DNA of 64,000 nucleotides from an uncultured Actinomycetota bacterium. GTDB taxonomy: Bacteria > Actinomycetota > Actinomycetes > JAHEKZ01. The translations under genes were made by a program, and so were the position numbers. The notes under the pieces were generated by a model. That model made no database searches and was not told where the DNA came from. It worked only from the letters and a program-made list of their open reading frames with translations. The stretch's first letter is position 1; every line of letters starts with the position of its first letter. The DNA lies in the NCBI GenBank assembly GCA_963829525.1, contig CAWHIJ010000003.1, forward strand, positions 1,088,001-1,152,000. Direction: 5' to 3'. Below are positions 1 to 64,000 of the stretch, piece by piece.

Positions 1-966
1 CTGAAGCAACAGTGGTTCGAGCCTGTCGCCAGCTGTTGGCGGGACGCCCAGGCCCGGGTGCCCACGCTGCCGACTCCGACCACCTTTCGGGCGACCTGCT
101 TGAGCTCAAACTGCTCAAGGAGATGGCGGCGATCCGTCTGGAGTGTTCTCCTGTAGCGCCGCAGAACATCGTGGAGTCGTTGGCCCAACGCGTCAGCGTC
201 GACACCGGAGAATACTTGCTCGATGGGAACGATCACCGGAGGTTGACTGATGAATCGAGGTTCGCCATCCACCTCCTCTGTCAGCTTTCGTAGGGCCTGG
301 CTGCTGTCACGAGTGTGCGCCTTCGCCAGCGCCTTCTCTGCCTCTTTGTAGCTCGCCTTGTTCAATCTCGACTTGATGTCCTTGAGCCGGTCCTCTACGT
401 CGAGATGGGCGTACCACACCGTCATCACTGATTGTCGCGCAAAGGAACGCATGGCCTCGCGATACTCGGCGACCCCAGCAAGGACGGGAACTTCGCGCTT
501 ACCCTTGCCAGTGAACCCGTTGTCCTCGGCCGGCAACGGTAATGCTCGTAGCCAATCGCTTGACGTCCCATTCGAAGGGGCCAGGGAGCGTCTCGTCGAA
601 ATCGTTGACGTCGAAAACCAGGCGCCGCTCCGGTGACGCGAGCGTCCGAATTGGCCAGGTGTGCGTCGCCGCAGAGCTGGACATAGAGGCCCGACGAAGG
701 GTGTCGCAAGGTCTGCGGCCATTGGCAGCGCCGCGCCACGGTAGAACGTGAAGGGTGAAACCAGCATCCGGCCTCCAGATCGGTACCAGTTCCGGGCCTC
801 GGGACTGTGCCTGGCCAAGGAGGAGGCCGACCGGGTCTCGTTCATCGTCGGGTTCGAACGAACGGTGACTGTTGAGCGGTGCGCGTTGACGGGCTGCCTT
901 CCCCTCGGCTGCGCGCTCCTGACTTGAGCGGTCGGTCACGCTTCGCTCAGTGTTTGTCGCGCTCAT
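1..966 (-). CDS. DUF2252 domain-containing protein (frameshifted; 3' end runs off the window)
   Basis: Motifs across frames: ERAAEGKAAR..P, RDPVGLL, QLCGDAHLAN, LVFDVNDFDETLPGPFEWDVKRLA, and near base 60-110 FELKQVARKVVGVGSVGTRAW. Paralog of the intact gene at 38315-39781. Confidence 0.88.
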
Positions 967-1114
967 GGTGCGCCTCCTATTACCGACTTACGGGCACCGG
1001 GACCCCAGTCCCGTACTGCGGGTCGATGTAGGGCAGTCATAGCACAGTGAGGCTCGGGTGAATTCACCAGACGAAAAGTTCGAATCGCTCATGGTAGTTA
1101 AGCGATCACAGGAC

Positions 1115-1139
1115 GACATCCCCCCGTTAGGGGGATGTC
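1115..1139. promoter_or_regulatory. Perfect inverted repeat GACATCCCCC-N5-GGGGGATGTC in the divergent promoter region
   Basis: 10-bp perfect arms with a 5-nt spacer, between the divergent DUF2252 and DUF6325 genes. Function as an operator is inferred. Confidence 0.5.
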
Positions 1140-1250
1140 TACCGCCGTTCTCTAGCGGGAGAGTGTGAGGTCGCCGCCTCGGAAAAGTGAGGACTGGGTC
1201 TCGATGGCTTTGAACGCAGGTTGTCTGGACTGGAGAATAGAGAGGTCACT

Positions 1251-1697
1251 ATGACCAACGAAGTAGATGAGCTGGGTCCAGTCGACTGGATCGTTGTTGA
1301 GTTCCCGGAAGCAAGTTCAATGGCGAGATCGCGACGGCGCTGGTTGACCTGGTCGATCGCGGCATCATCCGCGTCTAGACCTCGTCCTGCTCCGCAAGGA
1401 TGCCCACGGGACCATCGAGGGATTCGAGCTCAGTGATCTCGATGACAGTGAGATCGGGCAGCTTCGATCTTACGAGGCGGAGCTCGCCTTCTCCTCAGTG
1501 AGGACGATGTTGAGGCGATCGCGCAAGCCGTGGACCCCGGCACTGCCGCTGCGGTACTCGTCTCGAGAACACCTGGGCGGCGCCATTCGCGTCAGCCGTC
1601 CGCGATCCGGCGGGTGTTGTTAGCGAGTGGTCGGATTCCCGTGCAAGCCCTGTTGGCCGCGATCGAGGCGGACGCCGAAGAGAACGAGGAGAACTAA
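1251..1697 (+). CDS. DUF6325 family protein (frameshifted)
   Basis: MTNEVDELGPVDWIVVEFP..KFNGEIA..LVDLVDRGIIRVLDL...ENTWAAPFASAVR...SGRIPVQALLAAIE across frames; RBS GAGAGG upstream. Confidence 0.8.
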
Positions 1698-1698
1698 C

Positions 1699-1839
1699 AT
1701 GCCGCTCGCTAGGAGAAGGACACGTCGAACTGGGTTGTGGGACCCGCTCCGGTGGCTCGCACGACGACCACCGTAACGACTCTGCTGTGTGGCGCACGGA
1801 GTCAACCGTCGTTCTGACCGGCGGGATGATCGGCGCTGA
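1699..1839 (+). CDS. Small basic protein typical of DUF6325 neighbourhoods (frameshifted)
   Basis: ATG 1 nt after the DUF6325 stop, with RBS AGGAG. Reads MPLARRRTRR..GPAPVARTT..VAHGVNRRSDRRDDRR across frames. Confidence 0.5.
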
Positions 1840-1883
1840 GCGATCGCTCACCGTAGGGGGACTACGAGAGAGAGCAGGAAGTC

Positions 1884-2266
1884 ATGTCGCGAGAAGTGAG
1901 TGAGAGAGGTACCGGTGGCGCTCGTGGCAGCGCTCTACATGATCATCGCGGGTTCCTTTGGTTTCCTCCAGGGCATCGCCCTGATCGCCAAGGGAACCTT
2001 CTATGTGCAGCCCCAGAACACTGGGTCAACACCAGCGCATCCACTTGGGGTTGGTGGCTGCTGATCGTCGGACTGATCGTTATTGCCGCCGGCTTCGGGG
2101 TTCTCTCGGGCGCAGCCTGGGCGCGTTGGCTCGGCATCACTTCGTAAGCATCAGGCGCTGACCAACTTTGTGTTCATCCCGGTGCAGCCGTTCTGGGCGA
2201 TCACGTTGATCGCCTTGGAGTTGGGTGATTCACTGACTCTTCGTCCACCGGCGTATCGCAGAATGA
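1884..2266 (+). CDS. DUF7144 family membrane protein (frameshifted)
   Basis: MIIAGSFGFLQGIALI..TWGWWLLIVGLIVIAAGFGVLSGAAWARWLGI..NFVFIPVQPFWAITLIAL. Confidence 0.75.
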
Positions 2267-2403
2267 ACCATGCACTGCTTGCGGCAGCAGACAAGTGTCG
2301 CTGCCGGAAGCAATAACCATCGTGTCGGTAGCCCCGCGTGTCCCTGGTGCGGCGGGACGCAGCGTGCATGGCTAGGGGCTCATCAGCCGATCGAGGAGCG
2401 GAC

Positions 2404-4807
2404 ATGAACGGACCAGATCGAAGCAAGCTCCCGATCCGTCGCCCCGCCTTCAGCGGCGACCGCCCGGACGTTGGATGGGTGCGAGCCGGACTGGGCGCAG
2501 ATCGGTCACGTTCACCCGCCGGATGGCGCGCCGAACGTCCTGGTCGTGCTGATCGACGACGCCGGGTTCGGCAACCCGAGCACGTTCGGCGGCCCGATCG
2601 AGACGCCGAACTACACGCGGATCGCGGAGGGGGGGCTGCGGTACAACCGCTTCCACGTGACGGCGCTGTGCTCGCCGACGCGGGCGGCGCTGCTGACCGG
2701 GCGCAACAGCCACGCCGTCGGCTTCGGGTCGGTCGGCGAGTTCTCGACCGGGTTCCCCGGCTACACGGCGTTCGTGCCGCGACGACTGCGCCCCGTTCCC
2801 GAGGATCCTGCGCGACAACGGCTACAGCACCGCGGCGTTCGGCAAGTGGCACCTGACGCCGGACGGTCAGCAGGGCCCGTCCGGCCCGTTCAACCGCTGG
2901 CCCGTCGGCTGGGGCTTCGACTACTTCTACGGGTTCCTCGGCGGCGGCTCGGGCCAGTGGGATCCGTGCCTGACGGAGAACCAGAAGATCATCGGGACGC
3001 CCGACGAGTTCTACGACGGGGAGGACCCGTACTACCTGCCTGACGACATGGCGGACAAGACGATCGAGTGGCTGCACGCGTCCGGGCGCAGGACGCCGAC
3101 AAGCCGTTCTTCGCCTACTTCTCGACCGGCTGCAGCCACGCGCCGCACCACGTCGCCGAGGAGTGGGCGGCGAAGTACAAGGGCAAGTTCGACCAGGGCT
3201 GGGACAAGCTGCGCGAGGAGGACGTTCGCGCGGCAGAAGGCGCTCGGCGTGATCCCGGCCGACGCCGAGCTGACCGAGCGCGACGACGCGTTCCCCGCGT
3301 GGGACGACGTCCCGGACAAGCTCAAGGCGTACTACGCGCGGCAGATGGAGGTCTACGCCGGCTACTCCGAGAACGCCGACCACAACGTCGGCCGCGTGAT
3401 CGACGCGATCGACGAGCTCGGCGAGCTGGACAACACGCTCGTGATCTGGATCTGGGGTGACAACGGCGCCAGCATGGAGGGCACGATCACCGGCTCGTTC
3501 AACGAGCTGACGATGCAGAACGGCATCCCGCTGACCGACGAGATGCAGCTGCAGCTCGCCGAGCGCTACGGCGGCGTCGAGGCGTGGGGCAACCAGATGA
3601 TGGCCCCGCACTACTCGGCCGCGTGGGCGTGGGCGGGCAACACGCCGTTCAAGTGGGGCAAGCAGGTCGGCTCGCACCTCGGCGGCACCCGCAACCCGAT
3701 GGTCGTCCACTGGCCCGAGCGGATCAGCGAGGACGGCGCGCTGCGGGCGCACTTCACCCACGTGACCGACATCGGCCCGACGATCCTCGACATCGCCGGC
3801 ATCCCGATGCCGACGCACGTCGACGGGATCGAGCAGGAGCCGATGCACGGCGTGACGTTCGCCGACTCGCTGACCGACGCGCGGCGCCCGAGCGCCACAC
3901 CCAGCAGTACTTCGAGACGATCGGCAACCGCGCGATGTACAAGGACGGCTGGTGGCTGGCGATGCGGACCGAGCGGATCCCGTGGGTCCTCACGCCGGAC
4001 GCGCTGAAGCCCTATGCCCCGGCGTGTGGGACCCGGACGAGGACCCGGTCGAGCTGTACTACCTGCCCGACGACTTCACGCAGGCCCACGACCTGGCCGC
4101 CGAGCATCCCGAGAAGGTGCAGGAGCTCAAGGACCTGTTCTGGGCAGGAGGCCGAGAAGTACAAGGTGCTGCCGCTGCTGGCGCCGCTCGCCGGCGTTCT
4201 TCGGCATGTGCCGCCGCTGCCCGCGGGACGAAGCACGAGTTCCGCGGCGACGTGCAGAACGTCCTCTCGGGGATGATCCCGCGGATCTACAACCACTCGT
4301 ACTCGATCAGCGCCGACCTCGTGATCCCAGCGGGCGGCGCCGAGGGCGTGATCGTCGCCGAGGCCGACCACCTGGGCGGGTTCTCGCTGTTCGTCGACGA
4401 CGGCAAGCTGACCCACACGTACTCGATGATGGGCGTGTTCGTCTTCCGCCAGCAGGGCCGAGGAGCCACTGCCCGAGGGCGAGGTGAACGTGCGGATGGA
4501 GTTCGCCGCCGACGCCGCCAAGCCGGCCACCGGCGGCGAGGTCACGCTGTTCATCGACGACGAGCCCGTCGGCAGCGGCCGGATGGACCACACCGTCCCG
4601 ATCCGGTTCTCCGGCTACGCCGGCATGGACATCGGCCGCGACAACGGCGGCGTCGTCGACTGAGCTACGAGGACCGCAAGCCGTTCGCGTTCACCGGCAC
4701 GATCAAGAAGGTCGTGTTCGACGTCGAGCCGCACCTCGCTCGGACGACGAGCACGAGCTCCACACCGCCGTCCACACGGGGCACACCGCCCACGCACTCT
4801 CCGCTGA
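2404..4807 (+). CDS. Cys-type arylsulfatase (AtsA/AtsD-like, with C-terminal extension), frameshifted
   Basis: [14 protein letters not shown], sulfatase signature [45 protein letters not shown] and C-terminal [11 protein letters not shown]. Confidence 0.92.
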
Positions 4808-4832
4808 CGGCTCAGCACAGGAAGGTCACACG

Positions 4833-5348
4833 ATGACGCTCGACGACGAGACGACCGACGTCCTGATCGGCGGCTACCTGTCGAAGGACGCCGCCGAGGA
4901 GGACTACAACGCCGTGCTCGGCTGCGGCGGCGCCTGCACGGCGCGGTCGTCGTCAGCAAGGACCTCGAAGGCAACCTCGACGGTCGAGCAGACCGACCAC
5001 ATGGTCGCCGAGGGCGCCGCGGGCCTCGGCGCGGTCGGCTTCGCCGTCGGCCTGTTCGCGCCGCCGCTGCTCGCCGCGACCGCGGTCGGCGCCGTGATCG
5101 GCGCCGGAGCCGGCAAGCTGCTGCACCACAAGACGACCGAGAAGCTCGGAGAGCAGGCCGGCGAGACGATCCCGATCGGCGGCGCCGGGCTGATCGTGGC
5201 CTACCCGCGCTCAGCGCCGACAGCGTCGAGCCCGCCGTTACCCGCGCGGTCAGAAGGCCGGTCGGCGAGGCCGAAGGGCACCACGTCAAGGCCCTCAAGG
5301 GCGCGATCGCGGACGCCCAGACAGAAGATGGCCCAGCAGCCGGGATGA
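4833..5348 (+). CDS. DUF1269-like membrane-associated protein (frameshifted)
   Basis: Gly/Ala-rich segment GAAGLGAVGFAVGLFAPPLLAATAVGAVIGAGAGKL; directly follows the sulfatase. Confidence 0.7.
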   Translation: MTLDDETTDVLIGGYLSKDAAEEDYNAVLGCGGACTARSSSARTSKATSTVEQTDHMVAEGAAGLGAVGFAVGLFAPPLLAATAVGAVIGAGAGKLLHHKTTEKLGEQAGETIPIGGAGLIVAYPRSAPTASSPPLPARSEGRSARPKGTTSRPSRARSRTPRQKMAQQPG

Positions 5349-5415
5349 AGCGCTACACCGGTGCGAGTGGGATGGGTGACACACACGACCGGGCCGGCGA
5401 GGTCACGTCGAAGCC

Positions 5416-5440
5416 GGCTCGCTGCCAGGTGTGGCGAGCC
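5416..5440. terminator. GC-rich hairpin between convergent genes
   Basis: GGCTCGCTGC-CAGGT-GTGGCGAGCC, a 10-bp stem including two G-U pairs. Confidence 0.4.
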
Positions 5441-5468
5441 CAGGCAGTCCTTACAAGACTCCCGATGG

Positions 5469-5934
5469 TCAGCAGCCTTTCTTGCACCAGTGAACGCGGA
5501 AGTTGTTGATACCACCGATGAAGGGGGCAATGCCCGTGTCCTGCCTTCGCTTAGTCATGATGTCCAGGCGGTACCTAGTGCTTGTGTGGACTTTAGCCCT
5601 AGGGTAAGAGCCGCACACATCTACGGCCCCGCGCAGTCGTACGACTCCATCGTGGTTGGAGTCCACTGCCCTGATCGTCTTCAACGAGTACCAAGCATTC
5701 ACATGCCGATGATGGAGTGGTGTGATGGTCTGGCGTACCACTGCAAGTCCGCGACCAGGGGTCACTCGGACCCTTAGATGCCAGTGGGGCGATTCGCACC
5801 CTTGATATTTACGCGCTGATTGGCGAACGTGAGACGAACTGGTCCGGACGTGGTGGTGTCCGCTGATACTGGTACGGCCACTGTGAGAATGCCCCCAATA
5901 GCAACATCGATAACAGGATCGCAATCTTCCGCAT
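5469..5934 (-). CDS. Hypothetical secreted protein (frameshifted)
   Basis: Signal peptide MRKIAILLSMLLLG..LTVAVPVSA-DTTTS, continuing after indels into HWHLRVRVTPG...FRVHWCKKGC. Confidence 0.5.
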
Positions 5935-6093
5935 GATTTCTCCAACGCGTTGAGCCGTAGCACAGGAGGTCAGGCTAACCCCGCTCGCAGGGACAGGGAC
6001 GTCCAATTAGAGGATCGGGCGGATCTGAGTCTGGGGGCCCCACCGTCGTGCAGCAGTCCCCACCTAGCAGATCCTTCAGATACGGTTTGGCGC

Positions 6094-7457
6094 ATGTCAG
6101 AGTCCTTTGAGATTCCCCGCGTTATGACCGACCTACCGGGGCCTCGTAGTCGTGAGCTCATCGATCGCAAGGACCGGGTACTGAACGGAGCGCTGCGCGA
6201 CTGGTCCGGTGTCCCGTTCATCGAAGGCAAACGGCACGAGTACCTCATCGAGGACGTCGATGGGAACACTTTCGCCGACCACGTCAGCGCGTGGGGTGCG
6301 GCGCCTTATGGCGCGCACCGTCGCAGGTTCGAGAGGCGATGAACACGGCGTGGGATCGCTACGGCATGGAGATAACCAACTACGTCCAAACTGAACCGGT
6401 GATTGAGCTAGCCGAACGCCTCATCTCCTTGGCGCCAGGGCAGATCGCTCGAGTCGCCCCAACGGTCACTGGTACGGAGGCAGTCGAGGGAGCTATCAAG
6501 CTCGCCGCGAGGCCACGGGTCGACCGATGATCCTGAGCTTTCGGGGCAGTATCACGGTGAGTCGACCTACTTGGCGGCGGCGAACTCCACAGACACCTCG
6601 GTGCCCACCACCGGCAACGCGGAGTACGTGCCGGGCTTCGTCTTCGCGCCCTACCCAATCGCTTCCGTGCACCCTTCCACCGGGGTGCCGGGCCCTTCGA
6701 CGACACGCTCTACCTCGACTTCATCGAGAACTGGCTGCTGAGACTGCAGGTCGAACCGGCCCAGATAGCTGGCGTGCTGATCGAGCCCGTTGCCGGTGAG
6801 GCGGGGATTCTCGCGCCGTCGGCGGAGTTCTGGAAAGGGCTCACAGCACTTTGTAAGAAGCACGGTTGGCTGCTCATCCTCGACGAGGTGCAGACGTGCC
6901 TCGGCCGCTGTGGCACGGTTTTCGCCGCAGACCTGTGGGGGCTCGAGCCGGACATCCTGCTGCTGGGGAAAGGGCTGACCGCTGGTGGCCAGGCGATCGC
7001 GGCGATCATGGCGACTGACGAAGTGCTCGCCGACGCGCACACCCACCTTGGTGGCACTTATGCCTGGGAGCCAGCTGCTTGTGCGGCCGCACTTGCCGGT
7101 CTTGACCTGCTCGCCAGCGGCGGTGTCCTGGACAACGTCAAGGCGCTCGACGCGGTGGCCAGGGAGGAGTTGATTCCGCTGATCGAGCGCATGGAGCAGG
7201 TCGGCGACGTACGGCCGCTTGGGGCTTGGGTGACCGTCGAGTTCGTCACCGACAAGCAGTCGATTCACCCCGCTTCGGCGTCCAAGACTTCGGTTCACCA
7301 AGCCGCCACGCGACGCGGTGTGCTCGCAATCAGTGAAGACAACAAGCCGCTCTACCGCATGCAGCCGGCGCTGACCATGCCACCTGAGCTGTTTCGCTGG
7401 TCGTGTCGCCAACTCGCCGAAGCGATCGCGGATGTGGCTGCGGAGCCGCAGGGTTAG
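6094..7457 (+). CDS. Class III PLP-dependent aminotransferase (GabT/4-aminobutyrate aminotransferase-like), frameshifted
   Basis: LPGPRSRELI, IEDVDGNTFAD, TGTEAVEGAIKLA, LIEPVAGEAG, LILDEVQT, LLLGKGL, GGTY; TACGGT -10 box 7 nt before ATG. Confidence 0.9.
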
Positions 7458-7539
7458 ACCAGGGCGATTCACGGATCAAGTCGCCGGGTAGCGCGGGTGG
7501 TTGGACGTTGAGAAGCACCTGCTCGACGCGTATGGCCTG

Positions 7540-8563
7540 TCATCGGATGGACCGGGTCGGGCTCACTCCTGGCAACACGGTACTGGTGCCGTCGACGAAG
7601 GCGATGAACCATCTCTGCTTGGCCCGCTGGGTGTCCTTCAGTGTGAAGCGCACGACCCCTTTGCGGTTGGTCAGCGGCGAACCCACCGACCGCATCACCC
7701 CGGAACCACGGTTGACTCGGAAGACGACAACCTTCGTATTGCGGACTGCGGTGTCGGTGCGAACGAAGACCTGATCGTTGCCGCGTTCGTAGTTGCGCAG
7801 GATCAACCGGCGGATATTGGCTCGCCCGGCGGTCCGGTGAGATGCGCTGGAGATTGTAGTCCATCTGGATCTGCAACGAGGTCACGCACGGCTCGAAGTA
7901 GATGCCATCGGACGCGCACGGCGTTCTTGTTGTGGCGGACCACTGCGGGTGAGGACAGGCTTACGGTCTTCATGCCCGGACAGATGCAGGCGTCCGCCGG
8001 TCTGGTCGGCATTGTGGACGGCGCCTTGCAGGTACGGCCCCGCCAGCCTCAAACTTGAGGATGGGCCAATTGCCGTCCTGACCTGGACGCCCATTGGACT
8101 GCGCCCCGACGATGGGTCCCGGATAGATCCCCCACTTGAACCCGTTCATCAGGCTCTTCTCTGGGGTCTCGACTCCGAAGTAAGCCGGGAACCCGGGGTA
8201 CCCGCTGGTTGGTGCGTAGTGGAAGTTGTAGTCCTGGCAGGAGCCTTGTGGTGCGTAGCGGGTCATGGTCGACGTGACTGCCAAATCACTGGTGGATGAG
8301 TAGAGGTATGCGTCGAACAGCTGCGATGCCGAGCCTTGACGCGGCCGCAGGGTCACGCTGCCGAACAGGTGACTCTCGTCGTAGTGGCCAGGTGTCATGT
8401 CGCTGTCCGACTCCGACGCACTGACGTCGAACGTCAAAGTCAGGGTGCCGGAGAACTCAGGCGGGAGGCTAGTTTGGCGGACATGCGACGTCGATGGTTC
8501 GGCGAACGATTGCGGCGTTGCCACTGGCAGAGCGGCTACGCACAGGAGTACTACACCGGGCAT
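7540..8563 (-). CDS. Hypothetical secreted beta-rich protein (frameshifted)
   Basis: Signal-like VVLLCVAALPVATPQSFA-EP and a basic C-terminal beta domain (VFVRTD..KVVVFRVNR..TNRKGVVRFTLKD). The true start may lie slightly upstream. Confidence 0.5.
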
Positions 8564-8743
8564 CCCAACACGGGCACTCCGTGGGCAAGCATCGCGACCC
8601 CTCGTTAAGCGACTGTAGAGCGGCGGTCACACGTCGGCTACCGGTTCGACCAAATCTGACCTGCCGTGCGGTGGTTCTCTGATTAGGTGCGGGCAGCGTG
8701 GGCAGGAGAATTGCAGCGTCTGGAACGTCTGGCGCCTAGAGAA

Positions 8744-9747
8744 GTTAACCCCTGGTGGAGGCACAAGACCGCAGAACCGGTGTGACGATCCCGCCGCCGC
8801 TCGACACCATTGCGACCGTTCATGAGCGCGACGAGCAGGTCCACAGCTTCTGTCCCCGCGAGCCGAGGTTGAAGGCTCACCGTCGTCACAGGTGGGTCAG
8901 TGTTCTCGTAGGCGGATCTCACTGATGCAGCCGACCAAGAGGTCACCGGGCACCCGACAGGACTGTTCGCGCGCCGCCGCCAAGATGTTGTGTCCGGAAT
9001 CTGTGTAGATTCCAAACAGCGCGTCTGGGGGACTGTCCGATATCGGCAGTCTGTTGGCTGCAGCCCGCTCTGATTGAACGTAGTCATCAGCCAGCGCGAA
9101 CTTCTCGACACACGGTTCTATCTCGGCCCTCTCACACCAGCCGAGGAGTGCATCGAGCACCTGTTCGGGGTAGGCGTCGTCATGGTCTGGCATCAAATAG
9201 CCGACCCGGTGCGCCAGGCGTCACGAAACCGCTGCATCAGCAGCTCGATGGCGACGGTGTGGTCTGTGTCAACCCAAGAATCGAGTCGGCCGGCTTTCAA
9301 CGGCCGCCCGACACTCACCATCGGGATACCCCGCTGCAGCAGGATCTCGCGGACTGGGTCGTTCTCGCGTGGTTCGCTGTCAATAACACCGTCGAGTGGA
9401 GCCGTCATCCACAACCAGGGCGAGATCAAGCTGGGCATCACCTGCAACAGATACCCGCGATCGTTGGCCGCACCGATGGCGGCCAGTACCAGGTCGGCGT
9501 AATACGGGATTTCGGTATAGGCAACTGCACGTTCGCCGAACGTCGTCATCGTGAGGCCAAGGACCCCACTACCCCCGTGATTGAGCGCTCGCAGGGAGTT
9601 CTCGGTTAGTAACTCAAGCGTCTGGCTGCGGCAATCACACGAAGGCGCGTCGGTTCGGAAAGGCGCCCGTGCCGTTGATGACGTTCGAGACCGTTGCCGT
9701 CGACACCCCTGCCTCTGCAGCGACCTGCCTCAAGGTCGGACGGCCAT
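8744..9747 (-). CDS. LacI family transcriptional regulator (frameshifted)
   Basis: HTH MAVRPTLRQVAAEAGVSTATVSNVING..LSEPTRLRVIAAARRLSY; C-terminal PDALF, VPGDL, PPVTTV. Confidence 0.88.
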
Positions 9748-9780
9748 CGCTCCGTCGAGGCAAATCTCCTCCCACCCCTT

Positions 9781-9800
9781 GTGGTTAACGCCTTAATCAC
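9781..9800. promoter_or_regulatory. Candidate LacI operator, imperfect palindrome GTGGTTAACGCCTTAATCAC
   Basis: 16 of 20 positions match its own reverse complement; AT-rich; lies between the divergent LacI and amidohydrolase genes. Confidence 0.6.
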
Positions 9801-9857
9801 GCACTGTACGCGGCATCGGCAATGGCACGTGCGGTTGCTGCGCGACGAGGAGGGTCA

Positions 9858-11737
9858 ATGTCCAAGGAAATCGGTCGTCGAGGGTTTCTCGCTGGAGTCG
9901 GGGCGGCGGGCCTGCTCACGGCAACCGGACTACCGGCGAGGGCGGGAAACCGCACAACCGGAAGTCGCACAGCCGTTAGAACCCTCATCGTCAACGGCAA
10001 CGTCTTCACCGGGACGAATGGCCCTGCGCCAGCCTCCGCTGTTGCCATCGGTGTCGACGGCTGCATCGTCGGGGTTGGCAGCAATGCCGAGATGCGTCGG
10101 CTTGTCGGATCGAGCACCGAGGTCATCGACGCTGCGGGGGGCACGGTCATGGCTGGGATCCACGACGGCCACATGCACCCACTGCCGGCCGCCGAGCAGT
10201 CGCTCAATCCCTCGCTTGACAACGCAGAGCTCACCGTGCCAGAGCTGCAGGCAGCGTTGCAGGCGATGCTCGATGCGACCAGCGACAAGGAGCCCGGCGG
10301 CTGGCTGCAAGTGACCAACTGGAACCCGGTGGGACTGCTTCGGCCGGGACGGTCGCCAACAAGTCGTTCCTAGACGCGTTGAACACACAACGCCCCATCT
10401 ACCTGCAGGGCTCGGACTTCCACAACTCCTTCGTCAACAGCCGTGCTCTGGAACTGGCCGGCGTTGACAACTCGACGCCAAACCCGGCCGGCGGCGAAAT
10501 CGTCCGCGATGGGACGGGAGACGCCACCGGACTGCTGAAGGACAACGCGCAATGGATGGTGGCCGCGGTGATTCCTCCCCCTTCGGACGAGGAGCTGGCG
10601 GTTGCCTACCAAGAAATGGGGACGTACCTGCTGGCGAACGGCATCACGTCGTTCATGGACGCGGCGTCAAGCCGAGGCTCCTTGCGCGTGTACCGCGATC
10701 TTCTCGGCAACGGAGTCCTCAAGCAGAACGTCATCCCAGCCATCGTCGTCGGCCCCACGCTCGCCAAGTCCCCCATTGATGCCGCCGAGCTGCTAGCGAA
10801 TCTCCGCGCCCGATTCGGCGACGTGCCGGGACTCCACCTGTCCACAGCGAAGGTATTCATGGATGGCGTCATGGAGTTCCCGGCGCAGACGGCCGCTCTG
10901 CTCAAGCCTTACCTCGACGACGATGGCCAACCCACTGACAACTACGGCGACCTATATGTCAGTGACCAGCACTTTGGTCCACTGGTCAGCGAACTCGATC
11001 GGCAGGGCTGGCAGGTACACAGTCACGCGATTGGCGACCGAGCCGTCCGCACGGCCCTCAACGGGTACGAGCAAGCCCTGCGGACCAACGGCCCCAGTGT
11101 GAACCGACACACCATCGCCCACCTCCAGTTGGTCCATCCTGCTGACTACGCACGCTTCGGCAAGCTCGGCGTGCTCGCCTGCATGCAACTTCAGTGGGCG
11201 GTGCGCAACTTCTGGACGCTCGACGCTCTTCGCCCGTACATCGGTGAGAAACGCTTCAACCGCCTCTACCCCGCTCACAGCATGGTCTCGGCTGGCGCTC
11301 GGTTGTCTGGGGGATCGGACTGGCCGGTAGACCCGTTGAGCCCGTTCAACCAGATCGCAACCGCAGTCGATCGAACCACCACCGACAGCACCGATCCCAC
11401 CCCGCTTGACGCCGAAGAGGGAATCTCGCTTCAACACTCGCTCCGAATGCACACCAGGTCGAGCGCATTCCAGATGCACAGCCCGACCACCGGCACCATC
11501 AGTGTCGGAAAACGAGCAGACCTCATCGTTTTGGACCGAGACATCACCAGCGAACCGATCGACGAGATCCGTGGCGCCCTCGTCAACCACACCTTGATTC
11601 AGGGTCAGATGGTTTACGACGCCTCGTCGACGACCGCTCGAAAGGTTCTTCGCAAGATGGGTGCGCTCGGAACGGGCACTAAGAGCGGTCCCTTCGGCCG
11701 CCATTCCTGCTGCGCCCCGAAAGGAGCCGGATCCTGA
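9858..11737 (+). CDS. Tat-exported amidohydrolase 3 (YtcJ-like), one frameshift near 10340-10375
   Basis: Twin-arginine IGRRGFLAG, GIHDGHMHP, KVFMDG, HSHAIGDRAV, RHTIAHLQ, GSDWPV, GKRADLIVLDRD. Confidence 0.9.
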
Positions 11738-11875
11738 AGCGGCTGTGAACCCTGGCTAACTCCGGGGCTGCGCTTGCCTATTGAGAGGGACCATACATCC
11801 CGGCGAAGGCGTGGAGCCGTCTGCAGAGTTCAGGGCCATCCCAGGCATCGACCGGCCCGTGAGGCGCCCTTGAGG

Positions 11876-11895
11876 ACTTGAAGAATCCATCATGT
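11876..11895. promoter_or_regulatory. Candidate ArsR autoregulatory operator ACTTGAAGAATCCATCATGT
   Basis: Imperfect palindrome (14 of 20) about 35 nt upstream of the ArsR start. Confidence 0.5.
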
Positions 11896-11929
11896 GCGAA
11901 GATGCTGTGGTGATCGGACGTGGACGCTG

Positions 11930-12273
11930 ATGGCCAGACCACTGCACCAGGCCAAAGCCGAGTTCTTCCGGACTCTGGGCCACCCTGCGCGGATCCGGGT
12001 CCTTGAGCTCTTGAGCGAGCGAGACCACGCGGTGCACGAGCTGCTCGAGGCAATCGAGATCGAGCCGAGCAACCTCTCCCAGCAGCTGGCCGTCCTGCGC
12101 CGCGCCGGTCTCGTCGATCCAGCGACGGGAGGCGGCGGCGGTCGTCTACGCGGTCGCCGTCTCCCGAGGTCCGCGACCTGCTGCTGGCCGCCCGGGCGAT
12201 CCTCGCTGCAGCTGCTCGCCGACCAGGACCAGCTCAGGCGCAGCTGCGTAGCACCCGGGGGAGCCGGCGATGA
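11930..12273 (+). CDS. ArsR/SmtB family regulator (Rv0081-like), frameshifted
   Basis: [53 protein letters not shown]; first gene of the Ehr operon. Confidence 0.9.
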
Positions 12274-12763
12274 GCCTGCGCGGCTGCTCGCCTCATCCGC
12301 GGCCGGGCCGGATCGCCGAGCCCGCGCCCGATGCACCCGACACCGCATGCCGTGACGCCACCGGGCACTGTGCCGGCAGCGTGCAGGTCCGGCACGTCGA
12401 CGCCGGCTCGTGCAACGGCTGCGAGATCGAGGTCGCGGCTGCCTTCGGGCCGGTCTACGACGCCGAGCGCTACGGCGCCCGGCTGGTGGCCTCGCCCCGG
12501 CACGCGGACGCGTGCTGGTCACCGGGGTGGTCACCCAGAACATGCTCGAGCCGCTGCGCCGGACGGTCGAGGCGACGCCCGAGGCCGCGGCGTCGTGGTC
12601 GCGATGGGCGACTGCGCGCGCAACTGCGGCGTGTTCGCCGGCGCGTACGGCGTGGTCGGTGCCGGTCGGCGACGTCGTCGACGTCGACCTCGAGATGCCC
12701 GGGCTGCCCGCCGGAGCCGCGACGCGATCGTCGAGGCGCTGCGCACGGTGACCGGTACGGTGA
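12270..12763 (+). CDS. Ehr/Hyc small subunit, NuoB/HycG-like Fe-S protein (Rv0082-like), frameshifted
   Basis: [56 protein letters not shown]. Confidence 0.88.
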
Positions 12764-14798
12764 CCCGGTCGCGAGGTCGGGCTGCTGGCTCAGCTGCGTG
12801 CTGGCGGTCGCTCGCCGTCGGCTGGTGCCGTTCTGCTCGACGCCGGCGGCGCTGCGCACCGCTGGCGCTGGGCCGTCTCGGCGGCGTCGGCATCGTCGGA
12901 GCCGTGACTGGTGCGCTGGCCTGGTCGGCGGCACGTGGCACGCGTTGCCGCTGCCGACCGCACTCGCCGTTCGCCCCGTTCGCCTTCGCCCCGGGCCGCT
13001 TGGGCGGCTTCTTCATGGTGGTGGTCGGCGCGGTCGGGGCGGTCGCCGTCGGTCTACGCGATCGGCTACGTGCACGGACCGTCGGCCTCGCGCACCGCGT
13101 GGATGGCGTTCGCCGTCTTTCTGCCTGGCGATGCAGTTGGTGCCCGCGGCCGCGGACGCCGTCTCGTTCCTGCTCGTCCTGGGAGGTGATGGCGGTCGCG
13201 CTCGACCGTCCTGCGTGCTCACCGACCACGCCCGCGGCGCGAGGTGCGCTCGGCCACCCTCTGGTACGCCGTCCATGACGCAGCTCAGCTTCCTGCTGCT
13301 GCTGGTCGGCTTCGCGCGTCCTCGCGCCGCGGCGGGCGGCACCGCGTTCGCGGCGATGCGCGGCGTCGACCGCTGCCTCGGCCGGCGCCAGCGTGGCCTT
13401 CGTGCTGCTCGTCGCTCGGGTTCGCCACCAAGGCGGGCATCGTGCCGCTGCACGTCTGGCTGCCCCGGGCGCACCCGGAGGCGCCGAGCCACGTGTCGGC
13501 GCTGATGAGCGCGGCGATGGTCAAGCTCGGCGTCTACGGCGCTGTGCTCGTCGTCGTCCGGCTGCTGCCCGGCGGCCCGCCTGGTGGGGGCTCCTGCTGC
13601 TCGGCGCTCGGCGCGCGTCTCGGCGGTCTTCGGCATCCTGCAGGCCTCGGTCGCCACCGACCTCAAGCGGCTGCTCGCCTACTCCACCACCGAGAACATC
13701 GGCCTGATGTTCATCGCGCTCGGGCGTCGGACTGCTCCTGCGCCCGACGGCGCGGTCGAGCCGGCGTCGCCGACGTCGCCCTCGTCGCCTGCCTGCTGCT
13801 CGTCGTCGGCCACGCCGCGTTCAAGACCGCTCTCTTCCTCGCCGCCGGCTCGGTGCTGCACGCGACCGGTCAGCGGGACCTCGACCGGCTCGGCGGCCTC
13901 GTGCACGCATGCCGTGGACGGCCGCCGCCTTCGGCGTCGCCGCGCTCGGCGCGGCCGGGCTGCCGGTCACCGCCGGCTTCGTCGCCGAGTGGGTGCTGCT
14001 GCAGGCGCTCATCCACGGCGCGGGCAGGCGCACGGATCGCCTCGTCGCCGTCGTGATGCCGGTCGCGGTGGCGCTGGTGGCGCTCACCGCGGGGCTGGCA
14101 CTGATGACTTCGTCAAGGCGTTCGGGATCGCCTTCCTCGCCCGGCCGCGCAGCGCCGAGGCCGCAGGCCGCGCACGAGAGCCGGCCCCGACGATGCGCGT
14201 CGCCATGGTGCACCGCGGCTGCCTGGTCGTCGTGCTCGGGCTCGTCCCCGGCCCGCGTGGCTCGGCTGGCGGCCACTGCGGCGGCGGCCTCGACCGGTGT
14301 CGGGGCCGTCGGGCCTGCGGCGGCATCGACCTCCCGTGCGTCGGCGCGGTGCTCGACCCGGTCGCGCTGGCCCTGCTGGCCGCTCGCGATCGCCGTTCCG
14401 GTGGTCGTCGTCTCGGCGCTGGCCTCGCGACGCCGGCGCCCGCCGCGCGGTCGACCTCGCCTGGGGCTGCGGCGGGGTGCGGGTCAGCCCGCGGATGCAG
14501 TACACCGCGACGTCCTACGCCGAGCCGCTCGTGCGCGTCTTCGACGACGCGCTGCGCCCGGAGCCGCGACGTCGAGGTGACCCACGCTGGCCGAGTCCCG
14601 CTACCTCGTCGAGCGCGATGCAGTTCCGGCAGCAGCGTCGGCGACGTCGTCGAGACGCGCCTCTACCGGCCGGTCATCGCGGGCGCCGACCGGCGTGGGC
14701 GTCGCTCGCCCGCCGGATGCAGAACGGCAGCATCCACCGCTACCTCGGCCTACTCGTTCGTCGCCTGCTGGTCGTGCTCGCTGGTGGTGTCGCTGTGA
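12760..14798 (+). CDS. hyfB: Proton-conducting membrane subunit, HyfB/NuoL-like (Rv0083-like), heavily frameshifted
   Basis: [84 protein letters not shown]. Confidence 0.82.
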
Positions 14799-15760
14799 AC
14801 GTCGAGCGCTCGCCGTCCTCGTCGTCGTCCAGGTGATCGTCATGGTCGTCGTCGCGCCGCTGCTCGTCGGCCTGATGCGCCAGGTGCGCGCCCGGCTGGA
14901 GGGCCGCGTCGGCGCCGGGATCCTGCAGCCGTGGCGCGACCTGCGCAAGCTGCTTGCGCAAGGAGCCGCTCAGGCCGCGGGCACCAGCTGGGTCCACGCC
15001 CTCGGCCCGGTCGTCCTGGTCGCCTCGAGCCTGCTGCTGTGCGCGCTGGTCCCGCTGGTCGGCGACCGTCGCGCTTCGCCGCTGGTGCCCGACGACCTGT
15101 TCGTCGTCGTCTCGGTGCTGCTGGTCGGCACCGTCGCGCTGGCCCTGGTCGGCCTCGACGCCGGCACCGCGTTCGGCGGCATGGGCTCCAGCCGGCACAT
15201 GACGATCGCCGCGCTCGTCGAGCCGACGGTGCTCGTCGCCGTCTACGCGCTGTCGGTGCCGGTCGGGTCGTCGGCGCTCTCGCAGATCGTCGACGGCGCG
15301 CCTCGACGACCCGGCCAGCGTCGCCGCCGCCGGTCAGCCTGCTCGCCGTCGTCGCGCTGGCGATCGCCGTCATCGCCGAGACCGGCCGCCTGCCGGTCGA
15401 CAACCCGCGACCCACCTCGAGCTGACGATGGTCCACGAGGCGATGGTCCTGGAGAGCTCGGGCCGCGACCTCGGCCTGGTCGAGCTGGGCTCGTGGCTGC
15501 GGCTGGCCGTGCTGCTCGGCCTGCGTCGGCAACCTGCTCGTCCCTGGGGGGTCGGCCACGACGTCACCGCCGGTGCCTGCTCGTGCGGCGTCGTCACGCT
15601 CGTCGTCAAGCTCGCCGTGCTGGGCGCCGTTGCTCGCCGCCGTCGAGGTGTTCCTCGCCAAGCTGCGGCTGTTCCGGGTTCCCGAGCTGCTGGCCGGCTC
15701 CTTCGTGCTCGCCTTCCTCGCCGTGACCGCCTCCTACCTGCGTGGCAGGGTAGCCGATGA
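14795..15760 (+). CDS. hycD: NuoH/HycD-like membrane subunit, frameshifted
   Basis: RQVRARLEGRVGAGILQPWRDLRKL, GLDAGTAFGGMGSSR, AETGRLPVDNP, HLELTMVHEAMVLE, KLRLFRVPELL. Confidence 0.88.
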
Positions 15761-16423
15761 CCGACGACCGTCTGTCGCCCAGCTCATCGGCATCGCGCCG
15801 GCGTACTCCTGCTCGTCGGCCGTGCTCCTCGTCTGGCGCCGCCACTGGTCGCCGCCGTCGCGGCTGCTCGCGCTGCAGGGCGTCGCCCTCGCCGCGTCTG
15901 GTCGCGGTCATCGGCGATCGACGAGCGCAGCGCCGAGCTCTCGGCGTCGCGGTGCTGCGTGCTGGTGTTCAAGGCCGTCGTGCTGCCGGCGTGCTGGCTC
16001 GCACGCGGCCGCGGGCGCGAGCACGCGCGAGGCAGCGCCGCTGATCAACACCACCGCCGTCGCTCATCGGCGCTGCGCTGCTCACCGTGCTCGCGTACGC
16101 TGGTGAGCCAGCCGCTGGCGGCGCTCGGCGACCGGCCCGACCATCGCGGCGGTTCCCGTCGGCGTCGCGCTGGTGCTGTATCGGCTTCCTGCTGCTGGTC
16201 ACGCCGGCGTCACGCGATCTCGCAGGTCGTCGGATTCCTCGTGCTGGACAACGGCATCGCCGCGTGGCGTTCCTCACCGCCGGAGGCGTCCCGCTCGTCG
16301 TCGAGCTCGGCGTCTCCCTCGACGTGCTGCTCGTCGTCCTGATCCTGTACGTCCTGACGGGCCGGATCCGCAGCGAGTTCGGCGACGCCGACCTCGACGA
16401 CCTGAGCGGAGCTGCGCGACTGA
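15757..16423 (+). CDS. hycP: HycP/HyfE-like membrane subunit, frameshifted
   Basis: [50 protein letters not shown]. Confidence 0.82.
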
Positions 16424-17878
16424 TGGCCGCCCTCGTGCTGCTTCCCACTGCTGGCCTGCCTCGCTGCTCGCCGTCGGCACGCGCCGCCGTCCGGTCGGCC
16501 GGCGCTCCACGGTTCGCCGGCGTCGCTGCGGCGACTGTCGGTGCTGGCCGTCCGGCGTGGCCCTGGTGCGTCGGCCGTCCTCGGCGGGCCGATCACCGAC
16601 CGCGCTCGGCGGGCTGCTGCGCGTCGACGCCCTGTCCGCCTACATGCTGATCGTCGTCGGGGCGGTCGGGCTGACCGCGACCTGGGGCGGCCTCGCCGAT
16701 CGACGCGGACGCCACCCGCGACGCGCGTCCTACCCGACCCTGATCGCGCTGTTCCTTGGCGGCGATGTCGCTGGCCGTGCTCGCCGACAACCTCGGCGTG
16801 CTGTGGGTCGCCGTCGAGGCGACCACGATCGCCACGGCCTTCCTGGTGGGCCACGCCGCAGCCGAGGTCGCTCGAGGCCGCCTGGAAGTACGTCGTCCTG
16901 GGTTCGGTCGGGGTCGCCATCGCCTTCCTCGGGATCGTGCTGCTCTACGCCGCGACGTTGGCTGCCGGGACCGCCGACCCTGTCCTGGTCGCAGCTCTCG
17001 ACGCCGGCGCCGCCGCTCGACCCGTCGCTGGTACCGTGGCCGGTGCGCTCGCCGTCCTCGGGTTCGCCACCAAGGCCGGGCTGGCCCCGATGCACAGCTG
17101 GCTCCCCGACGCGCACAGCCAGGCGCCCGCGCCGGTCTCCGGCCTGATGTCCGGCGTCCTGTTGTCGGTAGCGTTCTACGCCATCCTGCGGGTGCAGGCG
17201 GTCGTCGACCCGGTCGTCGGGCCAGGGTTGATGCGGGGAATGCTCGTCACCGCCGGCTTGCTCTCGCTCGCGATCGCGGCGCTGCTGATCCTGCGCCAGC
17301 GCGACCTCAAACGGATGCTCGCCTACTCCAGCATGGAGCACATGGGCCTGCTCGCACTGGCGGCAGCCATCGGCAGCACCTTGGCGCTCTCGGCTGCGTT
17401 GCTGCACGTGCTCGGCCACGGGCTGGCCAAGTCGAGCACCTTCGTCATCTCTGGTCGGGTGCTCAGCACCGAGGGCACCACCACGCATCGGCGTCAATGC
17501 GCACGCTGCTGGCTCGCCGGCCGGCCGTCGCCATCCCGTTCCTGGTCGGGATGCTCGCGCTGCTCGGGCTGCCCCCGTTCAGTCTTTTCTTCTCCGAGGT
17601 TGGCATCATCGTCGCCGGCGTCCAGGAGGACATGGCGTGGGCTGTGGCGCCAGCGGTCTTGCTGCTGCTCGTGCTCTTCGCTGCTCTCGGCCGGCACACC
17701 GTCGCCATGCTCTTCGGCGACACCTCCTATGAAGGCGACGACCAACCCGACCGGCGTCCGCACGGGCCTAGGCTTCCGATCCTGCTGGGCACTGGGAACC
17801 ACGGCAGTCATCGGCTTTGCCTCCGGATCGTTCGCGACGCTGCTGACCGAAGCTGCCAATGTGCTCGGGGGTGCCTGA
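16423..17878 (+). CDS. hycQ: HycQ/HyfF-like proton-conducting subunit, frameshifted
   Basis: [84 protein letters not shown]. Confidence 0.88.
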
Positions 17879-19355
17879 TGCGCGAGATCGTCGAGGTCAC
17901 GTCCGACACGTTGGCTGCTGAGGTCACGTCGCGGCTGGCCGACGGGTTCCGTGTCGCAATGGTAAGCGGCTCGCGAGGACGCTGACCGCCTGCGCGTCGT
18001 CTATGTTCTCGTGCGCAGTCGTGACGACCACCGTGTCGAACTAAGCCTTCCGGTCTCCAAACATGATCCGGTGGTTCCGAGCCTGGCCGCCTGTCGACTA
18101 CTCCCTTGGACGGTTCGAGCGTGAGGTGCGCGACCTGTACGGCATCATCCCAGCCGACCACCCGCTGCCCCAACGGCTGGTACGCCACGGCCACTGGCCA
18201 CGCGGCTATTACCCGATGCGCCGCAGCGCCGACCCGACACCGAGCTTCGACCTCGACGTCGGCTCCTTCCCCTTCCTCGAGGTTGCTGGCGACGGCGTGT
18301 ACGAGATCCCGGTCGGTCCGGTGCACGCCGGCCTCATCGAGCCAGGACACTTCCGGTTCTCCGTCGTCGGCGAGACGATTCTGCGGCTGAAGGCGCGACT
18401 GTGGTTCGTCCACCGGGGTATCGAGAAGCTCTTCGAGGGGCGCCGGCCGGGCGACGGAATCGAGTTGGCCGAGCGGGTCAGCGGTGACACCGCTGTCGGT
18501 CACACACTCGCGTACGTCATGGCAGTCGAGGACGCCGCCGGGATCGAGGTCACCGAGCACGACCGGCTGGTTCGCGCTCTGCTGCTGGAGCTCGAGCGGC
18601 TGCACAACCACATCGCGGACCTAGGTGCACTTGCCAACGACGTCGGCTACGGCATCGTCAACGTTCACGCGCAACGAATTCGTGAGCAGTTGTTACGCCT
18701 CAACAAGGTGACCACGGGGCACCGGCTGCTGCGTGGTGGGATCTCTATCGGCGGGGCGCGGGTGCTTGCGCTGCCCGACGTCGGACAGGTCGCTGAGGTG
18801 GCTGCTGCTGCCGCCGAGCTCGCCGCCATCACGTTGGGAAACTCCACGGTTCGCGACCGGTTTGCCGGAACGGCGGTGCTCGTGACCGAGACGGCGAAGA
18901 GTCTTGGCGCCCTCGGCTACGTGGCGAGGGCTTCTGGCATCGACGTCGATGCCCGCAACGACCACCCGTTCGTCGACCTCGGGCCAGGCTTTCAGGTCGT
19001 GCTCGAAAGCGGCGGGGACGTGCTGGCTCGCTACCTCGTCCGTCTGCGCGAGGTAGCGGTGTCGGCGGGGTTGATCGAGAGCCTGAGCACGCGGCTGGCT
19101 GGGAACTGTGGGAGCGGCACCCGTGCTGAGACGACGTCGATCGGCTCGGGCCTTGGGCTCGTCGAGGGGTGGCGGGGAACGATTGCCCACCGCGTCGAGC
19201 TGAACCGGACCGGCGAAGTGGCCCGGCTCAAGATCGTCGACCCGTCCTTCTTCAACTGGCCAGCCCTCCCAGTTGCATTGGCCGACACGATCGTTCCTGA
19301 CTTCCCACTGGTCAACAAGAGCTTCAACCAGTCTTATGCGGGCAACGACCTGTGA
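17878..19355 (+). CDS. hycE: HycE-like Ehr large subunit (NuoC/D fusion) lacking NiFe CxxC motifs
   Basis: FEREVRDLYGI, IPVGPVHAGLIEPGHFRFS, HRGIEKLFEG, ERVSGD, EGWRG, KIVDPSFFNWPAL, PDFPLVNKSFNQSYAGNDL. Confidence 0.9.
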
Positions 19356-19369
19356 CCGGGCGGATTCTC

Positions 19370-19432
19370 CTTCCGGATCGGGCCATCTCCACTTCCACAG
19401 TGCACCTGCAACCCGGGTAACCCGCAGGTCAG
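19370..19432 (+). repeat. Dispersed att-like repeat, copy A
   Basis: CTTCCGGA-N10-TCCACTTCCACAGTGC-N19-CGCAGGTCAG, the same spacing as the copy at 19692. Confidence 0.65.
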
Positions 19433-19691
19433 GTGAGGCAGTGGCAGTCTCACGAATGCTCTAAGGGGGCAACAGGGCCGGAAAATCGTTGGAGGACATC
19501 GCTCGGATCGCCGACGTATCAGTGTCGAGGGCCAACGTCGGCTGCGTGACCACAGCTGGTCGTCCAGTAGTCCTACCGACGATGTGGGAAGGAACCCCGT
19601 CGATCACCTGCGCCGAGATAGCTGACCTCATCAACCGCCAAGGGCCGCGCTCAGCGGTCAATTCCGGTCAGATCCGGTCGGGCCTTCCGGG

Positions 19692-19899
19692 CTTCCGGAT
19701 TCGAGTGAATCCACTCCCACGGTGCCTTTCACCCATGGCGACCACGCAGGTCAGCAGTGGTCCGTGGAGTTTTACGCACGTCCTACGGGGGACGGGGGCG
19801 GGACGTGCGGGAATCCTTGTGGGAAACCGGCTGGACCCTGCCGCGAACCGTTCGGATCGGGGCGGGGTAAGTCTAGGGGGCGGCGTTTGACGCCGGTTC
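19692..19899 (+). repeat. Dispersed att-like repeat, copy C (longest)
   Basis: CTTCCGGA-N10-TCCACTCCCACGGTGC-N19-CGCAGGTCAG, then an 82-bp block (19802-19883) that is 71/82 identical to 39810-39891. Confidence 0.75.
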
Positions 19900-20011
19900 G
19901 GCCCTGATGGAGCTGTCAGGGGGTTCGTTGCTGGCCGCGGAGATGCGTCCGAGGTCGCGACCCCCTACCCTCGGCAAGCTTGGTCAAAACCGCAGGAAGA
20001 GAGACACGAGC

Positions 20012-20815
20012 ATGCGTATCAAACCGTCACCCCTCTCCGCGATCCTCGCGATCCTCGGCTACATGGTGATCGTCTTCACCGTGTGGGGCGCCGTCGGGCT
20101 GAAGTACGACGAGGTCGGCGACACCCTGGAGAACGTCCAGAAGGGCGTGGTCCTCGCCGTCGGCCTTGGCGCCGCCTACCTGGTAGTCGTGACGACGTTC
20201 CTGGGCTGGTGGAAGCCCGCCATCCACGAACCACGCAAGGTCGGCAGCACGTGGATGTGGAGCATCCCCGTACTGCTCCTGATCGGGGCCGTCGTGAATC
20301 TGACAACAACGAAGTGGGGCGAGATCGACGGCGTGGCCAGCTACGCACTATGGCTGGCCATCGGCACCCTCCTCGTGGGCTTCTCCGAGGAGCTCTTGAC
20401 CCGCGGCATCGCGATCGTCGGCGCCCGCGGGGCGATGCACGAGAAATGGGTGTGGGTGTTCTCCGGTGTCATCTTCGGGCTGCTGCACGTGCCCAACGCG
20501 TTCTTCGGGCAGAGCGCGGCCGGCACCGTGCAGCAGGTGGTGTTCGCTTTCGGCATCGGGCTCACGTACTACGTCACTCGCCGCCTCGCCGGCACGCTGA
20601 TCGTCACGATGGGCCTGCACGCAGTCTGGGACTTCTCGGTGTTCATCCAGGAGCACTCAGTGTCCAACCTCGCGGACAAGCCCGTCGCACCGGCTGGCTT
20701 CGTCCTGTACATCGCCATCGCCCTCGGCATCGTCGCCCTGGTCAAGGTCCTCAAGGCCGGCGACGTCGTCGAGCCCGGCGGCGACCAGCTGGCCGCGTTC
20801 GACACGGCTCGGTGA
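20012..20815 (+). CDS. CPBP (CAAX protease/Abi) family intramembrane glutamic endopeptidase
   Basis: FSEELLTRG, FGLLHVPN and LHAVWD motifs in a multi-TM protein. Confidence 0.88.
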   Translation: MRIKPSPLSAILAILGYMVIVFTVWGAVGLKYDEVGDTLENVQKGVVLAVGLGAAYLVVVTTFLGWWKPAIHEPRKVGSTWMWSIPVLLLIGAVVNLTTTKWGEIDGVASYALWLAIGTLLVGFSEELLTRGIAIVGARGAMHEKWVWVFSGVIFGLLHVPNAFFGQSAAGTVQQVVFAFGIGLTYYVTRRLAGTLIVTMGLHAVWDFSVFIQEHSVSNLADKPVAPAGFVLYIAIALGIVALVKVLKAGDVVEPGGDQLAAFDTAR

Positions 20816-20966
20816 GGCCGGACACGCCAAGCATCGCCGGGTAGGTCTCCCCGGAGGTTCCACCGTCCGACGCCCCTCGTCTCAGCATTGCTTACGGGGG
20901 TAGGCGCAGTCGTACGCGCTCGGGTTGGCGCCCGGTCACAGGTCCATGACCATCTCTGTTGACTCT

Positions 20967-22169
20967 CTAGATGAGCAGACTCTCGGCGTAGGGGTAGGGC
21001 GCGAGCACCTCGGTACCCTCGGCTGTCACAAGGATCTCGTTGCCGAACTTGATTCCGACCGAGTGGCCAACCTCGCCCAGGTAGCACTCAACAACGAACG
21101 CCATGTTCTCCTCGATCACCGTTTCGGCGTTGGACTGCTCGTCCTCCGGGTGGCAGACGCTCGGTGATTCCTCCTCCAATCCAACGCTGTGGAGCATGAT
21201 CTCGTATCGCTGAGCGAAGTAGCGCTCGGGGATCTTCGGTGCGGCGGCGGCAAGCTCCCCACACGTGATCCCCGGGCGAACGAGTTCGGTCATCGCGGTG
21301 ACCCAATCGTGGGCGATGCGATAGAGGTCTCGCTGCTCGGTTGTCGGGGTCACATCGCCGCAGACGAACGCCCGCGATACGCAGAAGAAGCAACCTTCGA
21401 TGCCGACAGTGTCGGTGTCGATATAGACAAAGTCGCCGGCCTCGATCACCCGATCCGTCGCCTCCGCGCGCCAGGGGTTTGTATTCGGTCCGGAGCAGAC
21501 GGTGTTGGTCGCAAAGTACTCTGCGCCGCGGGCGAGCATCGCCCCCGCATACACGGCAAACAGCTCCTGCTCGGTAATGCCTGGAATGAGCGCCTTCTCG
21601 AACTCGCCAAGCCCTTCGACAACGAGCTGCCCGTTCAGTCGAAACGCCGCAACTTCCTGGGACGTCTTCACCTGACGCGCCTCCTGGGTGGTGGGTGAGG
21701 AGTCAACCAGCACCAATCCCTGGTCTTGCAGCGCCAATACGGCCGGCATTCCAAGGCGGTCAACACCGATACGCTCGCCCTTCACTCCGAGTTCACGGAG
21801 CGCTGCCACGGCCTCGCGCGCGAACACGCTGGCTTCTGCCGCAGGATCGTCGAAGAATTCCCAGAGATGCATTCGGCGCACGTCCTTGGCGCGAGTTGCC
21901 GAGCGATGCATCGAGTTGCCATGCTCAAACAAGATGGGATCTCCCTCGACCGGGACCACCGCACACCGGGTAAAGGTGCTCATACTCCAGATAGGCATGG
22001 CGGTAGCGCCAGTTGCGTACCGGGCGTTGGGCTCGCTGAACAGCAGGCACGCCTCTAGGTCGCGGGTGCGCATCGATGCTTGTAGGCGCGCCAAACGCTC
22101 TGTTCGCAACAAATCGACATCGATCGAGATGCGGGAGGCGGCGCTGGTTGGTTCGACAGACAGCGTCAT
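20967..22169 (-). CDS. M24 family Xaa-Pro peptidase-like protein, DddP-like
   Basis: RLARLQASM..LLFSEPNARYATG, SGPNTNPW, IDTD, HSVGL, VVECYLGEVG; RBS AGGAG. Confidence 0.85.
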   Translation of the reverse strand: MTLSVEPTSAASRISIDVDLLRTERLARLQASMRTRDLEACLLFSEPNARYATGATAMPIWSMSTFTRCAVVPVEGDPILFEHGNSMHRSATRAKDVRRMHLWEFFDDPAAEASVFAREAVAALRELGVKGERIGVDRLGMPAVLALQDQGLVLVDSSPTTQEARQVKTSQEVAAFRLNGQLVVEGLGEFEKALIPGITEQELFAVYAGAMLARGAEYFATNTVCSGPNTNPWRAEATDRVIEAGDFVYIDTDTVGIEGCFFCVSRAFVCGDVTPTTEQRDLYRIAHDWVTAMTELVRPGITCGELAAAAPKIPERYFAQRYEIMLHSVGLEEESPSVCHPEDEQSNAETVIEENMAFVVECYLGEVGHSVGIKFGNEILVTAEGTEVLAPYPYAESLLI

Positions 22170-22204
22170 CGGGTGGCTCCTATGGGGGAGTGCGGGCTGC
22201 TGCA

Positions 22205-22500
22205 GCATGCGGGGTCACGCTCTCCCAGTGCCGCGTTGCGATCAGATCGTCGTTCTCGAACATCTCAACGGTGAGATCGAAGAAGCAGTGAGAAGCGTCA
22301 CTCTTCAGCACCAAATGGGCCTTCGCAAGAGCAGTCACCGCGGGCAAGGTGACCTGCGGAGCGGGAGATCCGGCAGGGTCTTGGCGTGCGCGAGAACCGA
22401 AGGCGTGCTCGACTCGTGCCACCGGACCCACCGGCTTTTGCACCTGCGTTCTTTTCGCGAAAGCCGAGCATGCGGTCGACTTCGACGAGACGGGCCGGAT
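22205..22500 (-). pseudogene. 3' remnant, probably of a CocE/NonD (S15) hydrolase
   Basis: DPA..AKAHLVLKSDASHCFFDLTVEMFENDDLIATRHWESVTP resembles the CocE/NonD C-terminus; no 5' part is present. Confidence 0.4.
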
Positions 22501-22670
22501 CAAGCGCTGAAGGACCCTGGCCGGTCACCGCGTCAAACTTCCGAATGGATGGCAGGCTAGCTACGTGGATTCAGGGCTCGTCGCCGGTATGCCCTGGTGC
22601 GGGCAGCACGGCGGTACCGCGGGTCACTCGTCAGGGGGACGCTCGCTCATCGTTGACGCGCCGCGCGCGT

Positions 22671-23660
22671 CTAGGTGGGGCTCATCGTGTTCGAGGTGGC
22701 GGGTGGGTCGGTCGTGGGAGGGTCCGCGGAGGGGGTCGTTCGCCTCGGGGCTTCCTGTGCTGCGAGTAGGCGGCCGCGGACGCGGGGCTCGAAGGATGTG
22801 CGCAGCTCCGCCGGTGGCCGGACGTCCTGTGCCCACCGCCCGTAGCGGCGCGCCCCCGGGGACGCGCTCAGCCCGTGCAACAGGACGCTGAGCAGGACGG
22901 CGACCGAGATCGCCGCCAGGACTGTGCGGAGGTTCTCATCCCCTTCCAGGGTCTCGATCGCCAACAGCGCGAACACCACGCTGGCCAGGCCACGGGGGCC
23001 GAACCAGCCGATGAACAACCACGTGGGTGGACGAAATCCCGTGCCCACCAGGCTCAGGACCACAGGGCCCATGCGCAGCACGGTCAGGGCCAGCAGAGCG
23101 AACAGCAGCTCACGGGCACCGACCGCCGACCACACCAGGGGAACCGTCGCGAACCCGAAGACCAGCCACACCGCGTATCCCATCGGGTCAGCCAAGGCCT
23201 CGGTGAGCTCAAGTGCCGTGTCTTCGTGCTGGATCCACCGGGCGGTCCCGGCGAAGGCAGTGCCGGCGATGAACGCGGCGACGAACCCGTTGGCGACCAG
23301 CAGCAGTGCGCTGCCGTACGCCAGCAGGGGCAGGGTCAGCACCCCGAGGGCGCGACTGGCGGGCGTGCTCCACCGGGTGCGTCGCGACAGCCCGAGCAGG
23401 ATCCCGCCCAGGGAGCCCCAGACGATCCCCAGCGCAACCCCCAGACCGAGGTCGACCATGGCCGCGCCCAGGGATACGACCGGTTGCAGACCCTCCTGCC
23501 CGGCGAAGGCGGCCAGGGCAGAACAGGACCACTGGGGTGGCCAGGCCGTCGTTCAGGCCACTCTCCACGTTGAGCAGGCGACGCACCCGGATCGGCACCT
23601 GGGGGTTCAGGACGGTCGGCGCCCCCAGCCCGGCGTCGGTGGGGGCCAGCGCGGCGCGAG
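22671..23660 (-). pseudogene. NhaP-type cation:proton antiporter, 5'-truncated
   Basis: AALAPTDAGLG, LNVESGLNDGLATP, FIGWFGPRGLASVVF; the N-terminal helices are missing at the ~23660 junction. Confidence 0.8.
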
Positions 23661-23677
23661 ACAGCTCCGGGCCCTGA

Positions 23678-25097
23678 ATGCGATCTTTCTCCGCCTTCGA
23701 CGCCGCCGCTCCCGCGGCCACTGTCGCGGCAGGCGAGCGCCTGCTCCTGAGTTCAGAAGCGACCTGGGCGTATCTTCTCCTGCGACCTGGCATGGAATTC
23801 GTCCGACAACGGTCCAACTTCATTTTGGGATGGCAGGCGGCCGCGGCGCAGGGTGCGTCGCTGAGCGAAGGCGCCTCGGCTGGGGCGATCGGACAAGCAG
23901 GGATACCGCCGCTTGGCTCGTGGATGAACCTGTCCGGAGCTGACCTCGCCCGCGACTCGAACCGTGCTACCCAGCAACGACGCCATTTACGGCGCTGCCC
24001 ATCTTGAGCTCGACCTGATGGGGCCGGTCGTGGTATCCATCCCGGAGGCGAAGTCGCCCACCTATTACTCGGTCGCAGTGATGGACGCGCATCTCAACAA
24101 CGTGGCTCACCTCGGGCCGCGTTGGACCGGTCTAGGCGCGTCACAGCATCTGATCGTTCCTCCGGGCTGGACTGGACGTGTGCCGAGCGACCTGCGCCTC
24201 ATCCACGCCCCCACGGTATCGGTGTGTCTGTACAACCGTGTGCTGGTCGGCTTCGAGCCCGATGCCGTCGAACGTGCCCGGCTCTGGCGCGAGGGGATTC
24301 GCCTGACGCCGCTCGCGAAGTGGGGAAGCGTGGATACCACCCCCGACCCCGTGCCGCTTGATGACTTCGTCCACCCTGAGATCAACACACTCACCGATGC
24401 CGTGACCTACCTGCGTATAGGCGCGGCGCACCTGCAGCGCAACCCGTTGGTCGAAGCGGCCGGATGGCTGTCCGCCCTCGTCGAAGATGTGGCGGCCGAA
24501 GCGTCCGAAGGCAGCGTGACCGCCAAGGAGGCGTGCGAGGTCGGCTGCGCAGCGGCTACCACGATCATCGATGCGTTGCTTACGTCCTGGCCACGGGCGA
24601 ACGGCTGGATGCTGCCTCAACCCGACCTCGGGCTGCCGAATCCACGTGTGGCGATGAGCGCGGCCTACCAGCAGTTCCAGATCGGTTCGAACGACATCTC
24701 AGAGTCCGCCTACTGGTTTACCGACTCCGATGCTGACGGTACGCCGCTGGACGCGTCCGGTGGCGACTCGTTCACCCTGCGGTTCGCCCGTGAGCAACTC
24801 CCCGACCACCACGAATCCGGGTACTGGTCGGTGACGATGTACGACGTGAACAGTTTTCTCGTCGACAACTCGCTCAACCGATATGCCACCCGGATCGATC
24901 GTCCGGGATTCGTCCGTGACGGCGATGGTGGCGCGACGATCGTGATGTCGCGCACCCTGCCGGCGGGCGTCGACGAGGCGAACTGGTTACCGGCGCCCTC
25001 AGGGAGATTCCGACTCGGTCTGCGGCTCTACTACCCCGGCAACGCGGTCATCACGGGGGAGTGGGTTCCGCCACCCGTGCTGCGCTTACCGAAGTAG
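23678..25097 (+). CDS. DUF1254/DUF1214 domain protein (frameshift near 23962; start uncertain)
   Basis: PSNDAIYGAAHLEL..GPVVVSIP, DADGTPLDASG, GYWSVTMYD, NWLPAPSGRFRLGLRLYYP. Confidence 0.85.
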
Positions 25098-25117
25098 CGG
25101 TTGGACCGAGCGCCGCG

Positions 25118-25134
25118 TCACCCGGCCGGTGTGA
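25118..25134. promoter_or_regulatory. TCACCC-N5-GTGTGA site (one mismatch to the consensus)
   Basis: Upstream of the alpha/beta-hydrolase gene; same geometry as the sites at 29063 and 31673. Confidence 0.45.
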
Positions 25135-25231
25135 AAACTGGGGTCAGGATCCTAGCTCTGTCGACTGTGCTCACAGACTGGTTGGAAGCGAGCCGCCCCT
25201 GCTGGCTCGTGCCCAGCCCGAGGAGGCCACC

Positions 25232-26965
25232 ATGGCGGTCGACACCGCCCCCGAGGTGCACGAACCAGCCCCGCCGGAGACCCCGTCGCCGCAACGGTCG
25301 AGGGTCCGTCGCGCGTTCGCACGGCTCAGCCGACCGGGTCTGTTTGTGGGAAGCCTGCTGTTCGCCGCCTCGTTGCAGCCGTCACTTTTGCCGCGAACAC
25401 CGTTGATCCAGGGCGTCGTCTCGGGGATCAGCGTGGCTCTGGGCTACGGGGTAGGCACCGGCATCCACGCCTTGTGGCGCTACCTCCAGATCCCACCGCT
25501 CCGGGGTCGCTGGCGGTCCGGTTTCCGGTGGCTGGCGATCGCGCTGGCGACGGCCGCAGTCACGCTGTCGACCTGGCAGAACGTGGGCTGGCAGAACGAG
25601 CTGCGCGAGCTGTTCGGCATGCCTCCGACGTCGTGGACCGGCTGGCCCACCAGCGTCATCGTGACCCTCGTCGTCGGGGTCCTGTTGCTTCTGATCGCTC
25701 GCGGTCTGCGCTGGCTCTTCCGGTTGGTGATCGGCTGGTTCCGTCATGTGCTGCCGCCACGCCTGGCGACCACCGCGGGCGTGATCAGCGTGGTCGCACT
25801 GTTGTGGCTGGTGGCGTCCGGTCTGCTGGTGCGAGGCTTCTGGGCCGGGGCGAGCGCAGTGTTCGCCCCGGGCAATGACGTCAACAAGCCGGGAATCAGT
25901 GCCCCGCCGACGTCAGGGCTGAGATCGGGCAGCAGCGAGTCTCTGGTCTCGTGGGACAGCCTGGGACGCGAAGGTCGTGCATTTGTCGCGTCCGGCCCGA
26001 CGGTGGATGACCTCGAGAAAGTCTCGCCGGACGTTCCGGCCGACGAGCCGATCCGCGTCTTCGTGGGACTCGAGTCCGCCGACACCGTCGAGGAGCGCGC
26101 GCAGCTGGTGCTCGACGAGCTGAAGCGGACCGACGCATTCGATCGCAAGGTGCTGGTTCTCGCGACGACAACCGGGTCCGGCTTCATCGACCCAGGGTCG
26201 GCCGACAGCTTCGAGTACCTCTGGCACGGTGACACTGCGATCGCCGGCATGCAGTACTCCTACCTGCCCAGCTGGCTCAGCTTGCTGGCCGATCAGCAGA
26301 ACGTTCTTGACGCTTCCCAGGCGACCTTCCAGACCGTGTACTCGTACCTCAGGACCTTGCCCGAGAAAGACCGTCCCAAGGTCTACGTCTACGGACTGTC
26401 GCTCGGCTCCTTCGGCGCTCAGTCGGTGCTCACGTCGATCCAGATGCTGAACGACCCGATCGACGGCGCGCTGCTGGTCGGTCCGCCGTTCCTCAACCCG
26501 TTGCACACCCGACTCACCGCCGAGCGTGACCCTGGGTCGCCCCCGTGGCGTCCGGTCTACCAAGAGGGACAGACCGTGCGCTTCACCGCGCAAGAGCCCG
26601 TGCTCGAGTCACAGCCGTCGGGTCCGTGGGGACCGACACGCATCGGCTACGTGCAGCACGGCTCCGACCCGGTCGTGTGGTTCTCACCTGATCTGCTGCT
26701 CCAGAGCCCGGAATGGCTCGAGGACGGCCAACGCGCGCCGGATGTCTCACCGCAGTTCACGTGGTCGGCCGGAGTGACGATGTGGCAGGTGCTCTTTGAC
26801 CTGACCGCCGCAGGCAGCGTCCCTTGGGGCTACGGGCATCGCTACCCAGCTAGCGAGAACCTGCCGGCGTGGGACGCGGTCTCACAACCGCCTGGCTGGA
26901 CGCAGCAGGAGATCACCGAGCTCGGCCAGCAACTCGACGCCGACCTGAACGAGACCGGCGGTTGA
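25232..26965 (+). CDS. Membrane alpha/beta-hydrolase (Abhydrolase_9 family)
   Basis: PSLLPR, WDSLGREGRAFV, EPIRVFVGL, TTTGSGFIDP, MQYSYLPSW, YGLSLGS, QHGSDPVVWFSP, YGHRY; RBS AGGAGG. Confidence 0.88.
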   Translation: MAVDTAPEVHEPAPPETPSPQRSRVRRAFARLSRPGLFVGSLLFAASLQPSLLPRTPLIQGVVSGISVALGYGVGTGIHALWRYLQIPPLRGRWRSGFRWLAIALATAAVTLSTWQNVGWQNELRELFGMPPTSWTGWPTSVIVTLVVGVLLLLIARGLRWLFRLVIGWFRHVLPPRLATTAGVISVVALLWLVASGLLVRGFWAGASAVFAPGNDVNKPGISAPPTSGLRSGSSESLVSWDSLGREGRAFVASGPTVDDLEKVSPDVPADEPIRVFVGLESADTVEERAQLVLDELKRTDAFDRKVLVLATTTGSGFIDPGSADSFEYLWHGDTAIAGMQYSYLPSWLSLLADQQNVLDASQATFQTVYSYLRTLPEKDRPKVYVYGLSLGSFGAQSVLTSIQMLNDPIDGALLVGPPFLNPLHTRLTAERDPGSPPWRPVYQEGQTVRFTAQEPVLESQPSGPWGPTRIGYVQHGSDPVVWFSPDLLLQSPEWLEDGQRAPDVSPQFTWSAGVTMWQVLFDLTAAGSVPWGYGHRYPASENLPAWDAVSQPPGWTQQEITELGQQLDADLNETGG

Positions 26966-26989
26966 ACGCTTCACCCACCTGACGGCGCT

Positions 26990-27058
26990 GCCGTGCTCAC
27001 CAGGGGTGAGTCGGATCACGGGCTCGAAACGTCGCAGCCGCTCGAGGTCGGATGTCAC
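26990..27058 (-). pseudogene. 5' stub of a truncated gene translationally coupled to the GAP gene
   Basis: GTGA overlap with the GAP stop. Reads MTSDLERLRRFEPVIRLTPGE, then runs into the convergent hydrolase. Confidence 0.4.
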
Positions 27059-27696
27059 CCGAACACTCCCTTGGCCAGGAGAACGAGGCCCAGGGCCGTG
27101 CAGATGACGCCCATGATCAGTCGGTTGCGGCGGATCAGCCAGACCCGCATGGAGTCCAGGCGTCGCTCGGCACTCTGCCCGCCGAGCAGCGCATAACCCG
27201 CGGCAGCGGTGTAGGGGGCCGTGGCCACCAAGACGAAGACGACACCACTGAGCCAAGGCGTGGAGGTGGCACCCAGAGTCTGGCCGGCAGCCAGCAGGAG
27301 CACCGCGTTCTTCGGGTTGACGAAGGTGGCGCCGAATGCCAAGAAGGCCACGGCCGCAGGCCCCATGCCTGCGACGGTCGAGAGCACGGCCGGCTCTGAC
27401 TCGTCTTGGCGGTTGCGCCAGTTCTTGACGCCGATGACGATCAGCAGCAGACCGAGCACGACGAGGATGACCTGCATGGCGGTGCTGGTGCCGCCACCGT
27501 TGCCGTCGGCCACGTTGCCACCGGCGGCGCCCAGCACCAGCAGGATGGCGGTGAGCAACAGCAGAGAGACGACGAAGGCGATCGTGTTGACCGTTCTGCG
27601 TCGACTGAACAGCACCAGGATGAGCTCGATCAGGGCAGCGGGGCTGAACGCCACACCGATCGCAACCGGTATCAGCGTCACCAGGTTCGCACTCAC
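27055..27696 (-). CDS. GAP family (Sap-like) membrane protein
   Basis: AIGVAFSP, NPKNAVLLLAAG, AERRLDSMRVWLIRRN..LLAKG; about six TM helices. Confidence 0.85.
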   Translation of the reverse strand: MSANLVTLIPVAIGVAFSPAALIELILVLFSRRRTVNTIAFVVSLLLLTAILLVLGAAGGNVADGNGGGTSTAMQVILVVLGLLLIVIGVKNWRNRQDESEPAVLSTVAGMGPAAVAFLAFGATFVNPKNAVLLLAAGQTLGATSTPWLSGVVFVLVATAPYTAAAGYALLGGQSAERRLDSMRVWLIRRNRLIMGVICTALGLVLLAKGVFG

Positions 27697-27697
27697 C

Positions 27698-29011
27698 TCA
27701 TGTCGCCTTGGTCAGCATCGCGCCGCTCCGCTGGACGCCGGGCGCGGTCCAAGACCCATCCCTGATCGATTCGCGTGGCAGGTAGGTGCGGAAAGTAAGC
27801 CGGAACTGGCCGGCCGGACATGGCAGCCAGTTGGGCAACAGGTGTTCAGGCGGTCGCTCGTTCTGCACGCGGATGGTGATCGCGCCGCGATCGTCTCGGT
27901 ACATCGAGCCGACGTCTCGACTGCTCAGGGCGTATCGATCGATCGGGTTGGCGTAGAGGTGCTGGTCGTCGTCGTAGACGGTAATCGACCAGAAGGCGTC
28001 GACCGGAGGCAGAACCTGGTCGGTGAAGGTGATCCGGTATTCATGACTCCCGTCGAACGGATGGCCGTCGGCGTCGCCCTGGTACCCGACGCCGAGGTAC
28101 TCCTCGGCAGCATTGCCGAGGATGCCGAGCAGTGCGCCGGCTGCCCTGGTGAGGTAGTCGTGGCCGAGGAACTCGCGCGACCCAAAGAGCTCAGCGGACG
28201 ACCGCACGGTCTGAGTCCGTGCCACCACGTCGACCAACCCGTCCGCCATGCCCGCAATGGACTCGTCGCGTGTGGTCGGAGTGTCAAGCATCTGGTCGAC
28301 TCGACCGGTTCCGGCACCGAGACGGCACAGCTCTTCACGGATCTCCGTCTCATCGGCGAGCACCGGCATGTACTGCAGCATCCAGTCCAGCACCTTGAGG
28401 AACTGCAGATCGGCCGGGCCTCGGACGTCACACGGCTCCATGGGCTCCAGCGGCGGTGTCGAGCTAGGTTGCCTGCCACCGGTGTACGTCGACAGTGGCG
28501 TGACGTGCATGCCGCTTTGCAGTGCGATCACCTCGGGCAGGTCCTCGGGACCGAAAAGCTGGGTGCGAATCAAGACCACGGCTAGCTCGGTCGGCACGCG
28601 AAACACCGTCATGCCGTCGGGAACGAGGCCTTGCCACTCCGGCCCAGCGATGAGGTAGTCGCCCCCATGCCGCCCCGTCGTCCGCGGCGACACGTACCCG
28701 ACGATGTAGGTGTAGAGGTCGACGATCTGTGCGGAGACGTAGCGGTCGTCCTCGTGCGCCGGCATCGTGAGCACCATGGGTTCGGCTCGCAGGTCGAGCC
28801 ACGCGTACGAGTACGGCGTGTCGACGTTCATCGCCACGATCGAGAGGTCCGAGGGGTCCGACAGGCGTCGGGAGTGGCCAATCTCGTTGAGCGGTGCCTT
28901 GAACTCCGGCGACGTCGGCTCGAGCGAGAAGTTGCGCAGGATGCGATACAAGTCGACTGTGGGAAGTCCGTAGACGAATGCGTCCCGGGCGACGGTTCGG
29001 ATTGAACTCAC
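27698..29011 (-). CDS. DUF1254/DUF1214 domain protein
   Basis: AFVYGLP, NVDTPYSYAWLDLRAEPMVL, GILGNAAEE, PPVDAFWSITVYD, NWLPCP. Confidence 0.9.
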   Translation of the reverse strand: MSSIRTVARDAFVYGLPTVDLYRILRNFSLEPTSPEFKAPLNEIGHSRRLSDPSDLSIVAMNVDTPYSYAWLDLRAEPMVLTMPAHEDDRYVSAQIVDLYTYIVGYVSPRTTGRHGGDYLIAGPEWQGLVPDGMTVFRVPTELAVVLIRTQLFGPEDLPEVIALQSGMHVTPLSTYTGGRQPSSTPPLEPMEPCDVRGPADLQFLKVLDWMLQYMPVLADETEIREELCRLGAGTGRVDQMLDTPTTRDESIAGMADGLVDVVARTQTVRSSAELFGSREFLGHDYLTRAAGALLGILGNAAEEYLGVGYQGDADGHPFDGSHEYRITFTDQVLPPVDAFWSITVYDDDQHLYANPIDRYALSSRDVGSMYRDDRGAITIRVQNERPPEHLLPNWLPCPAGQFRLTFRTYLPRESIRDGSWTAPGVQRSGAMLTKAT

Positions 29012-29061
29012 ACCCCGTGTTTACTCGGCCGCCGAGCACACTGGCAGTGGTGAGGCGAACA

Positions 29062-29080
29062 GTCACCCGCCGCGGGTGAC
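29062..29080. promoter_or_regulatory. Perfect palindrome GTCACCCGC-C-GCGGGTGAC (TCACCC-N5-GGGTGA)
   Basis: 9-bp perfect arms, about 50 nt upstream of the DUF1254 start. Confidence 0.6.
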
Positions 29081-29084
29081 CGGG

Positions 29085-31643
29085 TCAGACCAAGTCGGAC
29101 GCCTGTAGCAACCCAAGTTGGCGGGCGCGTCGGATCGCGTGGTCTCGATCGGCGACGTCAAGCTTGGCGTAGAGGCGACGGAGCCGGGTCTTGATCGTGT
29201 TGACCGAGACGGACAGCTGGTCGGCGATCTCTTGGTTCGTTGCTCTGCTCGGCAGCAACTCGACCAGCTGGATCTCCCCGGCACTGAGCGGGCTGGTGGG
29301 CTGGCGGTGACGGTCAGTTATGCCGTCGTCAGTCGACGTGCGCGGAGCGGCGCGCAGCAGTGATCGGAGACCCTCGTGCCCACGGCGTCCGGCAATGTCG
29401 TCGCCCATGACCCGTAGGCGTACCGAGATGTCGGACATGCAGCGCAGCAGTCCACTCTCGCTGGCCTCATCGGCAACGTCGAGCAACAGCTGCTGCGCTG
29501 AAGCGGTCGACCGCAGGGCCAAGGCCTCGGCGCGCAGGACGTCGAGCTCGACCGAGGCCCGTCGGGTCGTCGGGCTGAGCTTGTCGAGCCGGTCCAACCC
29601 CGATCCAGGACGGCGCAGCTGCGCAAGTCGCACCGCGAGCAGGTCTGCTTCCTGCCCGGCCGGAACTCGATCGAGCAGTCGCTCTGCGCGCACGGGATCG
29701 CCGATCGCGATGCGCAGCCGGATCTCGGTAAGCGCCACTTGGCGCCGCAACGGGCTACCAGGCGCCCGTCCGTCGAGCAGCTCGTGGGCGCTGCGTAGCC
29801 AGTCGAGTGCTTGGGCGATGTCGGACCTGGCTGCGGCAAGCCGCGCAAGTCCGACGAGCGCGAAGACGCCCAGCCCCGCGTGCGCCAGCCGTTGTGCCTG
29901 CTCTTGGGCACGGAGGACGTTGTACTCGCACGCCGCAAGGTCGTCGAGATCGAATGCCGCCATTGCCAAGGTGAGGCGACCCGCTGTGCCCTCGGCAGTA
30001 CCGGTGTCGATGCCTTCGCGCTCGGCGAACGTCACCGCCTCGGTCGCGAGCCTGTGGGCGTGACGGACGTCGCCTTCGGTGAGGGCGATCGCAGCCTTGA
30101 GCTGACGCAAGACCAGGTTGGCGAGTAGCGGTGACGGGGCCATGCCAGGCCTCGTTGCGTCCAAGACCGTTCTTGCCTCGACCACCTTGCCCATCCACAG
30201 CAGCGCACGAGCGACCAACAGCGGAGCGAAGTGGGGTCCGTTGCCCTCTTGGTCGTCACCGAACTGGGCCACTGCGGCAGCGGCATGTCGGTGCATGGCC
30301 TCAGGATCTGCCGCTGAACCGGCCACCGCCGCAGCGAGCAGATCCGCCTCTGCGAGCAGCCGGTGATGTCGAGCGGAACTGGCGCCTGCAGCCAGAAGGG
30401 CGTTCAGGCGCGACACAAGCGCATCGGCCTGCGCAGGGCTGCCACTGAGCATCTTCGCCCATCCCTCACGCAGCGTCAGCTCCGCCTCGTCGTCCAGTGC
30501 ATCAGTCGGCATGAGTTGGTACCACTGGAGAACGGCAGCGCCTTGACCCTTCTCGAACCAGGCGTTCTCGACCGAGTTGATCCGGGCGAGGGCGGCATTG
30601 ATCTGGCCGGCCCCGATGAGGTGCCTAATGTGGGCATCGTCATCACTGCGGGAGGCGTACCACTCGGCCGCATACGCATGGCGGGCGCGCTCGTCCGCGG
30701 GGGCCGGAGGACGGCGACGCAGAAACGCTGTGAGCATCGGCAGCCGTTCCCACTCCGCCGTGAGATCTGCGGACTGGACAGGCATGAGGTGTTGGTGGCG
30801 GTCGACGAGTTCGGACAGCACTCGGTCGGACCCGGTGGTTTGCCGCACTACATCGCACAGACCTCCGCTGAGCCGGTCCAGCACGGACGTGTCAACGAGG
30901 AGCCGCCGTTCACTTTCACCCAGGGTGCTCCACCAGTCACCCAGCAGGGCATCGCAGGCAGTCGTCCGCAGCCACATCTCCATCGTCGCGGCACCGCTGA
31001 TCTCCGACTGCACCAGTGCGGTGACGGCGGTGGGCCATCCGCCGATGAGAGCAAGGAGTGAGTCCACCTCGTGCGAGTCGCCGGTGAGGCGGTCGATCCC
31101 AATGGCTTCGGCGACTTCATCGGTGGTCCAGGCGAGTGCACCCTCGTCCAACACTTCAACAGGGCTGTTGCGCAGGTCCTCCCGAAGCGAGCGTTCCCCT
31201 CCGCGCGTGCTGATGGCGAGGCGCCCTTGCGGCGGAAGTGACCGGGCGACGTGCGCAAGAATCGCGAGACCGTCACGACTCGGCACGTCCAGGCAGTCGA
31301 CCACCAGCCAGAAGGGGCCCAGTGCGGCCCGCTCATGCAGAGCCGAGATGACGTCGTCCGGCTCGGCTGCCGTGGCCGGAGGTGGAGTGTCAGAGGGCAG
31401 ACCCCGAGCTGCAGAGAGCAGTCTTCGGGTGAGACGGTCGCTGGAGTCGGAGCGGTCGAGCGTCACCCAGATCGCCGTGGGATCTCCTGCGACCACGTTC
31501 TGCAGCAGCAAGGTCCGCCCGTACCCCGAAGCTGTGGACAAGATGCAGGTGGCCTGCGGTGGAGTTGCCAAGACCAGTTCGTGCAGGCGTGGCGGCGGAC
31601 CGCACAGTGAGGCGTCCGGATGGGTGGAGAAGCTGGTGGCCAC
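29085..31643 (-). CDS. MalT-like (STAND/TPR/LuxR) transcriptional regulator
   Basis: Degenerate P-loop ASGYGRTLLL, WVTLD, GWP, TSVLDRLSGGLCD and C-terminal LuxR HTH (TNQEIADQLSVSVNTIKTRLRRLYAKL); TACATT -10 box 6 nt before GTG. Confidence 0.9.
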   Translation of the reverse strand: MATSFSTHPDASLCGPPPRLHELVLATPPQATCILSTASGYGRTLLLQNVVAGDPTAIWVTLDRSDSSDRLTRRLLSAARGLPSDTPPPATAAEPDDVISALHERAALGPFWLVVDCLDVPSRDGLAILAHVARSLPPQGRLAISTRGGERSLREDLRNSPVEVLDEGALAWTTDEVAEAIGIDRLTGDSHEVDSLLALIGGWPTAVTALVQSEISGAATMEMWLRTTACDALLGDWWSTLGESERRLLVDTSVLDRLSGGLCDVVRQTTGSDRVLSELVDRHQHLMPVQSADLTAEWERLPMLTAFLRRRPPAPADERARHAYAAEWYASRSDDDAHIRHLIGAGQINAALARINSVENAWFEKGQGAAVLQWYQLMPTDALDDEAELTLREGWAKMLSGSPAQADALVSRLNALLAAGASSARHHRLLAEADLLAAAVAGSAADPEAMHRHAAAAVAQFGDDQEGNGPHFAPLLVARALLWMGKVVEARTVLDATRPGMAPSPLLANLVLRQLKAAIALTEGDVRHAHRLATEAVTFAEREGIDTGTAEGTAGRLTLAMAAFDLDDLAACEYNVLRAQEQAQRLAHAGLGVFALVGLARLAAARSDIAQALDWLRSAHELLDGRAPGSPLRRQVALTEIRLRIAIGDPVRAERLLDRVPAGQEADLLAVRLAQLRRPGSGLDRLDKLSPTTRRASVELDVLRAEALALRSTASAQQLLLDVADEASESGLLRCMSDISVRLRVMGDDIAGRRGHEGLRSLLRAAPRTSTDDGITDRHRQPTSPLSAGEIQLVELLPSRATNQEIADQLSVSVNTIKTRLRRLYAKLDVADRDHAIRRARQLGLLQASDLV

Positions 31644-31672
31644 GCCGCCAATGTAGGCGCATGAGCCTGTGG

Positions 31673-31689
31673 TCACCCGTCGAGGGTGA
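31673..31689. promoter_or_regulatory. TCACCC-GTCGA-GGGTGA site between the regulator and AI-2E genes
   Basis: Exact match to the consensus, in the divergent promoter region. Confidence 0.6.
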
Positions 31690-31741
31690 AGAGCCGGATG
31701 ACGACCCCTGGGCCCTACGCCAGCCTGGCACCGTCGTCTCC

Positions 31742-32941
31742 GTGAGTGATGTGGACTCTTTTCAGACGAGGGACGTCGAGCAGGCCCCGCCGTGGGTCAT
31801 GCCGGTCATCAGAGCCACCATCTGGCGAGTGATCTGGGTCGGCCTGGGGATGGCCGTATTGGTGCTGTCGTTGCTAAAGGCGCGCGGGCTGGTCGGCGCG
31901 ATCATTATCGCGATCTTCTTCAGCGTCGCGATGGACCCGGCCGTGACACACCTCAACGTCAGGCGTGGATGGCGCCGCGGTGTCGCGACCACGGTGATCG
32001 TCCTTTCGGTGCTCGTTGCTGTGGTGCTGCTGATCGCGGTGCTGGTCCCGGCGATGGTCACCGTCGCCGGCCAGATCGGGGATCGACTCCCTGGCTGGAT
32101 CTCGGGTGCGGAGAAGACATTCGGCATCACGATCGCGGATCCGGCAGGTTCGGGCAACCAGCTGAGTGACATGGTCAAGAAGTGGCTGCAGGACCATGGC
32201 AGCGCTCTGCTTGGGGTCGCGGGAAGCACCGCGGGGCTGGCATTTCAGGTCCTGACGATCCTGACCTTCACCTTTTACTTCACAGTGGACGCGCCGGCTA
32301 TCCGACGAGCGGTTCTCGGCCGCATCCCTCCGGAGCGCCAGGAGCGGCTCGGCTGGGCGTGGGACACCGCCATCCAGCAAACCGGCGGCTACTTCTACTC
32401 GCGTTTGCTGCTGCTGGTCATCAACGCGTCCCTCTTCTTCTTCGTGATGATCGCTGTCGGGACACCCTGGCTCGTCGCCCTGCCGCTCGCGCTGTTCCAG
32501 GGCTTTTTTGCAGAGTTCATACCGGTGGTCGGCACCTACATCGGTGTCGCTGTGCCCACGATCGTCGTGCTGGGCACGCAAGGGATCTGGCAGGCACTGA
32601 TCCTCGTGGCCTGGACCTTGCTCTACCAGCAGGTCGAGAACTACTTCCTCAACCCGCGCCTGAGCGCGAAGACGATGGAGATCAACGGCGGGGTCGCGTT
32701 CGGTGCCGCACTTGCGGGTGGCGCGGTGGCCGGGCCGATGGGTGCGTTCATGGCGATGCCTATGGCAGCCCTCATCACGTCGTTCGTGAAGCACTACGTG
32801 CGACGCTACGAGGTCACGTTCCGCTCGGCGTACGACGGTGACCTCGATGTCCCAGCGAATCGCCAGGATCGCTGCACACAGGGGAGCGATCTCCAGGCTA
32901 GGCAGCGCTCTGAGGTGGTTGCACGTCCCGACGTTCGGTGA
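31742..32941 (+). CDS. AI-2E family transporter
   Basis: AMDPAV, TGGYFYSR, EFIPVVGTYIG, YQQVENYFLNPRL, GAFMAMP. Confidence 0.9.
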   Translation: MSDVDSFQTRDVEQAPPWVMPVIRATIWRVIWVGLGMAVLVLSLLKARGLVGAIIIAIFFSVAMDPAVTHLNVRRGWRRGVATTVIVLSVLVAVVLLIAVLVPAMVTVAGQIGDRLPGWISGAEKTFGITIADPAGSGNQLSDMVKKWLQDHGSALLGVAGSTAGLAFQVLTILTFTFYFTVDAPAIRRAVLGRIPPERQERLGWAWDTAIQQTGGYFYSRLLLLVINASLFFFVMIAVGTPWLVALPLALFQGFFAEFIPVVGTYIGVAVPTIVVLGTQGIWQALILVAWTLLYQQVENYFLNPRLSAKTMEINGGVAFGAALAGGAVAGPMGAFMAMPMAALITSFVKHYVRRYEVTFRSAYDGDLDVPANRQDRCTQGSDLQARQRSEVVARPDVR

Positions 32942-32964
32942 CCGGGCGGCTATCGGCAAGGACA

Positions 32965-33149
32965 ACCCGCGGGCCCGGCATTGCTGCCGGTACACCGAGG
33001 GACATGTCTCGGCGCCCGCGGGTCGGGTGACTGCCTTGGACTCGCCGGCCGCCTCATGGCGCACCGGTGGGCCGTCAGTCGGCGGCTAGCTGGCAGCCAC
33101 CTCACGTGTCCTATGGCTTATCAAGCTTGGACCACCTCCCTTCTCGTAT
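32965..33149 (-). ncRNA. Candidate structured small RNA with an embedded 12-codon ORF
   Basis: Own -35/-10, RBS, several stems, a GCAA tetraloop, and G-U pairs that form only on the minus strand (see findings). Confidence 0.6.
33086..33124 (-). CDS. Putative micropeptide MISHRTREVAAS
   Basis: AAGGGAGG RBS, 10-nt spacer, then TTG ATA AGC CAT AGG ACA CGT GAG GTG GCT GCC AGC TAG. Confidence 0.4.
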   Translation of the reverse strand: MISHRTREVAAS

Positions 33150-33155
33150 CTGTCG

Positions 33156-33184
33156 ACGGTACGACGCACCCGATCGAAGCGCTA
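33156..33184 (-). promoter_or_regulatory. SigA-type promoter TAGCGC-N17-TACCGT
   Basis: TANNNT -10 box with a 17-nt spacer, about 13 nt upstream of the RBS. Confidence 0.45.
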
Positions 33185-33430
33185 GTCAGTTACCGGTTGG
33201 AGGACGCCGTGTCGGCCGCTTCCTGCTTGACGTCGGACTGCTGGATAGGTGCCACGCTGATGCAATGAGCAGCGGCGCCATTTGCGTTGTTGCTAGGCGA
33301 TACTGCCCCGACGCATCGCTCCAGGTCAGACCCCGACACGAGTTTGCGCATCACCTACGGGGGCGGGGGCACCTGTGCGCACATTTGTCTGAGTACTGGC
33401 GAGGCCGGAACCAGTTGTGGTGACCCGTCG

Positions 33431-35293
33431 CTAGACCAGTGAGTCAAGCCACGCCTGGTGCAGACCTGCGTAGCTGCCTTCGGTGTGCAAGAGCTCGGCA
33501 GGGCTTCCGCTCTCTTTGATCCGGCCTGCCTCGAGCACGACGACCCGGTCGGCGATCTCAACCGTCGAGAGACGGTGAGCGATGATGATCGCTGTCCGGT
33601 CGGCCAGGATCGTGCGCAGTGCGCGCTGCACCAGACGTTCGCTCGGGATATCTAACGACGAAGTCGCCTCGTCGAGGATCAGCACCGCCGGATCGGCAAG
33701 AAACGCCCTGGCGAACGCCACGAGCTGCCGCTGACCTGCGGACAGGCGCCCGCCGCGCTTGCCGACGTCGGTGTCGTAACCGTCCGGAAGAGCGGCGATG
33801 AAGTCATGCGCCCCGATAGCTCTCGCCGCATCCTCGACCGCCTGGTCCCCCGCCGAAGGGCGACCGAACCGGATGTTGCTGGCCACGGTGTCGGAGAAGA
33901 GGAAGTTCTCTTGGGTCACCATCACAACCGCCCGGCGCAGGTCCTCCTCGGCAAGATTGTGGAGGTCGACACCGTCCAGACGAACGGTGCCCGCCACTGG
34001 GTCGTAAAAGCGGGCCACCAGCCGTGCGACCGTCGTCTTGCCGGCACCGGTAGCGCCTACCAAGGCCACGGTCTGCCCAGCGGGAATGTGCAGGTTGAGG
34101 TCTGGCAGGACGTCGACCTCTTCGTAAGAGAACCGCACGTGGTTGAGATCGACGTCTCCACGGGCGCGGATGAGCGGCACGGGGTTGGTTGGCTCGGCCA
34201 CGGTCGAGGTCTCCTCGAGCACTCCCGACAGCTTCTCGAGGGCCGCTGTCGCCGACTGCAGGGAGTTGTAGAACATCGAGAGCTCCTGCATGGGCTCGAA
34301 GAACCGTCGGAGATAGAGCAGGAAGGCGGCGAGGACTCCGACCTCGACCTGCCCACCCATGACGCGGTAGCCGCCGTAGACCAGTACGACTGCGATCGTG
34401 ATGTTTCCGATGAGCTTGATCACCGGCGCGAATATCGCGACCAGCTTGAAGGCCCTCTCGTTGGCCCACCGGTATTCGTCGTTGAGCTGCTCGAAGATCT
34501 CCTGGTTGCGGCCCTCCCGGCGGAACGCCTGCACGGCGCGGATGCCGCCGAGCGACTCCACGAAGTGGACGATGACCAGGGCTACCGTCTCGCGGGTACG
34601 GCGGTAGGCGAGCGCGGAGTGATGGCGGAACCACCGCGAGATCATCAGGAGGAACGGGAAGCTGATCAGGGTGACCAGGCCCATTGGGAGGTCGAGGAAC
34701 AGCAGGATGGTCCCGACCGAGACCACGGAGAGCCCGGCAAGCACCAGGTCGTCGATGCCACCGTCAAGCAGCTCGCCAAGCGCGTCCACGTCACTCGTGA
34801 GCCGTGAGATGACGCGTCCGGAGGTGTACTTCTCGTGAAAGGCGGGGGACAGCCGCTGGAAGTGGTCGTACACCCGCGTCCGCAGGTCGTAGAGCACCGC
34901 CTGACCGATCCGACCGCTCGCCATGAGGAAGGCTCGCTTGGCGAGGTACTCGGTCATGGCCGCCACGACGAAGGCGATCGTGACCGTGATGAGGATGGTT
35001 GGGTCGTTGTCCTCGGCGATCGGAGCGATGCCGTTGTCGATGCCGACGGCCACTAGATATGGTCCCGCCATCGCCGCAGCGTTCTGTAGCAGGAGCAAGC
35101 CGATTGCGATCCACATCGGGCGTCGGTGTGGCTGCAGCAGACTCCTCAGCAGCCGACGGCTCCGCCCCCGCAACGCCTGCGTGACCTCGACGGTCAGATC
35201 GTCGTCGGAGGCGTCTAGGGCCACGCCACGCCAGCTGTGGCCCTCTGGGAGCTCGGAGTCGGTGAGCCGGTCAGACTCGATGGGTGTCGTCAT
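33431..35293 (-). CDS. ABC exporter, fused permease/ATPase (consensus subunit)
   Basis: GATGAGKT, LSAGQRQ, LILDEATS, IAHRLST. Confidence 0.95.
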   Translation of the reverse strand: MTTPIESDRLTDSELPEGHSWRGVALDASDDDLTVEVTQALRGRSRRLLRSLLQPHRRPMWIAIGLLLLQNAAAMAGPYLVAVGIDNGIAPIAEDNDPTILITVTIAFVVAAMTEYLAKRAFLMASGRIGQAVLYDLRTRVYDHFQRLSPAFHEKYTSGRVISRLTSDVDALGELLDGGIDDLVLAGLSVVSVGTILLFLDLPMGLVTLISFPFLLMISRWFRHHSALAYRRTRETVALVIVHFVESLGGIRAVQAFRREGRNQEIFEQLNDEYRWANERAFKLVAIFAPVIKLIGNITIAVVLVYGGYRVMGGQVEVGVLAAFLLYLRRFFEPMQELSMFYNSLQSATAALEKLSGVLEETSTVAEPTNPVPLIRARGDVDLNHVRFSYEEVDVLPDLNLHIPAGQTVALVGATGAGKTTVARLVARFYDPVAGTVRLDGVDLHNLAEEDLRRAVVMVTQENFLFSDTVASNIRFGRPSAGDQAVEDAARAIGAHDFIAALPDGYDTDVGKRGGRLSAGQRQLVAFARAFLADPAVLILDEATSSLDIPSERLVQRALRTILADRTAIIIAHRLSTVEIADRVVVLEAGRIKESGSPAELLHTEGSYAGLHQAWLDSLV

Positions 35294-37059
35294 GAGGCCG
35301 CCGCACCCTCGGCCGTCTGTGACAGGACAGCCCGGTATGAGGGTTCTGACCTCATCAGGTCGGCATGGGTCCCTACCGCCCGGATGCTCCCTGCTTCGAG
35401 CAGCGCGACTCGGTCGGCGAGGGCCACCGTCGAGGGACGGTGCACCACCAGCAGCGTCGTGGTGTCGGTGAGGACGCGGCGCAGCGCCCGCTCGACCAGC
35501 GACTCGGTGTGGACATCCAGTGCGGACAGCGGGTCGTCGAGGACCAGCACGGCTGGCTTGCTGATGACTGCCCTGGCCAAAGCCAGGCGCTGCCGCTGCC
35601 CCCCCGACAGCGACATGCCCTGCTCGCCGATCCGGGTGTCGAGACCCCAGGGAAGGTCGTACACGAACCCAGCCTGGGCCAGGCTGAGCGCCTGTTCGAC
35701 CTCGTCGAGAGTCGCGTCCGGGTAGCCGAGGGTCAGGTTCTCCCGGACGCTGGCAGAGAAGAGCGTGGTGTCCTCGAATGCGGTGGCGACCATTTGTCGG
35801 AGCGACGAGAGCTCGATATCTCTGACGTCGACGCCGTCGAGCATGACGCGCCCGGCTGTCACGTCGTACAGACGCGGTACGAGCGAGGTGAGGGTGGTCT
35901 TGCCACTTCCTGTGACGCCGACAATGGCAAGCGTCTCGCCAGGAGCAACGTCGAGATCGAGGTGTCGCAGCACCAGGGGAGAACCGTCGCCGTAGGAGAA
36001 GGAGACCGCTTCAAACCGGAGCCGTCCATTCGGCACGGAGAGAACCACGGCCCCTGGCCGGTCGGAGATCTCCGGCACGGTGTCGAACACCTCGTAAATG
36101 CGATCGGCTGCGGTCATCGCCTCCTGTCCGTTCGCGAGGATCCAGCCCAGGGCGTTCACGGGCCAGACCAGCATCAGCATCAGCGAAACGAAGGCGACCA
36201 GGTCGCCCAGCGTCATGAGGCCCTCGGCGACTGCGAGGGCACCGAAGAGCAGCGTTGCGCCCAACGTCAGGCTCGGGATGAGGTCGAGCAGAGACCAGAA
36301 GCGTGCGACGAGGACGGATTTGTGTACTGCCGAGTCGTGCAGAACACGAGCGCTGCCGCGGAAGGTCTCGCCAACGTGCTGCCTTCGACCGAACGATCGA
36401 ATCATCCGGACGCCAACAGCCGACTCCTCGACGAACGTCGCCAGGTCGCCCTGCTGGTCCTGCACCAGTCGTGCCGCACTGAGATAGGCGCGGCTGAGCC
36501 CCCGTGAGATGAGGAGTAGCGGAATGGCCGACACCGCCACCATGACGCCGAGGGGGAGGTAGAGGTGGATCAGGAGCGCCACGACCACGACGAAGGTGGC
36601 CACGTTGACGACCAGGAACACCAGGCCGAAGGAGAGGAAACGCCTGATGATCGACAGGTCGGTGGTGGCTCGGGACAGCAGCTGGCCCACCTGCCAGCGG
36701 TCGTGGAATGACACCGACAGGCCCTGCAGGTGAGCGTAGAGGTCGTTGCGTACCGCTGTCTCGACCCCCAGGGCGGCGTACGACTGCACCCAGCGACGGA
36801 TGAAAATGAGCAAGGCCTCGAGCACCCCGAGGAAGAGAGCCAACAAGCCGAGGGGCACGAGTCCGGCCCGGTCGCCGTCGGCGATGGGCCCGTCAACGAC
36901 GGATCGAATAATCAGGGGCACCATGATGCTCACGCCGACCGCAAGGGCAGCGGCGACTGTCATCAGCACCATCTGGCCCGTGTACGGGCGCACGTAGACC
37001 CGGATTCGCCAAAGGGAGTGCAGGCTGGACCAGCGGCCGTGAAGGGAGAGGAGCATCAC
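35290..37059 (-). CDS. ABC exporter, fused permease/ATPase (degenerate Walker B subunit)
   Basis: GVTGSGKT, LSGGQRQ, VLVLDDPLS, VHRPST; ATGA overlap with its partner; TACCGT -10 box 5 nt before GTG. Confidence 0.95.
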   Translation of the reverse strand: MMLLSLHGRWSSLHSLWRIRVYVRPYTGQMVLMTVAAALAVGVSIMVPLIIRSVVDGPIADGDRAGLVPLGLLALFLGVLEALLIFIRRWVQSYAALGVETAVRNDLYAHLQGLSVSFHDRWQVGQLLSRATTDLSIIRRFLSFGLVFLVVNVATFVVVVALLIHLYLPLGVMVAVSAIPLLLISRGLSRAYLSAARLVQDQQGDLATFVEESAVGVRMIRSFGRRQHVGETFRGSARVLHDSAVHKSVLVARFWSLLDLIPSLTLGATLLFGALAVAEGLMTLGDLVAFVSLMLMLVWPVNALGWILANGQEAMTAADRIYEVFDTVPEISDRPGAVVLSVPNGRLRFEAVSFSYGDGSPLVLRHLDLDVAPGETLAIVGVTGSGKTTLTSLVPRLYDVTAGRVMLDGVDVRDIELSSLRQMVATAFEDTTLFSASVRENLTLGYPDATLDEVEQALSLAQAGFVYDLPWGLDTRIGEQGMSLSGGQRQRLALARAVISKPAVLVLDDPLSALDVHTESLVERALRRVLTDTTTLLVVHRPSTVALADRVALLEAGSIRAVGTHADLMRSEPSYRAVLSQTAEGAAAS

Positions 37060-37096
37060 CTCACACGGTATGCCCCTGGGTCAGAATCCACCGTCG

Positions 37097-37363
37097 CTAT
37101 TTGTAGCGATGGTTCTTCTCCGCGTGGCCAGCGGGGCGACTACATTTCTTGCCCCCCATGTTGCGGTGACCGCAAAGCGGTTCGGTCGCGATTGTCGATG
37201 GCGTTTTGGCCGCTGACGGCTTAGTGGCCTGTGCCTTCTCGGGTTCGCAGGAGGGCGTTTGTTTCGCCTCTGCCGCTCGCTTGGGAAGCCGCTCGGTCTC
37301 GGCCGCGTTACGACGCGCGAAGTTGGCTTCTCTCAATGCCCGCTGGGCGTCGCTCTTGCTCAC
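37097..37363 (-). CDS. Small basic hypothetical protein with a C-terminal Cys/His cluster
   Basis: MSKSDAQRALREA...LCGHRNMGGKKCSRPAGHAEKNHRY; leaderless TAGGCT-N6-GTG. Confidence 0.7.
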   Translation of the reverse strand: MSKSDAQRALREANFARRNAAETERLPKRAAEAKQTPSCEPEKAQATKPSAAKTPSTIATEPLCGHRNMGGKKCSRPAGHAEKNHRYK

Positions 37364-37478
37364 CCGCCCAGCCTAAGCCACTGCGCTCGTACAAGTGCCA
37401 AGGCGACCGTGGTGGGGACGTGGTCCGAGAATGACCAAACCGACCAAGATCTGGCGCTCGCGCTCGATTTCTGTCCGT

Positions 37479-37499
37479 CACTGAGATTGACTCTCAGTG
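37479..37499. promoter_or_regulatory. Inverted repeat CACTGAGA-TTGAC-TCTCAGTG around a TTGAC -35-like box
   Basis: 8-bp perfect arms upstream of the DinB gene. Confidence 0.4.
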
Positions 37500-37542
37500 C
37501 CATGGGTAGGTGTCACCACGTCACTGACTGAAGGAGTGCCCA

Positions 37543-38304
37543 ATGCAGGACCCGACCGATGGCGTCGCGCCAGAGACGATCTATTCCGGCACGAAAGAGT
37601 TCGAAGGTGCGACGTTCGTCAAGGCAAGTTTCAAGGGCGCCACACTGCGATTCTCCGATGTCAGCGATGTGACGATGCGTAGCGTCGATGTGGATGGCCT
37701 CGACATCGACAGCCACGACCTGTTCTTCGGCAGCCTCTTCGTCAACGGGGTCGACGTTGTGCCGCTTGTGGACGCCGAGCTCAACCGGCAGTTCCCCGGC
37801 CGGGAGTTACAGAAGGCGCAGACGCCCGAGGGCCTGCGCGAGGGTTGGGTAGCTGTGCAGTCAGCTTGGCTGACAACGGTGGCGGGTACGCCGCCGGACC
37901 TACAGGATGCCCACGTTAGGGACGAGTGGTCCTTGGCCCAGACCCTGCGGCACCTCATCCTGGCGACCGACGCCTGGCTCCGCGGCGGGATCCTGCGGAT
38001 GCAGCAGCCGTTCCACGAGATCGGCCAGATCTTTACCGGTGCCGGCGACATGGGTTTTGACATGTCGATCTTCCGCGCGGACCCGCCCGCCTATGAGGAG
38101 ATCCTCGCGGTGCGTGCCGAGCGACAGCGAATGGTGACCGACTTCTTGGGCACGGCCACGCCGGAGCTGCTCGCCGAAGAACGTGACAACCCGTGGGGTG
38201 GCGATGACTGGCATCCCAGCGTCGGTGACTGCATTCGCGTGATCCTGGAGGAGGAGTGGGCGCACCTGCGTTACATCCAACGGGATTTGGCCCGTCTGCG
38301 TTGA
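37543..38304 (+). CDS. DinB family protein with an N-terminal pentapeptide-like segment
   Basis: FEGATFVKASFKGA, EWSLAQTLRHLILATDAW, EEEWAHLRY. Confidence 0.85.
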   Translation: MQDPTDGVAPETIYSGTKEFEGATFVKASFKGATLRFSDVSDVTMRSVDVDGLDIDSHDLFFGSLFVNGVDVVPLVDAELNRQFPGRELQKAQTPEGLREGWVAVQSAWLTTVAGTPPDLQDAHVRDEWSLAQTLRHLILATDAWLRGGILRMQQPFHEIGQIFTGAGDMGFDMSIFRADPPAYEEILAVRAERQRMVTDFLGTATPELLAEERDNPWGGDDWHPSVGDCIRVILEEEWAHLRYIQRDLARLR

Positions 38305-38314
38305 GCCACAAGTT

Positions 38315-39781
38315 TCAGCGACTCCGGCTCACTGCAGAGGCAGTCCCGTCGTTGGTGGCAAAGGCAGCGCGGAACGCGGCGAAGTCGCGTTCGTTCTGCT
38401 CCGCGTACGCGGTTGCGAAGGTGACCATCGCATCCTCGAACGCACGGCCCTTGCCGACGTAGCCCTGGATCGCGACGGAGTCGCCGGAGCGAGCGTGCGC
38501 CCGCGCGAGCGACGTCGCGCACATCCGGGCGTACGCCGCCAAGGCGCCTGCGGACATGCGCATGAGGTCGACCGAGCCCTTGGCGTCACGGAACTGCCTG
38601 ACGTAGTAGCTCGTGCCATCCTGCGCCGTCAAGGTACCCAGGAAGAGGTCCGAAGCGGCCTGGATGAGCCGTTGCCCGGCCACTACTCGGGCACCGGGTG
38701 AACGGTACCGGCTGCGGGGCAGTGGTCCTTCAAACACCGAGCGGCTCGCCTGCTTCACCTGGAGGATGAAAGGGTCACCGATTCGGCGTCCCCGCAGCAG
38801 CACGATGTAGCACTCGGTTCCGACGCTGCCCACGCCCACGACCTTGCGCGCGACGTCGAGCACCTCATAACGACCGATCAGCACCTTGAGGTGCTGATCG
38901 AGGGACCGACGGTACTTCTCGACGATCTGCTCGATCTCACGGCCGAGCGCACCGGTGGCGTCCTGAGGAAGGTCGGTGAGCCGAACCAGCAAGGGAGGGT
39001 CATTCCGGAACTGCTGCATCTCGCCGTCGACCTCGACGAGCCGCGAGTGCGCCCGTACCGAGGTATTCCGCCGGGCGCGCGTGGCCGTGGCCTTCGCGAG
39101 GGACGCAACATGAGGGTCGTGGCTGACCAACTGCCGGAGCTCGTCGACTCGGTGTCGGGAGTACCAGACCTCGAGGTCGGTCATGCCGGCGAAGCTCTGC
39201 ATCGCGGTGCGATACGAGGCCACGGACGCGCGTACGGAGGCCTCCCCGCTGGCCCCGCTGAGATTGAGGTGCCTGGCCGCGGTAAGGATGCTAGCGGCGA
39301 GGCGCTTGACGTCGAACTCCCACGGACCCGGTAGGGTCTCGTCGAAGTCGTTGACGTCGAAGACGAGCTCGCGGCTCGGCGCGGCGTAGACGCCGAAGTT
39401 CGCGAGGTGGGCGTCGCCGCACAGTTGTGCGAACAGGTCGGTGTGCGGGGCGTGGCTCAGGTCCCAGGCCATCAGTGCAGCCGAGCCCCGGAAGAAAGAG
39501 AACTCATCCTGGAGCATGCGTTCGTGACGCAGTGGCACCAGGTCACTGAGCCGGTTCTCCTCGTCCTCCTGCAGGAGGACGACCGGATCAGGGCGGTCCT
39601 TGGCCGGAGTGAACTCGCCCTGCGCCGAGCGGGGGACGTCCACGCGTTTGGACCGACCGATCAGCGCTCGTTCGCCAACGCTCACCGTCGCGTGACCCAG
39701 TGGGCTCGCAACCCTACGCTCGTGCTTCATCGCTACCACTTTCGGTGATTCGCGCCTGCTCTCCTCGGGCCCGCTGCTCAC
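38315..39781 (-). CDS. DUF2252 domain-containing protein
   Basis: FFRGSAALMAWDL, CGDAHLANFG, FDVNDFDE, ARKVVGVGSVGT, YVRQFRDAK, LARAHARSGD; RBS GGAGG. Confidence 0.92.
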   Translation of the reverse strand: MSSGPEESRRESPKVVAMKHERRVASPLGHATVSVGERALIGRSKRVDVPRSAQGEFTPAKDRPDPVVLLQEDEENRLSDLVPLRHERMLQDEFSFFRGSAALMAWDLSHAPHTDLFAQLCGDAHLANFGVYAAPSRELVFDVNDFDETLPGPWEFDVKRLAASILTAARHLNLSGASGEASVRASVASYRTAMQSFAGMTDLEVWYSRHRVDELRQLVSHDPHVASLAKATATRARRNTSVRAHSRLVEVDGEMQQFRNDPPLLVRLTDLPQDATGALGREIEQIVEKYRRSLDQHLKVLIGRYEVLDVARKVVGVGSVGTECYIVLLRGRRIGDPFILQVKQASRSVFEGPLPRSRYRSPGARVVAGQRLIQAASDLFLGTLTAQDGTSYYVRQFRDAKGSVDLMRMSAGALAAYARMCATSLARAHARSGDSVAIQGYVGKGRAFEDAMVTFATAYAEQNERDFAAFRAAFATNDGTASAVSRSR

Positions 39782-39794
39782 GTGGCCCTCCGGT

Positions 39795-39907
39795 CTACTT
39801 CCGGATTCTGACGTGCGGAATTCCTTGTGGGAAACCGGCTGGACCTTGCCGCGATCGATTGGGATCGGGGCGGATCAAGTCTAAGGGGCGGGATCTGGCG
39901 CTGGTTC
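39795..39907 (+). repeat. Dispersed att-like repeat, copy D (internally deleted relative to copy C)
   Basis: CTTCCGGATTC joined almost directly to the 82-bp block homologous to 19802-19883. Confidence 0.75.
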
Positions 39908-40038
39908 CCCGGAAGGCACCGTGGGCGACTGGTCGGATCAATGTCGTTCAACTCCAGGGGCCGGGCCCCTCGCCTAGGATCGGCAGATGGCCGCATTCCC
40001 GTATCAGGCAAACAGTGTCGTGGTGGAGGGAGACGCAG

Positions 40039-41322
40039 ATGTCGCAGAAGACTGTCGCATTCTTTCCTGAGCCGGGGGCTTGGGGTCCCACGAACAACTT
40101 GGTAGCGATCGCTGAGACGCTTCGTGCGCGTGGGACGCGTTGTGTCTTCGTGATTGAGGAGTCTTTCGAAGGCAAGTTGACTGAGAAGGGGTTCGACGAG
40201 GCACCGATGCGACTGGGTCCAGCACCGGAGACGCCCGAGGCGGTGGGGGAGGGGTGGGCGGAGTTCATCCGAGCGACGGCTCCGGAGTTCCGGAAGCCCA
40301 CGATTGAGCAGCTCGCCACTGTGATCAAACCGATCTGGGAGGAGCTCGTCGGTGGGGGCAAGTACGCCCACGGGCGTCTGATGGAGATCTGGGCTGAGCA
40401 CCGCCCGGACGTGATCGTCTCCGACAACGTGGTGGGGTTCGCGGCGGTGCCGCTGGCGGGAGTGCCGTGGGTTCGGATGGTGTCTGCGAACCCACTGGAG
40501 ATGGAAGACCCCGACCTGCCACCACCGTTCTCGGGTCTGCCCACAAACGACCGAACGGGATGGGCGGAGTTCACCGCGGAGTTCCGGCGTCTGCACGACC
40601 CGTTGATCGCTGAGCTCAGCGACTTCAACGTGTTGGTGGGCGCCGACTCTTTGCCCGAGGGCCACTTCCAGTACAACTCGCCCTACGCCAACCTGTACCT
40701 GTTCCCGGAGGTGATGGACTACCCGCGGTCGATCCCTCTGGACTCCACGTGGAGCCGGCTCGACACCACGGTTCGCACCGGCGAGGAGTCGTTCGACGTC
40801 GACTCGGTGCTGCCGGGAGAGGGCAAGGTTGTTTACCTGTCGATGGGAAGCCTGGGCTGCAACGATCTGGAGCTGATGCAGCGACTGATCGATGCCCTCG
40901 ACCAGACCGAGCACCGGGTGATCGTGAGCATGGGCCCGCTCGGTGACCAGATGGAGCTTGGTGAACGGATGTGGGGCGATGAGTTCCTGCCGCAACCGTC
41001 GATCCTGCCGCAGTGCGACCTGCTGATCACCCACGGCGGCAACAACACCGTGACCGAAGGGTTCAACTTCGGACTACCGATGATCGTGCTGCCCCTGTTC
41101 TGGGACCAGTACGACAACGCGCAGCGGGTGCAGGAACTCGGCTTCGGACGGCGCCTCGCAACGTACGGAGCATCGCAGGACGAGACCGTCACCGCTGTCG
41201 ACGAGCTCCTCGCCGACAGCGCCCTCAAAGCCCGCATGGCGGACATCTCCCGCCAGCTGCAGGCCGCCCCCGCCCAGGAACGGGCGGCAGATGTCGTCGA
41301 GCAGCTGGCCGACGGCACGTAA
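40039..41322 (+). CDS. GT1/MGT-type glycosyltransferase
   Basis: FFPEPGAWGPTNN, VYLSMGSLG, FLPQPSILPQCDLLITHGGNNTVTE, PLFWDQYDNAQR. Confidence 0.9.
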   Translation: MSQKTVAFFPEPGAWGPTNNLVAIAETLRARGTRCVFVIEESFEGKLTEKGFDEAPMRLGPAPETPEAVGEGWAEFIRATAPEFRKPTIEQLATVIKPIWEELVGGGKYAHGRLMEIWAEHRPDVIVSDNVVGFAAVPLAGVPWVRMVSANPLEMEDPDLPPPFSGLPTNDRTGWAEFTAEFRRLHDPLIAELSDFNVLVGADSLPEGHFQYNSPYANLYLFPEVMDYPRSIPLDSTWSRLDTTVRTGEESFDVDSVLPGEGKVVYLSMGSLGCNDLELMQRLIDALDQTEHRVIVSMGPLGDQMELGERMWGDEFLPQPSILPQCDLLITHGGNNTVTEGFNFGLPMIVLPLFWDQYDNAQRVQELGFGRRLATYGASQDETVTAVDELLADSALKARMADISRQLQAAPAQERAADVVEQLADGT

Positions 41323-41332
41323 CTACCTAAGA

Positions 41333-41376
41333 GAGTCCGGTGGACGCGTGACAGCGCGTGGAGTCGGCCGGACTTC
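41333..41376. terminator. Hairpin between convergent genes
   Basis: Outer stem GAGTCCGGT...GCCGGACTT with an inner ACGCG/CGCGT stem. Confidence 0.35.
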
Positions 41377-41433
41377 TGAACGTCATTGCCCCGGCGGTGC
41401 GCAGGGCCCGAACCGATCCCCCGGTCGGGTGGC

Positions 41434-43050
41434 TCAGGGCGGCGGTGGAGCACTCAGACCATGAGTGGAGCGATCCTTGAGAATCTGCTGACTTGCCAGG
41501 CGCGCGGGAGCACCCGTTACGCAACCACCGGGGTGAGTACCCGAGCCGCACTGGTAGTAGCCCTCGATCGGGGTTCTGTACTGGCTCCACCCGGGTGCTG
41601 GCCGGAAGAAGTAGATTTGCGGCAACAGGTAGTCGCCGGCGTAGATGTTGCCCTCGGACAGGCCCACGACACGCTCGATGTCGAGCGGTGTCACCACCTC
41701 GCGGTGAAGGACGAGATCGCTGAAACCCGGGAAGAACTCCTCGATCGTCCGCTGCACCGTGTCACCGAGGTTGTTGCGCTCGGTGTCCCAGTCGCTGCCC
41801 TTGAGGTGGTACGGCGCATAGGAGACGAAGCACGACATGACGTGCTTGCCGGGAGGGGCCATGTCGGGGTCGAGGAAGGTCTGAAAGCAGGTGTCGAGGT
41901 ACGGACGCTCGCTGTACCAGCCGTACTTGGATGCGTCGTACGCCCGCTCGAGGTACTCGATGGACGGGGAGAAGCTGACGAAGCCGCGGAGGTGGTCGGT
42001 GCGGTCGCCCATGGCCGGGTAGCGCGGGTGGCTGTCGAGGGCGAAGTTGACCTTGGCGCTGGTCCCGTTGAACTGGAACCGATTGATGCTCTCCAGCAGA
42101 TCACTGGGCAGTTCGCGCGGATCAACGAGCTTCGTAAACGTCTGGCGCGGGTCTAGCGCGCTGACTACGACGTCGGCGTGGAACTCGGTTCCGTCCGTGA
42201 GTACGACGCCGACCACCTTGCCGTTCCTGGTCAGTACGTGGTCAACGCGCGAGTTCAGGCGTATGTCGGCGCCGAACGACTCAGCCGCTCGACCGAGCAG
42301 CTGGGTGAATCCGCCGTTGCCGCCCTTGTGGAACGACCATGAGCCGAGGTGACCGTCGTGCTCACCCAGCATCTGCATCAACCAGACCAGACCGGAGCCC
42401 GCTGACATCGGGCCGACCTTGGTGCCGGTCGTGGACGACGCGGCCAGGTAACCCTTGAGGATCTCGCTCTCGAAGTAGCCGTCGAGGAAGTCCGCGACGC
42501 TGCCGGTGATGATCCGGACTGCGTCATGGATGACCTTCTTCGCTGCCGACCCGAGGTGGCCCAGCAGCCACGCGACGTCGCGGGCGTCCTCGGCGGTCCT
42601 CCCGAAGATGTCGGGCGGCATCCGGTCGGACAGCGGGTAAAGAAGCTGGAGGACACGTGCTAGGTCGTGCTCGTAACGGTCCATGGCGTCGGCGTCTCGC
42701 TTGGAGTGCCGCATGATCTCGCGGATGTTCTCGTCACGGTCAGGGCCGAGGAGCAGGTAGTCGCCGTTCTCCATCGGGGCGAACGTGGTCGGCATGTAGA
42801 TGGGGTTGAACCCGAACTTCACCAGCTCAAGCTCCCGAATGACCTCGGGACGGACCAAACTCATCGCGTAGGAGAACGTCGTGAAGCTGAAGCCCTGGTA
42901 GAGCTCCTCGGTGATGGCAGCGCCACCAACAAGGTGTCGCTGCTCGAGGATCAGCGTCTTCAGTCCCGCCTTGGCGAGGTAGGCGCCGTTGACGAGGCCG
43001 TTGTGACCTCCTCCGACAACGATCGCGTCGTAGCGGTGGGCGTCGCTCAT
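41434..43050 (-). CDS. Phytoene dehydrogenase-like FAD/NAD(P) oxidoreductase (COG1233)
   Basis: YDAIVVGGGHNGLV, DPDMAPPGKH, YRTPIEGYYQCGSGTHPGGCVTGAP. Confidence 0.9.
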   Translation of the reverse strand: MSDAHRYDAIVVGGGHNGLVNGAYLAKAGLKTLILEQRHLVGGAAITEELYQGFSFTTFSYAMSLVRPEVIRELELVKFGFNPIYMPTTFAPMENGDYLLLGPDRDENIREIMRHSKRDADAMDRYEHDLARVLQLLYPLSDRMPPDIFGRTAEDARDVAWLLGHLGSAAKKVIHDAVRIITGSVADFLDGYFESEILKGYLAASSTTGTKVGPMSAGSGLVWLMQMLGEHDGHLGSWSFHKGGNGGFTQLLGRAAESFGADIRLNSRVDHVLTRNGKVVGVVLTDGTEFHADVVVSALDPRQTFTKLVDPRELPSDLLESINRFQFNGTSAKVNFALDSHPRYPAMGDRTDHLRGFVSFSPSIEYLERAYDASKYGWYSERPYLDTCFQTFLDPDMAPPGKHVMSCFVSYAPYHLKGSDWDTERNNLGDTVQRTIEEFFPGFSDLVLHREVVTPLDIERVVGLSEGNIYAGDYLLPQIYFFRPAPGWSQYRTPIEGYYQCGSGTHPGGCVTGAPARLASQQILKDRSTHGLSAPPPP

Positions 43051-43163
43051 GGATGAGGGTCTTTCGCTGGAGATTGACGAGGGCAGTCGCATCACAATGG
43101 CAGGTCGTCGCAGTCAAAGCACGGAGGAAGTGGACAAGCAGCAGAAATCGAGAAGCGAACGCA

Positions 43164-43217
43164 GTTCGATGGGGGCCACTACTTCCGGAAGTCGCAACAT
43201 CCACTTCCACGGTGCAC
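43164..43217 (+). repeat. Dispersed att-like repeat, copy B
   Basis: GTTCGATGGGGGCCACTA followed by CTTCCGGA-N10-TCCACTTCCACGGTGCAC. Confidence 0.6.
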
Positions 43218-43315
43218 TCAAAGCTCTTGAGGGAAGCCTCAGGACATCTGTCTCGTTCTGAGCCACGACCGATGCGAGCTCCTCAGGGCCATTCGCTCTG
43301 GGTGTGTTGGGAGGG

Positions 43316-44029
43316 TCAGCCGCCCGCCAGGAATGGGTCGCAGAACCAGAGGTTCGACGGCGCTGATGGGTAGCCGCCGTTCTGCCAGGTGTAGGCAAAC
43401 ATCGTGTTCCAGCCCCCCGGCGGGATGAGTTCTGAGCAGATTGCAACGGCCTCGGGTTGTGTGTCCGCGGTAACGATCTCAACAGTGAGGATCGGGTCCC
43501 CGGTGCACGTGCCGTCCTTCGACGCGTAAAAGGCGCCGTTACCCACTGTGTTCTCGGGACCGATGTACTTCACGTCTTCCGTTATCTGTCCGTCGTAGAA
43601 GCCCGCCCAGCACTGGCCGAACGCGGCACCCTGACTGGTGACTGAGTAGACCGTGACGTAGGAGATGTTTCGAGGAACTCCATTGGCGTTGGTGATGGTC
43701 GTGTTTGCCCCCAAGATGCCCGAGCCCGCTTGCGTCCGGGTCCCCGCCTTCAGGCACCACGCCGCGTCGGTCAGCGTGGTCGATCCATCGATTGGCGCGA
43801 TGGAAAGTGTCGATGCCATCACTCTCACCGTGACCGGAATCTTGTCGCCGGTGCGTGTGTCGACTACAGATACCGTGGCTGGGCTGTCGCTGGCGCTGAC
43901 CTTCGCACCGCCCTTCGGACACTGAGCGGAGGTTGCCCCTTGCGCGGCCGACCACGGTGTGAGGGCCAGTGCGAACAGCAGCCCCAGCGCCGCCACAACC
44001 ACACTCCGGTAGCGAATGTTCTGGACCAT
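43316..44029 (-). CDS. Hypothetical secreted two-domain Cys-containing protein
   Basis: Signal peptide VVVAALGLLFALALTPWSAAQG; six Cys; WCLKAGT..NISYVTVY segment. Confidence 0.65.
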   Translation of the reverse strand: MVQNIRYRSVVVAALGLLFALALTPWSAAQGATSAQCPKGGAKVSASDSPATVSVVDTRTGDKIPVTVRVMASTLSIAPIDGSTTLTDAAWCLKAGTRTQAGSGILGANTTITNANGVPRNISYVTVYSVTSQGAAFGQCWAGFYDGQITEDVKYIGPENTVGNGAFYASKDGTCTGDPILTVEIVTADTQPEAVAICSELIPPGGWNTMFAYTWQNGGYPSAPSNLWFCDPFLAGG

Positions 44030-44322
44030 CGGTACCACTCTCCTTTGCGACCAGCCCATCTACGCCCGAAGCGCCCAAGCGGAGACTATTTGATCTCCGC
44101 CGACCACAGAAGGGTTTCCATCGTGCCAACCACCTTGTCGCTTGGTTTTCGGTTCTCGAGCGAACGTGGTTGATCTAGCTGTGGAAGCTGGTGAGAAGCA
44201 AAACGTCAGTCGCTGCTTGAGGGGTTTCGCGATGTGTGTGCTTCTGAAGGAGACCAGCGTGTCGGTAGGAACTCCCGTCGTCTTGGGGTGAGGATCGGTA
44301 CAGGACCAATGTGCGAGGGAGA

Positions 44323-45465
44323 ATGACCGTGGCTGGCGACATCACAGACCTGACCGAGCTGGCGTTCGAGGGTGGGACGCCTTTGACGACAACACCGGTC
44401 CTCGGGACACCCCCCGCGGCACTGGCCCCAACGTTGGAGCCAGGGGTCGAGACGGTGCGAGATGGCGACATCCGGGTCACGGTGCTGGGATCGGGGGACC
44501 CGTTCGTGAAGAAGAGCCAGGCATCTGCGTCCTTGCTGATTGAGGTGGGCAACCCAGAGCGGGACTTGTTCTTCTTCGATCTCGGGTCGGGGGCTTTGGC
44601 GAACTACAACGGACTCGGGCTACCGGTGACGGCGACCACGAAGGTCTTCCTGACGCACCTGCATGCCGACCACGTAGGCGATATGCCAACGCTGGTGTGG
44701 AGCCTGGCCAAGGGCGGCCGCCGCGACCCAGTCGAGGTCTGGGGGCCGGCCGGAGATGCCCCTGAGCTCGGCACCCGGTCATACACCCAACATCTCGAGG
44801 CGGCTCACGCCTGGGACATGCAGTCACTGCGCGGTCACCCCGGCCAGTCTGGCGCACACATGGAGACCACCGAGGTGCCGTGGGACCGGACCGCGACCGT
44901 CTACCAGCGCAACGGCATACAGATCTCGTCGTTCCCCGTGATCCACATCCTCAACGGGTCGGTGGGGTATCGGCTGGACTACAACGGCCGCAGCGTGGTG
45001 TTCTCCGGTGACACCCGCCCCTGTCACCCCCTGGTCGAGGCGTGCGACGGCGCCGACCTCCTCATCCACGAGACGTTTCCCTCCGCCCCGGTGTTCGCCC
45101 AGAAGGCCGGGGTTCCGCTGGGGTTCGCCGAACAGGTTGTCAACGGCTCGCACACCAGCCCCCTCATGGCCGGCAAAGTGTTCGCTCGAGCCGGAGCGAG
45201 GATGTCAGTGATGTGGCACTTCGCCGTCGACCACGAGACCGTCGGTCCGGCCTACGCCGACATGCGCTCTCAGTATGACGGGCCGGTCACCATCGCTCAG
45301 GACCTCACGACGTTCGACATCAGTACCGACGCCTTCGTCACACGACAGGCGATCATCGACCCGGCGGCGTGGCCGGTGCTCGGCCCGACCAAGGTTTTGG
45401 GGCCGCCGATGTCAGCACCTCCCGAGCCACCAGCCTGGTGGGCCGACGCACTCATCACAGACTGA
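44323..45465 (+). CDS. MBL-fold metallo-hydrolase (RNase Z/AtsA-like, GntH-like)
   Basis: VTVLGSG, FDLGSG, THLHADH, FSGDT, DLLIHE, SHTSP. Confidence 0.88.
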   Translation: MTVAGDITDLTELAFEGGTPLTTTPVLGTPPAALAPTLEPGVETVRDGDIRVTVLGSGDPFVKKSQASASLLIEVGNPERDLFFFDLGSGALANYNGLGLPVTATTKVFLTHLHADHVGDMPTLVWSLAKGGRRDPVEVWGPAGDAPELGTRSYTQHLEAAHAWDMQSLRGHPGQSGAHMETTEVPWDRTATVYQRNGIQISSFPVIHILNGSVGYRLDYNGRSVVFSGDTRPCHPLVEACDGADLLIHETFPSAPVFAQKAGVPLGFAEQVVNGSHTSPLMAGKVFARAGARMSVMWHFAVDHETVGPAYADMRSQYDGPVTIAQDLTTFDISTDAFVTRQAIIDPAAWPVLGPTKVLGPPMSAPPEPPAWWADALITD

Positions 45466-45627
45466 TCGCACGCATTCGCCCATTTCGCAGGTTTACTCCT
45501 GGGTGAGTGATCACGGCATGGGCACGTCGCCGGCGATCAGTAAGGCGTGCCATAGGGCCCTCCCTTCTCGCAGCCTGGCGTTACATGATGACCACGTACG
45601 AATGTGATCCAGTGATGCGGAGGGCAC

Positions 45628-46074
45628 GTGCCGTCTGTGCGCGACTTCCTCGAGCGGCTGCGTCCCAGTGGGACGCCAGGTGCCGCGACGGTCTCGGCCG
45701 TGCCTGCCGACCGCGTGGGGGAGCGATCCGCCGAGCTCGAGCCGGTACTGGCTCGGCTGCAGGCCGTGCAGGCCCAGGCATCTGCCATCCGAGACAGGGC
45801 CGAGGTCGTGGCGCAGCAGCGGAAGGACGCGGCGGCCGAGGAGGCTCGCGCGATCGTGGCAGCGGCACATCGTGAGGCCGAGGCGGAGCGGCAATCGGCG
45901 ACGGCCACAACGCGTGCCCGGGCCGAGTCGGAGTCGCGTGACCTCCTTGTGGACGCGGCCCGAGAGGCCTCAGCGGTAGCCCAGACCGCCAGCAACCGCC
46001 AGTCGAGCTTCGCCGACCGCGTGCTGTCGCGGGCGCGGGCCGACATCGCCGACATCATTGGTAGTGCGCCGTGA
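45628..46074 (+). CDS. A/V-ATPase peripheral stalk subunit H/G-like coiled-coil protein
   Basis: Ala/Glu/Arg-rich helix (AEEARAIVAAAHREAE); first gene of the operon, coupled by a GTGA overlap. Confidence 0.65.
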   Translation: MPSVRDFLERLRPSGTPGAATVSAVPADRVGERSAELEPVLARLQAVQAQASAIRDRAEVVAQQRKDAAAEEARAIVAAAHREAEAERQSATATTRARAESESRDLLVDAAREASAVAQTASNRQSSFADRVLSRARADIADIIGSAP

Positions 46075-46992
46075 GTGCGGGATGGGTCGCCAGCGGGGTC
46101 CGGGCGCGTGCGATGTCAGGCCGCCGAGTGGGAGCTGCTGCTGCCCGCCAGCTTGCATCGGTGCCTGGACTGGCCGAAGCGGTGGACGAGCTCGCCGGGA
46201 CGCCGTATGGGCACGTAGTTCGGCCGGGTCAGACGCTCGCCGAGGCACAGCACGCGGTCTCGGCAACTTTGTTGTGGCATCTGCGAGTACTCGGTGGATG
46301 GGTGCCGCACGGTGACGCCCGGATCCTGCGGGTACTGGCCGGCGGATTCGAGATCGCCAATACCGACGAGAGGTTGCGCGAGCTGGGTGGGGCCGCGGCC
46401 GAACCCGCCTTTCAGCTGGGAACGCTGAGCACGGCGTGGAACCGCATCGCGTTGGCACGGTCACCCGCACATGTTCGCGAGGCTCTCACCAGGTCGGTCT
46501 GGGGAGATCCTGGCGCCGAGACCGCCGCCGCCGTGCATCTCGGAATGCGGCTGTCCTGGGCTGCCCGTGTCACTGCCGCCGTGCCGGATGCTCGCCCGTG
46601 GGCCGGAGGAGCGGCTGCGCTTCTCCTGGCTCGTGAGGTGGTCCTGGCGGGGCGGCGACCGACCGCCGAGGCGGTGCGGGTCGCCGGGTCGTTGCTCGGT
46701 TCGACCTGGGTCGCTGCGACCTCGGTGGCGAGTCTTAGGGCGGCGCTGCCGCACCCTGCTCGCTGGGCTCTGGACGCTGTCCAGGACCCGACCGATCTGT
46801 GGCGGGCGGAGGCGGCTTGGTGGTTGCGGGTGGAGCGGGACGGCTTCGCACTGCTGCGCGGGCCCGTCACGACCGCCGCGCCGGTGATCGGAATGGCGGC
46901 GGTCCTTGCGGCGGACGCTTGGCGGGTGCGCGCCGCATTGGCCGTGGCCGCCCGCGGAGGCGCACTGACGCCCGAGGCTCTGGAGGCGTTCG

Positions 46993-47006
<14 letters not shown>
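46071..47006 (+). CDS. atpC: A/V-ATPase subunit C (V0d/AC39-like), divergent
   Basis: N-terminal VRARAM..RR, LAGTPYG; position directly before subunit I. Confidence 0.65.
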
Positions 47007-48851
<1,845 letters not shown>

Positions 48852-48852
48852 C

Positions 48853-49065
48853 ATGAGCCGCGTCGCCGTGATCGGGGAGTCCGTCCGGGTTGAGGGTTTC
48901 GGGCTCGCGGGTGTCCTGGTTCTTCCTGGGGACGACCCGGACGAGGTGCGCAACAGCTGGGCGACGCTGCCGACGGATGTGGCCGTTGTCGTTCTCACGC
49001 AGTCGGCGGCGGCACTTCTCGACGACGAGCGACGCGATCGCCTGACGGTGGTGATGCCCCCGTGA
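48853..49065 (+). CDS. atpF: A/V-ATPase subunit F (short)
   Basis: RVAVIGE..VEGFGLAGV, VAVVVLT. Confidence 0.85.
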   Translation: MSRVAVIGESVRVEGFGLAGVLVLPGDDPDEVRNSWATLPTDVAVVVLTQSAAALLDDERRDRLTVVMPP

Positions 49066-49589
49066 CGATTCGTGCCTCCGACCTCCAGGTTGATCCGCTC
49101 GCCGTGGTTCGGGGAGCTCTCCTCGACAACGCCCGCCGTGACGCCGCCGCCACCGTCGCGGACGCCGATGCCGCCGCCGCCTCGATCGTGGCCCAAGCGC
49201 GTGCGGAGGCAAATGCGCTGCTGACTGAGGCTCGATCCCGAGGGGAGGCCGATGGAGCCGTGGTGCTCGCGGCGGAGCGGTCCCGATCTGCCCGCGAGGC
49301 GCGTGGCTTGGTGCTGGCCGAGCGTCGGGCTGCCTACGATTCACTGCGCCAGCGAGCCCGCGACCTGGTCTCCGCGCTGCGCGAGGACCCTTCTTACCCG
49401 GCTCTGCTCGAGGCGCTGCGCCAGCGGGTGTCTCAGGAACTTGGCCCCGACGCAACAATGCGTGAGCACGAACGAGGCGGCATCGTCGGGGAGTCCGAGG
49501 GGCGACGCGTGGTGTACACACTGGACGACCTCGCCGACGGCATCGTCGACCAGCTCGGCGACGATCTCGATGGGCTCTGGGCGTCGTGA
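49062..49589 (+). CDS. atpE: A/V-ATPase subunit E
   Basis: N-terminal coiled coil and C-terminal GGIVGESEGRRVVYTLD. Confidence 0.82.
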   Translation: MTIRASDLQVDPLAVVRGALLDNARRDAAATVADADAAAASIVAQARAEANALLTEARSRGEADGAVVLAAERSRSAREARGLVLAERRAAYDSLRQRARDLVSALREDPSYPALLEALRQRVSQELGPDATMREHERGGIVGESEGRRVVYTLDDLADGIVDQLGDDLDGLWAS

Positions 49590-51346
49590 CCGACCAGGGC
49601 CTGAGGGCCGCCACGACACAGGGACGGATCGTCCGGGTGAACGGTCCACTTGTCGAGGTCGAAGGACTTGTTGGTGCAGCGATGTCGGAGGTGGTCGAGC
49701 TCGGCCCGCTGTCCATACCCGGGGAACTGGTCGCCTACTCCGACGGCGTCGCGACCATCCAGGCGTACGAGTACACCGGGGGCTTGGGACCTGGGACGGT
49801 GGCCGTTGCGCAGGGTGAGCCGCTGTCGGCACCGCTCGGACCGCACCTGCTTGGTGGGGTCTTCGACGGTCTGCTACGACCGCTGTCCGGAGCAGGGACA
49901 TGGCTGACCCCGGGGGCTGCCCAACCGACCGACTCCCGAACGTGGGCGTTCGAACCGGAGGTGCTCCCCGGTGGCCACGTCGTCGCCGGCGACACGGTGG
50001 GACTGGTGCACGGAGACGGATCGTTGCCGCTGCGTGTGCTCGTTCCACCAGGTGTCGAGGGCTCCGTCGACGTGCTCGCCCCGTCTGGCGAGTACGGAGC
50101 CGACGCCAGACTGGCGGTCATCGGTGGGGACCCGATCGGGATGACGCAGCGGTGGCCGGTGCGCCGTCCTCGTCCCTACCGCAGTCGGGTCGACGGAAGT
50201 GAGCCGCTGGTGACCGGACAGCGTGTACTCGATCTGCTGTACCCGGTGGCCCTCGGCAGCACAGCCGCAGTTCCCGGGGGCTTTGGCACCGGCAAAACCG
50301 TGCTGCTGCAGCAGGTTGCCAAGTGGTGCACCGCCGACGTCATCGTGTACGTGGGGTGCGGGGAACGCGGCAACGAGATGGCCGACGTCGTCGCCGAGAT
50401 CGCTGAACTGGTGGACCCGCGCACCGGCGGGCGGTTGGCGAACCGGACCGTTGTCGTGGCGAACACCTCAAACATGCCGATGATGGCCCGCGAGTCCAGC
50501 GTCTATGCCGGCATGACGGTGGCGGAGTACTTCCGCGACATGGGGCTGAACGCGGTGGTGATCGCCGACTCGACCTCGCGGTGGGCTGAGGCGTTGCGTG
50601 AGTTCGCGTCTCGCTCCGGCGCGCTGCCCGCGGAAGAGGGTTACCCCGCCGGGCTCGGATCAGCGTTGGCTGCGTTCTACGAACGGGCCGGACACGTCGT
50701 CACGCTGGGAGGAGCCCGGGGCTCGGTGACGGTGATCGGCGCGATCTCCCCGCAGGGAGGTGACGTCACCGAGCCGGTGACGGCCAACACCGAACGGTTC
50801 GTGCGCAGCGTGTGGTCACTCGATCGCGACCTGGCCTATGCCCGTCACTACCCGGCCGTGTCGTGGACGACATCGTTCTCCCGGGATGCCGCGTTGATCG
50901 GCGCGTGGCACGCGGGGAAGGGCAACCCGGAGTGGGCGCGCCGGCGGGGTCGGGTTCTTGGCTTGGTCGCCGATGCCGACCGGTTGGCCGCGCTCGCCGA
51001 CCTCGTCGGCGTGGCCTCGCTGCCCGGAGCCGAGCGAATGGTCTTGATCGCCGGCAGGCTGCTCCGCGAGGCGGTCCTGCAGCAGAGCGCACTGTCGGCC
51101 GCCGACGCATCGTGCTCGCCGGAGAAGGGGGCCGCACTCGTCGATGCCGTGCTCACCGTGCTCGACCGCTGCCAAGGTTTGGTCGAGCGGGGGGTGCTGG
51201 CCTCCTTGGTGGAGAACGTCGATTGGGGACCACTGATGCGTGCACGCGATGAGACTGCGTCCACCGACGTCGCCGGCGTCGAGGCACGGCGCGACACCGT
51301 CCTGGCAACTCTGGACCAGCTCGTACCGGGCGAGGTCGAGTCATGA
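49586..51346 (+). CDS. atpA: A/V-ATPase catalytic subunit A
   Basis: [65 protein letters not shown]. Confidence 0.97.
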
Positions 51347-52746
51347 CCGGCTGGGGAGTCGTCGAGCACGCATCGATCGGGGAGCTGCGCGGTCCGCTGA
51401 TCGTGGTGCAGGATGTCGACGGAGTCGGCTGGGACGAGTTCGTGACGGTGCGCGTCGCCGGCGCAGCGGACCGTCACGGGGTGGTCCTCGAGGTCGACCG
51501 TGACCTTGCTGTCGTCCAGGTGCTCGAAGGCACCCAGGGTCTGAACCCCCACCAGACCCGGGTGCGGTTCAGCGGGGCGCCGTTGCGGGTACCGGTGGGA
51601 GAAGGATGGCTAGGGCGCGTCTGCAACGGACGGGGCTCGCCGCTCGACGGAGGACCGCCGGTCCTGGGGAGTGCGTCGGAGCTCACGACGGGAGCTCCGC
51701 TGAACCCGCTGATGCGCGAACCACCCGCGGATCCGGTCCTCACCGGAATCTCGGCCATTGACGGAATGGCGACTCTGGTGCGCGGGCAGAAGCTGGCGGT
51801 GTTCTCGGTCGCAGGGCTTCCGCACCTGGAGCTGGCCACGCAGATTGCCGCGCAGGCCACCGCTGGGGACGACCCATTCTGCGTGGTCTTCGCGGGGATG
51901 GGGCTGACCCACGCAGACGCCTCAGCGGCACGCGACGTACTCGACGAACGCTCCCGGGCCGGCGAGCTCGTGCTCCTTCTGAACTCCGCCGACGACCCAG
52001 TCATCGAGCGCATCCTGACCCCGCGGATCGCGCTCACCGTCGCTGAGCACCTGGCTTTCACAACCGGACGGCACGTCTTGGTGGTCATGGCCGACATGAC
52101 GAGCTACGCCGAAGCGCTGCGTGAGGTGTCCGCGGCCCGGGGGGAGATACCGGCGCGGCGCGCCTACCCCGGCTACATGTACAGCGACCTTGCATCGCTG
52201 TACGAACGCTGCGGGCGGGTGCGCGGACTTCCAGGCTCGGTCACCGTCCTTCCTGTGCTCACCATGCCCGCTGGTGACATCACGCACCCGGTGCCCGACC
52301 TCACCGGCTACATCACCGAGGGCCAGCTCGTGCTGGCAGCCGATATTCATGCCCGCGGTGTCTACCCGCCGATCGATCCGCTGGACTCACTCTCCCGGCT
52401 GATGCGCAACGGTGCCGGCCCGGGGCGCACGCGCAAGGACCACCTCGACCTCGCCGCACAGCTTCTCGCTGCCCTGGCGCGAGCCCGCCAGGCGGGGGAG
52501 CTGTCGGACATGGTGGGGACTGATGCGCTGAGTGGCACCGACCGGCAGTACCTGGACTACCAGAAGGCGTTCGAGCACCGCTTGCTCGACCAGGGGCGTG
52601 CCGAGGACCGAAGCCTTGACCAGACCCTGGACCTGGCCTGGCAAATCCTCGGCGAGCTGCCGCGACGCGAGCTCACCATGCTCCCCGCCACGCTCGTCGC
52701 CGAGCACGACGCGTCTCGAGATGCCGAGCGGGGGAGAGCACCATGA
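51343..52746 (+). CDS. atpB: A/V-ATPase subunit B
   Basis: TGISAIDG..TLVRGQKL, PRIALTVAEHLA, DMTSYAEALRE, DITHPVPDLTGYITEGQ, SLSRLM. Confidence 0.97.
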   Translation: MTGWGVVEHASIGELRGPLIVVQDVDGVGWDEFVTVRVAGAADRHGVVLEVDRDLAVVQVLEGTQGLNPHQTRVRFSGAPLRVPVGEGWLGRVCNGRGSPLDGGPPVLGSASELTTGAPLNPLMREPPADPVLTGISAIDGMATLVRGQKLAVFSVAGLPHLELATQIAAQATAGDDPFCVVFAGMGLTHADASAARDVLDERSRAGELVLLLNSADDPVIERILTPRIALTVAEHLAFTTGRHVLVVMADMTSYAEALREVSAARGEIPARRAYPGYMYSDLASLYERCGRVRGLPGSVTVLPVLTMPAGDITHPVPDLTGYITEGQLVLAADIHARGVYPPIDPLDSLSRLMRNGAGPGRTRKDHLDLAAQLLAALARARQAGELSDMVGTDALSGTDRQYLDYQKAFEHRLLDQGRAEDRSLDQTLDLAWQILGELPRRELTMLPATLVAEHDASRDAERGRAP

Positions 52747-53375
52747 CTGCAAAACTGCGGGGTCTGCCACCGGGGCGCGCCGGCCGGGTGTGGCTGCGGC
52801 GACGGCTCGTCGTGGCTGCGCGTGGAGCGGACCTCCTCGAACGCAAGCTGCGCATTATCGTTGGCGAGGAACAGAGCTTCGCCCTCCTGGCCGAGCGAAC
52901 CAAGGTCGAGTGGGACGACGCTGTGCGCAACCTCGAGCAATGGACCCTGCGGGCTTCGCTGCTCAGCGGCGAGCGAGGGTTGCGGCTAGCCGGCGACGAT
53001 TCGCACGCTGAAGTCGAGGTGGTTTGGCGGCTGACGATGGGAGTGCGGTATCCCGCGGGGGGCACCTGTCAGCTGCCTGCCCGATCATTGTCGCGAGCGG
53101 TTCCGGACAACACTGCGTTGGTACATGCCGCCGCCGCCGCCGAACGGGCGGTGCGCGCCGGGGTCGACCACGCGGTCGCTGTCGCCGCGCTAGCTGCAAT
53201 GCAGGAGGAGATCGCCTCAACTCGGCGCCAGCTGCGAGCGGTGCGTGACCGATGGATCCCACGGTTAGAAGCGGCCCATCGCGCGGTGACTGTCGCGCTG
53301 GACGACCAGGAGCACGACGAGGGAATCCGTCTGCGTTGGGCGGCCGAGCTGACTCCACGAAGGGCGATTCGATGA
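52743..53375 (+). CDS. atpD: A/V-ATPase subunit D
   Basis: LRRRLVVAARGADLLERK, MGVRYP, EIASTRRQLRAV...IPRL. Confidence 0.9.
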   Translation: MTAKLRGLPPGRAGRVWLRRRLVVAARGADLLERKLRIIVGEEQSFALLAERTKVEWDDAVRNLEQWTLRASLLSGERGLRLAGDDSHAEVEVVWRLTMGVRYPAGGTCQLPARSLSRAVPDNTALVHAAAAAERAVRAGVDHAVAVAALAAMQEEIASTRRQLRAVRDRWIPRLEAAHRAVTVALDDQEHDEGIRLRWAAELTPRRAIR

Positions 53376-53836
53376 AGAACATCCTGCTTGCTGTCGACGA
53401 CTCACCAGCGAGTCTGGCAGCGGCTCAGTTGGCGGTGCGGTTGGTCTCTGAGTGGGCGGGGCGGCTTCGAGCCGTGCACGTCCTGGTCGATGGGGCGTTG
53501 GAAGCTGTGCTCGAGCGCGAAGCCTCCAGCGGTGGAGTTCATGGGCGCCGAGCTCGTGGGGCCAACGCTGTCCTCGCGTTCGTCGCGGACCTCGCAGATC
53601 ACGCCGGTGTCCCCGTGGAAACGACGGTGGTCGCGGGAGAGCCGGCCCGGAGCATCCTGGCCGAGGCCCACGGCTGGCCAGCCGAGCTCATCGTCCTGGG
53701 TGGTGCCGGACGTGGGCTTGATGGTGAGCCGTACATTGGGTCAGCGGTGAGTCGGGTTCTGGAGTTCGCAGATGTGCCGGTCTTGGTGGTGCCGCCCGGT
53801 GGTCGGCCTTCGCAAGACGCACACGCCCGCGCCTGA
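53372..53836 (+). CDS. Universal stress protein
   Basis: MKNILLAVDDSPAS, GEPARSIL, LIVLG..G, IGSAVSRVL..PVLVVP; ATGA overlap with atpD. Confidence 0.9.
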   Translation: MKNILLAVDDSPASLAAAQLAVRLVSEWAGRLRAVHVLVDGALEAVLEREASSGGVHGRRARGANAVLAFVADLADHAGVPVETTVVAGEPARSILAEAHGWPAELIVLGGAGRGLDGEPYIGSAVSRVLEFADVPVLVVPPGGRPSQDAHARA

Positions 53837-53875
53837 CATGGTGGAATGCAGGCATTCGTATGGATGGAGAACACC

Positions 53876-54439
53876 ATGACCACACTCACAGATCGGCAGC
53901 GGACAGCGCTGCTCGTCATCGACATGCAGAACGGAGTCATCGGGGAGGCGCACGAGCGGGATCGCGTCGTCGCAAACGTCGCCGTCCTTGTCGACAAAGC
54001 GCGGGCGGAGCAGGTGCCCGTGGTCTGGGTGGCCCACTCCGACGAGGGCGGTATGCCGCAGGGATCGCAGGCCTGGCAATACGTCGACGAACTCCGCCGC
54101 GACGAGTCCGAGCCGTTGGTGCACAAGACCTTCGCCGACTCATTCGAGGACACCGACCTCGAGGCGGTGCTCGCCGGCCTCAAGGTCGGTCGGTTGTTCG
54201 TCGCTGGCGCGCAGACCGACGAGTGCATCCGGTCAACCCTGCACGGGGCGATCGTTCGAGGCTACGACGCGACCCTGGTGGCTGACGCGCACACCACCGA
54301 GGACCTCAGCGAGTGGGGTGCGCCGCCGCCAGACCAGGTCATCTCGCATACAAACATGTACTGGTCTGGCCACCGGGCACCCGGCCGGACGGCTGGCACG
54401 ATCAACACCGCCGACGTGGACTTCATGGCCCAGGGCTGA
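53876..54439 (+). CDS. Isochorismatase family cysteine hydrolase
   Basis: TALLVIDMQ, HKTFADSF, AGAQTDECIRST, DAHTT. Confidence 0.9.
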   Translation: MTTLTDRQRTALLVIDMQNGVIGEAHERDRVVANVAVLVDKARAEQVPVVWVAHSDEGGMPQGSQAWQYVDELRRDESEPLVHKTFADSFEDTDLEAVLAGLKVGRLFVAGAQTDECIRSTLHGAIVRGYDATLVADAHTTEDLSEWGAPPPDQVISHTNMYWSGHRAPGRTAGTINTADVDFMAQG

Positions 54440-54483
54440 AAGCGACCTGCCTCGGCCTTGTCGGATGCATCGCGATCAACGAC

Positions 54484-55434
54484 TCAGGTCGTGTGTGCAA
54501 CGGTTTCGGTGACAACGGGTCGCGGTGCGATATCGACCGCGAGGCGGAACACATCTGGCCGGTGGTAGTGGCCAACTGGGTCGAAGAACTTTCTGGCCGC
54601 GAGTACTTTGCTGAGGTCAAGATCGGCTATCAGCACGGTTTCTTCTTCGCGAGCAGGTCCGGCAAGAATGTGCCCATTCGGGTCGATGATCACCGTGTTC
54701 CCAGGGTGGACCCACTCGCTGTTGTCGCCATCGGATTTCCATACTCGCTCCCGGTCTGGGAAGTCCGCCGGAATTTGGTCTGCCCTCAAACACGGATTCG
54801 CGCCGATCACGTAGCAGCCGCCCTCGGATGCGATGTGTTGCAGGGTGGTGATCCAACCGTCACCCTCGGCCAACGTCGGCGCCAACCAGACGTCAACTCC
54901 CTGGGAGTACAAGTAGAAGCGAGCGAGCGGCATGTAGTTCTCCCAACAGATGAGCCCGCCAATCCTCCCGAAAGGCGTGGGATAGGTCTCCAGCGTCGAG
55001 CCGTCACCTTGACCCCACACAGTGCGCTCTGAGCCGGTCGGCATCAGCTTGCGGTGCTTACCCAGCAGGACTCCGTCGGGCCCGAAATACAGCGTCGTGT
55101 TGTAGATCGTGCCCCCGCTGGGCTCGCGCTCGCTGACGCCAATGACCAAGTAGACACCGGCCTCCAGGGCCGCTGCTCCGAGGCGTTCCGTCGTCTCGCT
55201 CGGCACAGCCACGGCCTGCTGGGCGAACATCGTGAACCACTGCTCGTCGCCGTCCCAGACTGGATTGCTGTCGATCCAGATCGGCGTACCAGGAACGAAC
55301 GACTCCGGAAACAGCACCAGGTCAGCGGCGCGGACAGCCGGCTCGGCCAGCAACTCCTCAACCTTGTTGAGCGTGCCTTCGCGGTCCATCATCACGTACG
55401 CCGCTTGGACGGCCGCAACTTTGATAGTGGTCAC
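54484..55434 (-). CDS. Nitrilase (carbon-nitrogen hydrolase)
   Basis: E-K-C triad: LFPES, HRKLMPT, LICWENYMPLAR; FDPVGHYHRPDVF. Confidence 0.92.
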   Translation of the reverse strand: MTTIKVAAVQAAYVMMDREGTLNKVEELLAEPAVRAADLVLFPESFVPGTPIWIDSNPVWDGDEQWFTMFAQQAVAVPSETTERLGAAALEAGVYLVIGVSEREPSGGTIYNTTLYFGPDGVLLGKHRKLMPTGSERTVWGQGDGSTLETYPTPFGRIGGLICWENYMPLARFYLYSQGVDVWLAPTLAEGDGWITTLQHIASEGGCYVIGANPCLRADQIPADFPDRERVWKSDGDNSEWVHPGNTVIIDPNGHILAGPAREEETVLIADLDLSKVLAARKFFDPVGHYHRPDVFRLAVDIAPRPVVTETVAHTT

Positions 55435-55637
55435 ACGTCATCCCAACTCCAGGGGAGGGCTCCGTCCGCACTGTAGGTGCAGGCGTCAGACATGCACAAG
55501 AAGCGAAAACGCTGATCTCCATTCGGCACCCGCATTCTCTCGTGGCCAGTAGAGCGGGCCGAGCCGCCGGGGGGAGCACACGAGACGCTGTTGGGCTACT
55601 GGGTTTCCGTTGGTATCCCTGAGGGTAGATAGCGCAG

Positions 55638-56384
55638 ATGAGTGCGACATCTGAGGTGGCAACGGCACCACCAACCCGACGATTTGGGCTCCGGGTTGTC
55701 CTGATGGGTATTGCCCTGGCGCTGCTCGCGGTGCCGTTCGCATTGTTGTTGTTCCTCGTTAAGAGCAAATGGTCGCCACTTTCCGGCGCAGACTCCAGCG
55801 TGGAAGACAACCTGCACACCCTCGCCGAAAGTCATCCGGGCTTCGTAACCGTGATGCAAGCGTTGAGCACGCTAGGAGCCACCCCGACCTACCTGGTCGT
55901 TTTCACGTTGGTGATCGTGTGGCTGCTGTCCAGAAAGCTGCCCAGACTGGCCATCTTCGTCGCCGTGACAGCGATAGGAAGTTCGTTGCTCAACTCGGCG
56001 GTCAAATTCGCGGTCGACCGAGCGCGGCCGGTGCTCTCCGACCCCCTGGCGCAGGCCAGCGGGACCAGCTTTCCCAGTGGTCACGCACAGGCAGCAGTCG
56101 TTGGCTATTCCATCCTTCTTTTGGTGTTCATTCCTGTCGTAGCCGCGTCGTGGCGTTGGGTGGTGGTTACCGCGTCCGTCGTGCTCGTTCTGGCGATCGG
56201 CTTCTCACGCATCGCCTTAGGCGTCCATTACATCTCAGACGTTGTAGGCGGATATATTCTCGGCGCTGCGTGGGTAATGGCCACCACTGCCGCCTTCAGC
56301 GCATGGCGGCGAGAGCAAGGTCGTCCCCCAGTCGACCCGGCTGAGGGTCTAGAGCCCGAAGCGGCTGAACAACTCGCTGCGTAG
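55638..56384 (+). CDS. PAP2 family phosphatase
   Basis: KFAVDRARP, SFPSGH, SRIALGVHYISDV. Confidence 0.92.
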   Translation: MSATSEVATAPPTRRFGLRVVLMGIALALLAVPFALLLFLVKSKWSPLSGADSSVEDNLHTLAESHPGFVTVMQALSTLGATPTYLVVFTLVIVWLLSRKLPRLAIFVAVTAIGSSLLNSAVKFAVDRARPVLSDPLAQASGTSFPSGHAQAAVVGYSILLLVFIPVVAASWRWVVVTASVVLVLAIGFSRIALGVHYISDVVGGYILGAAWVMATTAAFSAWRREQGRPPVDPAEGLEPEAAEQLAA

Positions 56385-57143
56385 TTAGCCCCGAGCAATG
56401 TCGAGGTTCTCTTGGTGCAGAGCAGCATTCTTCGGATCGTCGATCCTCGGATCCTTGGACGCTCGGCCCGCAAGCAGGTCGTCGAGGTACCTCATGTCGG
56501 CGTCATAGCGACTCCGCGCATCGGTGGTGACTGTGCCGTGGCCGGGAATGAGCCACCGCGCTGCGTCCACGGCGTCGTACAGGGTCTCGAGTCCGGCCCC
56601 GTAGTGCTGGAGGGTCTCGTCCTCCGCAGGAACTGGGAGGTCTACGTCGCCGAGCATGTCGCCCGCCACCAGAATCCCCGAGTCGGGAAGGAACACCGCC
56701 ACATGCGCTGGCGCGTGCGCATCATGCTCGATGCACTCCGCGGTTGGCCCCGCCCACGGCAGCGTCCGGTCGGGAAGTGGTTGCACTCGGGCGGCGATGT
56801 CGATGAGGTCTGGAGTCAAATAGTCCACCACTGGGGCGAGCACTTCAGCACGGTGAGACGCGAGGCGCTGGGCCGTGCCGGCCGAAGCCCAGCGCGGGAC
56901 GTCACCTAGGTCGTTATGCCACAGAACGTGGTCGTAGTGCTGATGTGTGGCTAGACCGGCCACGCAGCGCACGCCAAGGTCGGCGAGATCACGAGGAATC
57001 GCTGCCAGCTCGTCGGGTAGGAAGGCTGGGTCAACGACCACTGCACCGCCAGCCCCGTCGAGCAGAACCGTGGACGTCGTGGTTTCCCAGCGCGACGTGG
57101 CCACCCACACTCCGCGAGCAATCTCGACGAGGCGTGTTGTCAT
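56385..57143 (-). CDS. MBL-fold metallo-hydrolase
   Basis: VVDP, THQHYDH, HAPAH, AGDM, PGHG; leaderless TAGGCT-N6-ATG. Confidence 0.88.
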   Translation of the reverse strand: MTTRLVEIARGVWVATSRWETTTSTVLLDGAGGAVVVDPAFLPDELAAIPRDLADLGVRCVAGLATHQHYDHVLWHNDLGDVPRWASAGTAQRLASHRAEVLAPVVDYLTPDLIDIAARVQPLPDRTLPWAGPTAECIEHDAHAPAHVAVFLPDSGILVAGDMLGDVDLPVPAEDETLQHYGAGLETLYDAVDAARWLIPGHGTVTTDARSRYDADMRYLDDLLAGRASKDPRIDDPKNAALHQENLDIARG

Positions 57144-57311
57144 CGCGTCAGCCTAATGGGGGTACATCGCTCGTCGACGCCACCTCGCTTCCGAATCCAC
57201 GCATAGCGAGCGACCTTGCCCGTCGACCGCGACGGCGAGAATCGGATCCGTAATGTTGAGCCGGCCAGGTACGGCGTGGGACAGGTGATGGAAGGCACGG
57301 AGGAGAACCCC

Positions 57312-59750
57312 ATGAGTTCTGCCACTCGAACAACAGTGATCGAGGTCTCTGGGGTGCAGTGGGCCTCGCAACACGCCGTTGCTGAGGCGCTTCTGTCTCG
57401 ACGGCCGGGAGTGACAGCGGTTGATGTCAACCCGGTCGCTCAGACTGCCACTGTGTCCTACAACCCCAGCGTCACATCGGTGGAGGAGTTAGCGGTCTGG
57501 GTGCGCGACTGCGGCTATCACTGTGCCGGGCGTCCAGTGCCGAGCCACATTTGTGATCCCTTGGCTGAACCGCGCGCGAAATCGTCAGAGGTCGCCATCG
57601 TCCGAGACGAGCAAGCACCGCATCGGACGTCCGAAGCTCATGAAGGTCACGACGTGCACGCTGGACACGACGTGCACGCTGAGCACGAGGCTGCGCGTGG
57701 GATGACCGCGCAGGACGCGATGGGTCATGGTGGTCACCACGTTGGCATGTCGATGGAAGCGATGGTCGTCGACATGCGTCGACGGTTCCTCGTCGCCGCC
57801 GTGCTGTCGGTACCCATCTTGCTGTGGTCTCCGATCGGCTCTGAGGTTCTTGCTTTTACAACTTCTGCTCCGTTCGGTCTACGGGACGATGTCTTCTCGT
57901 TGCTGCTGAGCTTGCCGGTGGTGTTCTACTCCGCGTGGATCTTCTTCGACGGTGCTTACCGAGCCCTGCGTGCCCGCACCCTCGACATGATGGTGCTGGT
58001 TGCTGTCGCGGTCGGTGCCGGTTGGGGCTACAGCGTCATTGTCACGCTCACCGGCGGCGGTGAGGTCTTCTATGAAGCCGCCACTGTCCTTACCGCGTTT
58101 GTTCTCCTGGGTCACTGGTTCGAGATGCGTGCGCGAGGTGGGGCCAACGATGCCATCCGGACCCTGCTGGAGCTCGCGCCGCCAAAAGCCGTGGTCATTC
58201 GTGGTGATGAAGCAGTTGAGATCGACACCGCCGATGTTGTGGTCGGCGATGTGCTCCTTATCCGACCGGGCTCGAAGATCCCGGTCGATGCAGTGGTCAT
58301 CTCCGGTAGCTCAGAGGTGGATGAGTCCATGGTCACCGGGGAGAGCCTTCCCGTGACCAAGACGACCGGATCTGAGGTGATCGGTGCGTCTGTGAACGCC
58401 ACGGGAACACTTCGGGTATGCGCAACGAAGGTGGGTGCGGACACAGCGCTGGCCCAGATCGTCGCGCTGGTGCAAGAGGCCCAGAACTCCAAAGCACCGG
58501 GTCAGCGATTGGCCGACCGCGCCGCGTTCTGGCTGGTCCTGGTCGCACTCGTCGGCGGGACACTCACATTTGCGGCGTGGCTCACCACCGGCAGCTCAGT
58601 CGACGAAGCCATGCTCTTCGCCATCACTGTCGTTGTTATCACATGTCCGGACGCCCTGGGCCTGGCCACACCGACCGCAATCATGGTCGGCTCCGGGTTG
58701 GGCGCGCAGCGAGGTGTGCTGTTCAAGAACGCCACAGCGTTGGAAACCTCCGCCGCCATTGACACTGTCGTCATGGACAAGACCGGCACGCTGACGAAAG
58801 GACGGCCCGAGGTCACCGACGTGGTGGTCGAGTCGATCGACGAGCCAACCCTGCTGGCCTTGGCGGCGGCGGTGGAGACGGAGAGCGAGCACCCACTCGC
58901 CGCCGCCATTGTCCAACATGCCAAGCGTGCCGGCGCCGAGATTCCGACTGCGAACGACTTCGTGAGTGTGCCTGGTCACGGTGCTATTGCGACTGTGGGC
59001 GGCCATCGGGTGCTGGTCGGAACCGCCAAACTCATGGACGACGAATCGGTGAACCTGAGAGGCCTAGCGGCAAGGCACGAGGGTCTATCTGCCTCCGGAC
59101 GAACCTCCATCCTCGTTGCGGTAGATGGTCGCGCTGTTGGAGTGATCGCGCTGGCCGATGCTGCGCGGGAGACCGCAGCACAGGCGGTGTCAGCGCTGCA
59201 CGCTGCCCGAATCAAGGTGGTCATGCTCACCGGTGACAACCAGGCAACCGCGGACCGGATCGGTGCCCAACTCGGGATCGACACCGTCATCGCAGGGGTT
59301 TTGCCGGGCGACAAGTCAACCATGATCAGCGAACTGCAGGACGCTGGAAGACGGGTAGCCATGGTCGGTGACGGTGTCAACGATGCTCCCGCGCTCGCCC
59401 AAGCGGACCTGGGAATCGCGATAGGCGCGGGTACGGATGTAGCCATCGAAACCGCTGACGTCGTGCTGATGAGATCTGATCCCCTCGACGTGCCCATCGC
59501 CATCGAGATCGGTCGCGGGACCCGCCGCAAGATGCGACAGAACCTCGGCTGGGCCATCGGTTACAACGCAGTCGCTCTCCCGATAGCCGCCGGCATATTC
59601 GAACCCACGTTTGGTCTCGTGCTGCGCCCTGAGCTAGCCGCCCTCACGATGTCCGGATCGTCGCTACTGGTGGCCGTCAACGCATTGATGCTGAAACGAC
59701 TTCACCTCCCGAGAAGCGAGTTCGAGGTCCTTAGCGAGGCGCCTTCGTGA
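57312..59750 (+). CDS. P1B-type heavy-metal (probably copper) translocating ATPase with a CPD motif
   Basis: [39 protein letters not shown]; HMA-like N-terminus and His-rich linker. Confidence 0.93.
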
Positions 59751-59825
59751 TCGGTGCAGCCATTGTTTGAAAAGCGCCGAATCGGGTAGACCTCAGCGGC
59801 CCAGTGCCGGTGAAGGGATAAACAC

Positions 59826-60194
59826 ATGACCGTGACGGCTTTTCAAGATCTACCCATGGCCGACCGAGACCTGGAGTGGGATGGCCACGCAGCGGAACAG
59901 CGGGTGCGGAGTTGGGCAGGGGCTGAGGACGAACCCAATGCAAAGTACCGCGACGCTCACCTCTGGTACGACGTTGAGAACAAGGACAACTTCACGGCGT
60001 ACAAGTTGCTCATTGCCGACGTGGTCGACGGCAAACTGCGCGCCGTCCCCCGTGGTGTCATGGCGGCCGGAAACGTCGTGCAAGGCGGAAGGGGTGGAGT
60101 CAATGTCCCAGATGCCGACGTTGGCAGGCTGAAGACCCACCTCGCCAAGTACTACGAGAAGATGGGCGACGAGGCACCTTGGGAGCGGGACTGA
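59826..60194 (+). CDS. Conserved hypothetical protein
   Basis: WDGHAAEQRVRSWA..YRDAHLWYD..YKLLIADVVDGKLRAVPRGV..RGGV..HLAKYYEKM; RBS AAGGGA. Confidence 0.75.
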   Translation: MTVTAFQDLPMADRDLEWDGHAAEQRVRSWAGAEDEPNAKYRDAHLWYDVENKDNFTAYKLLIADVVDGKLRAVPRGVMAAGNVVQGGRGGVNVPDADVGRLKTHLAKYYEKMGDEAPWERD

Positions 60195-60234
60195 TCGACA
60201 CCGACCTGGTTCTGGCGAAGCGACGCGAATCCCG

Positions 60235-61281
60235 ATGAAAGCCGTGACGGTGCAGCCGGGGGTCGGTGGTTCGGTCCGGTACGAGGAGGTGCCCGAACCG
60301 CACGAGAGCACCGGATCGATCCTTGTCGAGGCGGTGGCTGTCGGCATCTGCGGCACGGACGTCGAGATTTCCTCGGGCGCGTACGGCTGGGCACCCCCAG
60401 GCCGGGAGCGACTCATACTTGGTCACGAATCGCTGGGTCGAGTGATCGATCCCGGGTACGACCGCACCGTGCAGGCAGGTGACCTCATTGTTGGGATTGT
60501 GCGCCGCCCAGACCCAGTGCCGTGTCCTAGTTGCGCCGTTGGTGAGTGGGACATGTGCCGTAATGGGCAGTACACCGAGAGGGGCATCAAAGAGCTTGAC
60601 GGTTTCATGTCCGAGCGATGGCGGATCGAAGAAGGGTTCTTCACCAAGGTGGACTCGTCGCTTGGTCTGCTCGGGGTGTTGCTAGAACCAACCACCGTGG
60701 TCACCAAAGCTTGGGAGCTTGTCTGGGACATGCGAGTGAGAGCGTTCTGGGAGCCTGCGAGCGTCCTGGTCACGGGTGCCGGTCCCATCGGTTTGCTTGC
60801 TGCCCTGATTGGCGTCCAGAAAGGCCTTTCGGTTCATGTTTTGGATCGCGTCCGCGACGGCGTCAAGCCCCAACTGGTCCACGACCTGGGCGCCGCCTAC
60901 CACTCCGGGCCAATCACCGACCTGGGATTCAATCCGGACGTCGTCATCGAGTGCACGGGCGTGGGCTCGGCGATCGTCGACACGATCCGGCAGGTCGGCG
61001 CTGGTGGTGTGGTTTGCCTCACGGGGGTTGGTAGCGGAGGACCAACGAGCGGGATTCCTCCAGCTGATCTGGGGAAGGAAGTCGTCCTGCAGAACAACGT
61101 GGTCGTGGGATCGGTCAATGCGAACCGGCGCCACTTCTACCGGGCGTCGGAAGTTCTCGCTGCGGCCGATCGTGAGTGGCTGGCACAGCTGATCTCGCGA
61201 CGAGTGCCGCCTCAGAACGTCGCGGATGCGTTGCAGCGCGGTCCCGACGACATCAAGGTCGTCGTTGACTTCGGGGCTTGA
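60235..61281 (+). CDS. Zn-dependent glucose 1-dehydrogenase (archaeal-type MDR)
   Basis: GICGTD, LGHESLG, VRRPDPVPCPSC..WDMC, ERGIKE, GAGPIG, GSVNANRRHF. Confidence 0.9.
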   Translation: MKAVTVQPGVGGSVRYEEVPEPHESTGSILVEAVAVGICGTDVEISSGAYGWAPPGRERLILGHESLGRVIDPGYDRTVQAGDLIVGIVRRPDPVPCPSCAVGEWDMCRNGQYTERGIKELDGFMSERWRIEEGFFTKVDSSLGLLGVLLEPTTVVTKAWELVWDMRVRAFWEPASVLVTGAGPIGLLAALIGVQKGLSVHVLDRVRDGVKPQLVHDLGAAYHSGPITDLGFNPDVVIECTGVGSAIVDTIRQVGAGGVVCLTGVGSGGPTSGIPPADLGKEVVLQNNVVVGSVNANRRHFYRASEVLAAADREWLAQLISRRVPPQNVADALQRGPDDIKVVVDFGA

Positions 61282-61300
61282 TGACCACCATGGTGCGGTC

Positions 61301-63156
61301 ATGAGCGCCGCGTCCCCCTTTCCGCCTATTGCTGACTACGCGTTCCTCTCCGACTGTCATACCGGGGCCCTGGTTGCGCCCGACGGGTCGATCGATTGGC
61401 TCTGCGTCCCCCAGTTCGACGCGCCCAGCATCTTTGGGAGCCTGATCGACCGCCAGGCCGGGTACTTCCGCTTCGCACCCTTCGGGGTGAACCACCCGTC
61501 GGCGAGGGAGTACGAACCTGGCACCAACGTGCTCGTGACGACGTGGAAGTCGCCCTCCGGCTGGGTTGTCGTCCGCGATGCGCTGACAATCGGGCCACAC
61601 GAGGACGAGGACACCGTGACCCCACACACCCGGCCGCCTGCCGACCATGACGCCGACCACATGCTGGTGCGCACGGTTGAGTGCATCGAGGGCGAGGTAG
61701 AGATCGACCTCGTCTGTGAGCCGGTGTTCGACTACGGACGAACCACTGCCGCTTGGTCCCTTGTTGGCGTCGACCGGCATACCGCCGATGCACTTGGCGC
61801 CGACCAGACCGTACGTCTGCGCTCGGATCTTGCACTCGGCATCGAGGGTGACCGGGTGAAAGCCCGCCATATACTCGGGCCGGGAGAGCGTGCGTACTGC
61901 GCGCTGTCCTGGGCATCTGCCCTCGACGCCCCTCAGGACGTCGCCGAAGCTGACGCCAAGATCGCTGCCACGACAAAGTATTGGCGCGCTTGGCTGGATC
62001 GGGCACGCCTGCCTGACCATCGTTACCGGGCTCCGATCCAGCGATCGGCCTTGGCGATCAAGGGCCTCACCTACATGCCAACGGGAGCAACGGTCGCCGC
62101 CCTCACGACCTCGCTGCCTGAAACCCCTGGGGGCGAGCGCAACTGGGACTACCGCTACACGTGGATGCGAGACGCCACCTTCACCCTGCAGGCACTGCAT
62201 TGGCTCAACCTCGACTGGGAGGCCGACGAGTTCATGCAGTTCGTCGCCGACCTCGAACCCAATCCGGACGGGTCCTTGCAGATCATGTACGGCATCGACG
62301 GCAGGCGAGACTTGACGGAGTCGGCCCGCCATGACCTCTCGGGCTATGCGGGATCGCGGCCCGTGCGAGTGGGGAATGCCGCATTCGATCAGCGCCAGAA
62401 CGACGTTTACGGGGCGGTGCTCGACTCGATCTTGCTAAGCACGCGTCGAAGTCAACGAATGCCCGGCCGGCTGTGGCCCATCGTCGAGAAGCAGGCTGAG
62501 TGTGCCAGCAGTGTGTGGAAGGAGCCCGATCAGGGAATCTGGGAGGCTCGAGGTGAGCCCTATCACTACGTGTCGTCGAAACTGATGTGCTGGGTCGCTC
62601 TCGATCGCGCTGCTCAACTCGCTGGGATCGCGGGTGAGCCGGGTCGGCAGGCAAACTGGCAAGCGACTGCGGACGAGATCAGGACCGACATCCTTGAGAA
62701 GGGGTGTCAGAGCGTGGAGTTCTGCGCCAGCACTACGCAACAGATGCGCTGGATGCGTCTACGCTTCTGGCCGCAATGACAGGCTTTCTCGCCCAGGATG
62801 ACCCACGGCTCCGTGCCACCGTCGAAGCGATCGCAGGGGAGCTCAGCGAGAATGGCTTCGTGCTGCGTTATCGCACCGATGAGACAGACGACGGCCTCTC
62901 CGGCGAGGAGGGAACGTTTCTGATCTGCTCGTTCTGGTTGGCTTCGGCGCTCTCGATCATCGGAGAGCAAGATCGCGCCACGGATTCGCTGGACCGCCTC
63001 CTGAGGATTGCCTCGCCTCTCGGACTCTATGCGGAGGAGTTCGATGTCAACAGCGGTCGACACCTGGGTAACTTCCCGCAGGCGTTTTCCCACCTGGCGC
63101 TGATCGAGGCCGCCGCACGAATCATTCGCGAGGAGAGGCTCACGGAGACAGCATGA
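61301..63156 (+). CDS. Glycoside hydrolase family 15 (trehalase/glucoamylase-like), frameshift near 62700
   Basis: IADYAFLSDCHT, TTSLPE.PGGERNWDYRYTW.RD, PDQGIWE, CSFW, GLYAEE, LGNFPQAFSH. Confidence 0.92.
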
Positions 63157-63191
63157 GGGCCTTCGAGTCCGCGGCACTTACCAAGCTTGAG

Positions 63192-63719
63192 TCAGTGGAC
63201 TTGCCAGTTGAAGGCCCTGACGATCGCCTGAGCCAACTCGTCCGGTGCCGTCGCGTCGACGTCCAACACCAGATCTGCCACCTCCATGAACAGGGGCGCG
63301 CGTCCTTCGTACAAGCACTCCAGGACCTGGGTTGCGTCACCCTTCTCGAACCATGGCCGCCCAGCTCCCGTGCCCACCCGTTCGCTGAGAGTGGCGATCG
63401 AGGCGCGCAGGTAGACGACAAAGGAGGTTTCTGCCATGCGTCTGCGGGACTCCGGATCAAGAACCACTCCGGCCGCGACCGAAACGATGACCGACTGTTC
63501 CATGGCCAGCGCCTTCTCGAGCTCCGCCGCCTCGATCCGATGCAATGATTCCGCGCCTGCGCTGGCCAGGACTTCGGGCGTCGACAGGCCCGTCGCCTGG
63601 AGCACGAGCTCGTCGTTGTCGAGGTAGGGCCAACCGATCAGGGATGCGAGTGCGTGCCCCACTGTGCTCTTGCCGGCCCCCATCATTCCGACCAGGAGGA
63701 CCCGGTGTCGCAGACACAT
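63192..63719 (-). CDS. aroK: Shikimate kinase-like protein
   Basis: LVGMMGAGKSTVG, YLDND, VVYLRAS, GAGRPW, RAPLFMEVAD. Confidence 0.7.
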   Translation of the reverse strand: MCLRHRVLLVGMMGAGKSTVGHALASLIGWPYLDNDELVLQATGLSTPEVLASAGAESLHRIEAAELEKALAMEQSVIVSVAAGVVLDPESRRRMAETSFVVYLRASIATLSERVGTGAGRPWFEKGDATQVLECLYEGRAPLFMEVADLVLDVDATAPDELAQAIVRAFNWQVH

Positions 63720-63880
63720 GAGGCGCTCCTGTGGCGCTAACCGATAGACAGTCGATGCCCAGTAAAGCAGTCCGTTAGCGGGCAGGCCTCAATGGCGCGT
63801 CCGACATACTCGATGGCCCCTGTGAAAGTCACAGCCCGTTCCTACCCGATTCTTAGTCAGGTAGGCCGTCGAAGTTGGTA

Positions 63881-64000
63881 CTAGCCATTCTCGGATTGCA
63901 AGCCGTGGTCCTTAGTAAGCGCCGTCAGCAGCTTGTGGCAACTCTCAGCTCGACGCGCATCCTCGTCACGTACCTGTCGAATGAACTCGACGACATCATC
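63881..64000 (-). CDS. 3' end of a small helical hypothetical protein (starts beyond the window)
   Basis: Open frame DDVVEFIRQVRDEDARRAESCHKLLTALTKDHGLQSENG, then stop. Confidence 0.55.
   Translation of the reverse strand, partial: DDVVEFIRQVRDEDARRAESCHKLLTALTKDHGLQSENG

What the first reader, a model, noticed from the sequence alone, without database searches (positions are those of the whole stretch)
32965..33184. Stand-alone structured RNA with its own promoter and an embedded 12-aa micro-ORF
Seen on the minus strand, in the gap between the convergent AI-2E and ABC genes. Promoter TAGCGC-N17-TACCGT (33184-33156), RBS AAGGGAGG (33142-33135), and ORF TTG..TAG (33124-33086) encoding MISHRTREVAAS. 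The start codon sits in a hairpin (GUCC-AA-GCUU-GAU-AAGC-CAUA-GGAC). A 10-bp stem, GGUGGCUGCC (33101-33092, inside the ORF) with GGCAGUCACC (33035-33026), encloses two sub-hairpins (GCCG..CGGC and CCGGU-G-CGCC-AUGA-GGCG-GCCGG). A three-way junction follows, closed by a perfect 10-bp stem (33023-33014 with 32974-32965). It carries GCCGAG/CUCGGU and CCGGCA-GCAA-UGCCGG, a GNRA tetraloop. Three G-U pairs and the GNRA loop work only on the minus strand. No same-strand gene lies downstream, so it is not a cis-leader. Inference: a translation-coupled sRNA or micropeptide/RNA system in which ribosome passage opens the long stem. I cannot assign it to an RNA family I know.
Basis: partly seen in the sequence, partly recalled or inferred. 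Interest (0 to 1): 0.85.

Follow-up and report, generated by a model that had tools for sequence, protein, structure and literature searches.

The report
Known sRNA carrying a micro-ORF
This is a copy of Ms_IGR-5, a small RNA of Actinobacteria that is already catalogued but has no known job; comparing it with over a hundred relatives suggests that ribosomes dock on an unusually long landing site and read a tiny 12-codon frame that runs through the RNA's own folds.

Summary
The RNA is not unassigned, though. Window 32957-33149 (-) is a full-length match to Rfam RF02471, Ms_IGR-5 (90.5 bits, cut-off 45), and is single-copy in this 2.96-Mb, 65% GC genome.

- The 12-codon ORF has an in-frame ATG/GTG/TTG start in 136 of 137 homologs, against 18 of 137 in each control frame. 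Its stop codon sits at one fixed position in 137 of 137 (TAG, TGA or TAA).
- The ribosome-binding site pairs with all 16 terminal bases of the genome's own 16S rRNA. It is the only such site in the genome apart from the antisense strand of the rRNA gene.
- Stems P2 and P3 covary strongly.
- Every conserved codon is accounted for by RNA pairing, so ribosome transit, not the peptide, is probably what is selected.
- Related copies occur in Acidobacteriota.

What the RNA does downstream is still unknown. Verdict: an ordinary member of a known but uncharacterised family, with features I found described in no paper searched.

The parts
33156..33184 (-). Promoter: -35-like TAGCGC (33184-33179), 17-nt spacer, -10 TACCGT (33161-33156). 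The inferred start is the A at 33149.
   Evidence: Sequence read. The same positions carry TTGnnn-17/18-TAnnnT followed by 6 nt and ACAC in the homologs printed. The E. coli-consensus scan finds nothing. The -35 is weak in this genus.
32957..33149 (-). Ms_IGR-5 sRNA (Rfam RF02471), full length.
   Evidence: cmscan gives 90.5 bits against a gathering score of 45, E = 8.6e-19, model positions 1-184 of 184. There is one copy in the genome. Metatranscriptome contigs from 4 studies cover about 32955-33140.
33129..33144 (-). SD1: a 16-nt complement (AGAAGGGAGGUGGUCC) of the whole 3' tail of the genome's own 16S rRNA, 14 Watson-Crick plus 2 G-U pairs.
   Evidence: The 16S 3' end was read. Of 7438 GGAGG sites in the genome, only this one and the antisense of the rRNA gene pair over all 16 nt; the next best pair over 14. 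Among 105 distinct homolog 5' regions, 83 pair over 16 nt and 21 over 15.
33086..33124 (-). Micro-ORF: TTG start, 12 codons (MISHRTREVAAS), TAG stop.
   Evidence: An in-frame start occurs in 136 of 137 homologs against 18 of 137 in each other frame. The stop is at a fixed position in 137 of 137 (TAG 121, TGA 9, TAA 7). The ORF is 12 codons long in 128 of 137. CM-found Acidobacteriota copies keep the frame with 11-19 codons.
33108..33132 (-). P1: GUCC (33132-33129, the 3' end of SD1) pairs with GGAC (33111-33108, ORF codons 5-6). The start codon lies in the loop.
   Evidence: 99.1% of cells are paired in 88 sequences, but the helix is essentially invariant: only G-C to G-U in 6 sequences. The loop interior is not structured beyond shuffles.
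33097..33103 (-). SD2: an internal Shine-Dalgarno-like GAGGUGG, ending 8 nt before the stop codon. Its GGUGG is the start of the P2 5' strand.
   Evidence: The columns are invariant in alignment A1. The stop lies exactly 15 nt after the first G of GAGGUG in all 7 CM-found copies checked and in all 137 pattern-found copies.
33026..33101 (-). P2: a 10-bp long-range stem (33101-33092 with 33035-33026) enclosing a variable apical domain (33091-33036).
   Evidence: 96.9% of cells are paired. 5 of 10 pairs show changes on both sides. 0 of 500 shuffles reach the observed values, and slid controls pair in 32-47% of cells.
32963..33025 (-). P3: a 12-bp closing stem (33025-33014 with 32974-32963) of a three-way junction. 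It is the likely intrinsic terminator. It contains P3a (33013-32994) and P3b (32990-32975, GCAA loop).
   Evidence: 96.2% of cells are paired and 11 of 12 pairs are compensatory. It is followed by a pyrimidine-rich tail (mean 6.2 of the first 8 nt in 108 homologs) and by true U-tracts in non-actinobacterial copies. P3b is lineage-specific.
33000..33004 (-). Pseudoknot partner: UGUCC in the P3a loop pairs with GGACA (33111-33107) inside the ORF. This is an alternative to P1.
   Evidence: GGAC goes with GUCC in 119 of 120 copies. GGAU goes with AUCC in 5 of 6. GGAAC goes with GUUCC in L018, and GACC with GGUC in L079 and, by eye, in L125, L148 and L145. The fifth pair is formed in 59 of 91 copies against 39.5 expected.

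Best explanation
The locus is an independently transcribed copy of the conserved small RNA Ms_IGR-5 (Rfam RF02471), about 190 nt long.

Proposed mechanism:
1. Five nucleotides after its 5' end, the RNA carries a 16-nt sequence that can pair with the entire 3' tail of 16S rRNA.
2. A 30S subunit captured there must displace the short P1 helix (GUCC/GGAC), because that GUCC is part of the docking site.
3. The ribosome starts at the TTG 4 nt downstream and translates 12 codons.
4. In doing so it passes through GGAC, which otherwise pairs either with the docking site (P1) or with the GUCC loop of the terminator domain (the pseudoknot).
5. It then passes through the 5' strand of the 10-bp P2 stem.
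6. It stops at a codon whose position relative to P2 and to an internal Shine-Dalgarno-like GAGGUGG never changes.

Each round of translation therefore unfolds P1 or the pseudoknot, then P2, and transiently frees the conserved 3' strand (GGCAGUCACC). The peptide is probably a by-product.

Shown: family membership, the helices and the pseudoknot by covariation, conservation of the frame, and the 16S complementarity.
Inferred: that ribosomes actually bind and translate in this organism, that unfolding is the purpose, and whatever the unfolded RNA then does (a regulatory target, stability control or ribosome sensing). None of that is known.
For: Membership:
- 90.5 bits against a cut-off of 45, full model length.
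- Homologs in 22 of 41 relatives and in 44 of 151 genomes sampled across the phylum, nearly always one copy per genome.

Independent gene:
- A conserved promoter at a fixed distance.
- At least four different gene neighbourhoods.
- Published passages: RNA-seq validation in S. lividans (PMC8079986) and an sRNA transcription unit in S. avermitilis (PMC8780764).
- Metatranscriptome contigs from 4 studies whose 5'-side ends all fall at 33126-33140 (a weak hint only).

Translation:
- Start in frame in 136 of 137 homologs against 18 of 137 in each control frame. The start is never CTG.
- The distance from docking site to start varies from 4 to 7 nt (1 nt in 3 copies), while the distance from start to stem is fixed. 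Length changes come in whole codons.
- The stop is at one position in 137 of 137 copies, as TAG, TGA or TAA.
- The same holds in copies found by the Rfam model alone, including 5 Acidobacteriota copies with 11-19 codons.
- Ribosome footprints on Ms_IGR-5 homologs in M. abscessus and M. smegmatis (PMC4974804, passage only).

Docking site:
- It is the only 16-of-16 complement of the 16S tail in the genome apart from the rDNA antisense.
- In homologs, positions opposite U vary A<->G, while the position opposite C stays G.

Structure:
- P2 and P3 covary and are recovered de novo by RNAalifold.
- The pseudoknot covaries in three different ways.

Peptide not selected:
- Codons 5-12 all lie in P1, the pseudoknot, SD2 or P2.
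- Codons 2-4 show no conserved residue apart from Ser in 66 of 113.
- Codons 11-12 change together with the P2 partner strand.
Against: - There is no direct evidence of transcription ends, ribosome binding or translation in this organism. The metatranscriptome contigs come from 97-98% identical relatives, could include DNA, and run 36-85 nt past P3.
- Published Ribo-seq signal could partly be a Shine-Dalgarno pull-down artefact.
- P1 never covaries, so it may not form. The invariance of GGUCC is explained by 16S pairing alone.
- No target or output was identified.
- The RNA was found in only 2 of 13 other species of its own genus, so it is dispensable.
- Most homologs were collected with a pattern that fixed GGAGGTGGTCC and CGTGAGGTG. 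Invariance of those two motifs in that set is therefore by construction.
- Relatedness among the homologs inflates all counts.
- The 16S tail was read only in this genome and assumed for the others.
Confidence: 0.6

Rival explanations
1. It is a tiny mRNA whose product, the 12-residue peptide (consensus M-x-x-x-R-T-R-E-V-A-V/A-R/S), is the functional molecule. The RNA structure only tunes its expression.
For: The frame, start and stop are conserved. There is a very strong ribosome-binding site. Ser at codon 3 is encoded by both TCN (33) and AGY (32) among 113 distinct ORFs.
Against: Only E-V is shared with Acidobacteriota copies, and it is encoded by the invariant GAGGUG. Codon 7 is R, S or C across the family. 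Codons 11-12 follow the P2 partner strand. The 'wobble' of the Thr codon tracks the pseudoknot loop base. Synonymous sites CGT and GCT are frozen in 65% GC genomes. ORF length varies from 11 to 19 codons between phyla.
Confidence: 0.15
2. It is a classical non-coding base-pairing or protein-binding sRNA. The ORF and the Shine-Dalgarno-like sequences are incidental to conserved RNA motifs and are not used by ribosomes.
For: The family is filed as a non-coding sRNA. Every conserved ORF nucleotide also has an RNA-structure explanation.
Against: RNA motifs do not explain why the first triplet is A/G/T-TG and never CTG. They do not explain why TAG is replaced only by TGA or TAA. They do not explain why loop length changes keep the frame, or why the control frames are closed in 119 of 137 copies. 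The 16-nt match to the 16S tail, including A<->G changes opposite U, also goes unexplained.
Confidence: 0.12
3. It is a leader-peptide transcription attenuator, or a read-through antisense regulator, that controls a neighbouring gene. Ribosome position on the micro-ORF would decide whether P3 terminates.
For: The architecture (short ORF, alternative pairings of GGAC, terminator) resembles attenuators. A convergent gene follows in many loci: PNPOx, or a THAP4-like haem-binding protein. Contigs run past P3.
Against: No same-strand gene follows in the window. The downstream gene family and its orientation differ between lineages. I saw no antiterminator pairing. The ORF has no run of a regulatory amino acid.
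Confidence: 0.08
4. It is only the terminator or 3' UTR of the upstream ABC-transporter operon, or chance GC-rich pairing.
For: It lies 281 nt downstream of the ABC gene's stop on the same strand. The genome is 65% GC.
Against: There is a full-length Rfam match. The fold has z = -3.99. The RNA has its own conserved promoter. The same RNA sits next to unrelated genes elsewhere.
Confidence: 0.02

Closest known systems
Ms_IGR-5 (Rfam RF02471). First reported in Mycobacterium smegmatis by Li et al. 2013, RNA 19:74; I saw that citation only in the reference list of PMC10454040. The paper itself is not held.
   Same: Full-length covariance-model match, same strand logic, same conserved blocks, one copy per genome.
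   Different: Nothing sets this copy apart from the family. The differences are from the Rfam description. Rfam's consensus structure pairs GGUGGU with GCUGCC and leaves the conserved GCAGUCACC unpaired, whereas covariation supports GGUGGCUGCC with GGCAGUCACC. The family name says Actinobacteria, but copies occur in Acidobacteriota MAGs and genomes.
Dual-function sRNAs such as SgrS/SgrT, SR1/SR1P and VcdRP. I saw only search listings and abstracts of PMC12310071, PMC5013986 and PMC8672173.
   Same: A small, independently transcribed RNA that carries a translated short ORF.
   Different: Those encode peptides of 29-43 residues with functions of their own, and the ORF and the base-pairing region are largely separate. 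Here the ORF has 12 codons, overlaps every conserved helix, and its peptide is not conserved as a protein.
The attenuator-derived sRNA rnTrpL with its leader peptide peTrpL in Sinorhizobium (PMC7968998; abstract only), and leader-peptide attenuators in general.
   Same: A very short ORF followed by alternative hairpins and an intrinsic terminator, released as a small RNA.
   Different: There is no downstream biosynthetic gene and no regulatory codon run. The ribosome-binding site is far longer than in any attenuator I know of (that comparison is from recall).
Internal Shine-Dalgarno elements that act on elongating or terminating ribosomes, as in prfB and dnaX programmed frameshifting (recalled textbook knowledge, not checked here).
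   Same: A Shine-Dalgarno-like GAGGUGG inside an ORF, at an invariant distance from the codon where the ribosome stops, with a stem-loop just downstream.
   Different: I saw no slippery sequence and no extended alternative frame. The downstream region varies in length and sequence.

Membership tests
Rfam RF02471 Ms_IGR-5 | Covariance-model score at or above the curated gathering score (45 bits) | tested here: met
   90.5 bits, E = 8.6e-19 over the whole window. Same hit in the whole genome.
Rfam RF02471 Ms_IGR-5 | Match covers the whole model and is not truncated | tested here: met
   Model positions 1-184 of 184, no truncation.
Rfam RF02471 Ms_IGR-5 | Host is an actinobacterium | tested here: inconclusive
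It is 65% GC. Its phylum-level relatives include the highest-scoring RF02471 carriers. Its 16S rRNA ends in CCUCCUUUCU. No taxonomic name was obtained.
Rfam RF02471 Ms_IGR-5 | Expressed as a discrete small RNA | tested here: inconclusive
   There is a conserved promoter and a terminator. RNA-library contigs of close relatives from 4 studies cover it, but contigs cannot show transcript ends or strand.
Dual-function (coding plus regulatory) sRNA | The ORF is translated | tested here: inconclusive
   Comparative signature is strong (136 of 137 starts, 137 of 137 stops). Ribo-seq signal is reported for homologs (PMC4974804). There is no direct test in this organism.
Dual-function (coding plus regulatory) sRNA | The peptide has a function of its own | tested here: not met
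   There is no amino-acid conservation beyond codons fixed by RNA pairing, and ORF length is 11-19 codons across phyla. This is comparative evidence only.
Dual-function (coding plus regulatory) sRNA | The RNA regulates targets by base pairing | not tested
   No target search was made.
Leader-peptide transcription attenuator | A regulated gene follows on the same strand | tested here: not met
   The next gene in the window is convergent (AI-2E transporter, 31559-32941 on the + strand). Downstream genes differ between lineages.
Leader-peptide transcription attenuator | Mutually exclusive terminator and antiterminator pairings | tested here: inconclusive
   GGAC has two alternative partners (P1 and the pseudoknot). 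Neither competes with the P3 closing stem.

The most novel reading that the evidence does not exclude
Ms_IGR-5 is not a conventional sRNA but a ribosome-engaging RNA device conserved across at least two phyla. It would capture the free 3' tail of 16S rRNA over its full 16 nt, be translated through a fixed-stop micro-ORF, and use that transit to switch between folds. In that way it could report or regulate the availability of free anti-Shine-Dalgarno tails or 30S subunits, or the speed of termination. The stop is TAG in 121 of 137 copies, against about 25% TAG among long ORFs of this genome. The stop is always 8 nt after an internal Shine-Dalgarno-like site.
Probability: 0.25. Interest if true: 0.8.

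Novelty: new member of a known kind. Interest (0 to 1): 0.5.

Why it matters
The family was catalogued from a 2013 report, is found in roughly a third to a half of the Actinomycetota genomes sampled here, and has no assigned function. The comparative picture built here gives concrete, cheap experiments for an uncharacterised RNA in model strains such as M. smegmatis or Streptomyces. That picture comprises a full-length complement of the 16S tail, a frame-conserved 12-codon ORF whose peptide is not conserved, a corrected secondary structure, a covarying pseudoknot inside the ORF, and copies outside Actinomycetota. If ribosome transit is the signal, this would be a rare case of an sRNA whose working part is the act of translation itself. 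For this window specifically, it is an ordinary family member.

Tried and rejected
Tried with no useful result:
- The sigma-70 promoter and U-tract terminator scan of 32800-33500 found 0 sites. The promoter and terminator do not fit E. coli consensus rules.
I do not claim it. The alignment is poor in that variable region.
- The inner hairpin around the start codon is not conserved.
- The fifth pseudoknot pair was put in a wrong (gap) column. The four core pairs score 90.5% there because MAFFT shifts the loop in 16 rows. I rely on the motif-anchored counts instead.
- A link to pdxH and citrate synthase is rejected. It is present in only about 30 of 139 loci.
- The Gemmatimonadota copy (L125) has no companions. 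Only the seed genome among 101 sampled genomes matched, so it may be a mis-binned contig or a transfer. I do not count that phylum.
- L102 (Bryobacterales) gives no Rfam match, and its pseudoknot partner is missing.
- L032 was a false pattern hit.
- Literature: five searches found no paper describing the ORF, the 16S complement or the pseudoknot of Ms_IGR-5. The original paper (PMC3527728) is not held, and supplements are closed, so such a description may exist there or in Ribo-seq supplements.
- Read laying: regions without cover, and contig depths, are not used as evidence.
- No complex prediction, structure prediction or protein database search was made. A 12-residue peptide is below their limits.

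Unpublished genomes:
- G025 (L004) and G033 (L009) are 2 of the 22 positives.
- G044 (L048) gives the 51.6-bit hit.
- G266, G282, G312 and G384 are 4 of the 44 positives.
- L004, L009 and L048 are 3 of the 137 sequences counted and are among those counted.
- They were left out of A1 and (L048 was not excluded). No sequence of theirs is quoted here.
Full report
**What is there**

- the two promoter hexamers, 17 nt apart
- an A at 33149
- AAGGGAGG
- a TTG...TAG frame of 12 codons (33124-33086)
- a perfect 10-bp stem, 33101-33092 with 33035-33026
- a three-way junction closed by a perfect 10-bp stem that extends to 12 bp (33025-33014 with 32974-32963)

The 193-nt stretch folds to -98 kcal/mol against -80.1 +/- 4.5 for shuffles (z = -3.99).

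The flanking genes are an AI-2E-family transporter on the plus strand (31559-32941) and two fused ABC permease/ATPase genes on the minus strand (33431-35293 and 35290-37059). The RNA therefore lies 281 nt downstream of the ABC genes on their strand and converges on the transporter gene.

**Identity**

cmscan of the whole window gives one hit above threshold. It is RF02471, Ms_IGR-5, at 32957-33149 (-), with 90.5 bits against a gathering score of 45, covering model positions 1-184 of 184. It is the only copy in the 2.96-Mb genome.

I read only passages of the relevant papers:
- S. lividans: the family member is validated by RNA-seq (PMC8079986).
- S. avermitilis: it is one of two sRNA transcription units with an Rfam match (PMC8780764).
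- M. smegmatis: IGR-5 overlaps ncMSMEG15794c (PMC10454040).
- M. abscessus and M. smegmatis: homologs show "significant ribosomal reads" (PMC4974804).

The founding paper (Li et al. 2013) is cited but is not held. None of the passages assigns a function.

**Distribution**

- The Rfam model matches 22 of 41 relatives, but only 2 of the 13 other species of the same genus.
- It matches 44 of 151 genomes drawn evenly from the phylum, 20 of them above the cut-off.
- It matches none of the 14 control genomes, which include Corynebacterium glutamicum.
Nearly all are Actinomycetota.
- That scan also returned Acidobacteriota MAGs (L079 Terriglobia, L102 Bryobacterales, L048), one Gemmatimonadota MAG (L125) and one Ignavibacteriales MAG (L142).
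- On these, the Rfam model scores 57.5 (L125), 51.6 (L048), 37.8 (L142) and 33.2 (L079) bits, and gives nothing for L102.
- Sampling the phylum of L079 gave 5 of 121 genomes with E <= 1e-5, none above the cut-off.
- Sampling the phylum of L125 gave only L125's own genome among 101.

I therefore accept Acidobacteriota as a second phylum and leave the others open. The non-actinobacterial copies have TTGACA-like promoters and true U-tract terminators.

**An independent gene**

In the homologs, a TTGnnn hexamer, 17-18 nt, TAnnnT, about 6 nt and then ACAC precede the ribosome-binding site at a constant distance.

The neighbours differ by lineage:
- a convergent pyridoxamine-phosphate oxidase followed by citrate synthase (about 30 of 139 loci)
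- a divergent GCV_T-type folate-binding protein with a class IV aminotransferase upstream and a convergent THAP4-like haem-binding protein downstream (19-28 loci)
- a same-strand metallo-beta-lactamase-fold or GNAT gene (14 loci each)
- ABC and AI-2E transporter genes in this window

No gene is constantly downstream, so it is not a cis-leader.

Metatranscriptome contigs from four studies (2-5 differences from the window) cover about 32955-33140. All four end at 33126-33140 on the RNA's 5' side, and they run 36-85 nt past P3 into unlike sequence on the 3' side. This is a weak hint for a start near 33149. It also shows that the 3' end is not settled.

**The micro-ORF is selected**

I took 137 homolog sequences that differ within their first 110 nt and anchored them on CGTGAGGTG.
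The other two frames do so in 18 of 137 each.
- The stop codon lies exactly 18 nt after the anchor start in 137 of 137 (TAG 121, TGA 9, TAA 7).
- The ORF has 12 codons in 128, 13 in 5 and 15 in 3.
- The distance from the ribosome-binding site to the start is 4-7 nt in 133 copies and 1 nt in 3, while the distance from start to anchor stays in whole codons.
- The one exception (L012) has ATT at the expected place (by eye).

Neither the start nor the stop was part of the search pattern. Seven copies found only by the Rfam model keep the frame with 11-19 codons, and their stop is always 15 nt after the first G of GAGGTG. These seven are L019, L021 and five Acidobacteriota loci.

In this genome TAG ends about 25% of ORFs of at least 400 codons, against 88% TAG in the family. 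I cannot separate a preference for a release factor from the RNA motif GCUAGC.

**The peptide is probably not the point**

Among 113 distinct 12-codon ORFs:
- Codons 7-9 are invariant at the nucleotide level (CGT GAG GTG), partly by construction of the search. CGT and GCT are frozen at wobble positions in GC-rich genomes.
- Codon 5 is NGG and codon 6 is ACN, which together give the GGAC strand.
- Codons 9-12 are the 5' strand of P2, and their changes are mirrored on the 3' strand.
- Codons 2-4 are AT-rich and variable. Ser at codon 3 (66 of 113) is the only preference.

Outside Actinomycetota only E-V, that is GAGGUG, is shared.

**The ribosome-binding site is extraordinary**

The genome's 16S rRNA ends in GGAUCACCUCCUUUCU. 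The RNA's AGAAGGGAGGUGGUCC (33144-33129) pairs with all 16 bases, by 14 Watson-Crick and 2 G-U pairs.

Of 7438 GGAGG sites on both strands of the genome, only this one and the antisense of the rRNA gene reach 16. Two sites reach 14.

In 105 distinct homolog 5' regions the run is 16 in 83, 15 in 21 and 14 in 1, assuming the same tail. The five bases upstream of GGAGG vary among purines where they face U, but stay G where they face C.

**Structure**

Alignment A1 holds 88 homologs (MAFFT; copies with a clean stem parse, thinned so that no pair is more than 88% alike; the two loci from unpublished genomes left out).
- P2 is paired in 96.9% of cells, with changes on both sides in 5 of 10 pairs.
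- P3 is paired in 96.2% of cells, with changes on both sides in 11 of 12 pairs.
- No shuffle out of 500 reaches the observed values, and slid controls pair in 32-47% of cells.
- RNAalifold finds the same helices unaided, plus an invariant 3-bp CAC/GUG helix at the 5' end.
- P1 (GUCC/GGAC) is 99% paired but invariant.
- Rfam's own consensus pairs different strands in the 5' half.
- P3 is followed by a pyrimidine-rich tail and by U-tracts in other phyla, so it is the likely terminator.

**A pseudoknot inside the ORF**

The P3a loop carries GUCC in 119 of 120 copies whose P1 3' strand is GGAC. When that strand changes, the loop changes with it:
- GGAU goes with AUCC in 5 of 6 copies, from Nocardioides-like genomes. 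This may be a single evolutionary event.
- GGAAC goes with GUUCC in L018.
- GACC goes with GGUC in the Terriglobia copy L079 and, by eye, in L125 and L148. GGACC goes with GGUCC in L145.

The base after GGAC, which is the "wobble" of the Thr codon, pairs with the base before GUCC in 59 of 91 distinct cases against 39.5 expected. G faces C in 30 of 34.

GGAC thus has two possible partners with the same sequence: the 3' end of the docking site (P1) and the terminator-domain loop (the pseudoknot). In the window these are 33111-33107 with 33004-33000.

**Mechanism proposed**

Shown:
- A conserved promoter, a full-length complement of the 16S tail, a frame-conserved ORF with a fixed stop, and a pseudoknot, P2 and P3 backed by covariation, plus an invariant P1.
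- The ORF overlaps P1, the pseudoknot and the P2 5' strand.
- The ORF ends 8 nt after an invariant internal GAGGUGG, whose GGUGG is sequestered in P2 by an anti-Shine-Dalgarno-like CACC.

Inferred:
- A 30S subunit docks on the 16-nt site and displaces P1.
- The ribosome translates 12 codons and melts the pseudoknot and P2.
- With the stop codon in the A site, its anti-Shine-Dalgarno tail can re-pair with GAGGUGG at a spacing of 5 nt from the P-site codon.
- For as long as it sits there, the conserved 3' strand GGCAGUCACC, and the junction with the terminator, are free.

What this achieves is not known. It could be target pairing, control of the RNA's own decay, sensing of free ribosomes, or sensing of termination speed. 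I put about 0.6 on [quoted passage not shown], and near certainty on family membership.

**Rivals**

- A functional micropeptide: 0.15.
- A purely non-coding sRNA: 0.12.
- An attenuator or antisense regulator of a neighbour: 0.08.
- A terminator or chance pairing: 0.02.

The evidence for and against each is given in its own section.

**Novelty and score**

Five literature searches found no description of the frame conservation, the 16-nt 16S complement, the pseudoknot or the Acidobacteriota copies. However, the founding paper and all supplements were out of reach. These features make an uncharacterised, widespread RNA directly testable, so I score interest at 0.5.

**Limits**

- The homolog set is dominated by sequences collected with a pattern that fixes two motifs.
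- Relatives are not independent.
- The 16S tail was read in one genome only.
- Several counts include a few loci from unpublished genomes, listed under Tried and rejected.

Noticed in passing
Own genus, genomes G001-G013: The RNA was found in only 2 of the 13 other species of the window's genus. Six of the genomes without a match are 91-99% complete. In other families of the class it was found in 14 of 21. This suggests recent, repeated loss, so the RNA is dispensable here.
   Followed up: no
L079, L145, L146, L148, L149 (Acidobacteriota); L125 (Gemmatimonadota MAG); L142 (Ignavibacteriales MAG): Copies of an RNA that Rfam labels 'Actinobacteria' occur outside that phylum. They keep the same promoter-to-ACAC spacing, docking site, fixed stop and P2, but have longer ORFs (11-19 codons) and U-tract terminators. 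In L146 the ATG follows GGUC directly.
   Followed up: partly
window 33086-33091 and 33036-33045; columns 79-87 and 196-207 of A1: The stop codon sits in a conserved internal loop: GCUAG on one strand faces GAAUCC (GAGUCC in the window) on the other. This loop does not form standard pairs. It may be a structured motif or a recognition site.
   Followed up: no
window 33146-33148 with 33133-33135: RNAalifold pairs the conserved 5' CAC (UAC in the window) with the GUG inside the docking site. The 3 bp are nearly invariant, with no covariation. This may explain why the first bases, ACAC, are conserved.
   Followed up: no
window 29085-31676 (-) and 31559-32941 (+): An 863-residue ORF with a C-terminal LuxR/GerE helix-turn-helix overlaps the listed start of the AI-2E transporter ORF by 118 nt in divergent orientation. 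One or both listed start codons are probably too far upstream.
   Followed up: no
L084 and L121 (Saccharothrix): Both carry a 3-nt insertion (an extra CGT-type codon) between GGAC and CGTGAGGTG. It lengthens the ORF by exactly one codon.
   Followed up: no
G285: One genome of the phylum sample has two matches to RF02471 on different contigs (43.9 and 41.1 bits). It is the only case of more than one copy seen.
   Followed up: no
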